A stretch of DNA of 64,000 nt. Origin: Terriglobia bacterium (GTDB taxonomy: Bacteria > Acidobacteriota > Terriglobia > 2-12-FULL-54-10). Positions 1 to 64,000 of the stretch are shown here, piece by piece (position 1 is the stretch's first letter; every line of letters begins with the position of its first letter). The position numbers and the translations under genes are program-made. The notes beneath the pieces were generated by a model. That model searched no databases, was not told the origin of the DNA, and was given only the letters and a program-made list of their open reading frames with translations. The stretch lies in the NCBI GenBank assembly GCA_963666975.2, contig CAXVYR010000004.1, positions 64,001-128,000 of the forward strand, in the 5' to 3' direction.

Positions 1-1282
1 TGTGCGCTTTGGCTTCCGCTGCCAGCTCCTGCAGAAGCTCCTGTCCCTGGTGTTCCTCCTCGGTCTCAAAGAGAATTTCAATGTCAGCCAAATCAGAAAC
101 CATAGCGCTGCTTCTCCAGGAGCGGCGCAGGTCCAGCACCGTAGCGCGCTTGCGCCGCAGGACATCCATAATATAGGCCAGTTGTCCCGGCTCGTCTTTG
201 ACGCGCACCGACAGCGCCCGCGCGCGGCGCTTGTCAGCCAGGCTGCGCTCCAGCACGCGCTGCAAGGTGAGGCTGTCGATGTTCCCTCCGGTTACCAGCG
301 CCACGACCCGCGCCCCCGGCTCTACGCCGGCCTCCCGCATCTGCCGCCGGACGGCAGGGTCGAGCAGCGCGGAGACCGCCAGGGCCCCGGCGCCTTCGGC
401 CACCAGCTTGGCTTGCTCCACCAGAAAAAGAATGCCCTGGTAAATCTGGGCGTCAGAGATGCTGACCGAGGCGTCCACCAGGTCCCGCGTGATCTGCCAG
501 CAGAGCAGCCCCGGCTGGCGGACGCGGACGCCGTCGGCCACGGTCTCCTGCGTGGGGACGTCCAAAGGCAACGGCTCGGAGGCTCCGTCCCGGAGGGCTT
601 TCCAGCTTTGGACGTAGGCCGGCGCGCAGGCGCTCTGCACGGCGATGATCTTGATTTGCGGCAGGCGTTGTTTCAGCACGCTGGCAACCCCCGCCAGCAA
701 GCCGCCTCCTCCCACCGGCACCAGAACCGCGTCCGGGGGGTGGTCGGTCATCTCCTCCAGCAGTTCCCAGGCGAGCGTGCCCTGGCCGGTGATGACCTCC
801 ATGTCGTCAAAAGGCGAGATGAATTCGCGGCCCTGTTCCGGGGCGTACTGGAGGGCGAAGGCCAGGGCGTCGTCAAAGCAGCTTCCCTCCAGGATCAGCC
901 GCGCGCCGTAGCGTTCCGTGGCGCGGCGCTTGGGCAGCGGAGCACGCTCCGGCATCACGATTACGCAGTCCATGCCCAGTTGCCGGGAGGCGTAAGCCAC
1001 GCCTTGGGAATGATTACCGGCGCTGGCGGCCACCACCCGGCGGGTCCGTCCTTCTTCCTGCAGGCAATGGAGCTTGTGGTAGGCTCCGCGGATTTTGTAA
1101 GCGCCCGTGCGTTGCAGGTTCTCCGGCTTCAGCCAAACACGGTAGCCGCTCAACTCTTCCAGCGCCGGTGAGCGTACCAGAGGCGTAGGCCACAGCGCGG
1201 GCCGGAGTATCTTCCATGCTTCGGCTACTTTCTCGAGCGGCACGCTCTGTTTGGACGACACGGTACTGGAAGGGCTTTCCAT
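1..1282 (-). CDS. ilvA: Threonine ammonia-lyase (PLP) with C-terminal ACT-like domain; 3' end runs off the window
   Basis: Manual translation of the minus strand (absent from the ORF track): ATG at 1282, MESPSSTV...PTPLVRS...KPENLQRTGAYKIRGA...ASAGNHSQGVA...PVGGGGL...TGGNID. Confidence 0.85.
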   Translation of the reverse strand, partial: MESPSSTVSSKQSVPLEKVAEAWKILRPALWPTPLVRSPALEELSGYRVWLKPENLQRTGAYKIRGAYHKLHCLQEEGRTRRVVAASAGNHSQGVAYASRQLGMDCVIVMPERAPLPKRRATERYGARLILEGSCFDDALAFALQYAPEQGREFISPFDDMEVITGQGTLAWELLEEMTDHPPDAVLVPVGGGGLLAGVASVLKQRLPQIKIIAVQSACAPAYVQSWKALRDGASEPLPLDVPTQETVADGVRVRQPGLLCWQITRDLVDASVSISDAQIYQGILFLVEQAKLVAEGAGALAVSALLDPAVRRQMREAGVEPGARVVALVTGGNIDSLTLQRVLERSLADKRRARALSVRVKDEPGQLAYIMDVLRRKRATVLDLRRSWRSSAMVSDLADIEILFETEEEHQGQELLQELAAEAKAH

Positions 1283-1384
1283 TTCCCCATACGCTCACTC
1301 AAGTTCCCAGATGCAACCCAGATGTAACCTGGTCAGCCTCGGCCCGGTCCCCTGAAACCGGGCTAACTGTTGCAAACTGGCTTG

Positions 1385-1564
1385 TTAGAAGTGTCTCACG
1401 AGTGCCGCCCGGAAGGGTAGGGGTTTCTTGCCGGCATCGCTGCCGTGGGCCTTACGGCTCACTGTGCGGGAGCCTTTCCGCTTGCGAGGCTGCGAACTAC
1501 CGTATACAATTCGGCCTTCCATAATCCGCCATCTGTTATCCGGCGCTCGTCGCTCAGCTAACAT
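1385..1564 (-). CDS. Possible small basic protein (59 aa)
   Basis: GGAG about 5 nt upstream of ATG 1564; MLAERRAPDNRW...LVRHF; no recognisable motif. Confidence 0.25.
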   Translation of the reverse strand: MLAERRAPDNRWRIMEGRIVYGSSQPRKRKGSRTVSRKAHGSDAGKKPLPFRAALVRHF

Positions 1565-1675
1565 GTTATCTCCAAGACTTAAAGAGGAAGTCCGGCGGTG
1601 CGAGTAGCTGCGCAAGACCGATTCCGCAAAGCTGATTCCGCATAACTGATTCTACGGTGCAGTGAACTGATTCCC

Positions 1676-2443
1676 ATGACTCGTGAGCAAATAGAAGACA
1701 CCATCGCGCGGCTCGGTTCCTGGTTCTATCCGTTTGACTTCGGCGACGGCCTGCGGACCACCTCCGCCATCCCGCAGGCGGTGACGGCGATCTTCGAGAC
1801 GCGCTTGCAGATGGTGAACGGGGTGATCGACAGCCATTTCGGATCGAGGTTGCCGGGAGTGTCCTGTATCGATATCGGCTGCCACGAGGGCTTCTACGCG
1901 ATAGCGATGGCCAAGAAGGGGATCGGGCGGGTAGTCGGACTCGACATGAGGGAGAACAATCTGCAGAAGGCGCGGTTCGTGGCCGAGACGCTCGGGTTCC
2001 CTCAAATCTCCTTCCGGCAAGGCAATTGCGAGCGGCTGCCGGTGGAAGAGACCGGCCAATATGACCTGACCCTTTTTCTGGGCGTGCTTTACCACCTGGA
2101 GAACCCGATGCTCTGCCTGCGGAACGTCAGCGCCATCACCAAGGAGCTTTGCATTGTCGAGACGCAGGTGATCGACGAGGTGGAGGGAGAGACCGAATGG
2201 GGAGCGAGGGAGTGGACGCGGCCCTACCAGGGAGCGCTCGCGGCGGTCGATGAGTCCGGCGAGTTCTACGCCGACAACGCCGAGACGGGCGGCACCCCGC
2301 TGGCCCTGTGTCCCTCGCCGAAGGCGCTCGAGTTTATGCTGAAGCAGGCGGGTTTCCGGAGGACCGAGATTGTGCCGCCTCCGCCCGGAGCCTACGAACA
2401 GCACCAGCGCGGCAAGCGCGTCGTCTGCGCCGCGTATAAGTGA
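1676..2443 (+). CDS. Class I SAM-dependent methyltransferase (CmoB/DUF1698-like)
   Basis: CIDIGCHEGFYA SAM motif I; YDLTLFLGVLYHLENP. Confidence 0.8.
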   Translation: MTREQIEDTIARLGSWFYPFDFGDGLRTTSAIPQAVTAIFETRLQMVNGVIDSHFGSRLPGVSCIDIGCHEGFYAIAMAKKGIGRVVGLDMRENNLQKARFVAETLGFPQISFRQGNCERLPVEETGQYDLTLFLGVLYHLENPMLCLRNVSAITKELCIVETQVIDEVEGETEWGAREWTRPYQGALAAVDESGEFYADNAETGGTPLALCPSPKALEFMLKQAGFRRTEIVPPPPGAYEQHQRGKRVVCAAYK

Positions 2444-2510
2444 ACCGGCTCACTGGCAGCCACAAGGCGCTTGCAGGTAAGGGCAGAAAGTTTAGGCAAC
2501 CGCTAAATAC

Positions 2511-2536
2511 CCGCTTGCTTACGCGCGCGGGCTCGG
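2511..2536. repeat. REP-like palindrome, solo copy
   Basis: CCGCTTGCTTACGCGCGCGGGCTCGG matches the hairpin inside the MITE at 42772-42796. Confidence 0.7.
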
Positions 2537-2602
2537 ATTGGCTGTGCGAACCCAAGGAAAATGGGAAGGGCCAGTTTGCAGCGGATCCGGCGAGAAAGAG
2601 TC

Positions 2603-2938
2603 CTAAAAAATCCCGGCGTCCAGCAACTGGTAGATCATTCCTTCCAGGTCCTTGTCCACCTTGCCGGTCAGCGGCGTGACGGTCTCCCCCTGTTTCAGGT
2701 GTTTCTCCACGATTTCGTCGGCGTCTTTTTCCTGGACGCCGCCGTACCACACCTTGTCCGGGTAGACCACCACATTGGGGCCTTCGTGGCAGCCGCCGAA
2801 GCACATGTAGGAGCGCAACTCCACGTCGCCGCAGCCGTCCTCTTGGAGGTGATGCTGGAGCCGGTCCATCACTTTTCCGGCCCCGCGAGCCCGGCAATCG
2901 ACGTTCATGCAGACGAAGACATATCTCTTGTCAGCCAA
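2603..2938 (-). CDS. Thioredoxin-like [2Fe-2S] ferredoxin
   Basis: VFVCxxxxC ... CFGGCHEGPNVVVYP..WY. Confidence 0.85.
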   Translation of the reverse strand: MADKRYVFVCMNVDCRARGAGKVMDRLQHHLQEDGCGDVELRSYMCFGGCHEGPNVVVYPDKVWYGGVQEKDADEIVEKHLKQGETVTPLTGKVDKDLEGMIYQLLDAGIF

Positions 2939-2958
2939 AAACTACCTCTGCTGGAAAC

Positions 2959-4083
2959 CTACATTTTCTGTTTGGGGTCTATGATCCAGCCTTTTTCCTT
3001 CTCCATGCCGATCAAGAACTCGTCGTCGGCGTCGGTCGGAAGAATTTCAAGCAGGTGCTTATCATACTGTTCCTGCGAGAGCAACTCGCCGGTCACGCTG
3101 TAGGTCTTGCCGGCGTACTCCCCAATGCTTCTGTGAAACTTCTCGTCGGGCATCCGCAGCTTCGGCTGGCCTTCGGGGACGTTCTTGTTGAGCGAGTCCA
3201 CGATAGCGCCCACTTCTTTCAAGTACTGGGAGCGGGACAGCTCGTTCAGCTTGCCCATATCGGGCGCACCGTCAAACAGATGCTCGTCGTAGCGGCCTTT
3301 TAATCCCCACTCGTAGGCCCAGTGCGCCGAAGAGGAGCCGTCCTGGCCGAACAGGTCGGCGCCGGTCGAGAGCCACTTGTCGAAGTACTTCTGAATAAGG
3401 GACATGGGAATCTTTCCGGCTTTCACGATGCGCATCAGGCCCGTATTGCCGGTCAGCAGGTGGAAGGCTTCCTCCTGCAGCATGGGCCGCATGCTGCGCG
3501 CCAGCGGCGCAAAGGCGCTGCGGCTGAGCATGTTGAGCTGGTACTTGCCGTCGCGGTCAATAAAATCCGTGTAGGTGAAAAAATCCAGCCAGCAACGGAC
3601 CGGCTCATTGAAAGCGCCGAGCAGGCGCGAGTGGGTCGAAGCCCGCCGCTCCAGCAGCCTCTCGGCCTGCTTTTTGCCCGAGTCCCCAAAGTGGGTCACC
3701 AGCACGTAGGCCATCTGCCATCCGTGCCGCATCTCCTCCCGGTTGACCCGGATCACGCTTTCCAGGTCATACTGGGTCGGGGCCCTTTCGAGCAGGTTCT
3801 TTTGCTGCTCGACGGAGGCAAACTCGGTGTCTCCCTGAAACTCGATCAGGTGCGCCAGGGCGTCGCGAATCCGCTGGTCCGGGACGTCGAGCAACTTCTC
3901 CCATTTCGGCTTGCCGGCAAAGTGCCCGAACTCAATTTCGTCGCTCTCCAGCTCTCCCAGCTTCGTCTCAAATTTGTAATCCTCTCCAATCAGCTTGGTC
4001 GGATAACCGATGTCGTCGCGCCACTGGTGAAAAACATCCACCCAGTCATCAAAGTTGCGCAGCTTGGATCCCTTAACTGCCAT
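2959..4083 (-). CDS. boxB: BoxB-like benzoyl-CoA 2,3-epoxidase (di-iron, PaaA/BoxB family), short form
   Basis: QGDTEFASVEQQ, EEMRHGWQM, DRDGKYQL, EEAFH di-iron motifs; GAGGAG RBS before ATG 4083. Confidence 0.8.
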   Translation of the reverse strand: MAVKGSKLRNFDDWVDVFHQWRDDIGYPTKLIGEDYKFETKLGELESDEIEFGHFAGKPKWEKLLDVPDQRIRDALAHLIEFQGDTEFASVEQQKNLLERAPTQYDLESVIRVNREEMRHGWQMAYVLVTHFGDSGKKQAERLLERRASTHSRLLGAFNEPVRCWLDFFTYTDFIDRDGKYQLNMLSRSAFAPLARSMRPMLQEEAFHLLTGNTGLMRIVKAGKIPMSLIQKYFDKWLSTGADLFGQDGSSSAHWAYEWGLKGRYDEHLFDGAPDMGKLNELSRSQYLKEVGAIVDSLNKNVPEGQPKLRMPDEKFHRSIGEYAGKTYSVTGELLSQEQYDKHLLEILPTDADDEFLIGMEKEKGWIIDPKQKM

Positions 4084-4209
4084 TGCCTTACTCCTCACCC
4101 GGGCTGTACCCGGCGTCTTTATTGGGATAGCCGATCTTTATCGCTCGCTTAAAATTCGCTTCTCTCCGGCTGGAACCCTCTTGTATTGCCTGCCAGCCGA
4201 CCGCCATGT

Positions 4210-4256
4210 TGCATTTTATTGCTCTGTACTTTTTATTGCAACTGAAATATAATGCA
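4210..4256. promoter_or_regulatory. Putative BoxR/BzdR operator array (TGCA-N6-TGCA-like boxes)
   Basis: TGCAttttatTGCT (4210-4223), ttttatTGCA (ending 4240) and TGAAatataaTGCA (4243-4256) between divergent boxB and boxR. Confidence 0.6.
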
Positions 4257-5149
4257 TGACAGGAGGCCTCGTGGACGAGCACGAAAAGGACGGGTTTCTG
4301 GAAGCCATGGGCCGGCGAATCCGCAGCTTGCGGATGATGACTGGCAGGAACATCCAGGAACTGGCTCAACTTTCCGCCATCTCGCCGAGGTTCTTGTCGG
4401 AGATTGAGGCCGGACGGGGCAACGTTTCCATTGCCCGGCTGGCGCAAATTGCCGGTGCGCTGGAACAACCCCTGGCAAACCTGATTCCGGCGGCAACCGA
4501 CGACACTTCCCTGCGCGGAAGGGTGGTGAAGCTGCTCGACAACTGCTCGCCGGAAAAGTTGGAGGAGTTGTCCGCATGGCTTTCCGAGCGCACCCGTGAG
4601 CCGGCACCTCGCAGCATTGCTCTGGTGGGAGTCCGGGGAGCGGGCAAGTCCACCATCGGCAAGCTGCTGGCTTCCCGGTTAGGCGTTCCCTTCATTGAAT
4701 TCGGCGCGATGATCGAGAAGACGGCCGGAATTTCCCTGGTGGAGCTTTTCGAGCTTCATGGCGAAAACTACTACCGGAAGCTGGAAAAAGAGGTCTTGTC
4801 AAAGTTCCTGGCTCACTCCTCCCGTGTGGTGCTGGCGACCGGCGGTTCTCTGGTGACGGACCGCGAGACCTGGGCGATGGTCAAACGGCAATGCCACACC
4901 ATATGGCTGAAGGCCAAGGCCAAGGATCACTGGAACCGCGTGGTGGCTCAGGGCGACATGCGTCCGATGGTGAACAACCCTTCGGCCATGGATGAGTTGC
5001 GGGCGTTGCTGCGGTCGCGAGAACCTCTGTATGCAGAAGCCGAACTGGTGATCGACACCTCCAGGCATTCTGTTAAAGATAGCGTAGCGCTGATTGCGAA
5101 GCAGCTCCGCAACGAGAAAAGCTCTGACGCCGGGAGCGCCGGCAATTAA
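4256..5149 (+). CDS. boxR: BoxR/BzdR-type regulator (XRE HTH plus shikimate-kinase-like domain)
   Basis: N-terminal HTH (LAQLSAISPRFLSEIEAGRGNVS), GVRGAGKST P-loop, RVVAQGDMRPM. Confidence 0.85.
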   Translation: MTGGLVDEHEKDGFLEAMGRRIRSLRMMTGRNIQELAQLSAISPRFLSEIEAGRGNVSIARLAQIAGALEQPLANLIPAATDDTSLRGRVVKLLDNCSPEKLEELSAWLSERTREPAPRSIALVGVRGAGKSTIGKLLASRLGVPFIEFGAMIEKTAGISLVELFELHGENYYRKLEKEVLSKFLAHSSRVVLATGGSLVTDRETWAMVKRQCHTIWLKAKAKDHWNRVVAQGDMRPMVNNPSAMDELRALLRSREPLYAEAELVIDTSRHSVKDSVALIAKQLRNEKSSDAGSAGN

Positions 5150-5165
5150 CGCCGGCGTGGCCGGT

Positions 5166-6011
5166 TTATTGTTGCGGAAAGCGGGAGGCATCGGGAGAAT
5201 TTCCAGCTTCGAGCGCATATTTTCCCCGCCAATTGTTCCATCGAATCCTCAGGAGGTCCAGAAACATCCGCACGCTGTCCCGCAGCATGTGCACCGTGCT
5301 GCCCTCGCTATGCGCCCAGTGGACGGGAACCTCCAGAACGCGATACCCGTATTTCCGCGCCAGGTAGAGAACCTCTACGTCAAACCCGAAGCCGGAAATC
5401 CGCTGGCGGGCAAAGATGGTCTCGGCTGCCTGGCGGCGGAAGGCCTTGAAGCCGCACTGCGTATCCCGGAAATCGAGCCGGGCGATGCCGCGTGTCCAAA
5501 GGTTGAACAGCCTTCCGGCAGCTTCCCGAAAGCGGGACTGGCGCAGAGTGATCCACTCCGGCCGCAGCCCGCGAGAACCAAAGGCAACGTCATAACCATT
5601 CTTCAAGGGCTCCAGAAGCCGTTCCGCATCCGCGATGGGAGCAGAAAGGTCGGCATCGGTGAACAAAAGGTATTCCCCGCGCGCGTTCAGCATGCCGTTG
5701 CGCACGGCAGCTCCCTTCCCGCATTGGGCGGGATGGCGCAGCAGCCGCACCTCCGGCGCTTCCCGGCATATCCGCTGCACCATGTCGGCCGTATCGTCGG
5801 TGGAGCCATCATCCACCACCACCACCTCGAAAGGTTCCTCGCGCGACTGCAAAAGACTGAGCACTGCTTGCAGAGTGGAAGGAAGGCGGGCGGATTCGTT
5901 GTGAGCCGGGATCACCACGCTGAGAACAACCGCCGCAGAGCGTCCCGGCTCGCTGCCGGATCTGGCTGCCGCCGCTTCTGGCCGCGCCTCGTGATTTAAG
6001 CGTTCTCCCAT
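5166..6011 (-). CDS. GT2 glycosyltransferase (dolichyl-phosphate glucosyltransferase-like)
   Basis: VVIPAHNE, VVDDGSTD, FTDADLS, DTQCGFK, FGFDVE. Confidence 0.9.
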   Translation of the reverse strand: MGERLNHEARPEAAAARSGSEPGRSAAVVLSVVIPAHNESARLPSTLQAVLSLLQSREEPFEVVVVDDGSTDDTADMVQRICREAPEVRLLRHPAQCGKGAAVRNGMLNARGEYLLFTDADLSAPIADAERLLEPLKNGYDVAFGSRGLRPEWITLRQSRFREAAGRLFNLWTRGIARLDFRDTQCGFKAFRRQAAETIFARQRISGFGFDVEVLYLARKYGYRVLEVPVHWAHSEGSTVHMLRDSVRMFLDLLRIRWNNWRGKYALEAGNSPDASRFPQQ

Positions 6012-6718
6012 CCGTGCCTTCCTGTTAATGGAACGAAGCGGCAGTGGCCCAAAACCCTGGACACCGGCTTCCCCTGGCATTTGCGGACCTGCCGGAACTC
6101 CTGTTGATCGAGGCCCCCCACGGGAATCACCAGGCGGCCGCCTTCGGCCAGTTGTTCCAGAAAGCAGTCGGGAACCTCCGGCGCAGCGGCGGCCACCAGG
6201 ATTCCATCGTAGGGCGCCGCCGGAGGATATCCCTCGCTGCCGTCGCCATGAAGTAAGACAACCTCATCCTTACCCATACCCAGGCGGGCAAGGCGCTCCA
6301 CGGCCGATTGGAACAGCGCCGGGTCGCGCTCAATGGTATAAACGCGGGCTGCCAAACGGGCGAGGATCGCTGCCTGATACCCGGAGCCGGTTCCGACCTC
6401 CAGCACCCGCTCGGCTCCGGTCAACTCCAGGGCCTCCGTCATGGCTGCCACCATGTAAGGCTGCGAGATGGTCTGCCCCTGGCCGATGGAGATGGGATGA
6501 TCCTCGTAGGCTTGCTGGCTGTGCTCGGGCGGCACGTACTCGTGCCGTGGAATCTCGCCCATCGCCTGCAACACCCGTTCATCGCGAATTTTCCGGCGGC
6601 GGAGTTGCTGGGCGACCATCGCCTGGCGTTGCTCCGCCGCCCACTCCAGCGTAGGAGCAAAGCTGGCCGCCTTGACTCCATTGCCCTTCGCTGGCCGGCT
6701 GGAGGAGAAAAACTTCAT
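5996..6718 (-). CDS. pcm: Protein-L-isoaspartate O-methyltransferase
   Basis: IGQGQTISQPY, VLEVGTGSGYQAA, GDGSEG, APYDGI. Confidence 0.93.
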   Translation of the reverse strand: MKFFSSSRPAKGNGVKAASFAPTLEWAAEQRQAMVAQQLRRRKIRDERVLQAMGEIPRHEYVPPEHSQQAYEDHPISIGQGQTISQPYMVAAMTEALELTGAERVLEVGTGSGYQAAILARLAARVYTIERDPALFQSAVERLARLGMGKDEVVLLHGDGSEGYPPAAPYDGILVAAAAPEVPDCFLEQLAEGGRLVIPVGGLDQQEFRQVRKCQGKPVSRVLGHCRFVPLTGRHGWENA

Positions 6719-6890
6719 CGTTGAAAAGTTTACTCCAAACGGGGAAAGTTTACTCCAAACAGGCGGTCTGATCACGGAAGCACGGGAAGGGATCAGAAGA
6801 CGGAAGCCGGAGTTCCTCACTCACAGCATTCGGCAATTGCGGAAAACTGCCGCCTGATTCCGAGATGCCGAATTCCGTTATAATGGTTCT

Positions 6891-7928
6891 GTGGCATCAA
6901 AGAACATGGCATCAGAGAACCTAGAAAGATATTCCCGGCAGGTCTTGTATCGTGGCATTGGAGAGGCGGGTCAGCGGAAGCTGCTGGCCTCGCGGGTTGC
7001 GATCGTAGGATGCGGGGCGCTCGGCAGCCATCAGGCCGCCCTGCTGGTCCGCGCCGGCGTGGGCGAGATGATCCTCATCGACCGCGACTACGTGGAGGAG
7101 AACAACCTGCAACGGCAGACGCTTTTCGAAGAACGCGACGCTTCCGAATGTCTCCCCAAGGCGGTGGCCGCGGAAACTCACCTGAAACGAGCCAACTCCA
7201 GCGTCAAGGTGCAAGGCGTCGTGGCCGACCTGACGGCGGAGAACGCAGCCGAACTCTTGCAAGAGATCGACGTACTGCTCGACGGCACCGACAATTTTGA
7301 GACGCGCTATTTGCTGAACGACCTCAGCCTGCAAAACGGCGTGCCCTGGGTTTACGGCGCGGCGGTCGGCAGCTACGGCGTGACGCTGACCATCGTTCCG
7401 GGCAGCGGCCCGTGCCTCGCCTGCCTTTTTCCGGAGCCGCCCTCCGGCATGCATGCCACATGTGACACCGACGGTATCCTCGGCTCCGCCGCCTCGGCGG
7501 TGGCCTCCATACAGGTGGCCGAGGCGATCAAGCTCATGGTCGGCGACCGTGCCGCCCTGCACGGCAAGCTGATTTCGCTCGACGTGTGGGAAAACAGCTT
7601 CCATGCCGTTGACCCCGGCCCGCCCGCGGAGGGTTGCCGTGCATGCCAGCGGAAGGACTTCGCCTACCTCGCCGGGGGCGGCTCGCCCCACATCACGCTA
7701 TGCGGCCGCAACTCTGTGCAGATCCATGAACGCAAGCGGCCCGTGGACTTTGCGGAGCTTGAAAGGAAACTGAAGCCGCACGGCGCGGTCCGTTTCAATC
7801 CCTATGTGTTTCAATTTTCGCTGGCTCCTTATGAGATGACGATCTTCCCCGACGGCCGTGCGATAATCAAAGGGACCACCGACACGGGAATGGCGCGCAG
7901 CCTTTATGCCCGCTATATCGGCAGTTGA
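6891..7928 (+). CDS. ThiF/MoeB family adenylyltransferase
   Basis: RYSRQ, VGCGALG, DRDYVE..NLQRQ, CLAC and CRAC Zn sites. Confidence 0.9.
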   Translation: MASKNMASENLERYSRQVLYRGIGEAGQRKLLASRVAIVGCGALGSHQAALLVRAGVGEMILIDRDYVEENNLQRQTLFEERDASECLPKAVAAETHLKRANSSVKVQGVVADLTAENAAELLQEIDVLLDGTDNFETRYLLNDLSLQNGVPWVYGAAVGSYGVTLTIVPGSGPCLACLFPEPPSGMHATCDTDGILGSAASAVASIQVAEAIKLMVGDRAALHGKLISLDVWENSFHAVDPGPPAEGCRACQRKDFAYLAGGGSPHITLCGRNSVQIHERKRPVDFAELERKLKPHGAVRFNPYVFQFSLAPYEMTIFPDGRAIIKGTTDTGMARSLYARYIGS

Positions 7929-8000
7929 GCAAGCTCTCTGGGGCGGGCGCGCTCGCGCTATACATGCCGGCGGCAGCCCTCGGTATATCGGTGCTTGAAC

Positions 8001-8885
8001 ATGTTAGTCACCTTGCACAAAAAACGGCCCGACTGGCTCCGGACCAAGTTTCCCGGCGGCCCCAACTATCACGAGTTAAAGGTTCTCAAGAACCGCCTGC
8101 GCCTCCACACGGTCTGCGAGAGCGCGCGTTGCCCCAACATCGGCGAATGCTGGGAGCAACGCACCGCCACGTTTATGATCCTGGGGGACGTCTGCACGCG
8201 GCGTTGCGGCTTCTGCGCGGTGCCGAAAGGCGCTCCGCTGCCGGTGGACGACCAAGAGCCGGAGCGTGTAGCGCAGGCGGTGGACCATCTCGGCTTGGAG
8301 TACGCCGTGGTGACCTCGGTCAACCGCGACGACCGCAAAGACGGCGGCGCCGAATTTTTTGCCCGAACCATCCTGGCGATTCGCCGCCTCCGGCCCGAGT
8401 GCAAAGTAGAGGTGCTGATCCCGGACTTCCAGGGCTCACGCCATGCGCTTGAGACGGTGCTTGCGGCCCGTCCCGATGTGCTCAGCCATAATATGGAGAC
8501 TGTTCCTCGACTCTACCGGCATGTGCGCCCGGGAGCGCGCTATGAGCAATCGCTCAACTTACTCCGCAGCGTGGGGGAGATCAACCCGCGCATCACCGCC
8601 AAGTCCGGAATGATGCTGGGCCTGGGAGAAGAGCCGCGCGAAGTTCTGGCCGCCATGCGCGACCTCCGCGACCACGACTGCCGCATACTCACCCTGGGCC
8701 AATACCTGCGGCCTACGGTCCATCACCTGCCCATCGCCCGCTACTATCCTCCCGAGGAGTTTGCGGAGTTGAAACGCGAAGGGGAACGGATGGGCTTCCG
8801 TCATGTGGAGGCAGGACCGCTGGTCCGCAGCTCCTATCACGCCCGCAACCAACTGGACGCCGCAGGCGGAACGCTGCCGGCCTAG
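8001..8885 (+). CDS. lipA: Lipoyl synthase
   Basis: CESARCPNIGEC, CTRRCGFC, RSSYHA. Confidence 0.95.
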   Translation: MLVTLHKKRPDWLRTKFPGGPNYHELKVLKNRLRLHTVCESARCPNIGECWEQRTATFMILGDVCTRRCGFCAVPKGAPLPVDDQEPERVAQAVDHLGLEYAVVTSVNRDDRKDGGAEFFARTILAIRRLRPECKVEVLIPDFQGSRHALETVLAARPDVLSHNMETVPRLYRHVRPGARYEQSLNLLRSVGEINPRITAKSGMMLGLGEEPREVLAAMRDLRDHDCRILTLGQYLRPTVHHLPIARYYPPEEFAELKREGERMGFRHVEAGPLVRSSYHARNQLDAAGGTLPA

Positions 8886-9065
8886 AAGTGCAGGCCGGAA
8901 GTATAAACCGGATCACCACGCGGCCTTCCGACAGCCTTGCCGCGCCACAGGCGGGATGCTCATTTCCTCTTGGACTTCGCTCTGCTTTACAGTCATAAGG
9001 GCTTGCTGTACTATCGGGCGTTATCCTGCCAGCGCTGGCCCCCGTTGGAGTTGGCCACAGTAATC

Positions 9066-9746
9066 ATGTCCAGGACGGAAAGCCAGCATCGCCGCCAGAT
9101 CGCCGAGGTTGGCAGGTGGCTATACCAGAAGGGCTTCGTAGCCGCTACGGACGGCAACATCTCGGCGCGCTTGCAGGACGGGCGGGTCCTGGTAACCCCG
9201 GCGAACACCAGCAAGGGGATGCTCCGTCCCCAGGACATGCATCTGGTCGATATGCAAGGGAACATGCTTGCAGGCCGGGGGAAGGTTTCCTCCGAGCTGC
9301 CCATGCACCTGCTGATCTACCACCGGCGTCCCGATGTCGGCGGGATCGTCCACGCCCATCCGCCTGCGGCCACCGGCTACGCCGTGGCGGGAATCGCACT
9401 GGACAAGGCCGTTCTTCCAGAGGTGGTGGTCTCGCTGGGGCGCGTGCCCCTGGCACGGTACGCAACACCCGGCAGCCCGGCGCTCAACAAAGCGCTGCGG
9501 AATTTGATTTCCCAATACGACGCCATCCTCCTGGCCAACCACGGCGTGGTCACCTTCGGGGAGGACTTGCTCCGGGCGTTCTTCCACATGGAGACCGTGG
9601 AGCAGTTTGCCCGCATCTCGCTGGTTGCGAAATTGTTGGGAAGGCAGGCGCTGCTCTCCGAACAGGAGGCGGAAAAACTGCGGGCCCTCCGGCCTCTGCG
9701 CAAGGAAAGCCGGAAGCGTCCGCAAAGCCGGGATAAGAAGTCCTGA
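9066..9746 (+). CDS. Class II aldolase/adducin family (FucA-like)
   Basis: GNISAR, SSELPMH, HAHP, LANHG. Confidence 0.88.
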   Translation: MSRTESQHRRQIAEVGRWLYQKGFVAATDGNISARLQDGRVLVTPANTSKGMLRPQDMHLVDMQGNMLAGRGKVSSELPMHLLIYHRRPDVGGIVHAHPPAATGYAVAGIALDKAVLPEVVVSLGRVPLARYATPGSPALNKALRNLISQYDAILLANHGVVTFGEDLLRAFFHMETVEQFARISLVAKLLGRQALLSEQEAEKLRALRPLRKESRKRPQSRDKKS

Positions 9747-9834
9747 AAAGCAAAGTTCTGAAAAGCAATGAGGAGAAACTCCACTGCGTTCGAGCGGCGG
9801 AATCAGAATTCAGAGAGGATGTTATAACTAAGAT

Positions 9835-10815
9835 ATGTCAACAGGATTAAAGAAGATTTTCGGAGAATCGGAGCGCATCGTAGTTCTTGCCGCCGACCAC
9901 AGATATTTCGGCGTCGTTGCCGGCCTGGAAAAACCCGGCGAGGTTCTTTCCCCGCTCCTCGATTATGTGGACGTGCTGATGACCGATCCCGGCGTTCTAC
10001 GCCATGCGTTCAAAGGCAGAGTGAGCCTGCCGGTGATGCTGCGCGCCTCCGGATGCTCCACCACCATGAACGTCCCCGTGCCCGGCTACCTCCAGGAGCC
10101 GGCCAAGCTCGCCTACCAGCAACGAACCGGCAAGGATTTCGACAAGGCTCTCAAAGAATATCAAGCCAAAATAGATTCCGGAACCGCCACGGGCGAAGAT
10201 TTTGACGAGTTCCAGCTTCTCGACAGTGTCGTGAACGTCCCCGACACCATTGCCAGTGAAAGGCTGATCCTGCATGCGGAAGATGTCCAAAAGGAAGGGG
10301 CCGTCGGAGCCGCCGTTTCGGTTTACTTGAAGACGGAACACCAGTCGCAGACGCTCGACAATCTGGCCAGCATGTCGCGCGAGGCCCGGAAGATTGATCT
10401 TCCCCTCCTCGGGGTAGTGGCCGTGGGAACCGCGCTGGGATATCTGGAGAAAGACTCCGACTTCCTGACGCGCGCCGGAGCCATCCTGGTGGCGCACGGC
10501 GCCGACATCATCAAGACCTACAATTGCGGAAAGGGGTTTGAGCGGGTGGTCGGGGCCTGCGGCGTTCCCGTTATCGTGGCCGGCGGTAAGATGCCCAAGG
10601 GCGTGGATGAAACCAAAGACAGCCTGGAGCTGGCCTACGACTCCATCCAAAAAGGCGCCAAGGGTATCGACTTCGGACGGCGCGTCTGGAGACACCAGCA
10701 GCCGGTAGCCATGGTGCGGGCGTTGCGGGCGGTGATCCATGACGGCATGCAACCCAAGGAAGCCTATAAGTTGTTTCAGGAGTTGAAGGGGAGTAAAAAG
10801 GGGAGCAAAGGATGA
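9835..10815 (+). CDS. Class I aldolase/thiolase, LsrF-like, with a 55-aa insertion
   Basis: LAADH, LRASG, GADIIKTY, FERVV..CGVPVIVAGGK, GIDFGR. Confidence 0.8.
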   Translation: MSTGLKKIFGESERIVVLAADHRYFGVVAGLEKPGEVLSPLLDYVDVLMTDPGVLRHAFKGRVSLPVMLRASGCSTTMNVPVPGYLQEPAKLAYQQRTGKDFDKALKEYQAKIDSGTATGEDFDEFQLLDSVVNVPDTIASERLILHAEDVQKEGAVGAAVSVYLKTEHQSQTLDNLASMSREARKIDLPLLGVVAVGTALGYLEKDSDFLTRAGAILVAHGADIIKTYNCGKGFERVVGACGVPVIVAGGKMPKGVDETKDSLELAYDSIQKGAKGIDFGRRVWRHQQPVAMVRALRAVIHDGMQPKEAYKLFQELKGSKKGSKG

Positions 10816-11843
10816 CCGTTCCTGAGACGATGAAGCTCGGCCTGTACTTCAGCAACGAAGACGTGAGGGTGGATCAAAGGCCGGTGCCCGAAATCGGCGA
10901 GAACGAGGTCCTGGTGGAAGTCGCCGCATGCGGCATCTGCGGCAGCGACACCATGAAGTGGTATCGCGAGCCGGGCACGCGGGAGAAGGGCGGCATCAAT
11001 ACGGGGCATGAAATCGCAGGCCGCATCGTTCTGGCAGGCGAGTCGGTCCGCAATTTCAAAACAGGCGACCGGGTCGTCGTCTCCCACCATTTCCCCTGCC
11101 TGCAATGCGTCCCGTGCCAGGACGGAAACGAGACGGCATGCGAGCAAATGCACCGGAAGCACATCGAGCCGGGCGGCTTTTCGCAATATGTCCGGCTCTT
11201 TAATCCATGCATCGAGAAAGGATTGTTTGCTCTGCCCGACAGCATGACCTTCGAGCAGGGCTCATTTGTCGAGCCGCTCGCCTGCGTTGTGCGCAGCGTG
11301 AGGAAGACTGCTCCGGTCAATTCCCGCACCGTGCTGGTGATGGGAAGCGGCCTGGCGGGATTGCTCCACATCAAGCTGGTTCGCGCGCTCGGTGCCGGCA
11401 GAATTTACGCCGTCGATACCAATCAAAAACGGCTGGAGGCTGCCTCGCAGCACGGCGCGGATGAAATGATTTACGCTACGGATAAACTGCCGCGCGCCGA
11501 CCGCGTGTTTGTCTGCACCGGATCGCAAAAAGCCGCAGAAAGCGCGCTCGGTTGCGTGGACCGGGGCGGGCACATCCTGTTTTTTGCCGCTGACGGCCCC
11601 GACAAGAAACTTTCGATCCCGCTGACGAAATTCTGGACTACGCAGCCTTCCTTCAGCTTCAGCTATGGAGCCGCGCCGCGCGATATGAAGGAAGCGATAG
11701 AGCTGATTCGCAGCGGGAAGGTCGCCGTCGATAGCTTGGTCACGCACCGGTTTGGAATCGATCAAATCGCCCAGGCGTTCGACCTGGTGGCAAATCCGAA
11801 AGACAATTCTCTGAAGGTGATTATCGAACCGAACCGCCGGTGA
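10812..11843 (+). CDS. Zn-dependent alcohol/polyol dehydrogenase
   Basis: CGICGSD, GHE, CxxCxxC...C, GSGLAG; ATGA overlap with the upstream gene. Confidence 0.9.
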   Translation: MTVPETMKLGLYFSNEDVRVDQRPVPEIGENEVLVEVAACGICGSDTMKWYREPGTREKGGINTGHEIAGRIVLAGESVRNFKTGDRVVVSHHFPCLQCVPCQDGNETACEQMHRKHIEPGGFSQYVRLFNPCIEKGLFALPDSMTFEQGSFVEPLACVVRSVRKTAPVNSRTVLVMGSGLAGLLHIKLVRALGAGRIYAVDTNQKRLEAASQHGADEMIYATDKLPRADRVFVCTGSQKAAESALGCVDRGGHILFFAADGPDKKLSIPLTKFWTTQPSFSFSYGAAPRDMKEAIELIRSGKVAVDSLVTHRFGIDQIAQAFDLVANPKDNSLKVIIEPNRR

Positions 11844-11870
11844 GCCTCACACCACAACCTGCCGGGATGC

Positions 11871-13451
11871 TTACAGCCTTCGTTCAACGGCGGGAAAATT
11901 TTCCCAGACCTTAACGCCGCAGAAATGGCTGCCTTCGGTGCAGACCGGGTAGGCGTTGCCTTTCCGCACCACGCAGGGAGGTCCGATGTAGCGGGCCAGG
12001 CGGGGATGCACGCGGCGCACCTGCTCCAGCTCTTCCATCGAAGCCCGGTAGATCTCCTCCTGAGCATTGAAGCAGGTCCGCATGGTCCATTTGTGGATCA
12101 GGTGAAGCAGGCTGCCGCTTTCCACCATCCGGACGCTGGTGGCGTTGGGAAGAACATAGATCGCCACCGACGGCGGCACGCCCAACTCCAGCAGCCGGTT
12201 CTTGGCGCTCCACGCTTCCTCCATTGCCTGCTGATAAATTCCCTCCACTTCCGAGTTCCCTCGCACCAGGCCGGGAGTGATGTAGTCCGGCTCCGGGCAG
12301 TCGGTGGCCGAGAGCAGCGGGCGCGAGGCGGGCACCAGCCGGTGCCGCTGGTCCTGGGAGTCGGCCGTGTGGCTTAGTTTCTTGAGGAAGGTATAGGAGA
12401 CGTGATGCAGGGCACGCATCATGGGCGAGTGAACGGCCAGGTCCAGCGTCTCCAGGCGGTAGCGGTTGTGAGCAGGATTCAACAACTGTTCGAGCGCCTG
12501 ATCGTCGTCCATCTGCGCCTCACTCAACCCCAGCAGGTAGCGGAAGGAGCGGGCGACAATTGATTCTGCGCCGGACTCCGCATCGGGCGAAGCCGAGAGC
12601 ATCCGCGAGGTCATGCCGCCCAGCTCGCGGTCGAACTCCCGGCGTGCCTGGGCGGCCCCCGAAGGTCCGCCTTCGGCAACGAGCCGGGCCTCGGGAATTT
12701 GCTCCTCCTCCAGGGGGCCGTCTCCGATGCGCTCAAAAAACTGCGGATCAATTTCTTTTACCCGTTCCACCATCTGGTCGATGACCATGCCGGTCTCATA
12801 AGGGGTGTCCCCGGAGTTGCGCATGCGGTAGAGCCTGTGCAGAACCACGCCTGAAAGGGTGTGAACCATCGAAGTAAAAGCGGCAACCGGTAAAACGTAA
12901 CGGGCCACCTCGATGGCTTTCTTCTCCACCTGCCGGTCGATGCGCTGGCGGCGCTTCTCCGCGCTCCGCGGGCCGATCTTCCACACGTCGTAGAGCGCCT
13001 CCCGCGTGCGTCCGGAAAGTTCTTGGGAGAGCAACCGGTAAAACTCCCAGGCCCGTTCCACGGCGCGCATGTAGACGCCCTGCGCCTCCCCGGCCAGGGG
13101 CGGAATAAAAGCCTGCGCCTGGTCCAGGCGCACGTAGCGCTGGCTGGACTGCTCCGAGTTATAAAACGGATGGCTGTGCAGAAAGTTCCACACAAACTGG
13201 CGGGAGACGTTCTCCAGGCCGAACTCGAAGTGGGCGTGCTGAAAGACGGTGTGATGGCCGCCGTTGAAGGTGGTGGAGCCGATGGTGAGGCGCTGTTTCT
13301 CGGTGATCTCATCCGGCGAGATCACACGGGATGAATAGCAACTCCGCGCCGCCGCGATGGCGGAATCAAAAGGCCGGTCCAAGTAGTTTCGCAGCGTGAC
13401 CCGGGGCTGTGTCGCCACCACAAATTGCCGCGCCGTGTTCGCAACACCCAT
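11871..13451 (-). CDS. thyX: FAD-dependent thymidylate synthase, tandem two-domain form
   Basis: GHHTVFQH, SEQSSQRY and ARYVLP in domain 1; QDQRHR and YVLPNA in domain 2. Confidence 0.8.
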   Translation of the reverse strand: MGVANTARQFVVATQPRVTLRNYLDRPFDSAIAAARSCYSSRVISPDEITEKQRLTIGSTTFNGGHHTVFQHAHFEFGLENVSRQFVWNFLHSHPFYNSEQSSQRYVRLDQAQAFIPPLAGEAQGVYMRAVERAWEFYRLLSQELSGRTREALYDVWKIGPRSAEKRRQRIDRQVEKKAIEVARYVLPVAAFTSMVHTLSGVVLHRLYRMRNSGDTPYETGMVIDQMVERVKEIDPQFFERIGDGPLEEEQIPEARLVAEGGPSGAAQARREFDRELGGMTSRMLSASPDAESGAESIVARSFRYLLGLSEAQMDDDQALEQLLNPAHNRYRLETLDLAVHSPMMRALHHVSYTFLKKLSHTADSQDQRHRLVPASRPLLSATDCPEPDYITPGLVRGNSEVEGIYQQAMEEAWSAKNRLLELGVPPSVAIYVLPNATSVRMVESGSLLHLIHKWTMRTCFNAQEEIYRASMEELEQVRRVHPRLARYIGPPCVVRKGNAYPVCTEGSHFCGVKVWENFPAVERRL

Positions 13452-13521
13452 GGCGTGATTCTACCCGATGCGCAGATACAAAAAAAGAGGACGATGCGTG
13501 AGAGGGGAATTTTGAAAGCGT

Positions 13522-13776
13522 CTAGGAAGCCGTTTCCGCCGCGACAGTGGTCTCTTTCCCGGAGCCCGTGCTCCGCTTGCTGCCATACTTCCTGTTGAAA
13601 CGCTCCACCCGGCCGGCGGTGTCCACCAGCCTCTGCTTGCCGGTAAAGAACGGATGACAGTTGGAACAAATCTCCAGGCGGAGGTCCCCCTGGCGCGTGG
13701 AACGGGTCTTGAAGGTGTGCCCGCAGGCGCAAGAGACTGCCACTTCATGGTATTCCGGATGAATGTCGGTTTTCAT
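13522..13776 (-). CDS. rpmE: 50S ribosomal protein L31 (Zn-binding type)
   Basis: [23 protein letters not shown]. Confidence 0.97.
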
Positions 13777-13985
13777 TGTCTTCCTTTATGCACTAACGTG
13801 ACGGATAGTATACAGCATTTGATCCCACGCCCGCAATTGTGAAACGCGGAATTTGGGCGACTCCTTCCCCGCAAGGCTGACCAAGAAAAAACCGCCCGAA
13901 GAGACTAAAGTCACTGCGCCCGGGCATAGAAGAAGTTAGTTTTGGGATGAAAGAAGTTTTACTACCTTTAAGGAGGCCAAGCAAA

Positions 13986-14708
13986 ATGCCCACCACCCGT
14001 GAAACCATTGGAAGCGAAACCCTCGTCAGCGAGATCGTGCGGTCGTATCCCGCCTCGGTCCGCGTCTTTCAGGAATATGGCATTGATTTCTGCTGCGGAG
14101 GAAGCAAACCGCTTTCGGAAGCTTGCCGGGAGAAGGGTGTTTCCATCGACCGGCTGATCTTTTCGATGGCGAAGGAAGCGCATCAGGGACCCTAAAGGTA
14201 TCATCAACGGTCGCGTTCGTCGTACAAGGATACACATCACGCCTATCTCAGGACGGAGTTGCCCCGCCTGGCGCAGATGCTGGCCAAGGTGATCGAGAAG
14301 CATGGCGAAAAGCATCCGGAATCTCTTCCCGCCCTGGACGAAACCTATACAGGCCTGAGGAAGGAGCTGACCGACCACATGTGGAAGGAAGAAAACGTGC
14401 TTTTTCCTCTTGTCAAGGAGCTCGAACGGGCCCAAAGCTCCGGCTCGGGCGCGGGACCGCAGCGGATGCCGGTGAGCGCCCCCATTATGGTCATGGAACA
14501 GGAGCACGAGGCAGCGGCTGCCGCCCTGCGCGAGATGCGCCGCCTGACCGGGGACTATACACCGCAGGAAGACGCCTGCAACACGTACCGTGCGCTTCTC
14601 GACGGTCTCCAGAAGTTCGAGGCAGATACTCACCAACACATACACCTGGAAAACAACATCCTGTTCCCGAAGGCCATCGAGCTGCAAGAGTCTCTCTCCG
14701 GCCCGTAG
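13986..14708 (+). pseudogene. ric: Iron-sulfur cluster repair di-iron protein, interrupted
   Basis: IDFCCGG N-domain and hemerythrin domain (THHAYLR, HMWKEE, HIHLENN) are in one frame, but TAA at 14193-14195 lies within an apparently inverted 54-bp segment. Confidence 0.85.
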
Positions 14709-14806
14709 GCATCCTGTCCGACAAGAGGGGGGCCAAAAGGAGGGCCAAAAAGGGGAAAAGAGACAAGAGGCACGGTGAAGATGTGCGGTGACGGGAAACC
14801 CGGAAG

Positions 14807-14836
14807 TTGACGCCTTCACCGGGCGGCCACTATAAT
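14807..14836 (+). promoter_or_regulatory. Sigma70-type promoter for lysS
   Basis: TTGACG-N18-TATAAT. Confidence 0.6.
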
Positions 14837-14994
14837 CTGGGTTTCGCAAACCAATCCGCTGTTTCCACCGGGCCTCCGTTGCAAAGACACAAGCTGCAAG
14901 GGTAGGCCAGCACAGAGGGCGCCGCTTCCGTGGCTCCTCCCTTGGCAGGGTAATACCGGCATGAAAATACCGGTATGGGAATAAATGGTGTAGC

Positions 14995-16533
14995 TTGTCC
15001 TTTGACCTTGAGCTTCTGGAACAACGCCGCCAGAAGCTGCAACAGATTGAAGCTCTGGGCTACCCGGCCTATCCTCACCGTTTTGCCTATACCCATACTC
15101 TGGAGCAGATCACCGCTGCCTATTCGGAAAAGACCGCCGAAGAGCTGACGAGCGAGAAAACAACGGTGCGCATCTGCGGCCGTCTGCAATCCATCCGCGG
15201 ACACGGCAAGGCCGGCTTCGCCGACCTGGTCCAGGGCGGCCAGCGGCTGCAAATCTACGTCCGCAAGGATGCGCTGGGCGACAACGGCTTTGCGCTCTAT
15301 CGGCTGCTGGACCTGGGTGATTTGGCCGGCGCAGAGGGTTATTTGTTTCGCACCAAAACCGGGGAACTCTCTCTCCACGCCACCACCGTGTCGCTGCTGG
15401 CCAAGGCGATGCTGCCTCTGCCGGAGAAGTGGCACGGGCTGCAGGACGTAGAGGCACGTTACCGCCAGCGCTATCTGGACCTGATTGCCAATCCGGAGGT
15501 GCGGCGCGTCTTTGCCGCACGGAGCCGTCTGGTCCAGGCGTTGCGGAGAGCCCTGGAACAACGAGGTTACATGGAGGTGGAGACCCCCATGATGCAGCCG
15601 ATGGCCGGCGGAGCCACGGCGCATCCCTTCCGCACCCATCATAACGCCTTAAACCTGGACCTCTACCTGCGCATCGCGCCGGAGCTTTATTTGAAGCGCT
15701 TGGTGGTGGGAGGTTTCGACCGCGTCTATGAAATCAACCGAAACTTCCGCAATGAAGGAATCTCCACGCAACACAACCCGGAGTTCACCATGCTGGAGTT
15801 CTATCAGGCATACAGCGACTACAACGACCTGATGGAGCTGACCGAGAAACTGCTGCCGGAGGTGGCCGAGGCAACCTGCGGGACGACCACCCTCAGCTAC
15901 GGCGAGCACACCATCGACCTGTCGCGATTCTCGCGGTTCACCCTGCGGGAGGCCATCCGGGAGTACTGGCCGGAAGACGCTTCCCGGCCAACGCTGGAAG
16001 ACTTCTCCGACCCGCAGCGGACCGGGGCGGCCATCGAGGCCTGGAACCGTCTGCAAGGAGAGCAAGACCGCCTCGTCATTCCGGCAGGCACATCGCACGG
16101 GGCCACGCTGGCGCATCTGTTTGAAACCGTCTGCGAGCGAAAGCTGATCCAGCCGACGCTGATCCATGAATTCCCCGTGGAGGTATCCCCGCTAGCAAAA
16201 AGCAAGAAGGACGAGCCGGGATGGGTGGAGCGCTTTGAACTCTACGTGGCGGGGATGGAGATCGCCAACGCCTACAGCGAGCTGAACGATCCGGAAGAAC
16301 AGCGGCGGCGCTTTGAATTGCAGGCCGCGCTGAAGGAGAAGGGCGACCGGGAAGCCCATGCCATGGATGAGGACTACATCCGCTGCCTCAACTACGGCAT
16401 GCCGCCCACCGCCGGCGAAGGAATCGGGATCGACCGTCTGGTGATGATCCTGACCGGCTCCCGCTCCATCCGCGACGTGATCCTGTTCCCGTTATTGCGA
16501 CCGGAGAGTTCACCGTCTCCGGAGGCAGAGTGA
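14995..16533 (+). CDS. lysS: Lysine--tRNA ligase (class II)
   Basis: [37 protein letters not shown]. Confidence 0.97.
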
Positions 16534-16784
16534 AGCGGGCGGCGGAAGCAGGATCAGTCCTGGCTTAGGACACCGACGTATTTAGAATAGAAATATAGCG
16601 ACGCGAGAACAGGCACCACCACAGCCGCCCCGCTCTGCCTCGGAAGCAAAACTCCTCAGCTAACCCCCTCGCATAGTTCACCTAAATGACTCCCGGCAAA
16701 ACAGAAGGCTCATCATTCAGCTTTTGCCCTAAAATGGGATTGGAGAAAGAATCCTTTCGATCCGATGAATGAAGAGAGGAAAGC

Positions 16785-18020
16785 TTGGGTTTTGAACTTT
16801 TTATGGCCCTGCGTTACCTCCGCGCCAGACGGAAGATTGCGGTCATTTCCGTAATCACCGCGGTCTCCATGCTGGGCATCGCCGCCGGGGTCATGTCCCT
16901 GGTGGTCGCGCTGGCCGTCACCAACGGGCTGCGGCAAGAATGGCAGGGACGGCTGCTGGGCGCTACAGCCCATGTGAGCCTGCAAAGGATCGAGGGCAAC
17001 GGCATCCGCCAGTGGCGGCCGCTGCTCCAGAAGCTCTCCGGCACGCCGGGGGTAGTGGCTTCTGCTCCGGCGTTGTACGGAACGGTGCTGGCTTCGCGTG
17101 CCAACCGCTCCAGCCAGATGATCTTGAAAGGGGTGGACCCGAAAGTGGAATCGCAAGTCGGCACTCTGCTAGGCAGTGTCCGGGAAGGATCGGCGGAGGC
17201 GTTGAACGATCCGGTGGAGCCCGGCAGCCAGCCGCCTGTGGTGATTGGAAAACGCATGGCGGACTCGCTCGGCGCTTCCCCCGGGGACAGCATCTTGCTG
17301 ACCAGCCCGCAAGGGCACCTGACGCCTTTCGGCATGGTTCCCCGGTACCGTTACTTTGAAGTTGTGGGAGTGTTCGATTCCGGCTTCTATGAATTTGATT
17401 CCAGTTGGGCCTTCACGAACCTAAAGGAGGCCCAGCAAGTGCTGGGGCTGGACGATGTAATCTCGGTCATGGAGTTCAAAATCGCGGATATCTACCAAGC
17501 TCCGGCGGTGGCGGAAACGGTTCGGCGACTGGCCGGCAACGGGTTTTTCGGCAGCCATTGGATGGAGCAAAACCGGGCCCTGTTCAGCGCCCTGCGGCTG
17601 GAGAAAACGGTGGCGGTAATCATTATCGGATTGATTGTCTTCGTGGCGGCTTTGAACATCCTGATCTCTTTGGTGATGATGGTTATAGAAAAATACCGGG
17701 ACATCGCCATCCTGGTTTCGATGGGCGCGCATCGGAAGCAGATTCGCAACATTTTTCTGCTCCAAGGCATGATGATCGGCACGGTCGGAACCGCGCTGGG
17801 TTTGACCGGGGGGTATCTGCTCTCCTGGCTGGGCAGCCGCTATCATCTGATCCCGCTCGACCCGAATATCTATGACATCAGTTACCTGCCTTTCGATGCT
17901 AGAATCGTGGACGGAGTTTGGGTGGCAGGGGTGGCCTTGTTGATCAGCTTTCTGGCCACGCTCTACCCGGCGCACAACGCCACTTCCATCGCTCCGGCGG
18001 AGGCTCTGCGGTATGAATAA
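16785..18020 (+). CDS. lolE: Lipoprotein-releasing ABC permease LolC/E
   Basis: FMALRYLR, W.EQNRALFSAL.LEK, PAEALRYE. Confidence 0.88.
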   Translation: MGFELFMALRYLRARRKIAVISVITAVSMLGIAAGVMSLVVALAVTNGLRQEWQGRLLGATAHVSLQRIEGNGIRQWRPLLQKLSGTPGVVASAPALYGTVLASRANRSSQMILKGVDPKVESQVGTLLGSVREGSAEALNDPVEPGSQPPVVIGKRMADSLGASPGDSILLTSPQGHLTPFGMVPRYRYFEVVGVFDSGFYEFDSSWAFTNLKEAQQVLGLDDVISVMEFKIADIYQAPAVAETVRRLAGNGFFGSHWMEQNRALFSALRLEKTVAVIIIGLIVFVAALNILISLVMMVIEKYRDIAILVSMGAHRKQIRNIFLLQGMMIGTVGTALGLTGGYLLSWLGSRYHLIPLDPNIYDISYLPFDARIVDGVWVAGVALLISFLATLYPAHNATSIAPAEALRYE

Positions 18021-18112
18021 TTTGATCCCTGCCCTCGCGGATGGAAGATCGGAGCGCAAGGAGGAAACGTCTCCACAGGAACCGGCATCTAAGAAGTTGC
18101 GCAAACTGCAGA

Positions 18113-18826
18113 ATGGTACAAGCTGCGAAATTGAGCAAAATGTTACGAGCCGAAAATTTGACGAAGGCGTTCCGCTCCGGAAAGTCGCGTTTGGCGGTTT
18201 TGGAGAACCTGCAGTTGGACGTAGAGGCCGGCGAGATGGTGGCCATCGTCGGAGAGTCCGGCAGCGGGAAAAGCACGCTGCTGCACATCCTAGGCGCGCT
18301 GGACAAGCCGTCTGCCGGTGAGGTATACTTCGAGGGGAAGCAGTACTCGGAGCTTTCCGAGAACGAATTGGGGAGCTTGCGAAACCGCAATTTTGGTTTC
18401 GTGTGGCAGTTGCGCTCCTTGCTGCTGGAGTTCACGGCGCGTGAAAACATCGCTATGCCGCTGCGGATCCGGGGCGTGGAAAGCAAAGAGGCTGCGGAAC
18501 GGGCTGAAGGGTGGCTGGAACGCGTGGGTTTGAAAGACCGGGCAGCCCACCTGGCCGGAGAGCTTTCCGGAGGCGAGCAGCAACGCGCCGTTTTGGCCCG
18601 GGCGCTGGTGGGCGAGCCGAAAGTGCTGATGGCCGACGAACCGACCGGCAATCTGGATGCAAGAACCGGTGAAATGACTATGCAATTACTGGGAAGCTTG
18701 CATCAGGAATGCCGCATGACGACGGTGCTGGTCACGCACAACATAGGCTTTGCCCGGCGTTGTGACCGGGTGTTGAGGCTGGAAAACGGCAGACTGGAAG
18801 CCGTTTCCTTTTCCGAAACGATCTGA
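18113..18826 (+). CDS. lolD: Lipoprotein-releasing ABC ATPase
   Basis: GESGSGKST, LSGGEQQR, ADEPTGNLD; start uncertain. Confidence 0.88.
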   Translation: MVQAAKLSKMLRAENLTKAFRSGKSRLAVLENLQLDVEAGEMVAIVGESGSGKSTLLHILGALDKPSAGEVYFEGKQYSELSENELGSLRNRNFGFVWQLRSLLLEFTARENIAMPLRIRGVESKEAAERAEGWLERVGLKDRAAHLAGELSGGEQQRAVLARALVGEPKVLMADEPTGNLDARTGEMTMQLLGSLHQECRMTTVLVTHNIGFARRCDRVLRLENGRLEAVSFSETI

Positions 18827-18871
18827 TCCTCCAGCCGGCCTGGGATCGGCTGGCGCGTCAGGGAAGGGCAT

Positions 18872-21316
18872 ATGTTCGAACGGTACACGGAAAAAGCCAG
18901 ACGCGTAATATTCTTTGCCCGCTACGAGGCGAGTCAGTTCGGCAGCCCGTACATCGAGTCCGAGCACCTGCTGCTGGGCCTGTTGCGCGAGGATAAGTCG
19001 CTGACCAACCGGTTCCTGCGCTCTCACGCTTCCATCGAGTCCATCCGCAAACAGATCGAGGGACACACCACCATCCGGGAAAAGGTTTCCACCTCCGTGG
19101 ATCTTCCCCTGAGCCACGAGAGCAAGCGGGTCTTGGCCTATGCAGCGGAAGAAGCCGAGCGGTTGTCGCACCGGCACATCGGCACCGAGCATCTACTGCT
19201 CGGTCTGCTGCGCGAAGAGAAATGTTTCGCAGCCGAAATACTGCGCGAGCGCGGCTTGCGCCTTTCCACCATCCGGGAGGAATTGGTCCGCTCGCAGTCG
19301 GAGAAAGTCTCCACATCGCGCCCCAAAGAGAGTTCCTTGCTGGGCGAGTTCAGCCGTGACCTGACGCAGGCCGCCATGGACAACTCCCTGGATCCGCTCG
19401 TCGGCCGGGAAAATGAGTTGGAGCGGATGATTCAAATTTTGTGCCGCCGCACCAAGAACAACCCCGTGCTGATCGGCGAGCCCGGAGTGGGAAAGACGGC
19501 CATTGTGGAAGGGCTGGCGCAGCGGATTGCCGACAGCGAGGTGCCTTCGTTCCTCGCCGAAAAGCGCATCCTGGCGCTCGACCTCTCCTTGATTGTGGCC
19601 GGCACAAAATACCGGGGGCAGTTCGAAGAGCGGTTGAAGACCATTATGAAGGAGTTGATGGAGAGCGCCAACGCCATCATCTTCATCGACGAATTGCACA
19701 CGCTGGTGGGCGCAGGCTCCGCCGAGGGATCTCTGGACGCCGCCAATATTCTGAAGCCTGCCCTCTCGCGAGGCGAAATTCAGTGCATCGGCGCCACCAC
19801 TCCGGCCGAGTTCCGCAAATCCATCGAAAAAGACCGCTCTCTCGAGCGGCGATTTCAGTCGATTAAAGTTCCGCCGCCGAGCGAAGCGGAAGCCGTCACC
19901 ATCCTGTTTGGCATCAAGGACCGCTACGAAAAATTCCACGCGGTCACTTATACCGACGAGGCTCTGCAAGCCTCCGTCTACAACTCCAACCGGTACATCC
20001 CGGACCGCTTCCTGCCGGATAAGGCCATCGACCTGATTGACGAGGCCGGAGCGCGGGTGAAGCTGCGCCAAACCACTCTGCCGGAAGAGCTGGTCGACAT
20101 TCAGAAGCGCATCAAGTTCATTGTCCACCGGATGGAGAACGCCATCGCCGGCCACGAATTTGAGAAGGCCCGTTTTTACAGCGATGAAGAGCGCAAGGAA
20201 CGGGAAAACCTGCGGGCCCTGCGCGAGAAATACCAACTGGATGAATCCTCCAGCGGCACCGTGGGCAAAGAGGACATTGAGGACGTGGTAGCCCGGTGGA
20301 CGGGAGTCCCGGTCACCTCTCTCAAGGAAGAGGAGATGGCCAAGCTGCTGCGCATCGAGGAGGAACTCCACAAGCGCATCATCAGCCAGGAAAAGGCAAT
20401 CTCGGCGCTGGCCCGCGCGGTCCGGCGTTCCCGCGCCGGTTTGAAGAATCCGGCGCGCCCGGTCGGCTCGTTCCTGTTTCTGGGTCCGACCGGCGTGGGG
20501 AAAACGGAGGTCGCGCGGTCTCTGGCGAAATTCCTCTTCGGCACCGAAAAGGCTTTGATCCGCTTCGACATGTCCGAGTACATGGAGAAGCACGCCGTCT
20601 CCAAGCTGATCGGGTCTCCACCGGGATACATCGGCTACGAGGAAGGCGGCCAGTTAACGGAACGGGTGAAGCGCACCCCGTATTCCATCATCCTGCTGGA
20701 TGAAATCGAGAAGGCTCATCCGGATATTTACAGCATCCTGTTGCAGGTTTACGAGGACGGCCAGCTGACCGACGGGCTGGGCAACACGGTGGACTTCAAG
20801 AACACGATTATCATCATGACCTCCAACATCGGCGCACGCTTCCTGGAGAAACGGAGTCAGATGGGCTTTCAGCCGCCGTCCGCCGAAGACCTGGCGGCCA
20901 AGACGGAGGAGATGGTGCGGGCCGAAGTCAAACGGGTCTTCAATCCGGAATTCCTCAACCGCCTGGACGAGATCATTCTGTTCAGTTCCTTGACGGACGA
21001 GGACCTGATCCAGGTGATTCAGCTGATGGTGAGCCAGATCAATGAAAGCCTGGCTCACAAAGAGATCAGCATCGCTCTTTCCCCTCAGGCGGAACGGTGG
21101 ATTTTGGAAAAGACCTGCCGGGACCGCTCCTACGGGGCAAGACCTCTGCGGCGCGCCCTGCAAAGGTACATTGAAGATCCACTGTCGGAAGCGTTGATTC
21201 AGGGTGTCCTCACGCGCCCCGCTTTCCTGGAAGTCTTTCTGGAAGGCGAGGGGCTGTACTACCGTCCTGTGGACAGCGCCGCGGAGCCTATACCCCTGTT
21301 CGTGACACAGGTTTGA
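18872..21316 (+). CDS. clpC: ATP-dependent Clp protease ATPase subunit
   Basis: [11 protein letters not shown], two Clp-N repeats, GEPGVGKT and GPTGVGKT. Confidence 0.95.
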
Positions 21317-21549
21317 GGCGGCAAAACCGGACCGGCGGCCTGGACCGGTAGCATGGCATGGTGTCGCGATCTTTTTTTTCCTTCCAAGTTTTGCTATAAA
21401 AGCTAAGGCTAAGGAAGATGTGTGTGATCCCCAGCAACTAAAATGGTGGCGAGGGGTTTATTTATAAGGGTCCATTACGCCTATGGCAGTCGTTGTTTTT
21501 TTGCGCTGACGAGTTCCCTGCGGCGGGCTACTGGCATCTCATTGTTATT

Positions 21550-24378
21550 ATGAACCGGTTCCTCCCCCATCGGCATTCGCTGCTTTCCCAGGCTATCCTG
21601 TTATTTATCCTGCTGCTGGGCTTGCAGTCCGGCGCTGCCCTGGCGCAAACGGACTCCGCAGGAGTGATTGAAGACATTGTCTTCCGGGGCAACCGGCGCG
21701 TGCCCACCGCTACGATGCGCGTCCGCATTTTCTCCAAGCCCGGCGACCCCTACAATGTAAACGCCCTCCGCCGGGACTTTATGGCCCTGTATAACACCGG
21801 TTTTTTTGATGACATCGTGCTCCGAGTCGAGGACGGAGCCGAGGGCAAGATCGTCATCTTCGAGGTCACGGAGAAACCTGTCATCCGCAGCATCGAATAC
21901 AAGGGCAACAGTTCCGTGACGCACTCGGACATCCTGGACCGTTTCAAGGAACGGCGGGTCGGGCTGACCGTAGAGAGCCGTTTTGATCCCACCCGCATCA
22001 AGCGCGCCGAAATGGTATTGAAGCAACTGCTGGCGGAACGAGGCCGCCAATATGCGGACATTACAGTCGATACGAAAACCATTCCGCCTTCTTCCGTGGC
22101 CCTGACCTTCACAATCGACGAAGGACCCAAGGTGAAAATCGGCAGGATCGATTTCGAAGGCAACACGGTGCTTCCCCGCCGGAAGCTGGTCCGCTCCATG
22201 AGGAACTCCCGGCCCATTGGAATTCCCCACAGCTTCATCTTGGAAAACCTGTTCAGCAAAACATACGACCGGAACAAGCTGGACGAGGATATGGAAGGTC
22301 TGCGGGCGGCCTATCAAGACGAAGGCTACTTCCGGGTTCTGGTCAACGCGCCGGTGGTGGTAACCCGTGAATCGCCCGCGAAACGGGGCGTGCCCATCCC
22401 CGTTCTCAACAAGTTGCCGATTCCGGGCATCAGGCGAAGCGGACCCGGAAGAAAGGTGGATATCACCGTTCCGCTGGTCGAAGGAGAGAAGTACACGCTG
22501 GGAGAGATGACCTTCGAGGGCGTGAAACTGTTTACCGAACCGGAGATGGTCCTGCGCCCGATGTTCGTGATGGAGCCGGGGGATCTGTTTGACGTTTCCA
22601 AGATCCGCGAAGGCCTGGAAAGCATGCGCAAGGTGTACGGGGAGTTTGGTTACATCAATTTTGTGGCCAGTCCCGAAACCTTGATCGATGACGTGAACCG
22701 CGAGATTGACATGGTGTTCAACGTCGAGGAGGACAAGCAATTCCTGGTGCGGCGGATCGACTTTACGGGAAACACCACCACCCGCGACAAGGTCATCCGG
22801 CGGGAATTGCTGCTGACCGAAGGGTCCATGTTCAACAGCCGCCTGTGGGAGCTAAGCCTTTTGCGGCTGAATCAGCTGGACTACTTTGAAAAGCTGGAGC
22901 CGGCCGATTCGGACGTGCAGCCCGACAACCGCACCGGAACCGTCGATCTTCATTTGGCTGTCAAGGAGAAGGGGAAGAACGCCATCGGTTTCACCGGAGG
23001 CGTGAGCGGGCTGTCGGGAAGCTTTGTGGGTTTCAGCTACCAGACCAACAACTTTATGGGATTGGGAGAGACCCTTTCTTTTAACGCTCAGTTGGGCAGC
23101 CTGGAGCGCAATTTGCTGCTGGGGCTGACCCATCCGTATGCATTCGACCGGCCTCTTCAGGTCGGATTCACGGTGTTCTCCCGCCGTTTTAACTTCGACG
23201 AAGGCCAGCAGGCATCCATCTTCTCCGGCCAGGACGTCCGGCCCATCTTTGACGCTCTGGGGACCGATAACATCCAGAGGTATCGCCAAACCAGCATCGG
23301 CTTCACCTCCTTCGCCAGTTATCCGCTGCGCAACAATTTTTCCCGCGTGGGACTGACCTACAGTTATGACTCCAGCAGCATCACCACCTTCAGCGAGGCT
23401 TCCCGGCGGCTGTTTGAAGACATCAACTTCAACGGATTAGGGGGTGGCAACTCGTTGGAGGGCATTCGCACCAGCAAAATCATTCCCACCTTTACATACA
23501 ACACGGTCGATCACCCTGTGACCCCTTCGCGCGGCAAGAGCTTCTTTGGCAGTCTGGAGCTGGCGGGACTCGGCGGCAACGTCCGCACCTACCGGCCTAC
23601 CGTCGACTTCAAATGGTTTCGTCCCATGTCGGAAGGTTTCCAGCCCCGGGTCTTCGCCATGCACCTGCTCGGTTCCACTATGAGCGGTTATGGAGGGCGC
23701 GTGCTTCCGCCCTTTACGCGATTCTATGTCGGCGGGGAAACCGACATTCGCGGCTTTGACTTTTTCACAATCAGCCCGGTCGCCTTCATTCCGGACATCG
23801 CCGCAGTGCCTGTCCTCAATACCGACGGCGCGCCACGTACCACCACCGCCTTGGATCAACTGGGCCTGGAGAACCAAGCGGTGCAGACCATGCTGGTCCC
23901 CGTGAACCGTACGACCTTCCCCGGCGGCGACACCAAAATCATTGCGAACTTCGAGTATCGGATTCCTTTGTTTGGCCCGGTCTCGCTGGCTCCCTTTCTG
24001 GACGCCGGCTATAACATCGCCTGGAGGCGGTCGCAATTGGCGCTGACCGACCGGCGACTGGCAGAACTGCAAAGCCAGTTCCCCAGCACAAATTTCAAAC
24101 GACAACTGGACCTGGCGGCGGACACCAACAATCGGTTGAGAGCCTCGACGGGTATCGAGCTGCAGGTGATCCTGCCGGTTGTGAACGCCCCCTTCCGAAT
24201 CTACTGGGCCCGCAATATATCCCGCCTCACAACGAATATATTTCCCACACCCCTGGTGGAGCGCGCCTTCTTCCCCAATGAAGCCAGCTTCAACAACGCG
24301 GTGAACGCTTTCGGCACGCCGATTCCCTTTGACGAACCCAAAAGCACCTTCCGCTTTACCATCGGCCGTACCTTCTAG
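21550..24378 (+). CDS. bamA: Outer-membrane protein assembly factor BamA
   Basis: Signal peptide, POTRA repeats (GNTTTRDKVIRRE), IRGF loop, C-terminal Phe. Confidence 0.93.
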   Translation: MNRFLPHRHSLLSQAILLFILLLGLQSGAALAQTDSAGVIEDIVFRGNRRVPTATMRVRIFSKPGDPYNVNALRRDFMALYNTGFFDDIVLRVEDGAEGKIVIFEVTEKPVIRSIEYKGNSSVTHSDILDRFKERRVGLTVESRFDPTRIKRAEMVLKQLLAERGRQYADITVDTKTIPPSSVALTFTIDEGPKVKIGRIDFEGNTVLPRRKLVRSMRNSRPIGIPHSFILENLFSKTYDRNKLDEDMEGLRAAYQDEGYFRVLVNAPVVVTRESPAKRGVPIPVLNKLPIPGIRRSGPGRKVDITVPLVEGEKYTLGEMTFEGVKLFTEPEMVLRPMFVMEPGDLFDVSKIREGLESMRKVYGEFGYINFVASPETLIDDVNREIDMVFNVEEDKQFLVRRIDFTGNTTTRDKVIRRELLLTEGSMFNSRLWELSLLRLNQLDYFEKLEPADSDVQPDNRTGTVDLHLAVKEKGKNAIGFTGGVSGLSGSFVGFSYQTNNFMGLGETLSFNAQLGSLERNLLLGLTHPYAFDRPLQVGFTVFSRRFNFDEGQQASIFSGQDVRPIFDALGTDNIQRYRQTSIGFTSFASYPLRNNFSRVGLTYSYDSSSITTFSEASRRLFEDINFNGLGGGNSLEGIRTSKIIPTFTYNTVDHPVTPSRGKSFFGSLELAGLGGNVRTYRPTVDFKWFRPMSEGFQPRVFAMHLLGSTMSGYGGRVLPPFTRFYVGGETDIRGFDFFTISPVAFIPDIAAVPVLNTDGAPRTTTALDQLGLENQAVQTMLVPVNRTTFPGGDTKIIANFEYRIPLFGPVSLAPFLDAGYNIAWRRSQLALTDRRLAELQSQFPSTNFKRQLDLAADTNNRLRASTGIELQVILPVVNAPFRIYWARNISRLTTNIFPTPLVERAFFPNEASFNNAVNAFGTPIPFDEPKSTFRFTIGRTF

Positions 24379-24424
24379 GCCATTTTCATAGTTGCTGCAT
24401 TTTCATGGTTGCTGCAAACCGTAT

Positions 24425-24497
24425 CCGAGCCGCGAGAGCCTGCCCCGCCTGTCCTGAGCATAGCCGAAGGGAGCAGAGTCGAGGGGTGAGGGAGCGG
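24425..24497. repeat. REP-like hairpin carrying a doubly nested 24-bp unit
   Basis: CCGAGCCGCGAGA-[48 bp]-GTGAGGGAGCGG versus empty CCGAGCCGCGACC-GTGAGGGAGCGG at about 42825-42849. Confidence 0.8.
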
Positions 24498-24617
24498 TCA
24501 ACCAAGCTTTGCCTGCTCACCTGGCGTTCGGTGCCCGCTTGCTATGTACGTCGTCAGATAATGTTGGACACAGAGCATAAAAAGATAAGGTGGCGTTCAG
24601 GCTCCTCTGGGTTGATG

Positions 24618-25601
24618 TTAGGCTGCCCTTCTTTTGAAGTGCAACCGTTTTCTTAAGATCATAGTTTTCTCTTTGATGCGATCCCGTTTTTGCAGGATGG
24701 CACTGCCTTGGCCTGTAAAAACGTCATACGGTGTCAGGTTGTTCAGGCTTTCATGGTATCGGTTGGTGTTGTAGTGGTTGACGAAGGCATCGATCTGCCG
24801 CTCCAGCTCTTCTGGCAGGTAATAGTTGTTGAGCAGGATGCGGTCTTTCAGAGTTCGGTGCCAGCGTTCGATCTTGCCCTGCGTCATGGGGTGATAGGGC
24901 TTGCCGCGAGTATGCGGCACGCTGTTTTCTGCCAGCCATGATTGCAGTTCGGAAGAGACGTAGCACGGCCCGTTGTCGCTCAGGAGGCGAGGTCTGTGCC
25001 GGGCGCCCACGCGGTCGAGGCCGGTGGCTTGCAAAGCATCCCGCAACGTGGCCGAGACGTCACTTGCGCTCATGGTTTTGCACAGCCGCCAGGCGATGAT
25101 ATAGCGCGAGAAGTCGTCCAGCACCGTGGACAGGTAGAACCAGCCCCAACCGATGACTTTCAGGTAGGTGAAGTCGGTCTGCCAGAGCTGGTTGACCGCC
25201 GTGGTCGGGTTGGCGAACCGTTCCGCCGCTTTCAGGACAATAAAGGCTGGCGCGGTAATCAGGTCATGGCTTTTCAGGACGCGGTAAACCGTCGATTCAG
25301 AAAGGTAATACCGCCTTTCCTCGGTAAAACGCACCGCCAGCTCGCGTGACGACAGATCGGGCTCGGCCAGGGCTAACGTCACCAACTGCTGAGTTATCTC
25401 CTCCGGCACCTTGTTCCAGACAGGGCCAGGATCGGGTTTTTTGTCTTCCAGCCCATCAAAGCCTTCCGACACATAGCGGTCGTACCAGTTGTAAAACGTC
25501 GATCTGGGAATGCCAACCTGCTGCAGCGTCCGGCGCACCCCCAGGGCAGATTGCTCCACCGTGCAGATGATCTCCAGCTTCTCCGAGGCAGGGTATCTCA
25601 T
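24618..25601 (-). CDS. IS3-family OrfB (rve DDE integrase)
   Basis: WQTDFTY, DDFSR, SDNG, GKIERW. Confidence 0.93.
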   Translation of the reverse strand: MRYPASEKLEIICTVEQSALGVRRTLQQVGIPRSTFYNWYDRYVSEGFDGLEDKKPDPGPVWNKVPEEITQQLVTLALAEPDLSSRELAVRFTEERRYYLSESTVYRVLKSHDLITAPAFIVLKAAERFANPTTAVNQLWQTDFTYLKVIGWGWFYLSTVLDDFSRYIIAWRLCKTMSASDVSATLRDALQATGLDRVGARHRPRLLSDNGPCYVSSELQSWLAENSVPHTRGKPYHPMTQGKIERWHRTLKDRILLNNYYLPEELERQIDAFVNHYNTNRYHESLNNLTPYDVFTGQGSAILQKRDRIKEKTMILRKRLHFKRRAA

Positions 25602-25969
25602 GTATGTTCCTCCCCATCCCCGATCACGCTTTTTTTTAGCAGGCGATTTTCCAGCATAGCCTCGGCCAGGGCCTCTTTCAGCTGTACGGCCTGCTCCCGC
25701 AGAGTCTTGACTTCGCCACTGGTTGCCTCACGGTCTATGTCGCCCGCCAGCCGCTTGCGGCCAGCCTCCAGAAACTCCTTGCTCCAGCGGTAATACTGGT
25801 TCTGGTGCAGCCCCTCGCGGCGGCACAGCTCCGCGATGCTGTCCTCGCCGCGAAGTCCCTGCAATACAATGCGGATTTTGTCTTCCGGGCTGAACCTGCG
25901 CCGCGTCCTGCGTTTGATCTCCCGGACGGCCTTCTCGACCGCCCCCCTGTCGTCTTGTTTTTGTCTCAT
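25598..25969 (-). CDS. IS3-family OrfA (HTH); probable -1 frameshift at A8G (25629-25637)
   Basis: RRRFSPEDKIRIV, ELCRREG; CTAAAAAAAAGC slippery run near the orfA end. Confidence 0.9.
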   Translation of the reverse strand: MRQKQDDRGAVEKAVREIKRRTRRRFSPEDKIRIVLQGLRGEDSIAELCRREGLHQNQYYRWSKEFLEAGRKRLAGDIDREATSGEVKTLREQAVQLKEALAEAMLENRLLKKSVIGDGEEHT

Positions 25970-26056
25970 CTTCGTTCCTTTCAGTCTCTACGATGAGCCA
26001 AAAACATCACCTTAACTATTACCCTCTACCTGTCCAACAAGCCCTGACGGGGCACA

Positions 26057-26762
26057 CAGGGCAACATCCCCACGTTTCTCCGCGTCACGGCCGGTGCCGT
26101 GCACGATGTCAACATCCTCGACGAGATCGTTCCGGAAGCGGGCGCGTTCTACGTGATGGATCGCGGCTACATCGACTTCGAGCGACTCTTTGTCTTCACA
26201 CTCTGCTCCGCATTTTTCGTCGTGCGGACGAAAGAGAACGTCTTGCTCCAACGCCGCTATTCTCATCCAGCAGACAGAACCAGCGGCTTGCGATCCGATC
26301 ATACCGTGATCCTGACCGGGAACGCCTCGGCCAGGGCATACCCCGATCCGCTACGGCGCGTTACGTACTTCGATGCAGAAACAAACAAGCGCCTGAAGTT
26401 TCTTACCAACAATTTCGTGCTACCCGCACTCACTATCGCTCAAATCTACAAGTGCCGCTGGCAGGTGGAACTGTTCTTCAAATGGATCAAGCAGCACCTG
26501 CGAATCAAGGCATTCTATGGCACCAGCCAAAACGCAGTGAAGACTCAAATCTGGATCGCCGTTTCGATCTATGTACTCGTGGCCATTGTCCGGAAGCGTC
26601 TCGCTTTGGAAGCCAGCCTTTACCAAATTTTACAGATTCTCAGTGTTACTCTTTTCGAGAAAGTGCCCATTTTACAGGCCCTGGAAGCATCGGGCTCCCA
26701 AGACGATTTAGTCAGAAATCCCAACCAGTTGATTCTGTTCGAGTTTTAACCGGACAGCAATG
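26057..26762 (+). mobile_element. IS4-family element, 3' half only (truncated by IS3 copy 1)
   Basis: MDRGY, YKCRWQVELFFKWIKQ (YREK-type motif); end TTAACCGGACAGCAATG. Confidence 0.85.
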
Positions 26763-26964
26763 GTAGTGGGTATATAGGAAGGGTTATGAGGAGGACTCGG
26801 GCCAACTCCTCTCCGCCTTTTCCTCACATACCCCCTCACAAGTCACTACACCCACTACAGGGTCTGCGGAGACGAGGCTTTCAAATTGCTGATCGCTTGC
26901 CTAAGCGGATGCCCATTTGTCAGATGGCCTACCCCACGACGGAAGCCGAAACTCGGCACAGCTT

Positions 26965-28857
26965 CTACCATTGAGCCGCCGGACCGCCGAGTTCCACCTG
27001 GGACCCGGTCGGTTGCATCCCGATTTCGCGGGCCAGCGATGGGACCAAGTGCACTACCTTGCCTCCTAGCATCGTCATCAAAACTCGGACGTTTGGAATG
27101 TCATCCACCGGAATGGTCAGATAATCCCTATCCAAGACAGCCAGGTCAGCAAGCTTTCCTGGTTCCAGTGAGCCCAACTTCTCTTCCCGCAGCATGTAAT
27201 AGGCTCCATTCAGGGTGGCCGATTTTAGCATGACCTCACGACTGACAGCCTGCTGAGGAGCATTCACTCTTCCCTCCTGATCCTTTCGGGTAATGCCCGC
27301 ATAGAGAACAGTGAAAAAGGTCAAGTCTGTGTATCCAAAAGGCCGATCGATTTCAACGCTTTGTCTCACGCCAGCCTCGAGCAAATTCTTCCGCGGAACC
27401 ACCCATTGAGCTGCCTCTTCGCCGAAATCTAGCAGTACCTGGTGCGCTCCTCCTTCCCATACATACATGTCCCAGCCACCTAACATGAACCCGAGATTCT
27501 TAATTTGCGGAATCTGGTCCGGACGTGGGTTATACGCCAGATGGTCCCACGTATGCCGTTTGGCCCGAATCTGATCCAGCGTCATCCCGGCATCTTTACT
27601 TGCCCGCTCAACGATTTCCAACAAGTAATCCATGTTTTTGTCGCCATCTGTGTGAGCACCAGTCAATCTTCCCCCGGCCCTTATATAGTTGTACAATGCC
27701 TGCCTGTTCCGCGTTCCCGTGACCGGATCCAGCTCACAAGGAGTTTCCTTAGCAAACTGTTGCGCTTCTGGCGTAACTCCGGGCACTGAAATACATCTGC
27801 TTCCCACTCCAGGCGGCCAACCCCCTGCGAGCCACAGGTAATCAGACCCTTTGCCGACCATCGCGTTCACAAGAAGGAGATTGTAGGTATTCGACGTCAT
27901 AGGTTGCCCGGGCAGGCTTCCCTCCGTAACTCTCCACGTCCAGGGGATTCGGATCTTTAATTGTCCCCTTTGGTCAAGTTCGTTATACGCAGTCAGCGCA
28001 CCCCCTGTATACATGGCCGTGGAATTCAGCGTGATTCCGTAACCTGCCCACCAGGATCCGCCCAGACGGAGAATCTCCTTCAATACGTCCGGGGAATATA
28101 GTATATTCCGCTCGATTTTGCGGTAATTCGTAATGCCGACTCCTGTTTGCGGGTCTCCTCCAAATAGACTTGCCAAGTGGCTCTCTTCTGTTATCCCCCA
28201 TTCTCTCCAGTAGTCGTAGATCACCTCGATGGCCTTTTGATTCACCAGTGTCCCCACGAAACCGGCGCGAATCAGTACTGGGTTATTCGGAGCGATTCTG
28301 TCCAGCATCTGCTTGTTGATCTGTCTTCCAAAGGACCCTTGAATTACCTCTTGTCCCTTGTATTCTCTTCCATACAGCATGCTGATCCGAATCCATTGCC
28401 CGGGCTTAGCTGCCCGGACTGATTCCTCCAACAATCGCGGTAGCATTAGCACCTGCTGCTCCGGCGGTTCTTCCCACAAGAACCGCTCAATATGTATATC
28501 GTCATTCACCACCTTCCGGACGATGTACGGATTTAGCGGGTCCCAATCTTGCGGATGATCATGGGTGATCGCCAGGCCTGGGGTTACCATCCGGCCCCTC
28601 AAGTCAATACTCTTCGTGTTCGAACCGGCCAGGGCGCGAATCTGCGCATTGCTACCAACCGCCAGAATCGAATCCCCTCGAATCGCAATGGCTTCGGCTA
28701 TTGTGCCCAAGTTCCCATTGATCCCGTGGTCATTCACCGTTACCAGCTTTCCGTTGTAGAGAATGGTATCTGGGGCTTGTTGAGCCCACAGGAGGCCCTG
28801 TCCAGCCCAGCTTACCCACATCAATATCGCCATTCCCAAAACCCATTGCCTTTTCAT
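26965..28857 (-). CDS. Exported metal-dependent amidohydrolase (Amidohydro_3/YtcJ-like), paralog 1
   Basis: Signal peptide; ILYNGK, IDLRGR, THDH, GSLEPGKLADLAVLDRD. Confidence 0.85.
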   Translation of the reverse strand: MKRQWVLGMAILMWVSWAGQGLLWAQQAPDTILYNGKLVTVNDHGINGNLGTIAEAIAIRGDSILAVGSNAQIRALAGSNTKSIDLRGRMVTPGLAITHDHPQDWDPLNPYIVRKVVNDDIHIERFLWEEPPEQQVLMLPRLLEESVRAAKPGQWIRISMLYGREYKGQEVIQGSFGRQINKQMLDRIAPNNPVLIRAGFVGTLVNQKAIEVIYDYWREWGITEESHLASLFGGDPQTGVGITNYRKIERNILYSPDVLKEILRLGGSWWAGYGITLNSTAMYTGGALTAYNELDQRGQLKIRIPWTWRVTEGSLPGQPMTSNTYNLLLVNAMVGKGSDYLWLAGGWPPGVGSRCISVPGVTPEAQQFAKETPCELDPVTGTRNRQALYNYIRAGGRLTGAHTDGDKNMDYLLEIVERASKDAGMTLDQIRAKRHTWDHLAYNPRPDQIPQIKNLGFMLGGWDMYVWEGGAHQVLLDFGEEAAQWVVPRKNLLEAGVRQSVEIDRPFGYTDLTFFTVLYAGITRKDQEGRVNAPQQAVSREVMLKSATLNGAYYMLREEKLGSLEPGKLADLAVLDRDYLTIPVDDIPNVRVLMTMLGGKVVHLVPSLAREIGMQPTGSQVELGGPAAQW

Positions 28858-29047
28858 GATTTACCCCCTCAGCTTATGTTCGCAGGTTAATCCCGAAGCT
28901 CCGAGCACAAAGTATACGCTCCCTCGTTATCGGTTCCATCTCTTTTCGCCTCTGTTTTCTCAACGGTCTTGCTCCGGACACCAATTGCTTTCCCCTTTCC
29001 CGTCGTGTAATCTCTTCCCATCATTTTTAATCAGGCGGGAGTAATCC

Positions 29048-29215
29048 GTGCCCATACCCATACGTGCCCGGCTTGGCTCATACGAGGTTCTCAGCCCGCT
29101 AGGTGCGGTGGTATGGGTGAGGTGTACAAAGCCAGAGATACTCGCCTGGACCGAACGGTTGCCATCGAAGACTTGCCCGAAGCGTTCTCCCGCGACTCGG
29201 ACCGCTTTGCGCGGG
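29048..29215 (+). pseudogene. Hanks-type Ser/Thr kinase N-terminal fragment
   Basis: [32 protein letters not shown], with a frameshift in the Gly loop and the catalytic Lys lost. Confidence 0.75.
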
Positions 29216-29301
29216 TCCCTGTAGCAGCAATTGTAAGTCCATTCACGTAAATGGTCCTATAAAGTACTAAAGCTGGTCTCAAAAATACCTCAGCATGATT
29301 T

Positions 29302-29425
29302 TCATGCACCCGAGTCGGACCATCCCAAGAAATTGTCGATATGGTATTCGTAGCGCGTGACCAGTCGGCGAAACACTTGCAGCCAAGCGAAGAGCCGCTC
29401 GACGGTCCAGCGTCCATGCATGGCT
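29302..29425 (-). pseudogene. IS5-family transposase C-terminal fragment
   Basis: RWTVERLFAWLQVFRRLVTRYE. Confidence 0.75.
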
Positions 29426-29609
29426 TTGGTTTCGCCTCCAATCGCCAGACTTCCTTCAGTTTGCCTCGTCTCCCCCATCCTGCAACCCACTTTCCTTTCT
29501 TCCGGTTGCCAAAGAACCATTTTTGAGACCAGTTGTAGACCAGCAACCACGACCTCTGCTTGGGTCTTCCCTAGCAGGACTGGAAAGCCTTACGTGGTGA
29601 CTCTCGCTG

Positions 29610-29860
29610 GACCACATGCACGTCGGCGTCAGGGCACGGCTTCGCTTGCCCAAAGGCTTCGTGATACACTTCATTCTGCCACACCTTCGGTACTCGCATG
29701 GGCGAGGCTGGGGCTGATGCTTTTGATATTAAGCGACTGATGGGACATTCCAGCGTGACCGTTTCGCAACGTTATGTGCACCCGACCCCTGAGTCCAGGG
29801 AGAGGGCATTTTGAGCGACTACAGGTCCTTAATGAAACGACCACTGCAAGATTACTTGAA
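29610..29860 (+). pseudogene. Tyrosine integrase C-terminal remnant
   Basis: FVIH/SFCHTFGTRMGEAGADAFDIKRLMGHSSVTVSQRYVHP: degraded HxxR box, GH..Y box, frameshifts. Confidence 0.8.
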
Positions 29861-29929
29861 GGGGAAAAACGACAGTTACCCGCTACAGTTTCCGCTACAC
29901 CAACGGGCAGCTAGCATATAAGTCCTTCC

Positions 29930-30008
29930 GGGCCCATAGCTCAGCGGTTAGAGCAGCGGACTCATAATCCGTCGGTCCCAGGTTCGAATCCTGGTGGGCC
30001 GGGCACCA
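29930..30008 (+). tRNA. tRNA(CAU), most likely tRNA-Ile2, with a 3-nt insertion in the 3' acceptor strand
   Basis: GGGCCCA-TAGCTCAG D arm, GCGGA-CTCATAA-TCCGT (anticodon 29963-29965), GGTTCGAATCC; ends TGGGCC-GGG-CACCA. Confidence 0.85.
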
Positions 30009-30011
30009 ACC

Positions 30012-31523
30012 TGTACGTCGTCAGATAATGTTGGACACAGAGCATAAAAAGATAAGGTGGCGTTCAGGCTCCTCTGGGTTGATGTTAGGCTGCCCTTCTT
30101 TTGAAGTGCAACCGTTTTCTTAAGATCATAGTTTTCTCTTTGATGCGATCCCGTTTTTGCAGGATGGCACTGCCTTGGCCTGTAAAAACGTCATACGGTG
30201 TCAGGTTGTTCAGGCTTTCATGGTATCGGTTGGTGTTGTAGTGGTTGACGAAGGCATCGATCTGCCGCTCCAGCTCTTCTGGCAGGTAATAGTTGTTGAG
30301 CAGGATGCGGTCTTTCAGAGTTCGGTGCCAGCGTTCGATCTTGCCCTGCGTCATGGGGTGATAGGGCTTGCCGCGAGTATGCGGCACGCTGTTTTCTGCC
30401 AGCCATGATTGCAGTTCGGAAGAGACGTAGCACGGCCCGTTGTCGCTCAGGAGGCGAGGTCTGTGCCGGGCGCCCACGCGGTCGAGGCCGGTGGCTTGCA
30501 AAGCATCCCGCAACGTGGCCGAGACGTCACTTGCGCTCATGGTTTTGCACAGCCGCCAGGCGATGATATAGCGCGAGAAGTCGTCCAGCACCGTGGACAG
30601 GTAGAACCAGCCCCAACCGATGACTTTCAGGTAGGTGAAGTCGGTCTGCCAGAGCTGGTTGACCGCCGTGGTCGGGTTGGCGAACCGTTCCGCCGCTTTC
30701 AGGACAATAAAGGCTGGCGCGGTAATCAGGTCATGGCTTTTCAGGACGCGGTAAACCGTCGATTCAGAAAGGTAATACCGCCTTTCCTCGGTAAAACGCA
30801 CCGCCAGCTCGCGTGACGACAGATCGGGCTCGGCCAGGGCTAACGTCACCAACTGCTGAGTTATCTCCTCCGGCACCTTGTTCCAGACAGGGCCAGGATC
30901 GGGTTTTTTGTCTTCCAGCCCATCAAAGCCTTCCGACACATAGCGGTCGTACCAGTTGTAAAACGTCGATCTGGGAATGCCAACCTGCTGCAGCGTCCGG
31001 CGCACCCCCAGGGCAGATTGCTCCACCGTGCAGATGATCTCCAGCTTCTCCGAGGCAGGGTATCTCATGTATGTTCCTCCCCATCCCCGATCACGCTTTT
31101 TTTTAGCAGGCGATTTTCCAGCATAGCCTCGGCCAGGGCCTCTTTCAGCTGTACGGCCTGCTCCCGCAGAGTCTTGACTTCGCCACTGGTTGCCTCACGG
31201 TCTATGTCGCCCGCCAGCCGCTTGCGGCCAGCCTCCAGAAACTCCTTGCTCCAGCGGTAATACTGGTTCTGGTGCAGCCCCTCGCGGCGGCACAGCTCCG
31301 CGATGCTGTCCTCGCCGCGAAGTCCCTGCAATACAATGCGGATTTTGTCTTCCGGGCTGAACCTGCGCCGCGTCCTGCGTTTGATCTCCCGGACGGCCTT
31401 CTCGACCGCCCCCCTGTCGTCTTGTTTTTGTCTCATCTTCGTTCCTTTCAGTCTCTACGATGAGCCAAAAACATCACCTTAACTATTACCCTCTACCTGT
31501 CCAACAAGCCCTGACGGGGCACA
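30012..31523 (-). mobile_element. IS3-family element, copy 2 (1512 bp, apparently identical to copy 1)
   Basis: Same TIRs and identical ORF translations (30085-31068, 31065-31436); no TSD. Confidence 0.93.
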
Positions 31524-31939
31524 ATGCCGCCGCCCCCATCAAAAATTCCTGTTACATGGATTGTCCCAGCATTGGGGAAACCTCCCGCAAGGGCTGCCGC
31601 ATCGTCCAAAAACGCCTTCGTTCCCCAAAAAGAATTGAGCAAAAAAGGAGAACCGCTTGTCGCGAACATCGTAATCGGCGAGGCGAGACTTCCGGCCTCT
31701 TCCGAAATGTAAACGGTGCTCCCGTCCATATTAGGTACGCACCCACCAAAGGCGCATAGGCCCGGGGTGTCAACGGTGTGAAAATGTCCCGAAGAAAAGG
31801 TGAAGCCCTCCGTCGTCAAGCTGGAAATTTCAGGGTTACCGAAACTAGCTACTGAATCGAATGTAATCGGATCGGCAATGGCAGGCACTGCCATCAGCAC
31901 TGCCACCATCCAGAGTAACAATCTGTACATGGCTACCAT
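31524..31939 (-). pseudogene. Exported protein (PEP-CTERM-like N-terminus), truncated by IS3 copy 2
   Basis: Signal peptide ..AVPAIA-DPITFD; the ORF runs into the IS TIR. Confidence 0.55.
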
Positions 31940-32227
31940 CCCTATTGTGTAAAGACGAAATAATCCCTACTGGTCCATAGGCAATTAGCAGACCACTGCT
32001 CGCCAAGCTTCTTGCCAGAAAATAAAGAAGATACGGAATCGCCCGGCAGGCCAATCGAAGTGGTTGTCCCAACAATGGGGATAAAACAGTAATCAAATTC
32101 CTTTTTTGCCATTTACAGCAGGTTGAAAAGGAAAAACCGGAATGAACCCTTGAGCACGCTCAGGATGGGCACACTTTGCAGGGGAAGGGGCTGCAAAGTG
32201 AAAAAGGAAGCGATACTCCCGAAAGTT

Positions 32228-32469
32228 GGCATTGTCAAGTTAACGGCGCGAAGGCGGTTTTGCCCTGGAGATCGTCCGAGGTTTCTCCTTTTCAGCAGGC
32301 ACACGTCGCCGTCTTCCAGTCAGTGAAAGCTCGCTCCCGCAGGAGTCGATGATGGATCGCTTTGAGATGATGACGTGCGACCCGGAACAGGTTGTGAATC
32401 GGGCCGTGGACCGAGAGGAATCGTTGAAGCTGTGCCGCTGATTGGAATCGACGCATCTGGCGTTCCTGC
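32228..32469 (-). mobile_element. IS6-family 3' remnant
   Basis: QERQMRRFQSAAQLQRFLSVHGPIHNLFR...; TIR GGCATTGTCAAGTT at 32228. Confidence 0.8.
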
Positions 32470-33673
32470 GGTGCTTCCGCAATCCGGTGTTGTTAAGCAG
32501 CCATGGAGGTGACCAAGGCTTCCCGCCTCGGAGGATTCGTGTGAACGATGAGCACACAGACGATTCTGACCAAGGACAAAAAGTTCGGGATGGACGTGAA
32601 AACATCACGGAACGTCAGCCTCTTTTTGGTCAGGCCTGCCTGCATTGCCGGCGTTCTGACTTCGCGCCCGAACTTCAGAGCCTGATGGGGTCTGAGGAAA
32701 TTGTAATGGCATCGCAGCAGCTCCAGATGATCTTCCAGCCGCTGCGTTCGCCGAGCGTGACTGAGGGTCCGACGCCCGAGGTAGGCCGATAGCTGTCGGA
32801 TCGTTAGATTCAACCGTTCGATGTAGGAAGTATTGAGCTTCCGCGAATCCTCCGAGTCGCGCCACACCTCCTTCCAACGCCAAGCCGCACCGATTCTAGC
32901 TTTCCGTTGCACTTTGACCACGCGATCATTCCTTCGTTTCTTGATGACCTGGCCGTACAGGCAAGCGACGCCAAAGATTCGCCGAACAACTTGCCGATAG
33001 AACTTGAAGCCGTCCGTAGCGATCAGGGGGAGATGACTTCCCGCAGACCGAGCGCAAAGCTCTCGAAACAAGGTGAGCGTGTTGCGATAGCTCCGCCTCC
33101 CGACGACCGTAGCCGTCCAGAGACGAGACCAGACTTCAATGGAAGCGAAGATCCAAACAGGCGGACGCTCATTCCCACCGACCATTGCGCGGATCTCATC
33201 GGCCTGCAGTTCGCGGATTCGGATCCTTGTAATCCTTCGATCGTTGAATCGGCGACCGGCGGCAGCGGCTTTCTCCAGCCAGCGATCCACCGTGTTCCAA
33301 GCAATCTGCTGGACTCGGGCAATCGAGGATTTGTTCACTCCTTCGACGCTGAGAGCAGCGACTTCATCGAAGGTAGCTCGGCGATGCTGGAGCCGGTGAT
33401 AGACGGTTCCCCGGTTCCGGCAGAAGGTCCTGCGGCACATCTTGCATCGGAACCGACGGCGGCGGCCCCAGCGGGTTGGGTAGAATCCAAAACGAACGAT
33501 CATTCCCAAAGAGGGTTTTGTTCGCAGTAAACAATTCGCGTTTGGACAGCGGAGACTCTTCATGGCGTTTGGACCCGTTCGTCAGTAGAACTGATGAACT
33601 CAAAAATAGGTCTTAAACCATATCACATGAACGGGTTACAATCGCCTGAACAACAATTGTTTGCGGAAGCACC
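32470..33673 (-). mobile_element. IS1-family-like element
   Basis: Perfect 13-bp TIR GGTGCTTCCGCAA/TTGCGGAAGCACC around the transposase gene. Confidence 0.8.
32493..33563 (-). CDS. IS1-family transposase (Zn ribbon, HTH, DDE)
   Basis: CPNANC..CKMC, QADE, TDG, NTSYIERLNLTIR. Confidence 0.82.
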   Translation of the reverse strand: MKSLRCPNANCLLRTKPSLGMIVRFGFYPTRWGRRRRFRCKMCRRTFCRNRGTVYHRLQHRRATFDEVAALSVEGVNKSSIARVQQIAWNTVDRWLEKAAAAGRRFNDRRITRIRIRELQADEIRAMVGGNERPPVWIFASIEVWSRLWTATVVGRRSYRNTLTLFRELCARSAGSHLPLIATDGFKFYRQVVRRIFGVACLYGQVIKKRRNDRVVKVQRKARIGAAWRWKEVWRDSEDSRKLNTSYIERLNLTIRQLSAYLGRRTLSHARRTQRLEDHLELLRCHYNFLRPHQALKFGREVRTPAMQAGLTKKRLTFRDVFTSIPNFLSLVRIVCVLIVHTNPPRREALVTSMAA

Positions 33674-33744
33674 GCAATGCTGATTGCGGACTGGAAAACC
33701 AGAAGAGACAAGTGGAGGATTCTTGCTGCGTAGGAGGAGGACCC

Positions 33745-35622
33745 ATGCATAGAACATTGATAGTACTAAACCTGGTTTTGTTGTGCAGTATAGTTGGGAA
33801 GGCCCAACAGACGGACGTAGCAGCCAAGCTAGGTTATCCCCAGATGATCGTTTACAACGGCAAGATCGTAACGGTGGATGATGCCTCCTTTGAGTCACAG
33901 GTGGGGACCATAGTGCAGGCGATGGCGATCCGGGACGGTAAGATTCTGACGACGGGGAACAATGCAGAGATTCAGGCTCTGACCGGGCCGCAGACCCAAT
34001 CGATTGACCTCCAGGGTAGAACGGTGCTGCCGAGCTTCATCATGACCCACGAGCATCCCACCGACTGGGCCTTTCAGGAGCCCAAAGCCATCACGCATGT
34101 TTTGCCCAACGACGATGTGATCATCCATCGGTGGTTGCCGAACCTTCCACCCAGGGAACAATTTGCGCAGTTTGAGCCGACGTTGAGGGAGGCGGTGGCG
34201 AAGGCGAAACCCGGACAATGGATTCTGATCAGCTTCAATTGGGGGCCGGAATACCAGTGGGCCACGGAGATGCAGCCCTTTTTTCGAAGATCCGTCACCA
34301 AGGAATATCTCGATGTGGTGGCTCCGAACAACCCGCTGAAGGTAAAGAATGGGTTTATCACCTCGGTGGTAAACCAGAAAGCCATTGACGAGTTGCGCTC
34401 GGTTCATCCCACGCTGGACGCTATTTCAGCTACGCCAGAGGGTGTCGAGCAATATCTGAAAACCGGCGGTGGATTCAGCCGACCGATGGAACCGGATGCG
34501 ATGTTCAAGGGTAAGACCGCGCTGCTGGCTGATATCCTCAAGGCCGAAATGGAGTTGTGGTCCAGCCTGGGGACTACGACCTATGGTTCCTCTCCTTACG
34601 CATATCACAACTACCAGGCCTTGGACTATTTGGACAAAAAAGGGGAGATGCCGGCTCGCTTCGCCTGGGACTATACGGGGCCCGATTGGGGCATGGATAT
34701 GTTGCGGTACCTGGCAGGCTCATTGGGACACGGGACCGACCACCTCTGGTTGATTGGGGCGCGGGATGCTCCCGGGAGTAACTGTATGAGTGTTCCCATT
34801 CGGCCGGAGTGGCAAGCAGCACAGGGGCAGCAGGCCACTGGCGGGCTGTCGCGGTGCAATTTTGGCCCCGGAGGACGCGGCAGGGAAATTCTGGAGCGGA
34901 TTGTCAAGAGCGGGTTGCGGATAGGCGGGTTGCATAGCGGTGGAGACAAAGACATCGATTATCTGATGGACGTGATCGAGCAGGCCAGCCAGGAAATGGG
35001 CTTCACCCTGGAGGAAATCCGCGCCAAGCGCCATGCCTTTGACCATAGTGCGGAGGCCCCCCGGCCAGATCAGATCCCCCGCATTAAAAAGCTGGGGATG
35101 ATGGTAAGCCAGATCAATACCATTTTGTGGGAGACGCACCGCGGAGCGTCGGTGACCGCCAAGAAGTATGGGATTGAGTACACCGACTGGGTGGTGCCCC
35201 GGAAGAGTTTGACCGAGGCGGGGGTGATGACCACCTTCGAGATCGACCGGCCCTTACCCCACAAGGTGTTTTTCTTCATTACCAAAGGGATGAATCGGTA
35301 CAATGACCGGGACCAGAGGGTCTATGGGCCGAACCAGAGGACGGACCGAATTGTCCAACTGAAGGCCCTGACGGTGTGGGGAGGCTATTACGTCTTGCGG
35401 GAAAACCTGCTGGGTACGCTGGAGCCGGGTAAGTTTGCGGATTTCATCGTGCTGGATCGGGACTTCCTGACGGTCCCGGAGGCGGAAATCCCCGACACGA
35501 CGGTGTTGATGACGGTGGTGGGCGGCAAGACGGTGCATTTGGGCGCTTCGCTAGCGAGGGAGATCGGGATGCAGCCGGTGGGTCCGAGCACCTGGAAAGA
35601 AACGATCCCCGAAGGTTGGTAG
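33745..35622 (+). CDS. Exported metal-dependent amidohydrolase, paralog 2
   Basis: AGGAGG RBS, signal peptide, THEH, GTLEPGKFADFIVLDRD. Confidence 0.85.
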   Translation: MHRTLIVLNLVLLCSIVGKAQQTDVAAKLGYPQMIVYNGKIVTVDDASFESQVGTIVQAMAIRDGKILTTGNNAEIQALTGPQTQSIDLQGRTVLPSFIMTHEHPTDWAFQEPKAITHVLPNDDVIIHRWLPNLPPREQFAQFEPTLREAVAKAKPGQWILISFNWGPEYQWATEMQPFFRRSVTKEYLDVVAPNNPLKVKNGFITSVVNQKAIDELRSVHPTLDAISATPEGVEQYLKTGGGFSRPMEPDAMFKGKTALLADILKAEMELWSSLGTTTYGSSPYAYHNYQALDYLDKKGEMPARFAWDYTGPDWGMDMLRYLAGSLGHGTDHLWLIGARDAPGSNCMSVPIRPEWQAAQGQQATGGLSRCNFGPGGRGREILERIVKSGLRIGGLHSGGDKDIDYLMDVIEQASQEMGFTLEEIRAKRHAFDHSAEAPRPDQIPRIKKLGMMVSQINTILWETHRGASVTAKKYGIEYTDWVVPRKSLTEAGVMTTFEIDRPLPHKVFFFITKGMNRYNDRDQRVYGPNQRTDRIVQLKALTVWGGYYVLRENLLGTLEPGKFADFIVLDRDFLTVPEAEIPDTTVLMTVVGGKTVHLGASLAREIGMQPVGPSTWKETIPEGW

Positions 35623-35708
35623 AGTGTATGGAAATGCGAAGCGATTACAATTCTTGGGATAAGGTTTTATCAGTGCAAGTGCAGGACATGCGCGCGCACA
35701 GATCGGTA

Positions 35709-38700
35709 ATGCAAAGTTTGACTCTGTCCACAACACTTCTGATCATGCTGCTTTTCTTGCCGGTAACAGGGGTGTCGGCACAGGCCACCCTGGCCACGTT
35801 GCGTGGCACGGTGCAGGATCAGTCAGGGGCTCCCCTCCCGGGAGCCACTGTGGTGACGAAAAACCTGGAGACGAGATTGAGCCGTACCGTCAGCAGCGAC
35901 GCAGAGGGACGGTTTGAAGTCCAACGATTGCTTCCTGGTACTTACGAAGTCCAGGCTTCCCAGGCTGGCTTTGTAAGCCAGTTGAAGGAAGGGTTGGAAC
36001 TAGGCGCGGAGCAATTGATGACCCTAGACTTCATGCTGGAAACAGGTTCTGGACCTCAGGAGCAGAGCACCCAAGGCATAGGCAGCGAAGCGGCAGAATC
36101 CTCCTCCGCCACCACCAATCGGATCAGTGAGAGCCAACTGGTAGGGCTCCCTCTAAACGGTCGCAGCTACACCCAGCTAGCCACGCTCGAGGCTGGCGTC
36201 AGTGATACCACCGCTGCATCTTCCTCCAGAGGCATTGGAGGAGGAGGTCTCACAATATCCGGAGGCCGTCGCACATCCAATGTTTTTTTGCTGGATGGGA
36301 CTAACATTATGAATTTGCGTAACGAAGCCCCCCGGAGTGCCGCGGGAGTTCAGCTTGGTTCGGACGCGGTGCTGCAGGTACAGGTTTTTAGCACGAACTA
36401 CTCCGCGGGATACGGCAGGAGCAGTGGCGGAATTATGAACTCCATTACCCGTTCCGGAACACCGGAGTTTCATGCCACGTTCTTTGAATATTTCCGTAAC
36501 AGCAAGCTGGACGCGCGTAATTTCTTTGATCCTGGTGCGGAGCCGCCGCCTTTCAAGCGCAACCAGTTCGGCTTCGTGCTGACGGGTCCGGTGCGGAAGG
36601 ACCGGACCTTCTTTATGGCGAGCTTCGAGGGGCTGCGCGATCGGCTGGCAGAGACAGATGTTAGCACTTTCCTTGATGCGGATGCGAGAAACGGGATCAT
36701 CACCGATGAGCATGGGGAAAAAATTGGGGAAGTAACGATCCACCCCAAGGTGGCCGAGTATTTGAAGCTTTTTCCGATTCCGAATTCCACCCGGCTGGGC
36801 GGCGGGGTAAGGGAAAACCGGACTCCTCGGTTTCTGCCGACGGATGAGGATTTTATTACCGTTCGTCTGGATCACCAGATTTCTGAGCGAGACAGTCTGT
36901 TTGGGCGCTATACCTTCGACGACGCCAACAGCATCGGTGGTGGAACCACGTTTTTGTTCCAAAGACAGCGAAATAGCCGGCAACAATATTTGACTTTGGT
37001 GGAAACCCATATTTTTAGCCCCAGCACTCTGAATTCTTTTCGTTTCGGATATACCCGACCGGTCGATGCTTCTGCTAATATTTCCTTAATTGAAATTCCT
37101 CGCGAGTTGTTTTTCGTTCCAGATGCTCCGGATTTCGGGCAGCTAGACATTCCCCGGTTAAGCACTTTTGGCCCTCAATCAGGAGGACCTCAAGCGACGA
37201 CAGTGAACACATTTCAGTTTGCCGACGACGTTGTATTACAGAGAGGGAGCCACGCGCTCAAATTCGGAGTTCAATTACATCGCTACCGTTGGGATACGTT
37301 CTCGAGCTCGAACAAGGGGGGCAGATGGTCGTTCAACAGCTTGGAGAGCTTTCTTGAACTGCGAGAGGAAGAGACTACTAACCTGACAGTAGTTCTGCCC
37401 GGCTCCGATAACAGCCAGGCGTGGCGCCAAACTTTGCTAGGTTTCTATTTTCAGGATGCCTACAACCTTAAGCCGAATCTGCAACTCGATCTAGGACTTC
37501 GGTACGAGTTCTCTACACTCATTCACGACAAGAACGGTAAATCCATCTTCGTTGCGGACCCATTTCGTGATACCGGGCCACAAATCGGTCCGTACCTGGA
37601 TCATAATCCCTCGCTGCGCAATCTTTCGCCTCGTGTGGGAATTAGTTGGACTCCCGGAAGCAGTGGGAATACGCAAATTAGAGCTGGCGGTGGTATTTAC
37701 TACGATCAATTGCTTCCGTTCGTGATCAGCTCGGCAAAAGCCACGGCTCCTTTTTACAAAAAAACTGTGCGTACTAATTTTGACGCCTCAGACGTTTTCC
37801 CGGACGCAGTAGCCGCTGTGGAGGGAGTGGCTTTGCAAGCTCAGGTCATGGATTACCACAATTTCACCACTTCCAGGATCTTCCGCTACAACTTCCAGAT
37901 CCAGCAGCAGCTACCAGGCGGTTGGCCTGTCCAGGCATCCTACGTAGGGGCTCGGGGGAACCATTTATTTCGAAAGTACGAAGCCAATCTGTATCCATTC
38001 CCAATCATTCAAGATGACGGATCGCTTTTTTTTCCTCCCGATGCAGGCCCAATCAATCCAGCTTTTTCCGGAGGGTTGACTATCGTGAGCAGCGATGCGC
38101 AGTCCTTCTACAATTCGTTTCGTCTTGCCACGAACAAGAGCTTCAACCAGGGAATCTCGCTACGAGCTAGCTACACATACAGCAAATCGGTGGACGATGG
38201 TTCTCGCGCATCAAATACCGATATGTGGCAGTATCCTTACCTGCGTACGCTAGAACGAGGTCTTTCCGACTTCGACATTCGTCACCGCTTGGTTTTCAAC
38301 TACTTTTACACTTTGCCTTTTGGAAGCAGTCAACGTTATGCGCAATCGGGCTTTCTGGCGCGCGTTTTCGGAGGCTGGCGCATGGGAGGAATCCTTCGGT
38401 TCCGCACCGGGACGCCTTTTACACCGGGAGTCAGGCTTCGCACGGCGGGCTTTCTGTTTGCTCCTACAAAACCGAATCTGCTTCCGGGTAAAAGCAAGAA
38501 CCCCGTCAATGGCGTGACCGCGGGCTGCGGCGATGCAGTACCAGCTGGCCAAGAGCTGGGAAGCCCCGATCGCTATTTCGACCCCTGCGTGTATGGTGTT
38601 CCGGATTCAGGCACTCTCGGCAATGCCGGTCGCAACACGATCATTAACCCTAGCGTCTTCAATATAGATGCTTCCCTTCAGAAAGAGCTTTCCTTGGGAG

Positions 38701-38888
38701 GTGACCGGAGTTTACAGTTTCGAGCCGAGTTCTTCAATCTACTAAACCACACCAATTTCAGCGGACCTAGGGGTTCGTCCTCCGATGTCTTTACAGGTAG
38801 TGGTCGCATTAACCGTTCCGTGGGCAGGATTAGCCGCACCGCCACCACTGCCCGGCAGATTCAGTTCGCCTTGCGATTCTCGTTTTAG
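35709..38888 (+). CDS. TonB-dependent receptor, Oar/Acidobacterial type with N-terminal CarboxypepD_reg domain
   Basis: GTVQDQSGAPLPGA, LPLNGR, FRNSKLDARNFF, RQIQFALRFSF. Confidence 0.9.
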   Translation: MQSLTLSTTLLIMLLFLPVTGVSAQATLATLRGTVQDQSGAPLPGATVVTKNLETRLSRTVSSDAEGRFEVQRLLPGTYEVQASQAGFVSQLKEGLELGAEQLMTLDFMLETGSGPQEQSTQGIGSEAAESSSATTNRISESQLVGLPLNGRSYTQLATLEAGVSDTTAASSSRGIGGGGLTISGGRRTSNVFLLDGTNIMNLRNEAPRSAAGVQLGSDAVLQVQVFSTNYSAGYGRSSGGIMNSITRSGTPEFHATFFEYFRNSKLDARNFFDPGAEPPPFKRNQFGFVLTGPVRKDRTFFMASFEGLRDRLAETDVSTFLDADARNGIITDEHGEKIGEVTIHPKVAEYLKLFPIPNSTRLGGGVRENRTPRFLPTDEDFITVRLDHQISERDSLFGRYTFDDANSIGGGTTFLFQRQRNSRQQYLTLVETHIFSPSTLNSFRFGYTRPVDASANISLIEIPRELFFVPDAPDFGQLDIPRLSTFGPQSGGPQATTVNTFQFADDVVLQRGSHALKFGVQLHRYRWDTFSSSNKGGRWSFNSLESFLELREEETTNLTVVLPGSDNSQAWRQTLLGFYFQDAYNLKPNLQLDLGLRYEFSTLIHDKNGKSIFVADPFRDTGPQIGPYLDHNPSLRNLSPRVGISWTPGSSGNTQIRAGGGIYYDQLLPFVISSAKATAPFYKKTVRTNFDASDVFPDAVAAVEGVALQAQVMDYHNFTTSRIFRYNFQIQQQLPGGWPVQASYVGARGNHLFRKYEANLYPFPIIQDDGSLFFPPDAGPINPAFSGGLTIVSSDAQSFYNSFRLATNKSFNQGISLRASYTYSKSVDDGSRASNTDMWQYPYLRTLERGLSDFDIRHRLVFNYFYTLPFGSSQRYAQSGFLARVFGGWRMGGILRFRTGTPFTPGVRLRTAGFLFAPTKPNLLPGKSKNPVNGVTAGCGDAVPAGQELGSPDRYFDPCVYGVPDSGTLGNAGRNTIINPSVFNIDASLQKELSLGGDRSLQFRAEFFNLLNHTNFSGPRGSSSDVFTGSGRINRSVGRISRTATTARQIQFALRFSF

Positions 38889-38965
38889 GCAGGGAAACTT
38901 TTTCTCGTGCTAGATTCATCTGATCCCGGATTTCTGACCTGACGGCTCTTCTTGCACCCAATGTC

Positions 38966-40282
38966 TCACCTTACCAGTATTGTGCGCTCACGAAGCCAGT
39001 CCAGCAGCAGAGGAGCATAGCCGGGCACAAAGCGCTTCAGCGTCGGGTATTCTTCTCTCGTGCCCGTCCGCGCTTCAAGAAGCATGTGATTGCCGCTGGG
39101 GAAAATCTTGATAGTGTAGTCGGCGACCTCTCCTTCTTGCAGGGCTACTCTCCATTTTTCGGCGTTCTGGTCAGGAAGCACGGTCTGGTCCAAACCCCCG
39201 AATAACGCCAGCACCGGCACTTGAAGTTTTGCGATAACCGGTCCGGGGGCGTAATCCATCGGGAGGCGCCGCCAATGCTCGAACATCCAGCTATTCGCCG
39301 AAGGCGGCACATGAGCGTGCGGAAACCATTTCGTCTTCCTGGATGTCTCTGCGGCTGCTTGGAAATCTTCCCAACTTAGCTTGCCGCGAGTCACTTGATC
39401 GAGAAGTTTCCTCAAAGCCAGGGCCTCCTGAACCGCATTTTCGGAGAACCCCCTGGCGTGCAGGTTGCGGGCTAGCTGCCCCAATTCCACCTCCGCCGGA
39501 CTCATGGCAGGGCCGGAAACGCTAATCACGAATGCGATGTCGTTTGACTGGGAAGCTGCCAGCGGAGCAACCCATCCTCCCTGGCTGGCGCCGAACACGC
39601 CGATCTTCTTTGAATCGATCTCCTTTCGGCTCTGCAGGAATTTGACGGCGGCTAGTGCATCCCCAGCCAGCTCTTCCAGACTGACGATGTGCCAGTCCCC
39701 CGTCGAACCTCCCACGCCGCGTTTGTCGTAGCTCAGGAGGGCTATTCCGTGGCGAACGAGGAAGTGGACGATAGGAAGCACGGTATTGCGATCCCCAGCG
39801 CCCGAGCCGTGAATGAGCACCATTGCGGGGTGGACCCCTTCCCCAGAGGGAGCAAATAAGATTCCCTCCAGAATGATCCCTCCGCTCCGGAAGCGCACTA
39901 TCTCCCGCTTGTAAGCTTCTAGCCTCCTGGCAGTCCGATCCGGAAATCCGTTTTGTTGCCGGACTAGGCTTGTAACCTCGCCTTCAGAATTCTGGACAAA
40001 GGTGATTTGCAGTTCGGTGGGAGTGAAAACAAGCAGGCCGGGACCCGCTGAGAATATACTCTCTGATATAGGAATAAGCGCTCTAAGCTGCCCCTTCTCA
40101 TCGGAATACGCCAGTTTAGTTGCATCTCCCGGCCAAGGTTGGATGTATACAAACTGTTCTGGAGAAAGCTCGTAAACCCCGGAAAACTTCTCCAAGTCCG
40201 TTAAGCGGACCTTTTCTTGGGCCCTTGCATGCACGGCCAAAATTGCCGCCGCTATTAAAACTATTGATGCAACACGTCCCAT
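38966..40282 (-). CDS. Exported alpha/beta hydrolase (S9/S15-like)
   Basis: IHGSG, YDKRGVG, GASQGG nucleophile elbow, GGLD, GNH; start uncertain. Confidence 0.85.
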   Translation of the reverse strand: MGRVASIVLIAAAILAVHARAQEKVRLTDLEKFSGVYELSPEQFVYIQPWPGDATKLAYSDEKGQLRALIPISESIFSAGPGLLVFTPTELQITFVQNSEGEVTSLVRQQNGFPDRTARRLEAYKREIVRFRSGGIILEGILFAPSGEGVHPAMVLIHGSGAGDRNTVLPIVHFLVRHGIALLSYDKRGVGGSTGDWHIVSLEELAGDALAAVKFLQSRKEIDSKKIGVFGASQGGWVAPLAASQSNDIAFVISVSGPAMSPAEVELGQLARNLHARGFSENAVQEALALRKLLDQVTRGKLSWEDFQAAAETSRKTKWFPHAHVPPSANSWMFEHWRRLPMDYAPGPVIAKLQVPVLALFGGLDQTVLPDQNAEKWRVALQEGEVADYTIKIFPSGNHMLLEARTGTREEYPTLKRFVPGYAPLLLDWLRERTILVR

Positions 40283-40653
40283 CTTTCTAAGCCTCGAATA
40301 GAGGACAGCCATTGGATGCGATAACGAACCTGGAAGGATTGCCGCTTGCGACATATAAAACGGTTTCCTCAAGATACCACTCATTCTATACCGGTGGACC
40401 AGTGTTTGAATGGTTCCCGTGATTGTAGCAATTTGCATGTTCGTTCAGGCGCATATCTGTTACTGGATGGGAAGGTAAGCAATTCTTCCCATCCCATCCC
40501 CGCTTGCCGGCCGTTACCAGGGGATCGAACTGCAACAGGAAAAAGCCTTGGAGCACATGAAACGTTCCCCTGTTGAGTCTTGGAAAGAATCGCAGAAGGG
40601 CATCCGCATCACCGGCCACGCAGCACGATCCGTCACGTATCACTGATCATTAA

Positions 40654-42624
40654 TCACAGATCACTCATGACTGCTTTTCCCGGCGCATCTTTTCCCGACG
40701 CTTCCAGGGCGCGCGTAGTTTGCTCCCACTCTTTCATCATTTCATCCAAACGAGCGCGGCACTGGTCAATGCACCCGGAAAGACGTATGGATTCCTCTGA
40801 ACTCTTGAAGTGTGCGAGTTCCAGTTGGCATGCGGTGATTTCCGCTTCACAGCGGACGATCTCTTCCTCCAACTCGTCGCGGCGCTCCTTCATTTTTCGG
40901 ACCAGCAGGGGATTGAGCTTCTTCGTCCGTGTTCCCGGCTCTTTAGGTTTCTCAAACGCCCGCAATTCCCCGGTGGGCTGCGATTCGCCGATGGAAGCCG
41001 CCTGTCGGGCCGCATGGCTCTCCTTTTGCCATAGATAGTCTTCGTAATTGCCCGGATAATCTCGGAGATTGCCGCCCTCGATCTCAAAAATGCGAGTGGC
41101 CAGATGGTCAATGAAGTAACGGTCGTGGGAGACGAAGACCACCGTTCCGGTGAACTCCTGCAGCGCTTCGAGCATCACATCCTTGGCGCGCAGGTCGAGG
41201 TGATTGGTGGGTTCATCGAGCAGCAGAAAATTCTTCGGCTGCAGCAGCAGGCGCGCGAGCGCATAGCGGTTGCGCTCGCCGCCCGAAAGCACGCTGATGC
41301 GCTTGAAGACATCGTCATCGGAAAACAAGAAGCAGCCGAGCAGCGTGCGCAGTTGTGTCTGGCCGCTGAGGAGGGCGGGCGCGACGCTCGCGAGATCATC
41401 GAGCAGGCGGGCGCCGAGGTCGAGCGCTTTGTACTGGTCCTGCGCGAAATAATCCACTTCCACGTTGTGTCCCAGGCGGCATTCTCCGGCGGTTGCCGTT
41501 TCCGTGCCCGCCAGAAGCTTGATGAGCGTGGACTTTCCAGCGCCGTTGACACCCACCAGGCCCACACGGTCCCTGCGGTTGATGACGAAGTTCACATCGT
41601 CAAACACCTGCTTCCCGCCATAACTTTTGGAAACGCCGCGAAACTCGGCCACCATGCGCCCGCTCGCGGGAGGCTGGGGAAACGAGAAGTGGATGGTCTT
41701 TTCCTCTGCGGGCAACTCGATCCTTTCGATCTTCTCCAACTCCTTAACGCGGCTCTGCACCTGCTTTGCCTTGGTGGCCTGATAGCGAAAGCGATTGATG
41801 AAGGTTTCGAGATGCTGAATCCGCTTCTGCTGGTTGCGGTAGGCCGCCTCAAGCTGCGTGCGGCGCTCTGTTTTCTGTGTGAGGTACTTCTCGTAGTTGC
41901 CGCTGTAACTATAGACGCGGCGGTTCCAGATTTCGAAGATCTGATTCACCGTGGCGTCCAGAAAATAGCGGTCGTGGGAGACCAGGACAAACGCGAAGGG
42001 ATAATCCTTCAGGTACTGCTCCAGCCAGTTGCGCGCCTCCAGATCGAGGTGGTTTGTAGGCTCATCGAGCAGCAGGAGATTGGGCTTGCTCAGCAAAAGC
42101 TTGGCCAGCGCCAAACGCATCTGCCACCCGCCGGAAAGCTCTTGTGTGGGGCGGTTCGCGTCCTCGGAGGAAAAGCTCAGGCCCTGGAGCACCGCGCTGG
42201 CCTGCGCTTCCAGCGAGTAGCCTTGGCGTCCCTGGAATTCGGTCTCAATCCGGTGGTAGCGCTCAGTGACTCGCTGGAATTCATCACTCTGCGGATCCAC
42301 CTCCGCCATCCGGTGCGTGAGGGTTTCCATCTCTTTTTCCATTTCCAGCAAGTCCCCAAAAACGGAGAGACATTCTTCCAAGACCGTGCGCCCGGAGAGC
42401 GAGAGGCCATCCTGGGGAAGATAACCGGTGGCAATCGCTTTGGCGGCGGAAAGGGAGCCCTCATCGAGTGATTCGATGCCCGCCAGCACTTTCAGCAAGG
42501 TGGATTTGCCCGTCCCGTTCCCGCCCACCAGACCTACTCGATCCTTTGGGTTGACGAGCCAGTCGAGACCTTCGAAAAGGATTTTGGAGCTGAAGGATTT
42601 TCCAGCCGCAGAAAGTCGAATCAT
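40654..42624 (-). CDS. ABC-F family ATPase
   Basis: Two ABC domains (GGNGTGKST/LSGGW; GVNGAGKST/LSGGE), DEPTNHLD twice, no transmembrane segments. Confidence 0.92.
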   Translation of the reverse strand: MIRLSAAGKSFSSKILFEGLDWLVNPKDRVGLVGGNGTGKSTLLKVLAGIESLDEGSLSAAKAIATGYLPQDGLSLSGRTVLEECLSVFGDLLEMEKEMETLTHRMAEVDPQSDEFQRVTERYHRIETEFQGRQGYSLEAQASAVLQGLSFSSEDANRPTQELSGGWQMRLALAKLLLSKPNLLLLDEPTNHLDLEARNWLEQYLKDYPFAFVLVSHDRYFLDATVNQIFEIWNRRVYSYSGNYEKYLTQKTERRTQLEAAYRNQQKRIQHLETFINRFRYQATKAKQVQSRVKELEKIERIELPAEEKTIHFSFPQPPASGRMVAEFRGVSKSYGGKQVFDDVNFVINRRDRVGLVGVNGAGKSTLIKLLAGTETATAGECRLGHNVEVDYFAQDQYKALDLGARLLDDLASVAPALLSGQTQLRTLLGCFLFSDDDVFKRISVLSGGERNRYALARLLLQPKNFLLLDEPTNHLDLRAKDVMLEALQEFTGTVVFVSHDRYFIDHLATRIFEIEGGNLRDYPGNYEDYLWQKESHAARQAASIGESQPTGELRAFEKPKEPGTRTKKLNPLLVRKMKERRDELEEEIVRCEAEITACQLELAHFKSSEESIRLSGCIDQCRARLDEMMKEWEQTTRALEASGKDAPGKAVMSDL

Positions 42625-42739
42625 ATGATGTGCCCGGTGTCTGCCAAACCGTCCAAGACGCGGAGCAGCTTGCTCGTTTCTCTCTTTTACTATAGCAGGC
42701 ATGGACGTTCATCGCGCGACAGGAGCGGCGCAGCGCAGG

Positions 42740-42878
42740 CTGGGAGATTTTTGAAAAACTGGTGTATGGGTCCGCTTGCTAACGCGCGCGGCTCGGCAAG
42801 TACAACCCAATCAGCACGCCCATTCCGAGCCGCGACCGTGAGGGAGCGGACAAATGTCGTTTTTCAACAACCTGCTAG
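42740..42878. mobile_element. MITE with ...GTTGAAAAA TIRs containing two REP-like hairpins (empty form)
   Basis: Degenerate left end, right end TTTTTCAACAACCTG-CTAG; reverse-complement homolog of 45936-46143. Confidence 0.75.
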
Positions 42879-42913
42879 ACGGACTTTCCAGAAAAATACT
42901 ACAAATTTTTTTA

Positions 42914-43633
42914 GGGGCTGTCCTAGCTAAGGGTGATTCTGTCTCGATTTGATCCATGTCTTCAATTGGTTAAGCAGTGTCGGTGGTTACCGCCATTGAA
43001 GCGCCATTCGCACTCCTTCAGGAAGAGGTGAAAACTCTGTTTGGGCACCCCGTTGAAGCGCCGAAGATGCCGCTTTGCCTGGTTCCAGAAGTTCTCGATC
43101 CCATTGATGTGGTTCCGTTCGTCGACGAACCGTTCCGAGTGGTTGATCCGAACATGGTGGAAGTCCGACACATCCAGAGCATCGTAGCTCGAAAAGCCAT
43201 CCGTGTAGACGATGCTGTCGGGCTGGATCAGGCGCTCCATGATCGGCATCAACGTGTCCGTACGGGCATTGGGGATCATCACCGTGTAGACCCTTCCTCC
43301 ACGCTTCAAAAGCCCGAAAACCGGGACTTTCCCGCCAGCACCACGACCGCGCTTGCCCTTGCGGCGACCACCGAAGTAACTCTCGTCCACTTCGATTTCG
43401 CCGCAAACCGAAGAGGCTTTCTGGGTCTCCTCGGCAATCACCGTGCGAATCCGTGTATAGAACGAAGCGGCCGTGTTCCGATGAACCCCGACAAGCTCAG
43501 CCGCCGCCCGTGCCGTCGTCCCGGCAACGAAGTGCTCCACCAACCGATCCCGCTTCGCCTTGCTCAGCCGACTACGCCGTTCGTACATATCGCCATCCTA
43601 TCCCTAAGCAATCTGCTTAGCTAGGACAGCCCC
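42914..43633 (-). mobile_element. IS1595-family (IS1016-like) element, intact, 8-bp TSD
   Basis: TIR GGGGCTGTCCTAGCTA; TSD TTTTTTTA on both sides; transposase 42962-43588 with EVDESY, YTDG, HINGIENFW. Confidence 0.93.
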
Positions 43634-43682
43634 TTTTTTTACTGCCCTGGCGGGCAGAGTGGAATCTTAAGCCGGACGGAAG

Positions 43683-44482
43683 TTGAAACCGGAAATTTTA
43701 GAAATTGTAAAGAACGGCATTTTTCACGCCTGCAGAAATGCTTTGCCGGGAGAGGGACTGCTGGCTCATTCCAACACCCAACTGCGAAGGACCTTGGTGG
43801 ATGCCTGCCGCATCCTGGACCAGCACCGATTGGTCCATGGTTACGGTCATGTGAGCGCGCGCGCCGAGGACGGCAGCACATTTCTGATCAGCCCGCGCAA
43901 GGGACTGGCACTCGTTCGGACACCCCAAGAAGTGCTCCATCTTGACCTCGACGGCGAGCCGGTTCAGCCCAAGGGTTCCCGGCGGCAAGGCAAAGGGCGG
44001 GTAAAAAACAAAGATCAAGCGCCGCTAGAACTGTTTCTGCACGCGGAAATCTATCGTACCCGGACAGATGTGAAGGCTATTTGCCGGACGCATGGCATCT
44101 ATGCCCTGGTGCTGAGCGTGCTGCGGCGCACCGTGCTCCCCGTCCACGAGCTAGCCGTGCCCTTGGGACCGGAGGTGCCTCTGTTTGATTCCCCGGTGCT
44201 GATCTCCACCCCTGATATCGGGAAACAATTGGTCGCGGCGCTCGGCTCTGCGCGAGGCCTCTTAATGCGCGGGAACGGAGCGCTGACAGTAGGCGCCTCG
44301 GTTGAAGAAGCCGTAGTGAATGCCATTTTGCTGGAGACCTCTGCCGAGGTCCAATGGCGCGCCCTGGCCGTTGGGGAACCCGCATGGATAGTGGGGAAGG
44401 AGTATATCCGGCTTGCCCAGTTTGAGTACGGGCGGTGAACCGTCCCTGGCAATATTACCTGGCGCGCAGCCGCACCAAATAA
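43683..44482 (+). CDS. Class II aldolase/adducin family; C-terminus apparently frameshifted at about 44430
   Basis: GHVSAR, ELFLHAEIY, MRGNG; stop at 44438, but the alternative frame continues AVNRPWQYYLARSRTK*. Confidence 0.75.
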
Positions 44483-44587
44483 CATGGAAGCCGCTGAAAA
44501 AGAACCGGGGGGAATAGCGCTCCCTGGCATCTGCCGGCAGAGATTCTCCTGTAATTCCGCTACGCGGAAATCAAATTAAGGGCTGAG

Positions 44588-45013
44588 TCAAACCGCTTCG
44601 TCGCCGGCCGATTTCCTCCTCAGCAGACCGTCGAGGCTCCATCTTCCCGGCCCGGCAGTGAACAGGAACAAATAAATGAAACAATACAAAACTGCAAACT
44701 CTCCCCCGTTCTGATTCGGCCACCAGAATTCTCTGGGGAAATGAGAAGTAAAGTACGCAACGGCCATCTCCCCGGCCAGGATGAATGCAACCGGCCGCGT
44801 GAAGAGCCCCGCCACGATTAGAATGCCTCCGGCAAACTCAAACACTCCTGCAAACCAGATCAGAGTCAAGAACTCCCGCGGATTACTGCCGAGCAAACCA
44901 AACAATTTCTGCGCTCCGTGCTGCCAAAACATCACGCCGGTAGCAATGCGAAGCAGAGTCAGTGTCACGGGATAGAACTGGGGATAGAACTGGTCCAACA
45001 TTCGGGTTATCAT
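44588..45013 (-). CDS. DoxX family membrane protein
   Basis: HGAQKLFG, GLFTRPVAFILAGEMAVAYF, GPGRWSLD. Confidence 0.9.
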   Translation of the reverse strand: MITRMLDQFYPQFYPVTLTLLRIATGVMFWQHGAQKLFGLLGSNPREFLTLIWFAGVFEFAGGILIVAGLFTRPVAFILAGEMAVAYFTSHFPREFWWPNQNGGEFAVLYCFIYLFLFTAGPGRWSLDGLLRRKSAGDEAV

Positions 45014-45280
45014 TTTATTTTCTCCTTATGGGCCAAGCAAGATGCTGGGCGTGTTCCCGAGCTTCTATAGTTATTGATTCTTTGATGCTAAAAACCTCGA
45101 CAGGTTGCACCGAATATGACCTGTCTGGAACAGCGCCGGCCGCGAGGGTGGCGAATGTGTGTGTGGATAGCAATTTCCGGGCAGAAATATGTGCAGGGAA
45201 AAAGATGCGCCGGGAAGGTGCTGTGGGTACGGAAAAGTTCGGCGGAAAGCTGAAATTTATTGCCGTCCAGAGCTCCGTTT

Positions 45281-45721
45281 CTAGGAACATCCGGAAGCTA
45301 CAGCAACCCTATCCCGAATTTCCAGGGGAATCGCGTGCGACTTTGGCTGGCCGTTGACGCTCTTGCAGCAGACGACATGCACTTGCCCGCGAGCCAACTC
45401 TTCGTCTTCTCTGGTAAAGGAGATTTCAAAAGCCATACTTTTATTGCCGATTTTTTTCACAAAAATATGTATCTGCAGAAGGTCGTCGAACTGCGCGGGT
45501 TTCTTAAACTCACAGGAAACGCTGACATAGGGCCAGTCAAACTCCTCCTCCCCCGTTCCTCCCCAGTACCTCGTCAGGGGGCCAGGCAGGTCCAGGGTGC
45601 GAAAGAACTCGGCCACCGCCGTATCCATATGCTTGAAGTAATTGGAAAAATGGATGATTCCAGCCCGATCCGTCTCGTGAAATTCCACTCGTCTCTGTAA
45701 AAAGTGTTCAGAAATCGACAT
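45281..45721 (-). CDS. Acyl-CoA thioesterase (4HBT/YbgC hotdog)
   Basis: RVEFHETDRAGIIHFSNYF. Confidence 0.88.
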   Translation of the reverse strand: MSISEHFLQRRVEFHETDRAGIIHFSNYFKHMDTAVAEFFRTLDLPGPLTRYWGGTGEEEFDWPYVSVSCEFKKPAQFDDLLQIHIFVKKIGNKSMAFEISFTREDEELARGQVHVVCCKSVNGQPKSHAIPLEIRDRVAVASGCS

Positions 45722-45935
45722 GGCATTTCTCCTTTGGGGTAATGAGCTTTCGATGCCATGTGTAACTAACCGCTGGCATCATAGCTTTTCGCTTCCCCTT
45801 GTTGCGCGTCATTTTGTTGCGCGTCACTGACTGGCAGGCTGTGGCGGGAGTTTCGCAGGCATGGAAGTCGGAATCCTGCACAGTGTTCATTGCAGACCGG
45901 CATTTCTTTATCTACATGCGATTGCTATTCCACTC

Positions 45936-46143
45936 CTAACAGGTTGTTGAAAAACACCATTTGCCCGCTCCCTCACGGTCGGGCTCGGAATCGGCGTGCT
46001 GATTTGTCTGCGCTTACCGAGCCGCGCGCCTGTCCCGCCTGCCCTGCCTGCCCTGAGCGAAGTCGAAGGGAGCGGAGTCGAAGTGAGCGAAGCCGAGGGA
46101 TTAGCAAGCGGACCCATACACCAGTTTTTCAACAACCTCTTAG
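45936..46143. mobile_element. MITE carrying a triply nested 24-bp unit in its second hairpin
   Basis: CTAA-CAGGTTGTTGAAAAA ... TTTTTCAACAACCTC-TTAG; insert at 46028-46099. Confidence 0.85.
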
Positions 46144-46387
46144 ATATGCCGCCCCAGGTATCGTCGTCAATGCCATGAAGTGGATTTTTTGAGTTCCGCC
46201 CGCCAGAATTATACGCCCCACTCTTTCATTGGGAACTAATTTCCATGCCCTTGCGCGGCTCTGCCGGAAAAAGGACCCGGGTAGCTCCCGCCACTATACT
46301 TCGATTACGCCTGCGATTACGGTGAGAGCGGTTGGAGGCCGATATGGCGTTGGGAATTATTTTCAGACAAGCTCTTCATGGTTCCGC

Positions 46388-48565
46388 TCACCTCGCGAGC
46401 GGGTCGGGGCGAAGCTGGAAGTGCACGACCTTGCTCTTCGTGCCTTTTCCGCCTTCGCTGTGAAAAGGCGCGCGTGTGGCCCAGGTGGACCACAATCCCT
46501 TGCCCTTCCAGCCGGCGTTGGGATCGTCGATCCGGCCGTCCAGCCCTTTGCCGTAGAACCCCAATGGATAGGGCACGCGAAGAACTACGAACTTCCCGTC
46601 GACCAGAGGCAGCAGGGCGTCATGCTGATTGCCGGTGGCAATCGGCACGTTGACTCCCAGCCCGAAGGTGTCGAACAGATCCACCCAGGAGAAGTAGCTG
46701 GCCTCGGCGCTGCCGGAGTCGGTAACGCCCTGCATCTGCGGTCCCGGAAACGGGTAGAGCGTCCAGCCTTCCGGACAGTGCTGCCCCGTCGCAGTTGGCC
46801 CGTTGAGGGGGCCAGTGCACTTGCGCCGGTCGAAGCTGGCAAAGTGCCCGCTCGCAAGGGGAGTCCAGACGACCCCGTTGCCGTCAACGTCCATCCCGCG
46901 CGGCGAGAATCCCTGAACGGCCGCGTTTGGGTTGTCCCACGGAAGCTCGTAGATTTCCGCCAGAGCGGTCTCCGGCGGGTTCGCCCCAGGGCTCAGCCGA
47001 ACGACCGCGCCGGGAAAGCCAAGCGACGACCCCCAGACGGAATCGTCCACCGCACTCGGCATGACGCCGTAGAAACCCGCCGATATCCGCTTGTCCTTGG
47101 CGGGATCGACCGGCTGATCCGGCTCCACCCACGCGTCCTGCTTGCCGTTGCCGTTGGTGTCTAGGATGAGCGGTGTCCAACCCTGCGATTTCTCCTCATC
47201 GCCGGTTTCGTCGAACATCTTCGTATTCAGCCAGCCGACGACTTGGCCGCCGCCGCTGGTCCACAGCGTATGGTTGTCGTCATCGTCAAAAAACAAGTGG
47301 TGCGTGCTGAAACAGGTGCTGACGAGCGTGAACTCGCCGGTTTCCGGATCGTACATGGCGAGGTTGCGCCCTGTTCTGTTTGTCGGGAAATGTTTTGCCG
47401 AGGGATGGCTCGACCCTTCCTTACAAAATGCCGGGTTGTCATTCGGACGGACTTTGGAGGTGAGCCAGACCCGCCCTTTGTGATCGAACATCGGATTATG
47501 CGCATTAGCCTGGCTGTTCCAGATGAGTTCGTCTCCCCAGTAGGGCGAGGGCTGCAGCATCGTCCGCGCCGATGAAATAGGGGTTTCCGGATCGCGCACC
47601 GGAATCGTCAATTGGCTCGCCGTGTGGCTTACCGGATCCAAGACGCTCAGGGAATTCGAGCTGTGCTCATGGACCCCGTAGATGGGGCCGTTGGCGTTGA
47701 CCGTGGGGTCCCATTTATCGGTCGCTATCTCATCGTGGAAATACTCCTGCGGGGTAGCCCAGTCCCACAGGGTAACGACGACGTTTCGCTCCACGCCTTG
47801 CGGCCGGGGCGGCACCGGAGGCAACTCTCCGGCGGCGATGCGATCGGTCCAATCCGCAAACAGCTCCAGCGCCCGCTCCCGGCCCATCTGGCCCACGCGG
47901 CTTATCATGTTACCGCCGGCTTGTCCGGACTGTAAGCGCCGGTTCCACGCGTCCACCGTCGAGTCGAAATCGCCCAGACCCGGGGGGAGCTCTCGCGTGG
48001 CCTTGTTGCCCATCTGATGGCACGTCACGCAGCCGTCCGTTTTCACGTACCGCAACCACTGGGCCTGGCTCTTCATGCTCTCCGAAATGCCGTTGCCATT
48101 GGGCCCTGTGCCGGGAAAATCGCTCTTGTCCGGCACATGGAGCAGGGAGTACCAATAACTTGCCGGGTAGTATTCCGCCGCCGCGGCTGGATTCGGCGCC
48201 ACTACCGCCGTCAGGTCAACGATGTTGCCCGGCGTGGCCTGCACTTTGGGGGAATCCACCAGCCCGTAGCCGCGCACCCACACGCTGTAGCTCGCTTCCG
48301 GAAGGTCGGGCAGCAGGTAGCGTCCCCGGTCATCGGTGACTACGATCTTGACGAACTTGGTGGGCAGATCGGTCGTTTCCGCAATGACCCAGACTCCTGC
48401 TTCCGGCCCTTCCGCGCTAGTGACTACCCCGCCGAGGTCGTCGTTGTCGATGCGGACTCCACCTCCTGTCAGTTGGCATGCGCTTGTCCCGGCCAGCAAA
48501 ACGGCCAAGAACACGGCGAAGCCGGTCCACACCATGCCTAAATACGACGCCCTTGTCGTCTCCAT
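46388..48565 (-). CDS. Exported/lipoprotein with carboxypeptidase-regulatory-like domain, single CxxCH and probable beta-propeller
   Basis: AGGAGG RBS; lipobox-like TSAC; GCVTCHQ; Vgb-like repeats. Confidence 0.7.
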   Translation of the reverse strand: METTRASYLGMVWTGFAVFLAVLLAGTSACQLTGGGVRIDNDDLGGVVTSAEGPEAGVWVIAETTDLPTKFVKIVVTDDRGRYLLPDLPEASYSVWVRGYGLVDSPKVQATPGNIVDLTAVVAPNPAAAAEYYPASYWYSLLHVPDKSDFPGTGPNGNGISESMKSQAQWLRYVKTDGCVTCHQMGNKATRELPPGLGDFDSTVDAWNRRLQSGQAGGNMISRVGQMGRERALELFADWTDRIAAGELPPVPPRPQGVERNVVVTLWDWATPQEYFHDEIATDKWDPTVNANGPIYGVHEHSSNSLSVLDPVSHTASQLTIPVRDPETPISSARTMLQPSPYWGDELIWNSQANAHNPMFDHKGRVWLTSKVRPNDNPAFCKEGSSHPSAKHFPTNRTGRNLAMYDPETGEFTLVSTCFSTHHLFFDDDDNHTLWTSGGGQVVGWLNTKMFDETGDEEKSQGWTPLILDTNGNGKQDAWVEPDQPVDPAKDKRISAGFYGVMPSAVDDSVWGSSLGFPGAVVRLSPGANPPETALAEIYELPWDNPNAAVQGFSPRGMDVDGNGVVWTPLASGHFASFDRRKCTGPLNGPTATGQHCPEGWTLYPFPGPQMQGVTDSGSAEASYFSWVDLFDTFGLGVNVPIATGNQHDALLPLVDGKFVVLRVPYPLGFYGKGLDGRIDDPNAGWKGKGLWSTWATRAPFHSEGGKGTKSKVVHFQLRPDPLAR

Positions 48566-48922
48566 GTCCGCACCTCCTGTTCTCATCTTCATTTCCCCGC
48601 TCCTCCCATGGTGGCCTGCGCCTTGGATCACAAGATCATCGGATGACTGGACCATCCGTTAAACGCATCCTTGGAATGCACCCATTGGAATGCACCCATT
48701 CAATGCATTCGTGCCCGATTGATTACACATAATATTTGTACAGCTTCAATGGGGCCACCCCCCTTGGGTTAGTTCGCCTATTAGAACATATTTCCAAGAG
48801 GAACATTTCAGTTCTTTTTTCCGTCCAGGGATCCGGAAGATATTCCTTATCTTTGCACGGCGCTGAGAAGTGTTTCCCGGCTTTGAACTTGCTATTTCAT
48901 GTTCAATGTTTTATCTTTCGGC

Positions 48923-49060
48923 TTAGCAGCTTGTTGAAAAAAGGATTTTGAACGACGCTACGAGCACGTAAATCGTTGTAACCCATTGATTCTTCGTTCG
49001 ACGGCATTCCAGAAAAGTGGTTTTCGGGCAGGCGAAAATGATTTTTCAACAAGCTGTTAA
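48923..49060. mobile_element. MITE with the same TIR family, unrelated interior
   Basis: TTAG-CAGCTTGTTGAAAAA ... TTTTTCAACAAGCTG-TTAA (perfect 15-bp TIR). Confidence 0.8.
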
Positions 49061-49074
49061 GGGGGGACACTCCC

Positions 49075-49572
49075 ATGCATCTTTTGCATCTTTGGCGAAA
49101 GACATTCCTGTTGGCCTTCTGGCTTATTGTTGCCGCCCTACCGGCGCTTGCCCAGCTCGAACGAGTGGTAGCTGAATCCAGAGGAATTCTCTGAGGAGAC
49201 TGCGTGGCGATCATGCAGGTCTCCTTACAACGCCTGGACGGCGTTGACCGAGTGGTTATCAGCAGAAAAAAGCAGATGTTCGCGGTGACGTTTGAGCCGG
49301 GATCCAGCTTCCGCCCCAAAGTGCTGCGCGACGCGGCTACCGAGGCTCATATTCGGGTCGTTCGCTTCCACGTTTCGGCGCTGGGCGAGGTCGAGACGGA
49401 AGGCGAAAAGCAGATATTTGTCTCCGGCGAGAACCGATATTTGCTGGTGGACTCGCCCGAGCTCCCCACCGGCATCCGCATCGGCGTGGTAGGCGTGGTG
49501 GACGACGCCACCGATCCGTTCCAGTTGAAGGTGGCAGATTTCAAGCCGTTGAACCAAGCCGCTAAAAGATGA
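49075..49572 (+). CDS. Exported HMA (MerP/CopZ-like) domain protein with UxxC motif; candidate selenoprotein, 165 aa
   Basis: ATG 49075 after AAGGGGGG; signal peptide; RGIL-TGA(49192-49194)-GDC in frame with ORF 49204-49572; hairpin directly 3' of the TGA. Confidence 0.75.
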
Positions 49573-49584
49573 GGAGTGACGAAC

Positions 49585-49613
49585 GGACCGCAGGGAGAAT
49601 GCCTTGCGGGTCC
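49585..49613. terminator. Hairpin between convergent genes
   Basis: GGACCGCAGG-gagaatg-CCTTGCGGGTCC; no clear U tract. Confidence 0.4.
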
Positions 49614-49615
49614 TC

Positions 49616-49693
49616 TCATAAGAAGGCGGGCCACAACAAAGACAGAGTGACCACCCCGGCGGAAATAAAATCCCGCCAGGATCGCCCCGCCAT
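49616..49693 (-). CDS. Possible 25-aa hydrophobic microprotein
   Basis: GGAGGACG-ATG; MAGRSWRDFISAGVVTLSLLWPAFL*. Confidence 0.35.
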   Translation of the reverse strand: MAGRSWRDFISAGVVTLSLLWPAFL

Positions 49694-50138
49694 CGTCCTC
49701 CGATGACTTACTCTTCTTCCTTTTCTTTCGCTGTTTTCTTCGGTCGCTGTCCTTCCGGGTAGCGAACGTTCGGATTATCCTCTATTTTTTGCTAGTTAGG
49801 CAGACGGCCAAAGCCAATTACATTTGCAGCCTTGCCTAGAAGTATACGCCAAGGCTCCTACGCCAACAAGGCCTGCCCACCGATGGTTTTAACGCGGCAG
49901 CAAAAGCAGGGAAAATTTCCCTGAAATTCCTATGCCTTGACAGTGAACTTTCTTTTGCCGTCCGTTGCAACATATTGCAACCACAAAAGGTAGCTTCTCC
50001 CCGCAAACTGGAAGCTCAATTGCCCTACTCGGATTGGTGCTTTTCAGTAAATATTTTAGTTCGAGCATGTCGCGGGAATTGATCTCCGCCTGTCCTAAGC
50101 CGGAATCTTCCGGCCTGGATTTTCGACTGGAGGAACAT

Positions 50139-50975
50139 ATGAAGCAAAAAGTGAATTGGCACAAGGCTACCGTTGCCGCGCTGTTGGCGGTGGCGACCGC
50201 CGGCTTCGCGGGCGGTTGCGCCACCAAGAACTATGTCCGCAAAGAGGTCACAGGCACCGCCCAGGACCTCTCCGCGCGGATTGAGAATACCGAACACGGC
50301 ATTGAGGCGCTCTCGCATCAAACGGAAGAACTGAATTCCTTGAACAGGGAGCACGCCCGGCAAATCGAATCCTTGGACGGCAATCTGCAGCAGGTGGATG
50401 AGAGAGCAGGCTACGCCATGGCGGTGGGAGAAGGAGCGCAGCATGCCTCCGAACGAAACGCCACTCAGGTGTTGATCCTGCAAGAAAACTTTGCAAACAG
50501 GAACCAATACGGACTGCTCTCGGAAGAGTACGTGCGATTTGCATTCGACAGCGCCAGCATAGAACCGGCTCACCACCAACTGCTGGATGACGTGGCGCGG
50601 CGGATGCTGGAGCGTCCCGATGTAATCCTCGTTTTGGAAGGGCGCACCGATGCTACAGGGAACGATTCCTACAACATCCGGCTCGGCGAACGGCGGCTCG
50701 AAACGGTGATCCGCTACCTTGTGGTGAACCAAGGCGTTCCCATACACAGGCTCTACAAGATGAGTTTCGGCGAAGCGCGGCCACTGGCCTCCAACGGCTC
50801 CGGAGAGGGGCGGGCGCTGAATCGTAGCGTGGTAATTCAGATCCTGGAACCGCAGCTCGGCAATGCACAGGATGGAAACCCAGCTGTAAGCCAGGATGAA
50901 AACAAGGATGAAATTCAGGATGAAAACCGGGCTGCGTTCATCGACGAAATCCTCTCCGAGCCCCGGACGGATTAG
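50139..50975 (+). CDS. OmpA-family peptidoglycan-binding lipoprotein with coiled-coil stalk
   Basis: GGAGG RBS; AGGC lipobox; FAFDSA, GRTDATG..YN.RLGERR, ALNRSV. Confidence 0.85.
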   Translation: MKQKVNWHKATVAALLAVATAGFAGGCATKNYVRKEVTGTAQDLSARIENTEHGIEALSHQTEELNSLNREHARQIESLDGNLQQVDERAGYAMAVGEGAQHASERNATQVLILQENFANRNQYGLLSEEYVRFAFDSASIEPAHHQLLDDVARRMLERPDVILVLEGRTDATGNDSYNIRLGERRLETVIRYLVVNQGVPIHRLYKMSFGEARPLASNGSGEGRALNRSVVIQILEPQLGNAQDGNPAVSQDENKDEIQDENRAAFIDEILSEPRTD

Positions 50976-50993
50976 GGATCGCAGGCATCAGCA

Positions 50994-51500
50994 TCAATCC
51001 GGGGACTGCGCGGGGAGACGGCGCATATCGATCTGCTTGAGCCTTTCCAGTTCCTGCGTGAGAGCACGGATGCGCTCCTCCCTCGTCGTGAGATCGGACC
51101 GGAGTTGGTCAACCTCAGCCTGGAGACGCAACAGAAACTCTGCTTGGGGCGCAAACGGGCTATGAGGAAACTCGCTCACAAGCTGCCCGAACCGTTCCAT
51201 AGCTTGCGGCAGGTTCCGTACTGAGCTGCCGGGAAAAGCGTGGCTCATGGCAAGGCGAAACAGGACCCTGTCCCGGTTCTCCGCGGAGGGATTGTCGCGC
51301 AGGTAGGCATTATAAGCGTCAACTGCGCTGGCGTAGTCTCCCGTCGCGAAATACTCCTCTGCCAGCTCGAAATAGTCCGGAGGCGGCGGGACCGGCGTGC
51401 TGGTCGGCCTCTTCTGGCACGACCAAGGCAGCAAAGCCAGCACCAGAAGACTGACCGACGATACACTCCGTAAAGTCTGCCGTTCATATTTCGTCATCAC
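50994..51500 (-). CDS. TPR/BamD-like lipoprotein with C-terminal coiled coil (QseG-like)
   Basis: Lipobox PWSC; TPR helices; ELERLKQID. Confidence 0.65.
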   Translation of the reverse strand: MMTKYERQTLRSVSSVSLLVLALLPWSCQKRPTSTPVPPPPDYFELAEEYFATGDYASAVDAYNAYLRDNPSAENRDRVLFRLAMSHAFPGSSVRNLPQAMERFGQLVSEFPHSPFAPQAEFLLRLQAEVDQLRSDLTTREERIRALTQELERLKQIDMRRLPAQSPD

Positions 51501-51564
51501 GAGAAATATTATCGCCTATTGTTGAAGCACTGTCAGGTCAGCCCGGTCTCAGATCGGACTACTC

Positions 51565-53115
51565 TCAGATCGGAAATGAAGCGCGATGCCCGGCCCGATC
51601 CCCGGCGGTTCCTGTCCCCAGCAAAAGGTAAAACACGCTACCGCCTCCCTGCCTGTCCTCCACCCATATAGCTCCCCTGTGAGCCTCTACAATCGTCCGG
51701 CCAATGGCAAGGCCCAACCCCGTGCCCTGCCCGGGGATCAATGTTCCTTGTCTGCCCTGGTGGAACTTTTCAAAGATCTTTCCCTTTTCACCGGCGGGAA
51801 CTCCTGGGCCTGAATCGGAAATGGAAACCAGCGCAAATCCATCACCACTGGCAGCGCCGGCAACCTTGATCCGCCAGCCTTCCGGAAGGTTGTCCGGAAT
51901 CTCCGAAGCAAGCTGCAGGCACACCCCGATGACACCGCCAGGCGGCGAGAACTTCAAAGCATTTCCCAGCAGGTTGGCGATCACCTGGATGATGCGGTCT
52001 CCGTCACAATCCACCATGACGGGTTGTTCCGGAAGCTGCGCCTCCATGCGAAGCTCTTTTTCCCGCAGTTGTGTTTCAAATTCCGCCAAAACGGTCCGGA
52101 GCAAACCGGTGAGATCGTGCCTCCGGATGTCGTACTCCATCACGCCCGCCTCCATGCGAGACACGTCCAGCAGGTTGGCGATCATGGAGGAAAGGCGGCT
52201 TCCGCTTTGCAGATTGAGCTCCAGGAAACGTTTTTGCTTGTCGGTTAATGGACCAGGGATTCGGTCCAGCAACAAACGAACCGTTTCCTGCATGGAGGCC
52301 AGCGGCGTCTTGAACTCGTGAGATACGTGGGAGACGAAGTCCTTCTTCATCTTGTCCATCTCATTCAACCGGCGCGCCATGGCGTTAAAATCTCCGGCGA
52401 GCTGGGCGAACTCGTCGTTTCCCGTCGCGTCCAGTTGATAAAACAACTTTCCTTCCATCACCGCGCGGGTTCCTTCCGTCAGCTGGCCCAGCGGCTCCGA
52501 GATGGAACGAACGATCATCAACGACACCAGCAGGCTCAGCACCAGCGCCGCACCGCCCACTATCCAGGAGACACGCTCGGCTTGCTGCCCTGCCCCGGCA
52601 GACTCGTCGGCCTGCAAATCAATCGCCTGACGCGTTACTCTCACGACGGTCTGTGCCTGGGTTCTGAGTCGGGAGAAATGTTCGATTTGGTCTGAGAGCG
52701 CGACCTCGATTTGCCGTGAGTCGAGCGAGGACATTCCCTGCATCTGGCTCGAAGAGACATCTGAGAACTCATCCCACAGGCGGGAAAGGCGGCTAAGCTC
52801 TTCGCCTTCCCGTAGCGGCAAGCCTAGCGATTGCATCCGACGGAGGGACTGCACAAAAGCGTCCTTCATCTGCTTCACCTGGGAGGCGTATCCCGGATCG
52901 CCTCCCGTGGCGAAGAATTTGCGCGTGAACTCCTCCACCTGATCCAGGTCGCGGAGCAACTGCAGGGAAAGGCTGGCGGCGCGATAGTGAATTCCGGAAA
53001 GGTTCTGATTGATGGCCTGCATCCGGTGAATCGAAGAAACCTGGTAGGAAAGCACTGCGAGGATCAGAACAATGAGAACTCCATACCCGGCAGCGATCTT
53101 GGTGGCGATTTTCAT
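51565..53115 (-). CDS. Membrane sensor histidine kinase (HAMP, HisKA, HATPase)
   Basis: Two TM segments, SHEFKTPL, NLLGNALKF, DSGPG, GTGLGL. Confidence 0.93.
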   Translation of the reverse strand: MKIATKIAAGYGVLIVLILAVLSYQVSSIHRMQAINQNLSGIHYRAASLSLQLLRDLDQVEEFTRKFFATGGDPGYASQVKQMKDAFVQSLRRMQSLGLPLREGEELSRLSRLWDEFSDVSSSQMQGMSSLDSRQIEVALSDQIEHFSRLRTQAQTVVRVTRQAIDLQADESAGAGQQAERVSWIVGGAALVLSLLVSLMIVRSISEPLGQLTEGTRAVMEGKLFYQLDATGNDEFAQLAGDFNAMARRLNEMDKMKKDFVSHVSHEFKTPLASMQETVRLLLDRIPGPLTDKQKRFLELNLQSGSRLSSMIANLLDVSRMEAGVMEYDIRRHDLTGLLRTVLAEFETQLREKELRMEAQLPEQPVMVDCDGDRIIQVIANLLGNALKFSPPGGVIGVCLQLASEIPDNLPEGWRIKVAGAASGDGFALVSISDSGPGVPAGEKGKIFEKFHQGRQGTLIPGQGTGLGLAIGRTIVEAHRGAIWVEDRQGGGSVFYLLLGTGTAGDRAGHRASFPI

Positions 53116-53203
53116 TGAATCCGCCAAGCCTCTTGCTGGCGCCAGCCGAAATTTTTGCTGGCAAGAGCGCGGAAGGCGGGGCGCAATGCAGCCGCCTCGC
53201 GAG

Positions 53204-54568
53204 TCAGGCTTTTTTGCCGTAAGACTTCAGCTTATTGCGTATTGTCTTTACATCCAGCCCGAGATGGCGCGCCGCTGCTGCTTTGTTATTTCCTGTTTTT
53301 TCCAGGGTTCGCAAGATCAGCTCTTTTTCAGCCTCGGCGGCATTGGCTCCCGGCGGCACAGTGATTTCCAGCCCCGGATCGTCCGCCGGGTTCCGGACGT
53401 AAGCAGGAAGATGCGACAGTTCGATCCATCTGCCCTTGGACAGTATCACAGCCCTCTCAATGAGATTCCTCAATTCCCGGACGTTGCCCGGCCAAGAGTA
53501 GTTTTGCAGTCTTTCCAGGACTTCCGGGCGGAGGCTTTCCACGCTGCCCTGATGCTTCCGGTTCCCTTCGCGGATGAAATGCCGAACCAATTGGGGGATG
53601 TCTTCCTTGCGTTCACGAAGCAAGGGCAGCGCCACCGTAAAGACATTCAGCCTGTAATAGAGGTCATCTCGAAGGCTGCCTTTCCGGACAGCCTCCCGGG
53701 GTTCCTGGTTCGTCGCCGCAATCACTCGCACATCAAAAGTGCTTTCCTGCCTGCCCCCCAGCCTGCGAACCCGGCCCCCTTCCAAAACCCGGAGGAGCTT
53801 GGCTTGCAGCGCCGTGGACATCTCTGCGATCTCATCCAGAAACAGGGTGCCTCCGCTGGCCATCTCGAAGCATCCGGCCCGGACGCCGATCGCTCCAGTA
53901 AAGGCTCCTTTCTCATGGCCAAAGATTTCGCTCTCCATCAGGCTTTCCGGAATAGCCGCTGCGTTGATCGCAATGAAAGGGCCCCTCGAACGCGCGCTGA
54001 GTTCATGGATGGTGAGGGCCGCAAGCTCCTTTCCGGTGCCGCTGTCTCCCGTAATGAGGGCCGAAGTATCGCTGGGAGCCAGCGTCTGGATCAGGCCGTA
54101 AACCGCTCGCATCCGTTTGCTGGTTCCGACGAAAAGTCCGAAACCCGATTCTTTGTCCTGTGGGGACGGTGGTTTCCCGGATTCCAGCCGTTGGGCGATG
54201 TCTTTCTGGGCAATATCCAGGATCGCCTTTAACTTGGCATAGTCCAGGGGCTTGGTGATGAAGTCCTCTGCTCCTTGCTTCATGGCCTCCACCGCCATGT
54301 CGATGCTCCCCTGCGCGGTGATCAGGATCACCGGGCGGGAGGGATTGCCCGCCTTCAGGGATCGCAACAGCTCCAGCCCGCTCAAGCCCGGCATCACCAC
54401 GTCGGAAACGACGATATCCGGATCGTAGGATTCCGCCCATTGCTTTCCCTCTGCCCCGTCGGAGGCAAGCCGCACGTCGAAGCCCCAGTCCCGGAGACGC
54501 ATCTCCAGCACCTCCCGCATCACCGCCTCATCATCTACGACTAGAATTTTTGTATGCGGGATGGTCAT
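53204..54568 (-). CDS. Sigma54-dependent NtrC-family response regulator
   Basis: REC (VVDDE, DVVMP), GDSGTGKE, GAFTGA, WPGNVREL, Fis HTH. Confidence 0.93.
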   Translation of the reverse strand: MTIPHTKILVVDDEAVMREVLEMRLRDWGFDVRLASDGAEGKQWAESYDPDIVVSDVVMPGLSGLELLRSLKAGNPSRPVILITAQGSIDMAVEAMKQGAEDFITKPLDYAKLKAILDIAQKDIAQRLESGKPPSPQDKESGFGLFVGTSKRMRAVYGLIQTLAPSDTSALITGDSGTGKELAALTIHELSARSRGPFIAINAAAIPESLMESEIFGHEKGAFTGAIGVRAGCFEMASGGTLFLDEIAEMSTALQAKLLRVLEGGRVRRLGGRQESTFDVRVIAATNQEPREAVRKGSLRDDLYYRLNVFTVALPLLRERKEDIPQLVRHFIREGNRKHQGSVESLRPEVLERLQNYSWPGNVRELRNLIERAVILSKGRWIELSHLPAYVRNPADDPGLEITVPPGANAAEAEKELILRTLEKTGNNKAAAARHLGLDVKTIRNKLKSYGKKA

Positions 54569-54833
54569 AGGCAAATCAGGGGAAAAGCTTCCGGCTTTTA
54601 CGTGCACTCCTATCCCGCCGGCACTTCCACACCGGCCCGGAGCCCTGCACATATTTTATAACAGTTGGGAAATTGCGAAATTGCGGAACAGCCTGTCTTG
54701 CAGGCCAACGGAATGTGCGAAATCTCATCCCACAGTGCTGGGTTCCTGCATGGCTGGATTTCTGCAGCGCCGGGTTCGTACTCAGCCAGGTTCCGGCAGG
54801 GACCGGAAGCGGTGGAGGATGGACCACAGAGCG

Positions 54834-55439
54834 CTAGCCGCCTAACTCGCCCACTTGCCCTCCCCGACTGACCTCTATGTCATCCTCATCTTTATCTTTG
54901 GGAGCATCTTTTTTGGGCTCGTCTGTTTTGGGCTTTTCTTTTTCAGCAAGAGGTTTGGTGGATGCTTTCCCCACCGTGGGCACATCCGCACCCTGGCCGG
55001 CCGCAGCACGCCGGGCAAGCCGGTTGCTCTCAGACAATTTTGCTTCATATCCCCTGGCCGTGCTGTAAACCGTCTTTTGAAAAAATGTAATTACCGTGCT
55101 CCGGAGGCTCTCATCCACTTGCCTGTCCGTAGCACCCAAATAATCCCACAGGTGTCTTTCCGTCAGCATCAAAGCGAGAACAACTTGTCCCAGCGGAATT
55201 CCCTCTGCAAAGCGCACCTTCCCCCTTTCCTCGGCGACACTCTGGATGTGCGCGTCATCTTTTGAAACGAGCCATTGCGCCAAACGCTGAAACTGAGAGT
55301 AGATCCGCTCGAAGAACTCGTCCTCCCCCAAAACACGGTAGTAGCTGGTACCCAGGTTTGCCTTTAACTCGCTATGCAAACCTCCCACCAGTTGCTGCCC
55401 CTCGCGCTCAATTACTCGGACCAGATCTGTGGAATTCAC
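54834..55439 (-). CDS. Hypothetical protein, globin/RsbRD-N-like helical domain with charged tail
   Basis: ERGKVRFAEGIPLGQVV..YSTARGYE pattern. Confidence 0.55.
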   Translation of the reverse strand: MNSTDLVRVIEREGQQLVGGLHSELKANLGTSYYRVLGEDEFFERIYSQFQRLAQWLVSKDDAHIQSVAEERGKVRFAEGIPLGQVVLALMLTERHLWDYLGATDRQVDESLRSTVITFFQKTVYSTARGYEAKLSESNRLARRAAAGQGADVPTVGKASTKPLAEKEKPKTDEPKKDAPKDKDEDDIEVSRGGQVGELGG

Positions 55440-55574
55440 GACCGCTCTCCTTTAGTTTCCTGTCTGCCTCCGGTTCCTGCCCGGCGCTCTGCACTTGCTT
55501 GGAGCCACTATACCCTTGCCTGGAATAACTGTAAATGAAGAAACAATTTTCTAATCAAAGGAAATTGGCGAGGT

Positions 55575-56063
55575 TTAGTGGCCGTTCTTGCCTGTGATCA
55601 AGCCTACGGCATGCGGCAAAACGGCCAGGACAGCTTGGAGAGACTCGACCGCCCCTCGGGGGCTGCCGGGAAGATTTAGAATCAGCGAGTTGCCGCAGAT
55701 TCCCGCCAATGCGCGGGACAGAATAGCAGTCGGCGTGCCTTGAGCACCCTCCTGACGCATCCGCTCCGCCAATCCGGGAATTTCCCGCGAGATCACCTTT
55801 CGGGTCGCCTCCGGAGTGACATCCCTGGGGGAGACTCCGGTTCCGCCGGTGGTGAAAATCCCCTCCAACCCTTTTGAACTCATCTCGCGCAAGGTGGCAG
55901 AGAGGACAGCCTGATCATCCGCGATCACCTGACTATGCACCACCTTCCACCCGCTTTTTTCCAGCAACTCTTTTACGGCAGGACCGGAGCCATCCCTCCG
56001 ATGGCCCTGGAAAACCGAGTCGCTTACGGTCAGGACAGCGGCACGCAACGGCTGGGACATCAT
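55575..56063 (-). CDS. mog: Molybdopterin adenylyltransferase (MogA/MoaB)
   Basis: LTVSD, TTGGTG.SPRDVTPEAT, NLPGSP. Confidence 0.9.
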   Translation of the reverse strand: MMSQPLRAAVLTVSDSVFQGHRRDGSGPAVKELLEKSGWKVVHSQVIADDQAVLSATLREMSSKGLEGIFTTGGTGVSPRDVTPEATRKVISREIPGLAERMRQEGAQGTPTAILSRALAGICGNSLILNLPGSPRGAVESLQAVLAVLPHAVGLITGKNGH

Positions 56064-56815
56064 CCCTCCTCGGTGTCGCGCTTTTGTTCGTCCAGCAGCC
56101 GGAGTGCTTCCATCAGCAGGCCCTGCGTAGTGCGCGTGGTGGTTTGTTTATCGGACCGGGAATTAAAGTCGATCTGGAACGTGCCGTCGGTCAATTGGGC
56201 AACCCAGTAGACGGCGTCGTCCCCTTCCATTTTTCCCGACTCAGCGTGGCGAATCTGGCCTTCGGAGAAAAACATCTGGCAGCTCTTGCCGCTGCCTGAG
56301 ATCGTCAGCGCACAGGTTTTCTGGCCCAGCTCCAAGGACTGCAACAAATCGATAATGTTCATCTCTGCCAAGCGCCCGCGGATGACGCCCTCTTGCTGGC
56401 CTTGCTTCTGCATCTTTTCCCAGTAGATCCTCTCCAGCACCTTTTTCGTTCGGGAAGCCAGTTCGTGAACGTAAAAAGGCTTGGCGAAAAACTCCTCGAC
56501 GCTGTCGGCCACGGGTCTAAGTTTTTCGTTGATGTCGGATTTCACCGCCACCAAGATCACACGCACCCCCTTGGTCTCCGTCCGCGCCTTCAGCTTCTGC
56601 ACAAACTCGCCGCCGTTCAATCCCGGCATCCGGTAGTCGCAGATCACCAAGTCGGGAGGGCTTTCCACGCATTGGAGAAGCGCCTCGGTGGCGTCGGTGC
56701 AGGTCTAGATTTCGGCGTGCTGCTCGATGCCCCGCTTCATCAGGTCGAGAATCAGGCGATTGTCATCGACCAGCATGACCCTGCTTGCTTTCGTTGCGGT
56801 TGCTTTCTCTGCCAC
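56060..56815 (-). pseudogene. Response regulator with DUF4388 domain; in-frame TAG in the receiver domain
   Basis: GTG 56815 after AAGGGA; MLVDDN...HAEI*TCTD...DYRMP; TAG at 56705-56707. Confidence 0.75.
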
Positions 56816-56824
56816 TGTGTTCCC

Positions 56825-57301
56825 TTACTCTCCGGCGCCCGGCTTGACGTAGTCGCCGCTCTTGCCGCCGGTTTTCTCCAATAAACAAATATCGGTAATT
56901 ACCATCGACTTGTCAATCGCTTTGCACATGTCATAGATGGTCAGGGCGGCCACGCTGACCGCCGTCAAGGCTTCCATTTCAACGCCGGTGGCGGCGTTGG
57001 TGGCCACGCTGGATTCGATCTTCACGCCTCCGGCATCCATCCGGATCTCAACGTCCACGTGAGTGACCGGAAGCGGGTGACAGAGAGGAATCAGCGCCGC
57101 CGTTTGTTTGGCCCCCGCGATCCCGGCGATCCGCGCAATTTCCAGCGGATTGCCCTTGGGGTTTTCCGGCAACTTGCGGAGATGTTCCGGAGCCATCTTT
57201 ACAAAACCTCCCGCGCGGGCCCGCCGTGCTGTGACCCGCTTGGAGGTGACATCCACCATGCGCACCGAACCGTCTTGGTTGAAATGAGAGAGTTCACCCA
57301 T
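56825..57301 (-). CDS. moaC: Cyclic pyranopterin monophosphate synthase
   Basis: MVDV, LIPLCHP, GVEMEAL, YDMCKA, KTGGKSG. Confidence 0.96.
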   Translation of the reverse strand: MGELSHFNQDGSVRMVDVTSKRVTARRARAGGFVKMAPEHLRKLPENPKGNPLEIARIAGIAGAKQTAALIPLCHPLPVTHVDVEIRMDAGGVKIESSVATNAATGVEMEALTAVSVAALTIYDMCKAIDKSMVITDICLLEKTGGKSGDYVKPGAGE

Positions 57302-57326
57302 CGGATTACCCTTCCTCTCAAGCCAC

Positions 57327-58535
57327 TCAGCGCGGCAGGACAGAGACCCATTCCCCTGCCGGAATCTCCTCCACATTTTCGGGAACGCTCAAGTAGCAGT
57401 TGGAGCGAATCAAGCTAGCCATGTCCCCTGAGCCTTTCCAAGCCACCGGGGACACCACAGGTTCATAGGCGCTGCCATGAAGCATCGCCGGCAAAAAAGC
57501 AGCCAACCCCGGCTTCCGGCGGAAATCCCTCTCCAGCCGTGCCCGCAAAAAAACCAGCGGCGCGGAGGTCTCTCCCGAAAGCAGCGCCAGCGCGGGGCGG
57601 ACAAACAGCTCAAACGTAACCATGGTCGACAATGGATTTCCCGGCAGGCCAAAAAAGAAGGTGCCCTGAACCCGTCCGAAAACCAGCGGCTTGCCCGGCT
57701 GCATGGCAACCCCGTCAAAGTGAATTTCAGCCCCCAATTCAGCGAGAACTTTTTCCACCAAGTCGAACTTGCCCATGGAGACCCCGCCGCTCAGCACCAG
57801 CAGATCAGCCTGCAGGCCTTCTTCTATCATTTTCCTCAGCGGCCCTTCCAGGTCCGGAGCAATTCCTGAAGTCACCGAAATACAGTGGGCGGCAGTCACT
57901 TGCACCTGCAACGAATAGCTGTTGCTGTTGCGAATTTGGAAAGGGCCGGGAGAAACCCCGAGTTCAACGACCTCATCGCCGGTGGGAAGGATGGCTACCC
58001 GAGGCTTTCGGTAAACCGTCACGGTCTCGGCGCCCACGGCGGCAGCCATAGCCGTTTCCGCATAGCCCATGCGGAGGCCCGCCGGCAGTAAAAGGTCGCC
58101 TTGGGTGGCCTCGCTCGCCTGCGGCACCACATTTTCACCGGGAGAGACGCTTCGACCGGGCTCGACCAGCCCGTCCTGCAGGCGCACATGCTCCACCATC
58201 ACCACGGCATCAGCCCCCTCCGGAACGGCGGCGCCCGTCATGATCTCCACGCATTCCATCTCGCAAACGGTTCCAGCAAACTCGCCGCCTGCTTTGATCT
58301 GCCCGCGCAATTTCAGCCGCACCGGCAGCCTGGCCACGTCCGCCGAACGGACCGCAAAGCCGTCACGGGTAGCGCGCCGAAACGGAGGAAAATCCCGGTC
58401 GGCATAGACCGGCTCGGCCAGCACGCGGCCTTGGCTCTGGATGAGCGGCAGCGTCTCCCGGCCGAGATCAACCGCTCCGGAACGCACTCGCTCCAGGACA
58501 GTCGCCCGCGCATCTTGGAACTTCAAAACAGCCAC
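57327..58535 (-). CDS. moeA: Molybdopterin molybdotransferase
   Basis: DGFAVR, IMTGA, TGDE, SGGVSMG, GLPGNP. Confidence 0.95.
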   Translation of the reverse strand: MAVLKFQDARATVLERVRSGAVDLGRETLPLIQSQGRVLAEPVYADRDFPPFRRATRDGFAVRSADVARLPVRLKLRGQIKAGGEFAGTVCEMECVEIMTGAAVPEGADAVVMVEHVRLQDGLVEPGRSVSPGENVVPQASEATQGDLLLPAGLRMGYAETAMAAAVGAETVTVYRKPRVAILPTGDEVVELGVSPGPFQIRNSNSYSLQVQVTAAHCISVTSGIAPDLEGPLRKMIEEGLQADLLVLSGGVSMGKFDLVEKVLAELGAEIHFDGVAMQPGKPLVFGRVQGTFFFGLPGNPLSTMVTFELFVRPALALLSGETSAPLVFLRARLERDFRRKPGLAAFLPAMLHGSAYEPVVSPVAWKGSGDMASLIRSNCYLSVPENVEEIPAGEWVSVLPR

Positions 58536-58552
58536 AGCCTACCTTCAGTATG

Positions 58553-59926
<1,374 letters not shown>

Positions 59927-59988
59927 CTAAACCCGTTTGGCATAGCACACAATAGGAACCTGAAATGAAAAAAAGAACTCAGGAACGG

Positions 59989-60010
59989 TTCCACCGGCTG
60001 GCCGGTGGAA
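59989..60010. terminator. Perfect inverted repeat downstream of trxA
   Basis: TTCCACCGGC-TG-GCCGGTGGAA. Confidence 0.45.
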
Positions 60011-60039
60011 ATTTTGGGAAAAAAATAAAGAGGCAGTTG

Positions 60040-60369
60040 CTAGAGATACTTCTTCAGAAGATTGGTGAGCTCATCCCGGCTCTTGACGCCGACCACTTGC
60101 TCCTGCACTTCCCCGCCTTTGAAAAGCAGCAATGTGGGAATGCTTCGTATATTGTACCGGCCAGGAGTAGAGCTGTTTTCATCCACGTTCACTTTCCCCA
60201 CCTTGGCCTTGCCTGCATATTCATCTGCTAAAGCTTCCACCGCAGGCGCAATCATCCGGCATGGACCGCACCATGCGGCCCAAAAATCCACCAGGACGGG
60301 CAGGTCTGCTTTCAGCACTTCTTGTTCAAAACTCTGGTCTGTGAACTCCATCACGTTCTTTCCAGCCAT
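60040..60369 (-). CDS. trxA: Thioredoxin
   Basis: DFWAAWCGPC, SIPTL. Confidence 0.96.
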   Translation of the reverse strand: MAGKNVMEFTDQSFEQEVLKADLPVLVDFWAAWCGPCRMIAPAVEALADEYAGKAKVGKVNVDENSSTPGRYNIRSIPTLLLFKGGEVQEQVVGVKSRDELTNLLKKYL

Positions 60370-60813
60370 AGGAAAACCTCCCCATCTCTCCGTGTCGTTA
60401 CAACCTTCCAGTTGATTTGATTATCATCGCAGCCGTTTGGATTGAAAAAATTTTCACTCCATTGCCTCCGAGTCTGCCGGTTTCCCGCCGAGGGACTTCT
60501 CTTGGCGAAGCACTGCCACCCGATTCAAGTTATCGAAGCGGCTGGTGAAATGTCAAGTCCACGCCGCTGAATGGCGCGCCGTCGCGGACCTGCGGCGCAG
60601 CGGAAACCCCGCCCGTCCCGCCAGCCTGAACGCTTCGGCGAAGGGGCCGGTCTCTGCCACAGGGTAGCGCTCCCCAGGCGATGTGATATCATTTCCTTCC
60701 CATCCGTTTCGGCAACCGCAGACGCTCTGTTGCCACCATGCACGGCCAGCGCACTCGAAAAGGCGAGCCGGAAAGAAGAGCAGAAAGGGAAGCAAAACAG
60801 GAAAGGCGGTCCC

Positions 60814-62886
60814 GTGGCTGAAAAACTGAGCATGGAATCCAAGCCCTCTACCGAACAGGGCCGGCTGGACGAACTGTGCATCAATACGATTCGCGTCCTG
60901 GCGATGGACGCAGTGGAAAAGGCCAACTCCGGCCATCCTGGCTTGCCCATGGGGGCGGCTGCAATGGCCTATGTGCTGTGGACGCGTTTTCTGCGCCACA
61001 ATCCGGGCCATCCTCAATGGCCGAACCGCGACCGGTTTGTTCTCTCGGCCGGCCACGGCAGCATGCTTCTTTACTCACTGCTGCATCTCACCGGATATGA
61101 CCTTTCCCTGGAAGAACTGAAACAGTTCCGCCAATGGAACAGCCGAACCCCGGGCCACCCCGAGCACGGCTTGATCCCCGGCGTGGAAGCGACCACCGGC
61201 CCGCTGGGACAAGGCTTCGGCAACGGGGTAGGAATGGCGCTAGCGGAGCGCTATCTGGCGGCCACCTTCAACCGTCCGGGACATGCCATTGTGGACCACT
61301 TCACCTATGCACTGGTGAGCGATGGCGACCTGATGGAGGGCGTGGCCTCCGAGGCCGCCTCCCTGGCCGGTCATCTGAAGCTGGGCAAGCTTGTCTATCT
61401 GTACGATGACAACCACATCACCATCGAAGGCGACACCAGCCTGGCGTTTACGGAAAACGTCTCCCAGCGGTTTGAAGCCTACGGATGGCACGTGCAGGAG
61501 ATCGACGGCAATGATCTCCATGCAGTGACCCAAGCCCTGGCCACGGCGCGCGCCGAGATGGACCGCCCTTCCCTTATTCGGGCCCGCACCCACATCGCTC
61601 ACGGAAGCCCCAACAAGCAAGATACGGCCGACGCCCACGGCTCCCCCCTGGGCGCGGAAGAAGTCCGGCTCACCAAAGAAGCTCTGGGGTGGCCGCTGGA
61701 GCCCGCTTTTCATATTCCTCCGGACGCTTTGCATCATTTCCGCGAAGCCGTCAAGCGAGGGCAAGCCGGACAAGCCCAGTGGCAAACCCGTTTTGACGCC
61801 TACGCCTCGGCTTTCCCCGATCTCGCCAAAGAGTGGAACGATACCCTGCAAGGGAAGCTTCCTGTCGGCTGGGAAGAGAGTCTGCCTGCATTTAGTCCCC
61901 AGGAAAAAAGTATGGCCACCCGCCAGGCTTCAGGAAAGGTGCTGAATGCCATAGCCCCCCGCCTGCCTGTTTTAATCGGCGGATCGGCCGACCTGTCCCC
62001 TTCCAACAACACGCATCTGAAAGACTTTGAAGACTCCCATCGTTCGGCGCGGGGAAGAAACTTCCATTTTGGAATCCGCGAGCACGGCATGGGCGCCATC
62101 CTGAACGGCATGGCCCTGCACGGAGGCATCCGGCCCTATGGAGCCACGTTTCTGGTCTTCTCCGACTATATGCGGCCCTCGATCCGATTGGCTGCGCTGA
62201 CAAAATTGCCGGTTATTTTTATCTTCACACACGATAGTATAGGATTGGGAGAGGATGGACCTACGCACCAACCCATCGAACATCTGGCGGCGCTTCGCGC
62301 CATCCCTCATCTGGTCGTACTCCGTCCGGCAGACGCAACGGAAACCGCTGCCGCCTGGCGATTCGCCATGGAGGAATGGACCAGACCGGTGGCGCTGATC
62401 CTTACGCGCCAAAAGCTTCCCGTGTTGGAACGGCCCGCCTCGGGCGATTTCGTTTCCAGAGGAGCGTATGTTCTAGCCGACACAGGAACCAAACCGCTGA
62501 AAGTGATCCTCATCGCCACGGGCTCGGAGGTCAGCCTGGCTCTGGAGGGAAGAACGCTTCTCGAAGCCAAGGGAATTGGCACGCGTGTGGTCAGCATGCC
62601 GTCCTGGGAGCTGTTTGACGAGCAGTCGCAGGCCTATCGCGAAAAAGTCCTGCCTCCTGCGGTGAAGGCGCGGCTGGCCATTGAGGCGGCTTCTCCGTTC
62701 GGCTGGCGGCAATACGCGGGGGATGAAGGTGATATCCTGGGCATCGACGGCTTTGGCGCTTCCGCTCCCGGCCCCGTTGTGATGGAGCATTACAACTTTA
62801 CGGCGGAAAATGTTGCGGCACGCGCCGAAGCTCTTTTGCAACGGCGGAGCCCAAAAACGCCGAGGAAAACCAAGCAGCAGGGTTAA
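60814..62886 (+). CDS. tkt: Transketolase
   Basis: [29 protein letters not shown]; start at GTG 60814 or ATG 60832. Confidence 0.96.
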
Positions 62887-62935
62887 CGGTTGCGGAGACT
62901 TCCGGGAAAATTTACCGATTCTGGAGGAGTCGATA

Positions 62936-63400
62936 GTGCGCATCGCCATTGGAGCCGATCACGGCGGATTCGAACTGAAAGCCCCGGTTATTGAACAATT
63001 AAAAACCGCAGGACATATTCCGCTGGACATGGGCACGCATAGTCCGGACCCGGTGGACTATCCCGATATCACCAGGAGCGTAGCGGAGGCCATCCAGCAA
63101 GGAAAGGCCGACCTCGGGATTCTGCTCTGCGGCAGCGGCGTCGGGGCCTCGGTGGCGGCCAACAAGTTCGCGGGAATTCGCGCCGGCCTGTGTCACGATG
63201 CATTTTCCGCGCATCAGGGGCGCGAGGATGACGATGTGAACGTGCTGTGTCTGGGAAGCCGCGTCATCGGCAGGTCTCTGGCGCTGGACTTAGTGAAAAT
63301 CTGGCTGGAGGCCAGCTTCTCGGGGCTGGAACGTCACCAGCGGCGTCTGGATAAAGTGGCTGCGATTGAAAAAGAGAACAAGCTCCTGCCCCAGGGCTGA
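62936..63400 (+). CDS. rpiB: Ribose-5-phosphate isomerase B
   Basis: IAIGADHGG, DYPD, CGSGVG, RHQRR. Confidence 0.95.
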   Translation: MRIAIGADHGGFELKAPVIEQLKTAGHIPLDMGTHSPDPVDYPDITRSVAEAIQQGKADLGILLCGSGVGASVAANKFAGIRAGLCHDAFSAHQGREDDDVNVLCLGSRVIGRSLALDLVKIWLEASFSGLERHQRRLDKVAAIEKENKLLPQG

Positions 63401-63581
63401 CCGGCATCGCCTGCCGGTCCGGAGCCGGCAGCTTGCGGGGATTGCAGTCCGCAGCGGCAGGGCAGCAGCAAGACAGGCTGCTTGCGCCGCCACACAACCT
63501 TTTGCTCTCTCTGTAGACGCCATATAATATCCGCCGGACTAATTCCTTTTTTATAAACCGGGACTGGAGGAAAGGCATCCG

Positions 63582-64000
63582 GTGGCCAAAATAAGCTTTG
63601 CTGCTGCCAAGCAGCGCGCCATCAAACAACGCGCCGCCCGTATCCAACTTCTCTTGATGGATGTGGATGGCGTCTGGACGGACGGCTCACTGTACTACGT
63701 CCCTTCCGTCGGGGGCGCGATGGTCGAGACCAAGGGATTTGACTCGCAGGATGGCATCGGCCTCCGCTGGGCGGTGGATGCCGGCCTCGTCACCGGCATC
63801 ATCAGCGGCAGGCTCTCCCCCGCCGTCCAGGAACGCGGACGAATGCTCGGCTTGAGCTACATCTATCAGGATCACTTGAACAAGCTCGAAATCTACGAGC
63901 AAATTCTCGCGCATGCCCGTCTCACCGATTCTCAAGTCTGCTTTATGGGCGACGACCTGACGGATCTCCCGGTCATGCGGCGAGCCGGCTTAGCTGTGGC
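63582..64000 (+). CDS. kdsC: KDO-8-phosphate phosphatase (HAD), partial
   Basis: Manual translation: LMDVDGVWTDG, QDGIG, IISGR, MGDDLTD. Confidence 0.88.
   Translation, partial: MAKISFAAAKQRAIKQRAARIQLLLMDVDGVWTDGSLYYVPSVGGAMVETKGFDSQDGIGLRWAVDAGLVTGIISGRLSPAVQERGRMLGLSYIYQDHLNKLEIYEQILAHARLTDSQVCFMGDDLTDLPVMRRAGLAV

Follow-up and report, generated by a model that had tools for sequence, protein, structure and literature searches.

How very small repeats, of REP size and below, multiply is a long-standing question. The small dispersed repeats SDR1 to SDR8 of Nostoc and its relatives are reportedly 21–27 nt long; they are said to form hairpins with compensatory changes, to occur within their own copies as well as inside minitransposons and genes, and to be confined to one cyanobacterial subgroup. 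Their mechanism was reportedly left unknown, and an RNA-mediated spread is said to have been proposed for them. The Rickettsia palindromic elements are reportedly small palindromes that lie in frame inside protein genes. Elhai 2015 (PMC4390886) describes SDR5 as landing precisely between nucleotides 3 and 4 of the HIP1 palindrome.

In the portion of Chenal et al. 2025 (Nat Commun 16:2388, PMC11893778) drawn on here, Ssn genes have the layout NTS-ssnA-NTS, and the Ssn enzymes, which bind these hairpins when the DNA is single-stranded, cut it a few bases upstream of them. The identity of the loop is not needed, and loop changes and extensions are tolerated; Ssn is presented there as a nuclease and is not known to join DNA. 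That portion describes neither nesting nor loop insertion, and a term search of the paper gave 0 occurrences of “nested”, “tandem” and “inserted”.

Here we describe a 24-nt unit that is nested in hairpin loops. By description, it resembles the SDRs, as it is a gene-less, dispersed, 24-nt hairpin with compensatory changes and occurs within its own copies. In addition, it inserts precisely in palindromes, as SDR5 does in HIP1. Unlike the SDRs, the unit is found across phyla, is GC-rich and has a core in common with the Ssn hairpins. The SDRs appear to be the closest description of the nested unit. Considering these cyanobacterial repeats of reportedly 21–27 nt that lie within their own copies, the view of the first-pass annotation that ordered self-nesting had not been described is doubtful. 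Our literature search of main texts found neither the sequence words of the unit nor a description of loop-nested REPs. The unit is an unusually clean case, with a fixed quantum, exact filled and empty sites between congeners, and several defined landing positions.

The nested array and its host hairpin

The window, that is, the whole 64,000-nt stretch of DNA analysed (C4:64001-128000), belongs to a genome of 4.23 Mb and 58% GC (G000, hereafter called the source genome). An intergenic element of 208 bp, with a thioesterase gene on one side and a CarboxypepD_reg gene on the other, has 20-nt terminal inverted repeats at 45936-45955 (CTAACAGGTTGTTGAAAAAC) and 46124-46143, the arms of which are 95% complementary. 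Inside this MITE/REPIN-like element lies an inverted pair of REP hairpins. The first hairpin, of type X (45965-45988, minus strand, CCGCTCCCTCACGGTCGGGCTCGG), carries no insert and is one base short. The second, of type Y, begins on the plus strand with its 5′ tag and 5′ arm, CCGAGCCGCG (46017-46026) followed by C at 46027, and ends with a loop remnant and the 3′ arm, ATTAGCAAGCGG (46100-46111). These two arms are 73 nt apart, as compared to 3 nt in 147 empty copies.

The first-pass annotation had reported the insert between the arms, and its letters and positions are correct to the base. A run of three 9-nt A copies at 46028-46054 (GCCTGTCCC GCCTGCCCT GCCTGCCCT) is followed, on the same plus strand, by a run of three 15-nt B copies at 46055-46099 (GAGCGAAGTCGAAGG GAGCGGAGTCGAAGT GAGCGAAGCCGAGGG). 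Tandem Repeats Finder reports these runs as two arrays, one at 46028-46055 with a period of 9 and 3.1 copies, and the other at 46055-46100 with a period of 15 and 3.1 copies. In the nested reading, A1 (46028-46036, stem TCCC), A2 (46037-46045, stem CCCT) and A3 (46046-46054, stem CCCT) are the 5′ halves of the outermost, middle and innermost units, respectively. The B copies supply the loops and 3′ stems in the reverse order: B3 (46055-46069), which equals the family consensus, belongs to the innermost unit, B2 (46070-46084) to the middle unit, and B1 (46085-46099), in which GAGGG plus A pairs with TCCC, to the outermost unit. The outer CCC/GGG and inner CCT/AGG pairs noticed before hold throughout this A3B3 array, except that B2 ends in AGT and leaves one stem mismatch. 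With moderate confidence, and jointly with the mechanism proposed below, we read A3B3 as three concentric, gene-less hairpin modules of 24 nt in the apical loop of a REP hairpin, and this host hairpin as one arm of an inverted REP pair in a REPIN/MITE-like element.

Two other sites in the window provide the comparison. In the sister element, the same type Y hairpin is empty, as had been claimed: it lies at 42772-42796 on the minus strand (CCGAGCCGCGCGCGTTAGCAAGCGG), without an insert and with a 3-nt loop. Its neighbor, an empty type X hairpin at 42825-42849 on the plus strand (CCGAGCCGCGACCGTGAGGGAGCGG), has a DNA fold of -5.2 kcal/mol. At site 1 (24425-24497, plus strand), a type X REP hairpin contains two nested units, A2B2 at 24438-24485, with 51 nt between the arms.

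The A3B3 locus is present in six sequencing runs. Logan unitigs from four runs of four studies match 45982-46052 and 46044-46114 with 0 differences and at flank-level depth. The contigs of four runs contain the A3B3 form only, and no recent event was seen. We could assign no n-1 or n+1 allele to this locus, since the contigs of X13, X14, X15 and X18 are interrupted within the repeat and the joints listed stem from paralogues. The counterpart of the locus in a related genome (G002) was rejected as an empty site, as two other genes lie where the host element sits.

What kind of repeat hosts the array? The host 25-mer, CCGAG-CCGCGNNN-GNNA-NNNAGCGG, has 144 copies in the source genome at one mismatch or fewer, with 0 in the control, and a script run over the genome finds 147 copies with the 3-nt spacer between the arms. 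The copies fall into subtypes according to a covarying loop-closing pair: CGC/GCA, ACC/GGG, ACA/TGG and ACT/AGG. Moreover, two of the three Y1_Tnp matches in the genome (C4:1459682-1459891 and C4:1943957-1944235) are flanked by inverted REP 25-mers, and one of these two open frames matches PF01797. The copy number, the covariation and the flanked Y1_Tnp genes indicate that the host repeat is a true REP with a RAYT, and that the element in the window consists of two REPs in inverted orientation plus additional terminal repeats. As far as the consulted parts of Bertels and Rainey 2011 (PMC3116915) and Di Nocera et al. 2013 (PMC3733652) describe them, the REP/BIME/REPIN sequences with RAYT are of the same kind as these 25-mers. 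The 24-nt unit is like the REPs in its tag-plus-hairpin layout and in being without target duplication. As compared to the REPs, the unit is only 24 nt long with a 4-bp stem, its distribution follows neither the REP family nor the Y1 genes, and it enters the loops of other repeats rather than standing beside genes.

A discrete 24-nt unit and its insertion sites

The 24-nt module, GCCTGYCCY followed by GAGCGNAGYCGARGG, comprises a 5-nt GCCTG tag, a covarying 4-bp stem and a 12-nt loop. The source genome contains 46 copies of the 24-mer at two mismatches or fewer, as compared to 0 for the reversed control, and 71 copies of the unit at one mismatch or fewer. The claim that A plus B forms one discrete unit is borne out by the steps of the REP-arm spacers and by exact 24-nt differences at two orthologous sites. 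The spacers are 3 nt (147 copies), 27 nt (14), 51 nt (12) and 75 nt (3, plus the A3B3 site at 73); those off the 24-nt step are 28 nt (5, with the unit reversed), 60 nt (4) and 66 nt (4). The hosts of the unit in the source genome are the RAYT-linked REP loops, the hairpins of the Ssn (GIY-YIG) type, and its own copies. The unit is inserted in either orientation, including both orientations at one REP site. We regard it as a real, discrete and very small insertion module, akin to repeats of the REP, Ssn and SDR kinds; as it occurs almost unchanged in many phyla, its behavior is that of a mobile element, among the smallest known. A classification of the unit as a MITE was rejected; its stem has only 4 bp, as compared to repeats of 15–30 bp, and there is no duplication beyond an ambiguity of 1–2 nt.

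The stem is visible in base changes on both sides. Among the single strict units, 25 of 40 have a perfect 4-bp stem, of three stem types. In the 128 cross-phylum copies listed, the stem pair Y8-R21 is T-A in 114, C-G in 13 and C-A in 1, so that 127 of them keep the pair and the covariation noticed in the window extends to these copies. A stable fold was not found in nearest-neighbor calculations: the arrays are less stable than their shuffles (z +2.1 to +2.8 as DNA and +0.3 to +2.0 as RNA), and a single unit folds at only -1.7 kcal/mol. Since the arrays fold worse than shuffled sequence, the hairpin of the unit is supported by covariation and not by stability. Rfam searches with the whole window (gathering score) and with 45850-46250 (E values up to 10) yielded nothing but a tRNA elsewhere and a CRISPR-DR match below the threshold.

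Orthologous loci reveal the gain or loss of the unit as a difference between genomes. At C2:118612 of the source genome, the unit lies in non-repeat DNA, and the orthologous site in G002 lacks exactly 24 nt, with flanks that are about 80% identical; GG at the boundary can be assigned to either side, and the target sequence is GAGCG|GAGG. In an orthologous REP pair (1 kb, 81.5% identity), the unit is present in G001, inserted between G10 and A11 of the REP, and exactly 24 nt are absent in the source genome. At a third locus, where the alignment is untidy, a hairpin without an insert in the source genome contains A2B2 in G002. Whole blocks of REP plus unit also vary between genomes. The unit at L181 is old and present in both compared genomes, and the query with L182 matched only a repeated element.

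The unit lands in other hairpin repeats, either in the 5′ half of their loop or at their G|A step. A single fixed insertion position, as first supposed, does not agree with these sites, which fall at no fewer than three positions: the A|B junction CCY|GAGC, after GAG(C), after GAGCG, the REP loops and the G|A step of the REP. The insertions after GAGCG are those in the Ssn hairpins, the third unit of L164 in G005, and the unique site at C2:118612.

Order of the copies and distribution among genomes

Across the source genome, the junctions between copies comprise 45 A-A, 34 B-B and 0 B-A, which upholds the concentric self-nesting in hairpin loops; a predominance of tandem (AB)n, named beforehand as a sign against it, is not seen there. 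Tandem (AB)n does occur at three loci in other genomes (L023, L049 and L072, among the matches listed). The inner copies are of one type, as the inner A ends in CCCT in 51 of 58 cases and the inner B in AAGG+G in 40 of 44. The 42 outer A copies end in TCCC (22), CCCC (7) or CCCT (10), and the 42 outer B copies in AGGG+A (20) or AGGG+G (10). In the 22 arrays with equal numbers of A and B, concentric pairing gives 195 Watson-Crick pairs out of 208, as compared to 131 out of 208 for same-order pairing. The mismatches to the inner consensus in the three-layer arrays rise from the center outward (0.5, 2.0 and 3.4), in the direction expected if inner units are nearer to the consensus, in a test that is weak and partly circular, as related arrays are compared with a consensus of the inner type. 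The concentric order of the units would give their relative ages.

Are A and B always equal in number? They are equal at the 46028 and 24438 sites, as reported at first, but equality is not the rule, since 20 of 42 multi-unit arrays are unequal. Our seed-and-extend census started from 110 seeds, of which some weaker singles are chance matches, and gave the following numbers of A and B copies (n,m): 1,1 in 68 cases, 1,2 in 1, 2,1 in 7, 2,2 in 14, 2,3 in 3, 3,1 in 2, 3,2 in 7 and 3,3 in 8, the largest count of either half being 3. Thus, among the 42 multi-unit arrays, n equals m in 22, differs from it by one in 18 and by two in 2. Permutation predicts 17.3 equal arrays (P=0.066), and n and m are correlated (Spearman 0.36, P=0.02). 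In each of the three A2B3 arrays, the three B copies all differ from one another, which fits the loss of one of two identical A copies rather than the gain of a B copy. The unequal counts are best explained by later slippage in steps of 9 or 15 nt.

The arrays had also been read as an ordered insertion record, but many of them are not independent when their hosts are compared. One host type accounts for 16 of the 42 multi-unit arrays, among at least six host contexts overall, and the middle B is the same GAGCATAGCCGAAGG variant in six of the eight A3B3 arrays. Because of this shared host type and shared variant, many arrays are copies and not separate records.

The unit is not a local element. 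Among 41 relatives, 13 carry it, and a scan of 151 genomes of the class found it in 41; the controls gave 0. The nested A-A-B junction occurs in 18 of 301 genomes of the class, in three families, with 0 in the control. An exact-pattern scan with one genome per species found at least 125 loci, as compared to 4–45 expected by chance (GC-dependent, for the whole collection). Among the matches listed, the majority belong to the Acidobacteriota, and the others to the Chloroflexota, Nitrospirota, Verrucomicrobiota, Planctomycetota, Bacteroidota, Patescibacteria, Proteobacteria and further phyla; they include the isolates Edaphobacter aggregans, Aequorivita sinensis and Leeuwenhoekiella aestuarii. 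Near-identity over such a range of phyla points either to a conserved protein that recognizes the unit or to its frequent transfer.

In the 128 cross-phylum copies listed, the base preceding CCTG is G in 113. These copies are mostly single, with 17 following a B-like sequence and 1 nested. A perfect adjoining stem of at least 6 bp is found in 19 of the 128, as compared to 2.9% in the control; since only 19 have such a stem, the loop-of-hairpin context is unsupported for most copies outside the lineage. A variant in G220 consists of two A copies followed by two GAGTTTTCGAAGG copies.

Candidate enzymes and rival explanations

How could a 24-nt unit without genes build such arrays? We propose that each insertion creates a new apical loop of the same kind. 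Repeated hits would thereby build the order of A copies followed by B copies, with the youngest unit at the center. Slippage in the 9-nt and 15-nt runs would add or remove single A or B copies, so that n no longer equals m, and the copying of whole host elements would spread the finished arrays. Our best guess for the insertion itself is that an Ssn-type GIY-YIG nuclease may cut the single-stranded hairpin DNA, and that repair or replication may copy the unit in. We hold this combination of successive loop insertion, slippage, host-element copying and candidate Ssn-type cutting to be somewhat more probable than its negation. A broader proposal is tentative: the units may represent a cross-phylum class of 24-nt mobile modules, smaller than any others outside the cyanobacteria, written into the loops of single-stranded DNA hairpins by a hairpin-specific enzyme, for which Ssn together with host replication and repair would be the leading candidate, and able to enter essential genes in frame. 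If this enzyme reading is true, then the arrays would be ordered records of events, because each insertion recreates its own target.

The source genome encodes an intact, single-domain GIY-YIG protein of 108 aa (C3:816853-817176) and a broken paralogue. Both genes are flanked by inverted GTCATYCYGAGCG..CGARGGATCTGC hairpins, and the relatives share this arrangement, which is the NTS-ssnA-NTS layout of the Ssn family as given in the consulted part of PMC11893778. The hairpins flanking the intact gene, GTCATCCCGAGCG..CGAGGGATCTGC, share the core CCYGAGCG.AG.CGARGG with the unit. The nearest solved structure of the 108-aa protein is the UPF0213 protein 1zg2, and a search of NCBIfam returned no family for it. 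The unit resembles the SRM (NTS/dRS3) hairpins in its oriented 5′ tag and cross-phylum spread, and it often sits inside Ssn hairpins. In contrast to the SRM, it has GCCTG in place of GTCAT and lacks the 3′ ATCTG tail and the GTCWY tag. The published SRM string, HGTCWY..RNCYNB, matches neither the unit nor the local Ssn hairpins, and its 33 unique matches in the genome look random. GCCTG units flank none of the five Ssn-like genes inspected (G000, G002, G004, G006 and G013), all five of which have hairpins of the GTCAT type; a sixth Ssn-like locus, in G027, yielded no open frame.

The earlier idea of a link between the unit and small GIY-YIG genes is given modest support by the shared core and by co-occurrence. 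Among 41 genomes, both the unit and an Ssn homologue are present in 9, the unit only in 4, the homologue only in 6 and neither in 22 (odds ratio 8.3, Fisher P 0.005); among 151 genomes, the respective numbers are 19, 22, 21 and 89 (odds ratio 3.7, Fisher P 0.0016). The homologue is thus present in 19 of 41 genomes with the unit and in 21 of 110 others; in all of these tallies, which include the unpublished genomes G080 and G099, kin are not independent. The five families in which at least 30% of the genomes have Ssn are the same five in which at least 26% have the unit. Against this, a search at E values up to 1e-15 found no Ssn homologue in 5 of the 12 genomes that carry 15 units or more, among them G138, with 68 units at 100% completeness. 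The Ssn-type nuclease is weakly favored as the enzyme candidate.

An enzyme dedicated to the unit may not be required at all, if the unit spreads from one related hairpin repeat to another by template switching or gene conversion at stalled forks or nicks; loops would be hit since polymerases stall there, and the short GAGCG.AG.CGA homology would guide copy-choice. The GAGCG motif is indeed common to the unit, the Ssn hairpins and some targets. The unique site reads GAGCG|GAGG, the insert in the Ssn hairpins and the third unit of L164 in G005 both follow GAGCG, and all boundaries carry an ambiguity of 1–2 nt. The tandem (AB)n loci and the varying insertion positions also agree with such a process. 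We nevertheless consider it unlikely, given that the commonest hosts, the REP loops (CGCG|TTAG, GCG|ACC and ACC|GTGA), have no homology to the unit, that both orientations occur at one REP site, and that such a process explains neither how a genome obtains its first copy nor why the copies are nearly identical across phyla. The writer envisaged in the first-pass annotation was a trans-acting nuclease or an HUH-type enzyme. HUH enzymes can cut and rejoin single strands, and a RAYT/HUH tyrosine transposase would excise the 24-nt hairpin as single-stranded DNA and re-insert it into hairpin loops. Two of the three Y1_Tnp genes are flanked by the same inverted REP 25-mers that host units, target duplication is absent, and the REP and the unit share a 5′ tag, a GC stem, G.A steps and a small purine loop. 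The distribution fits this enzyme badly: G012 and G013 have 180 and 161 REP-25 copies, respectively, and six Y1 matches each, without a single unit, while G027 has 15–27 units and 0 REP-25. Y1_Tnp is found in 33 of the 41 genomes and hence carries no signal, none of the Y1 genes of the source genome is flanked by units, and there is no strand bias relative to replication (38 against 49 units by orientation to GC skew, P=0.28). A RAYT is thus disfavored as the enzyme for the unit, and we regard this route as distinctly improbable.

Two further explanations remain. If there were no insertion at all and the 9-nt and 15-nt runs were two neighboring tandem repeats slipping independently, then the two arrays of Tandem Repeats Finder, the 20 arrays with n different from m, the merely marginal excess of equal counts over the permutation expectation, and the frequent identity of adjacent inner A copies would all be accounted for. 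However, the inner copies differ in subtype from the outer ones on both sides at once, the REP loop lengths favor whole 24-nt steps, and the exact presence or absence of 24 nt at two orthologous sites includes one without a prior repeat. Moreover, complete units stand singly in hosts that are unrelated and in other phyla, and the three A2B3 arrays fit the loss of A rather than the gain of B. Slippage as the sole process is largely refuted, and we give it very little credence. The other explanation is a small transcript reverse-transcribed into the hairpin loops, which we believe hardly credible. It would agree with the tolerance of T-G, which in RNA would form a G.U wobble, as the outer stem pair in 24 of the 128 cross-phylum copies listed, with the GNRA-like REP loops and with the one reverse transcriptase gene in the genome; this single gene is a weak basis, no Rfam family matched, and the RNA fold is no better than that of the shuffles.

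Genes for both types of candidate enzyme lie in the source genome together with the hairpins cognate to each, which makes binding and cutting assays with short oligonucleotides feasible. The unit also matters for annotation, as its copies give rise to small open frames that are spurious and can extend genuine proteins. One copy inside a coding sequence, as anticipated from the length of the unit, was found: the nrdJ gene contains it in frame, and the linker of the protein is lengthened. In this respect the unit is like the Rickettsia palindromic elements, which reportedly differ from it in their size of 33–150 nt and in their sequence.

In-frame repeats in nrdJ and the size of unit arrays

The nrdJ gene, which encodes a class II ribonucleotide reductase and lies outside the window (G000:C3:225624-228632, minus strand), carries the 5′ arm of a REP hairpin repeat, one 24-nt unit (226256-226279) and two other hairpin repeats, all in frame. 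The peptide encoded by these repeats includes GKGEQSRVSLSRAKPRDQGTASAVPILPTQEGALAPEG and is located in the linker leading from the barrel domain to the TSCPD domain. At the same place, the nrdJ linkers of relatives differ in sequence and vary in length, and the linker in G005, another of the genomes compared, reads SRDREGAV, which is a REP 25-mer in frame. Throughout the whole genome carrying the window (G000), neither A nor B exceeds three copies in any of the 42 multi-unit arrays.

Ssn-like genes, and modules inserted in hairpin loops

Small GIY-YIG (Ssn-like) genes at L139:1440-1830 (G000:C3:816799-817188) and L140:1380-1800 are flanked on both sides by inverted GTCAT..ATCTGC hairpins, and their C-terminal ..SLRSG is encoded by the 3′ flanking hairpin. 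The broken GIY-YIG paralogue holds the 24-nt unit in the loop of its 5′ hairpin, and its orthologue in the congeneric genome G002 has the same insert.

The Ssn-type hairpins of G000 also carry a second loop insert, CCTTCGGCGTTGCTCAGGG + TAAACTCCG (e.g., at C4:1844706, C4:1903814 and C2:217389). This insert resembles the 24-nt unit, runs in the opposite orientation and bears another tag, which suggests more families of loop-inserting modules. A variant nested module was found at L177 (G220:C97:4516-4756), in a genome from another family of the class. It consists of two copies of GCCTGCCCT followed by two of GAGTTTTCGAAGG, with a nesting depth of two, a 13-nt loop and a 22-nt unit.

Surroundings of the elements

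In place of the 208-bp host element, G002 has two genes (L143/L148, G002:C302:5338-7640), one of which by eye is metallo-beta-lactamase-like and the other TolB/WD40-like. The breakpoint between the two genomes is the exact left end of the host element, CTAA|.

The empty sister element is adjoined by a 208-aa open frame (window 42962-43588, minus strand) that matches the IS1595-family DDE transposase domain (PF12762, 1e-33) and is probably a fragment. Immediately upstream of the REP of site 1, a 17-nt sequence, CATTTTCATAGTTGCTG, is duplicated in tandem (2.1 copies, window 24381-24416).
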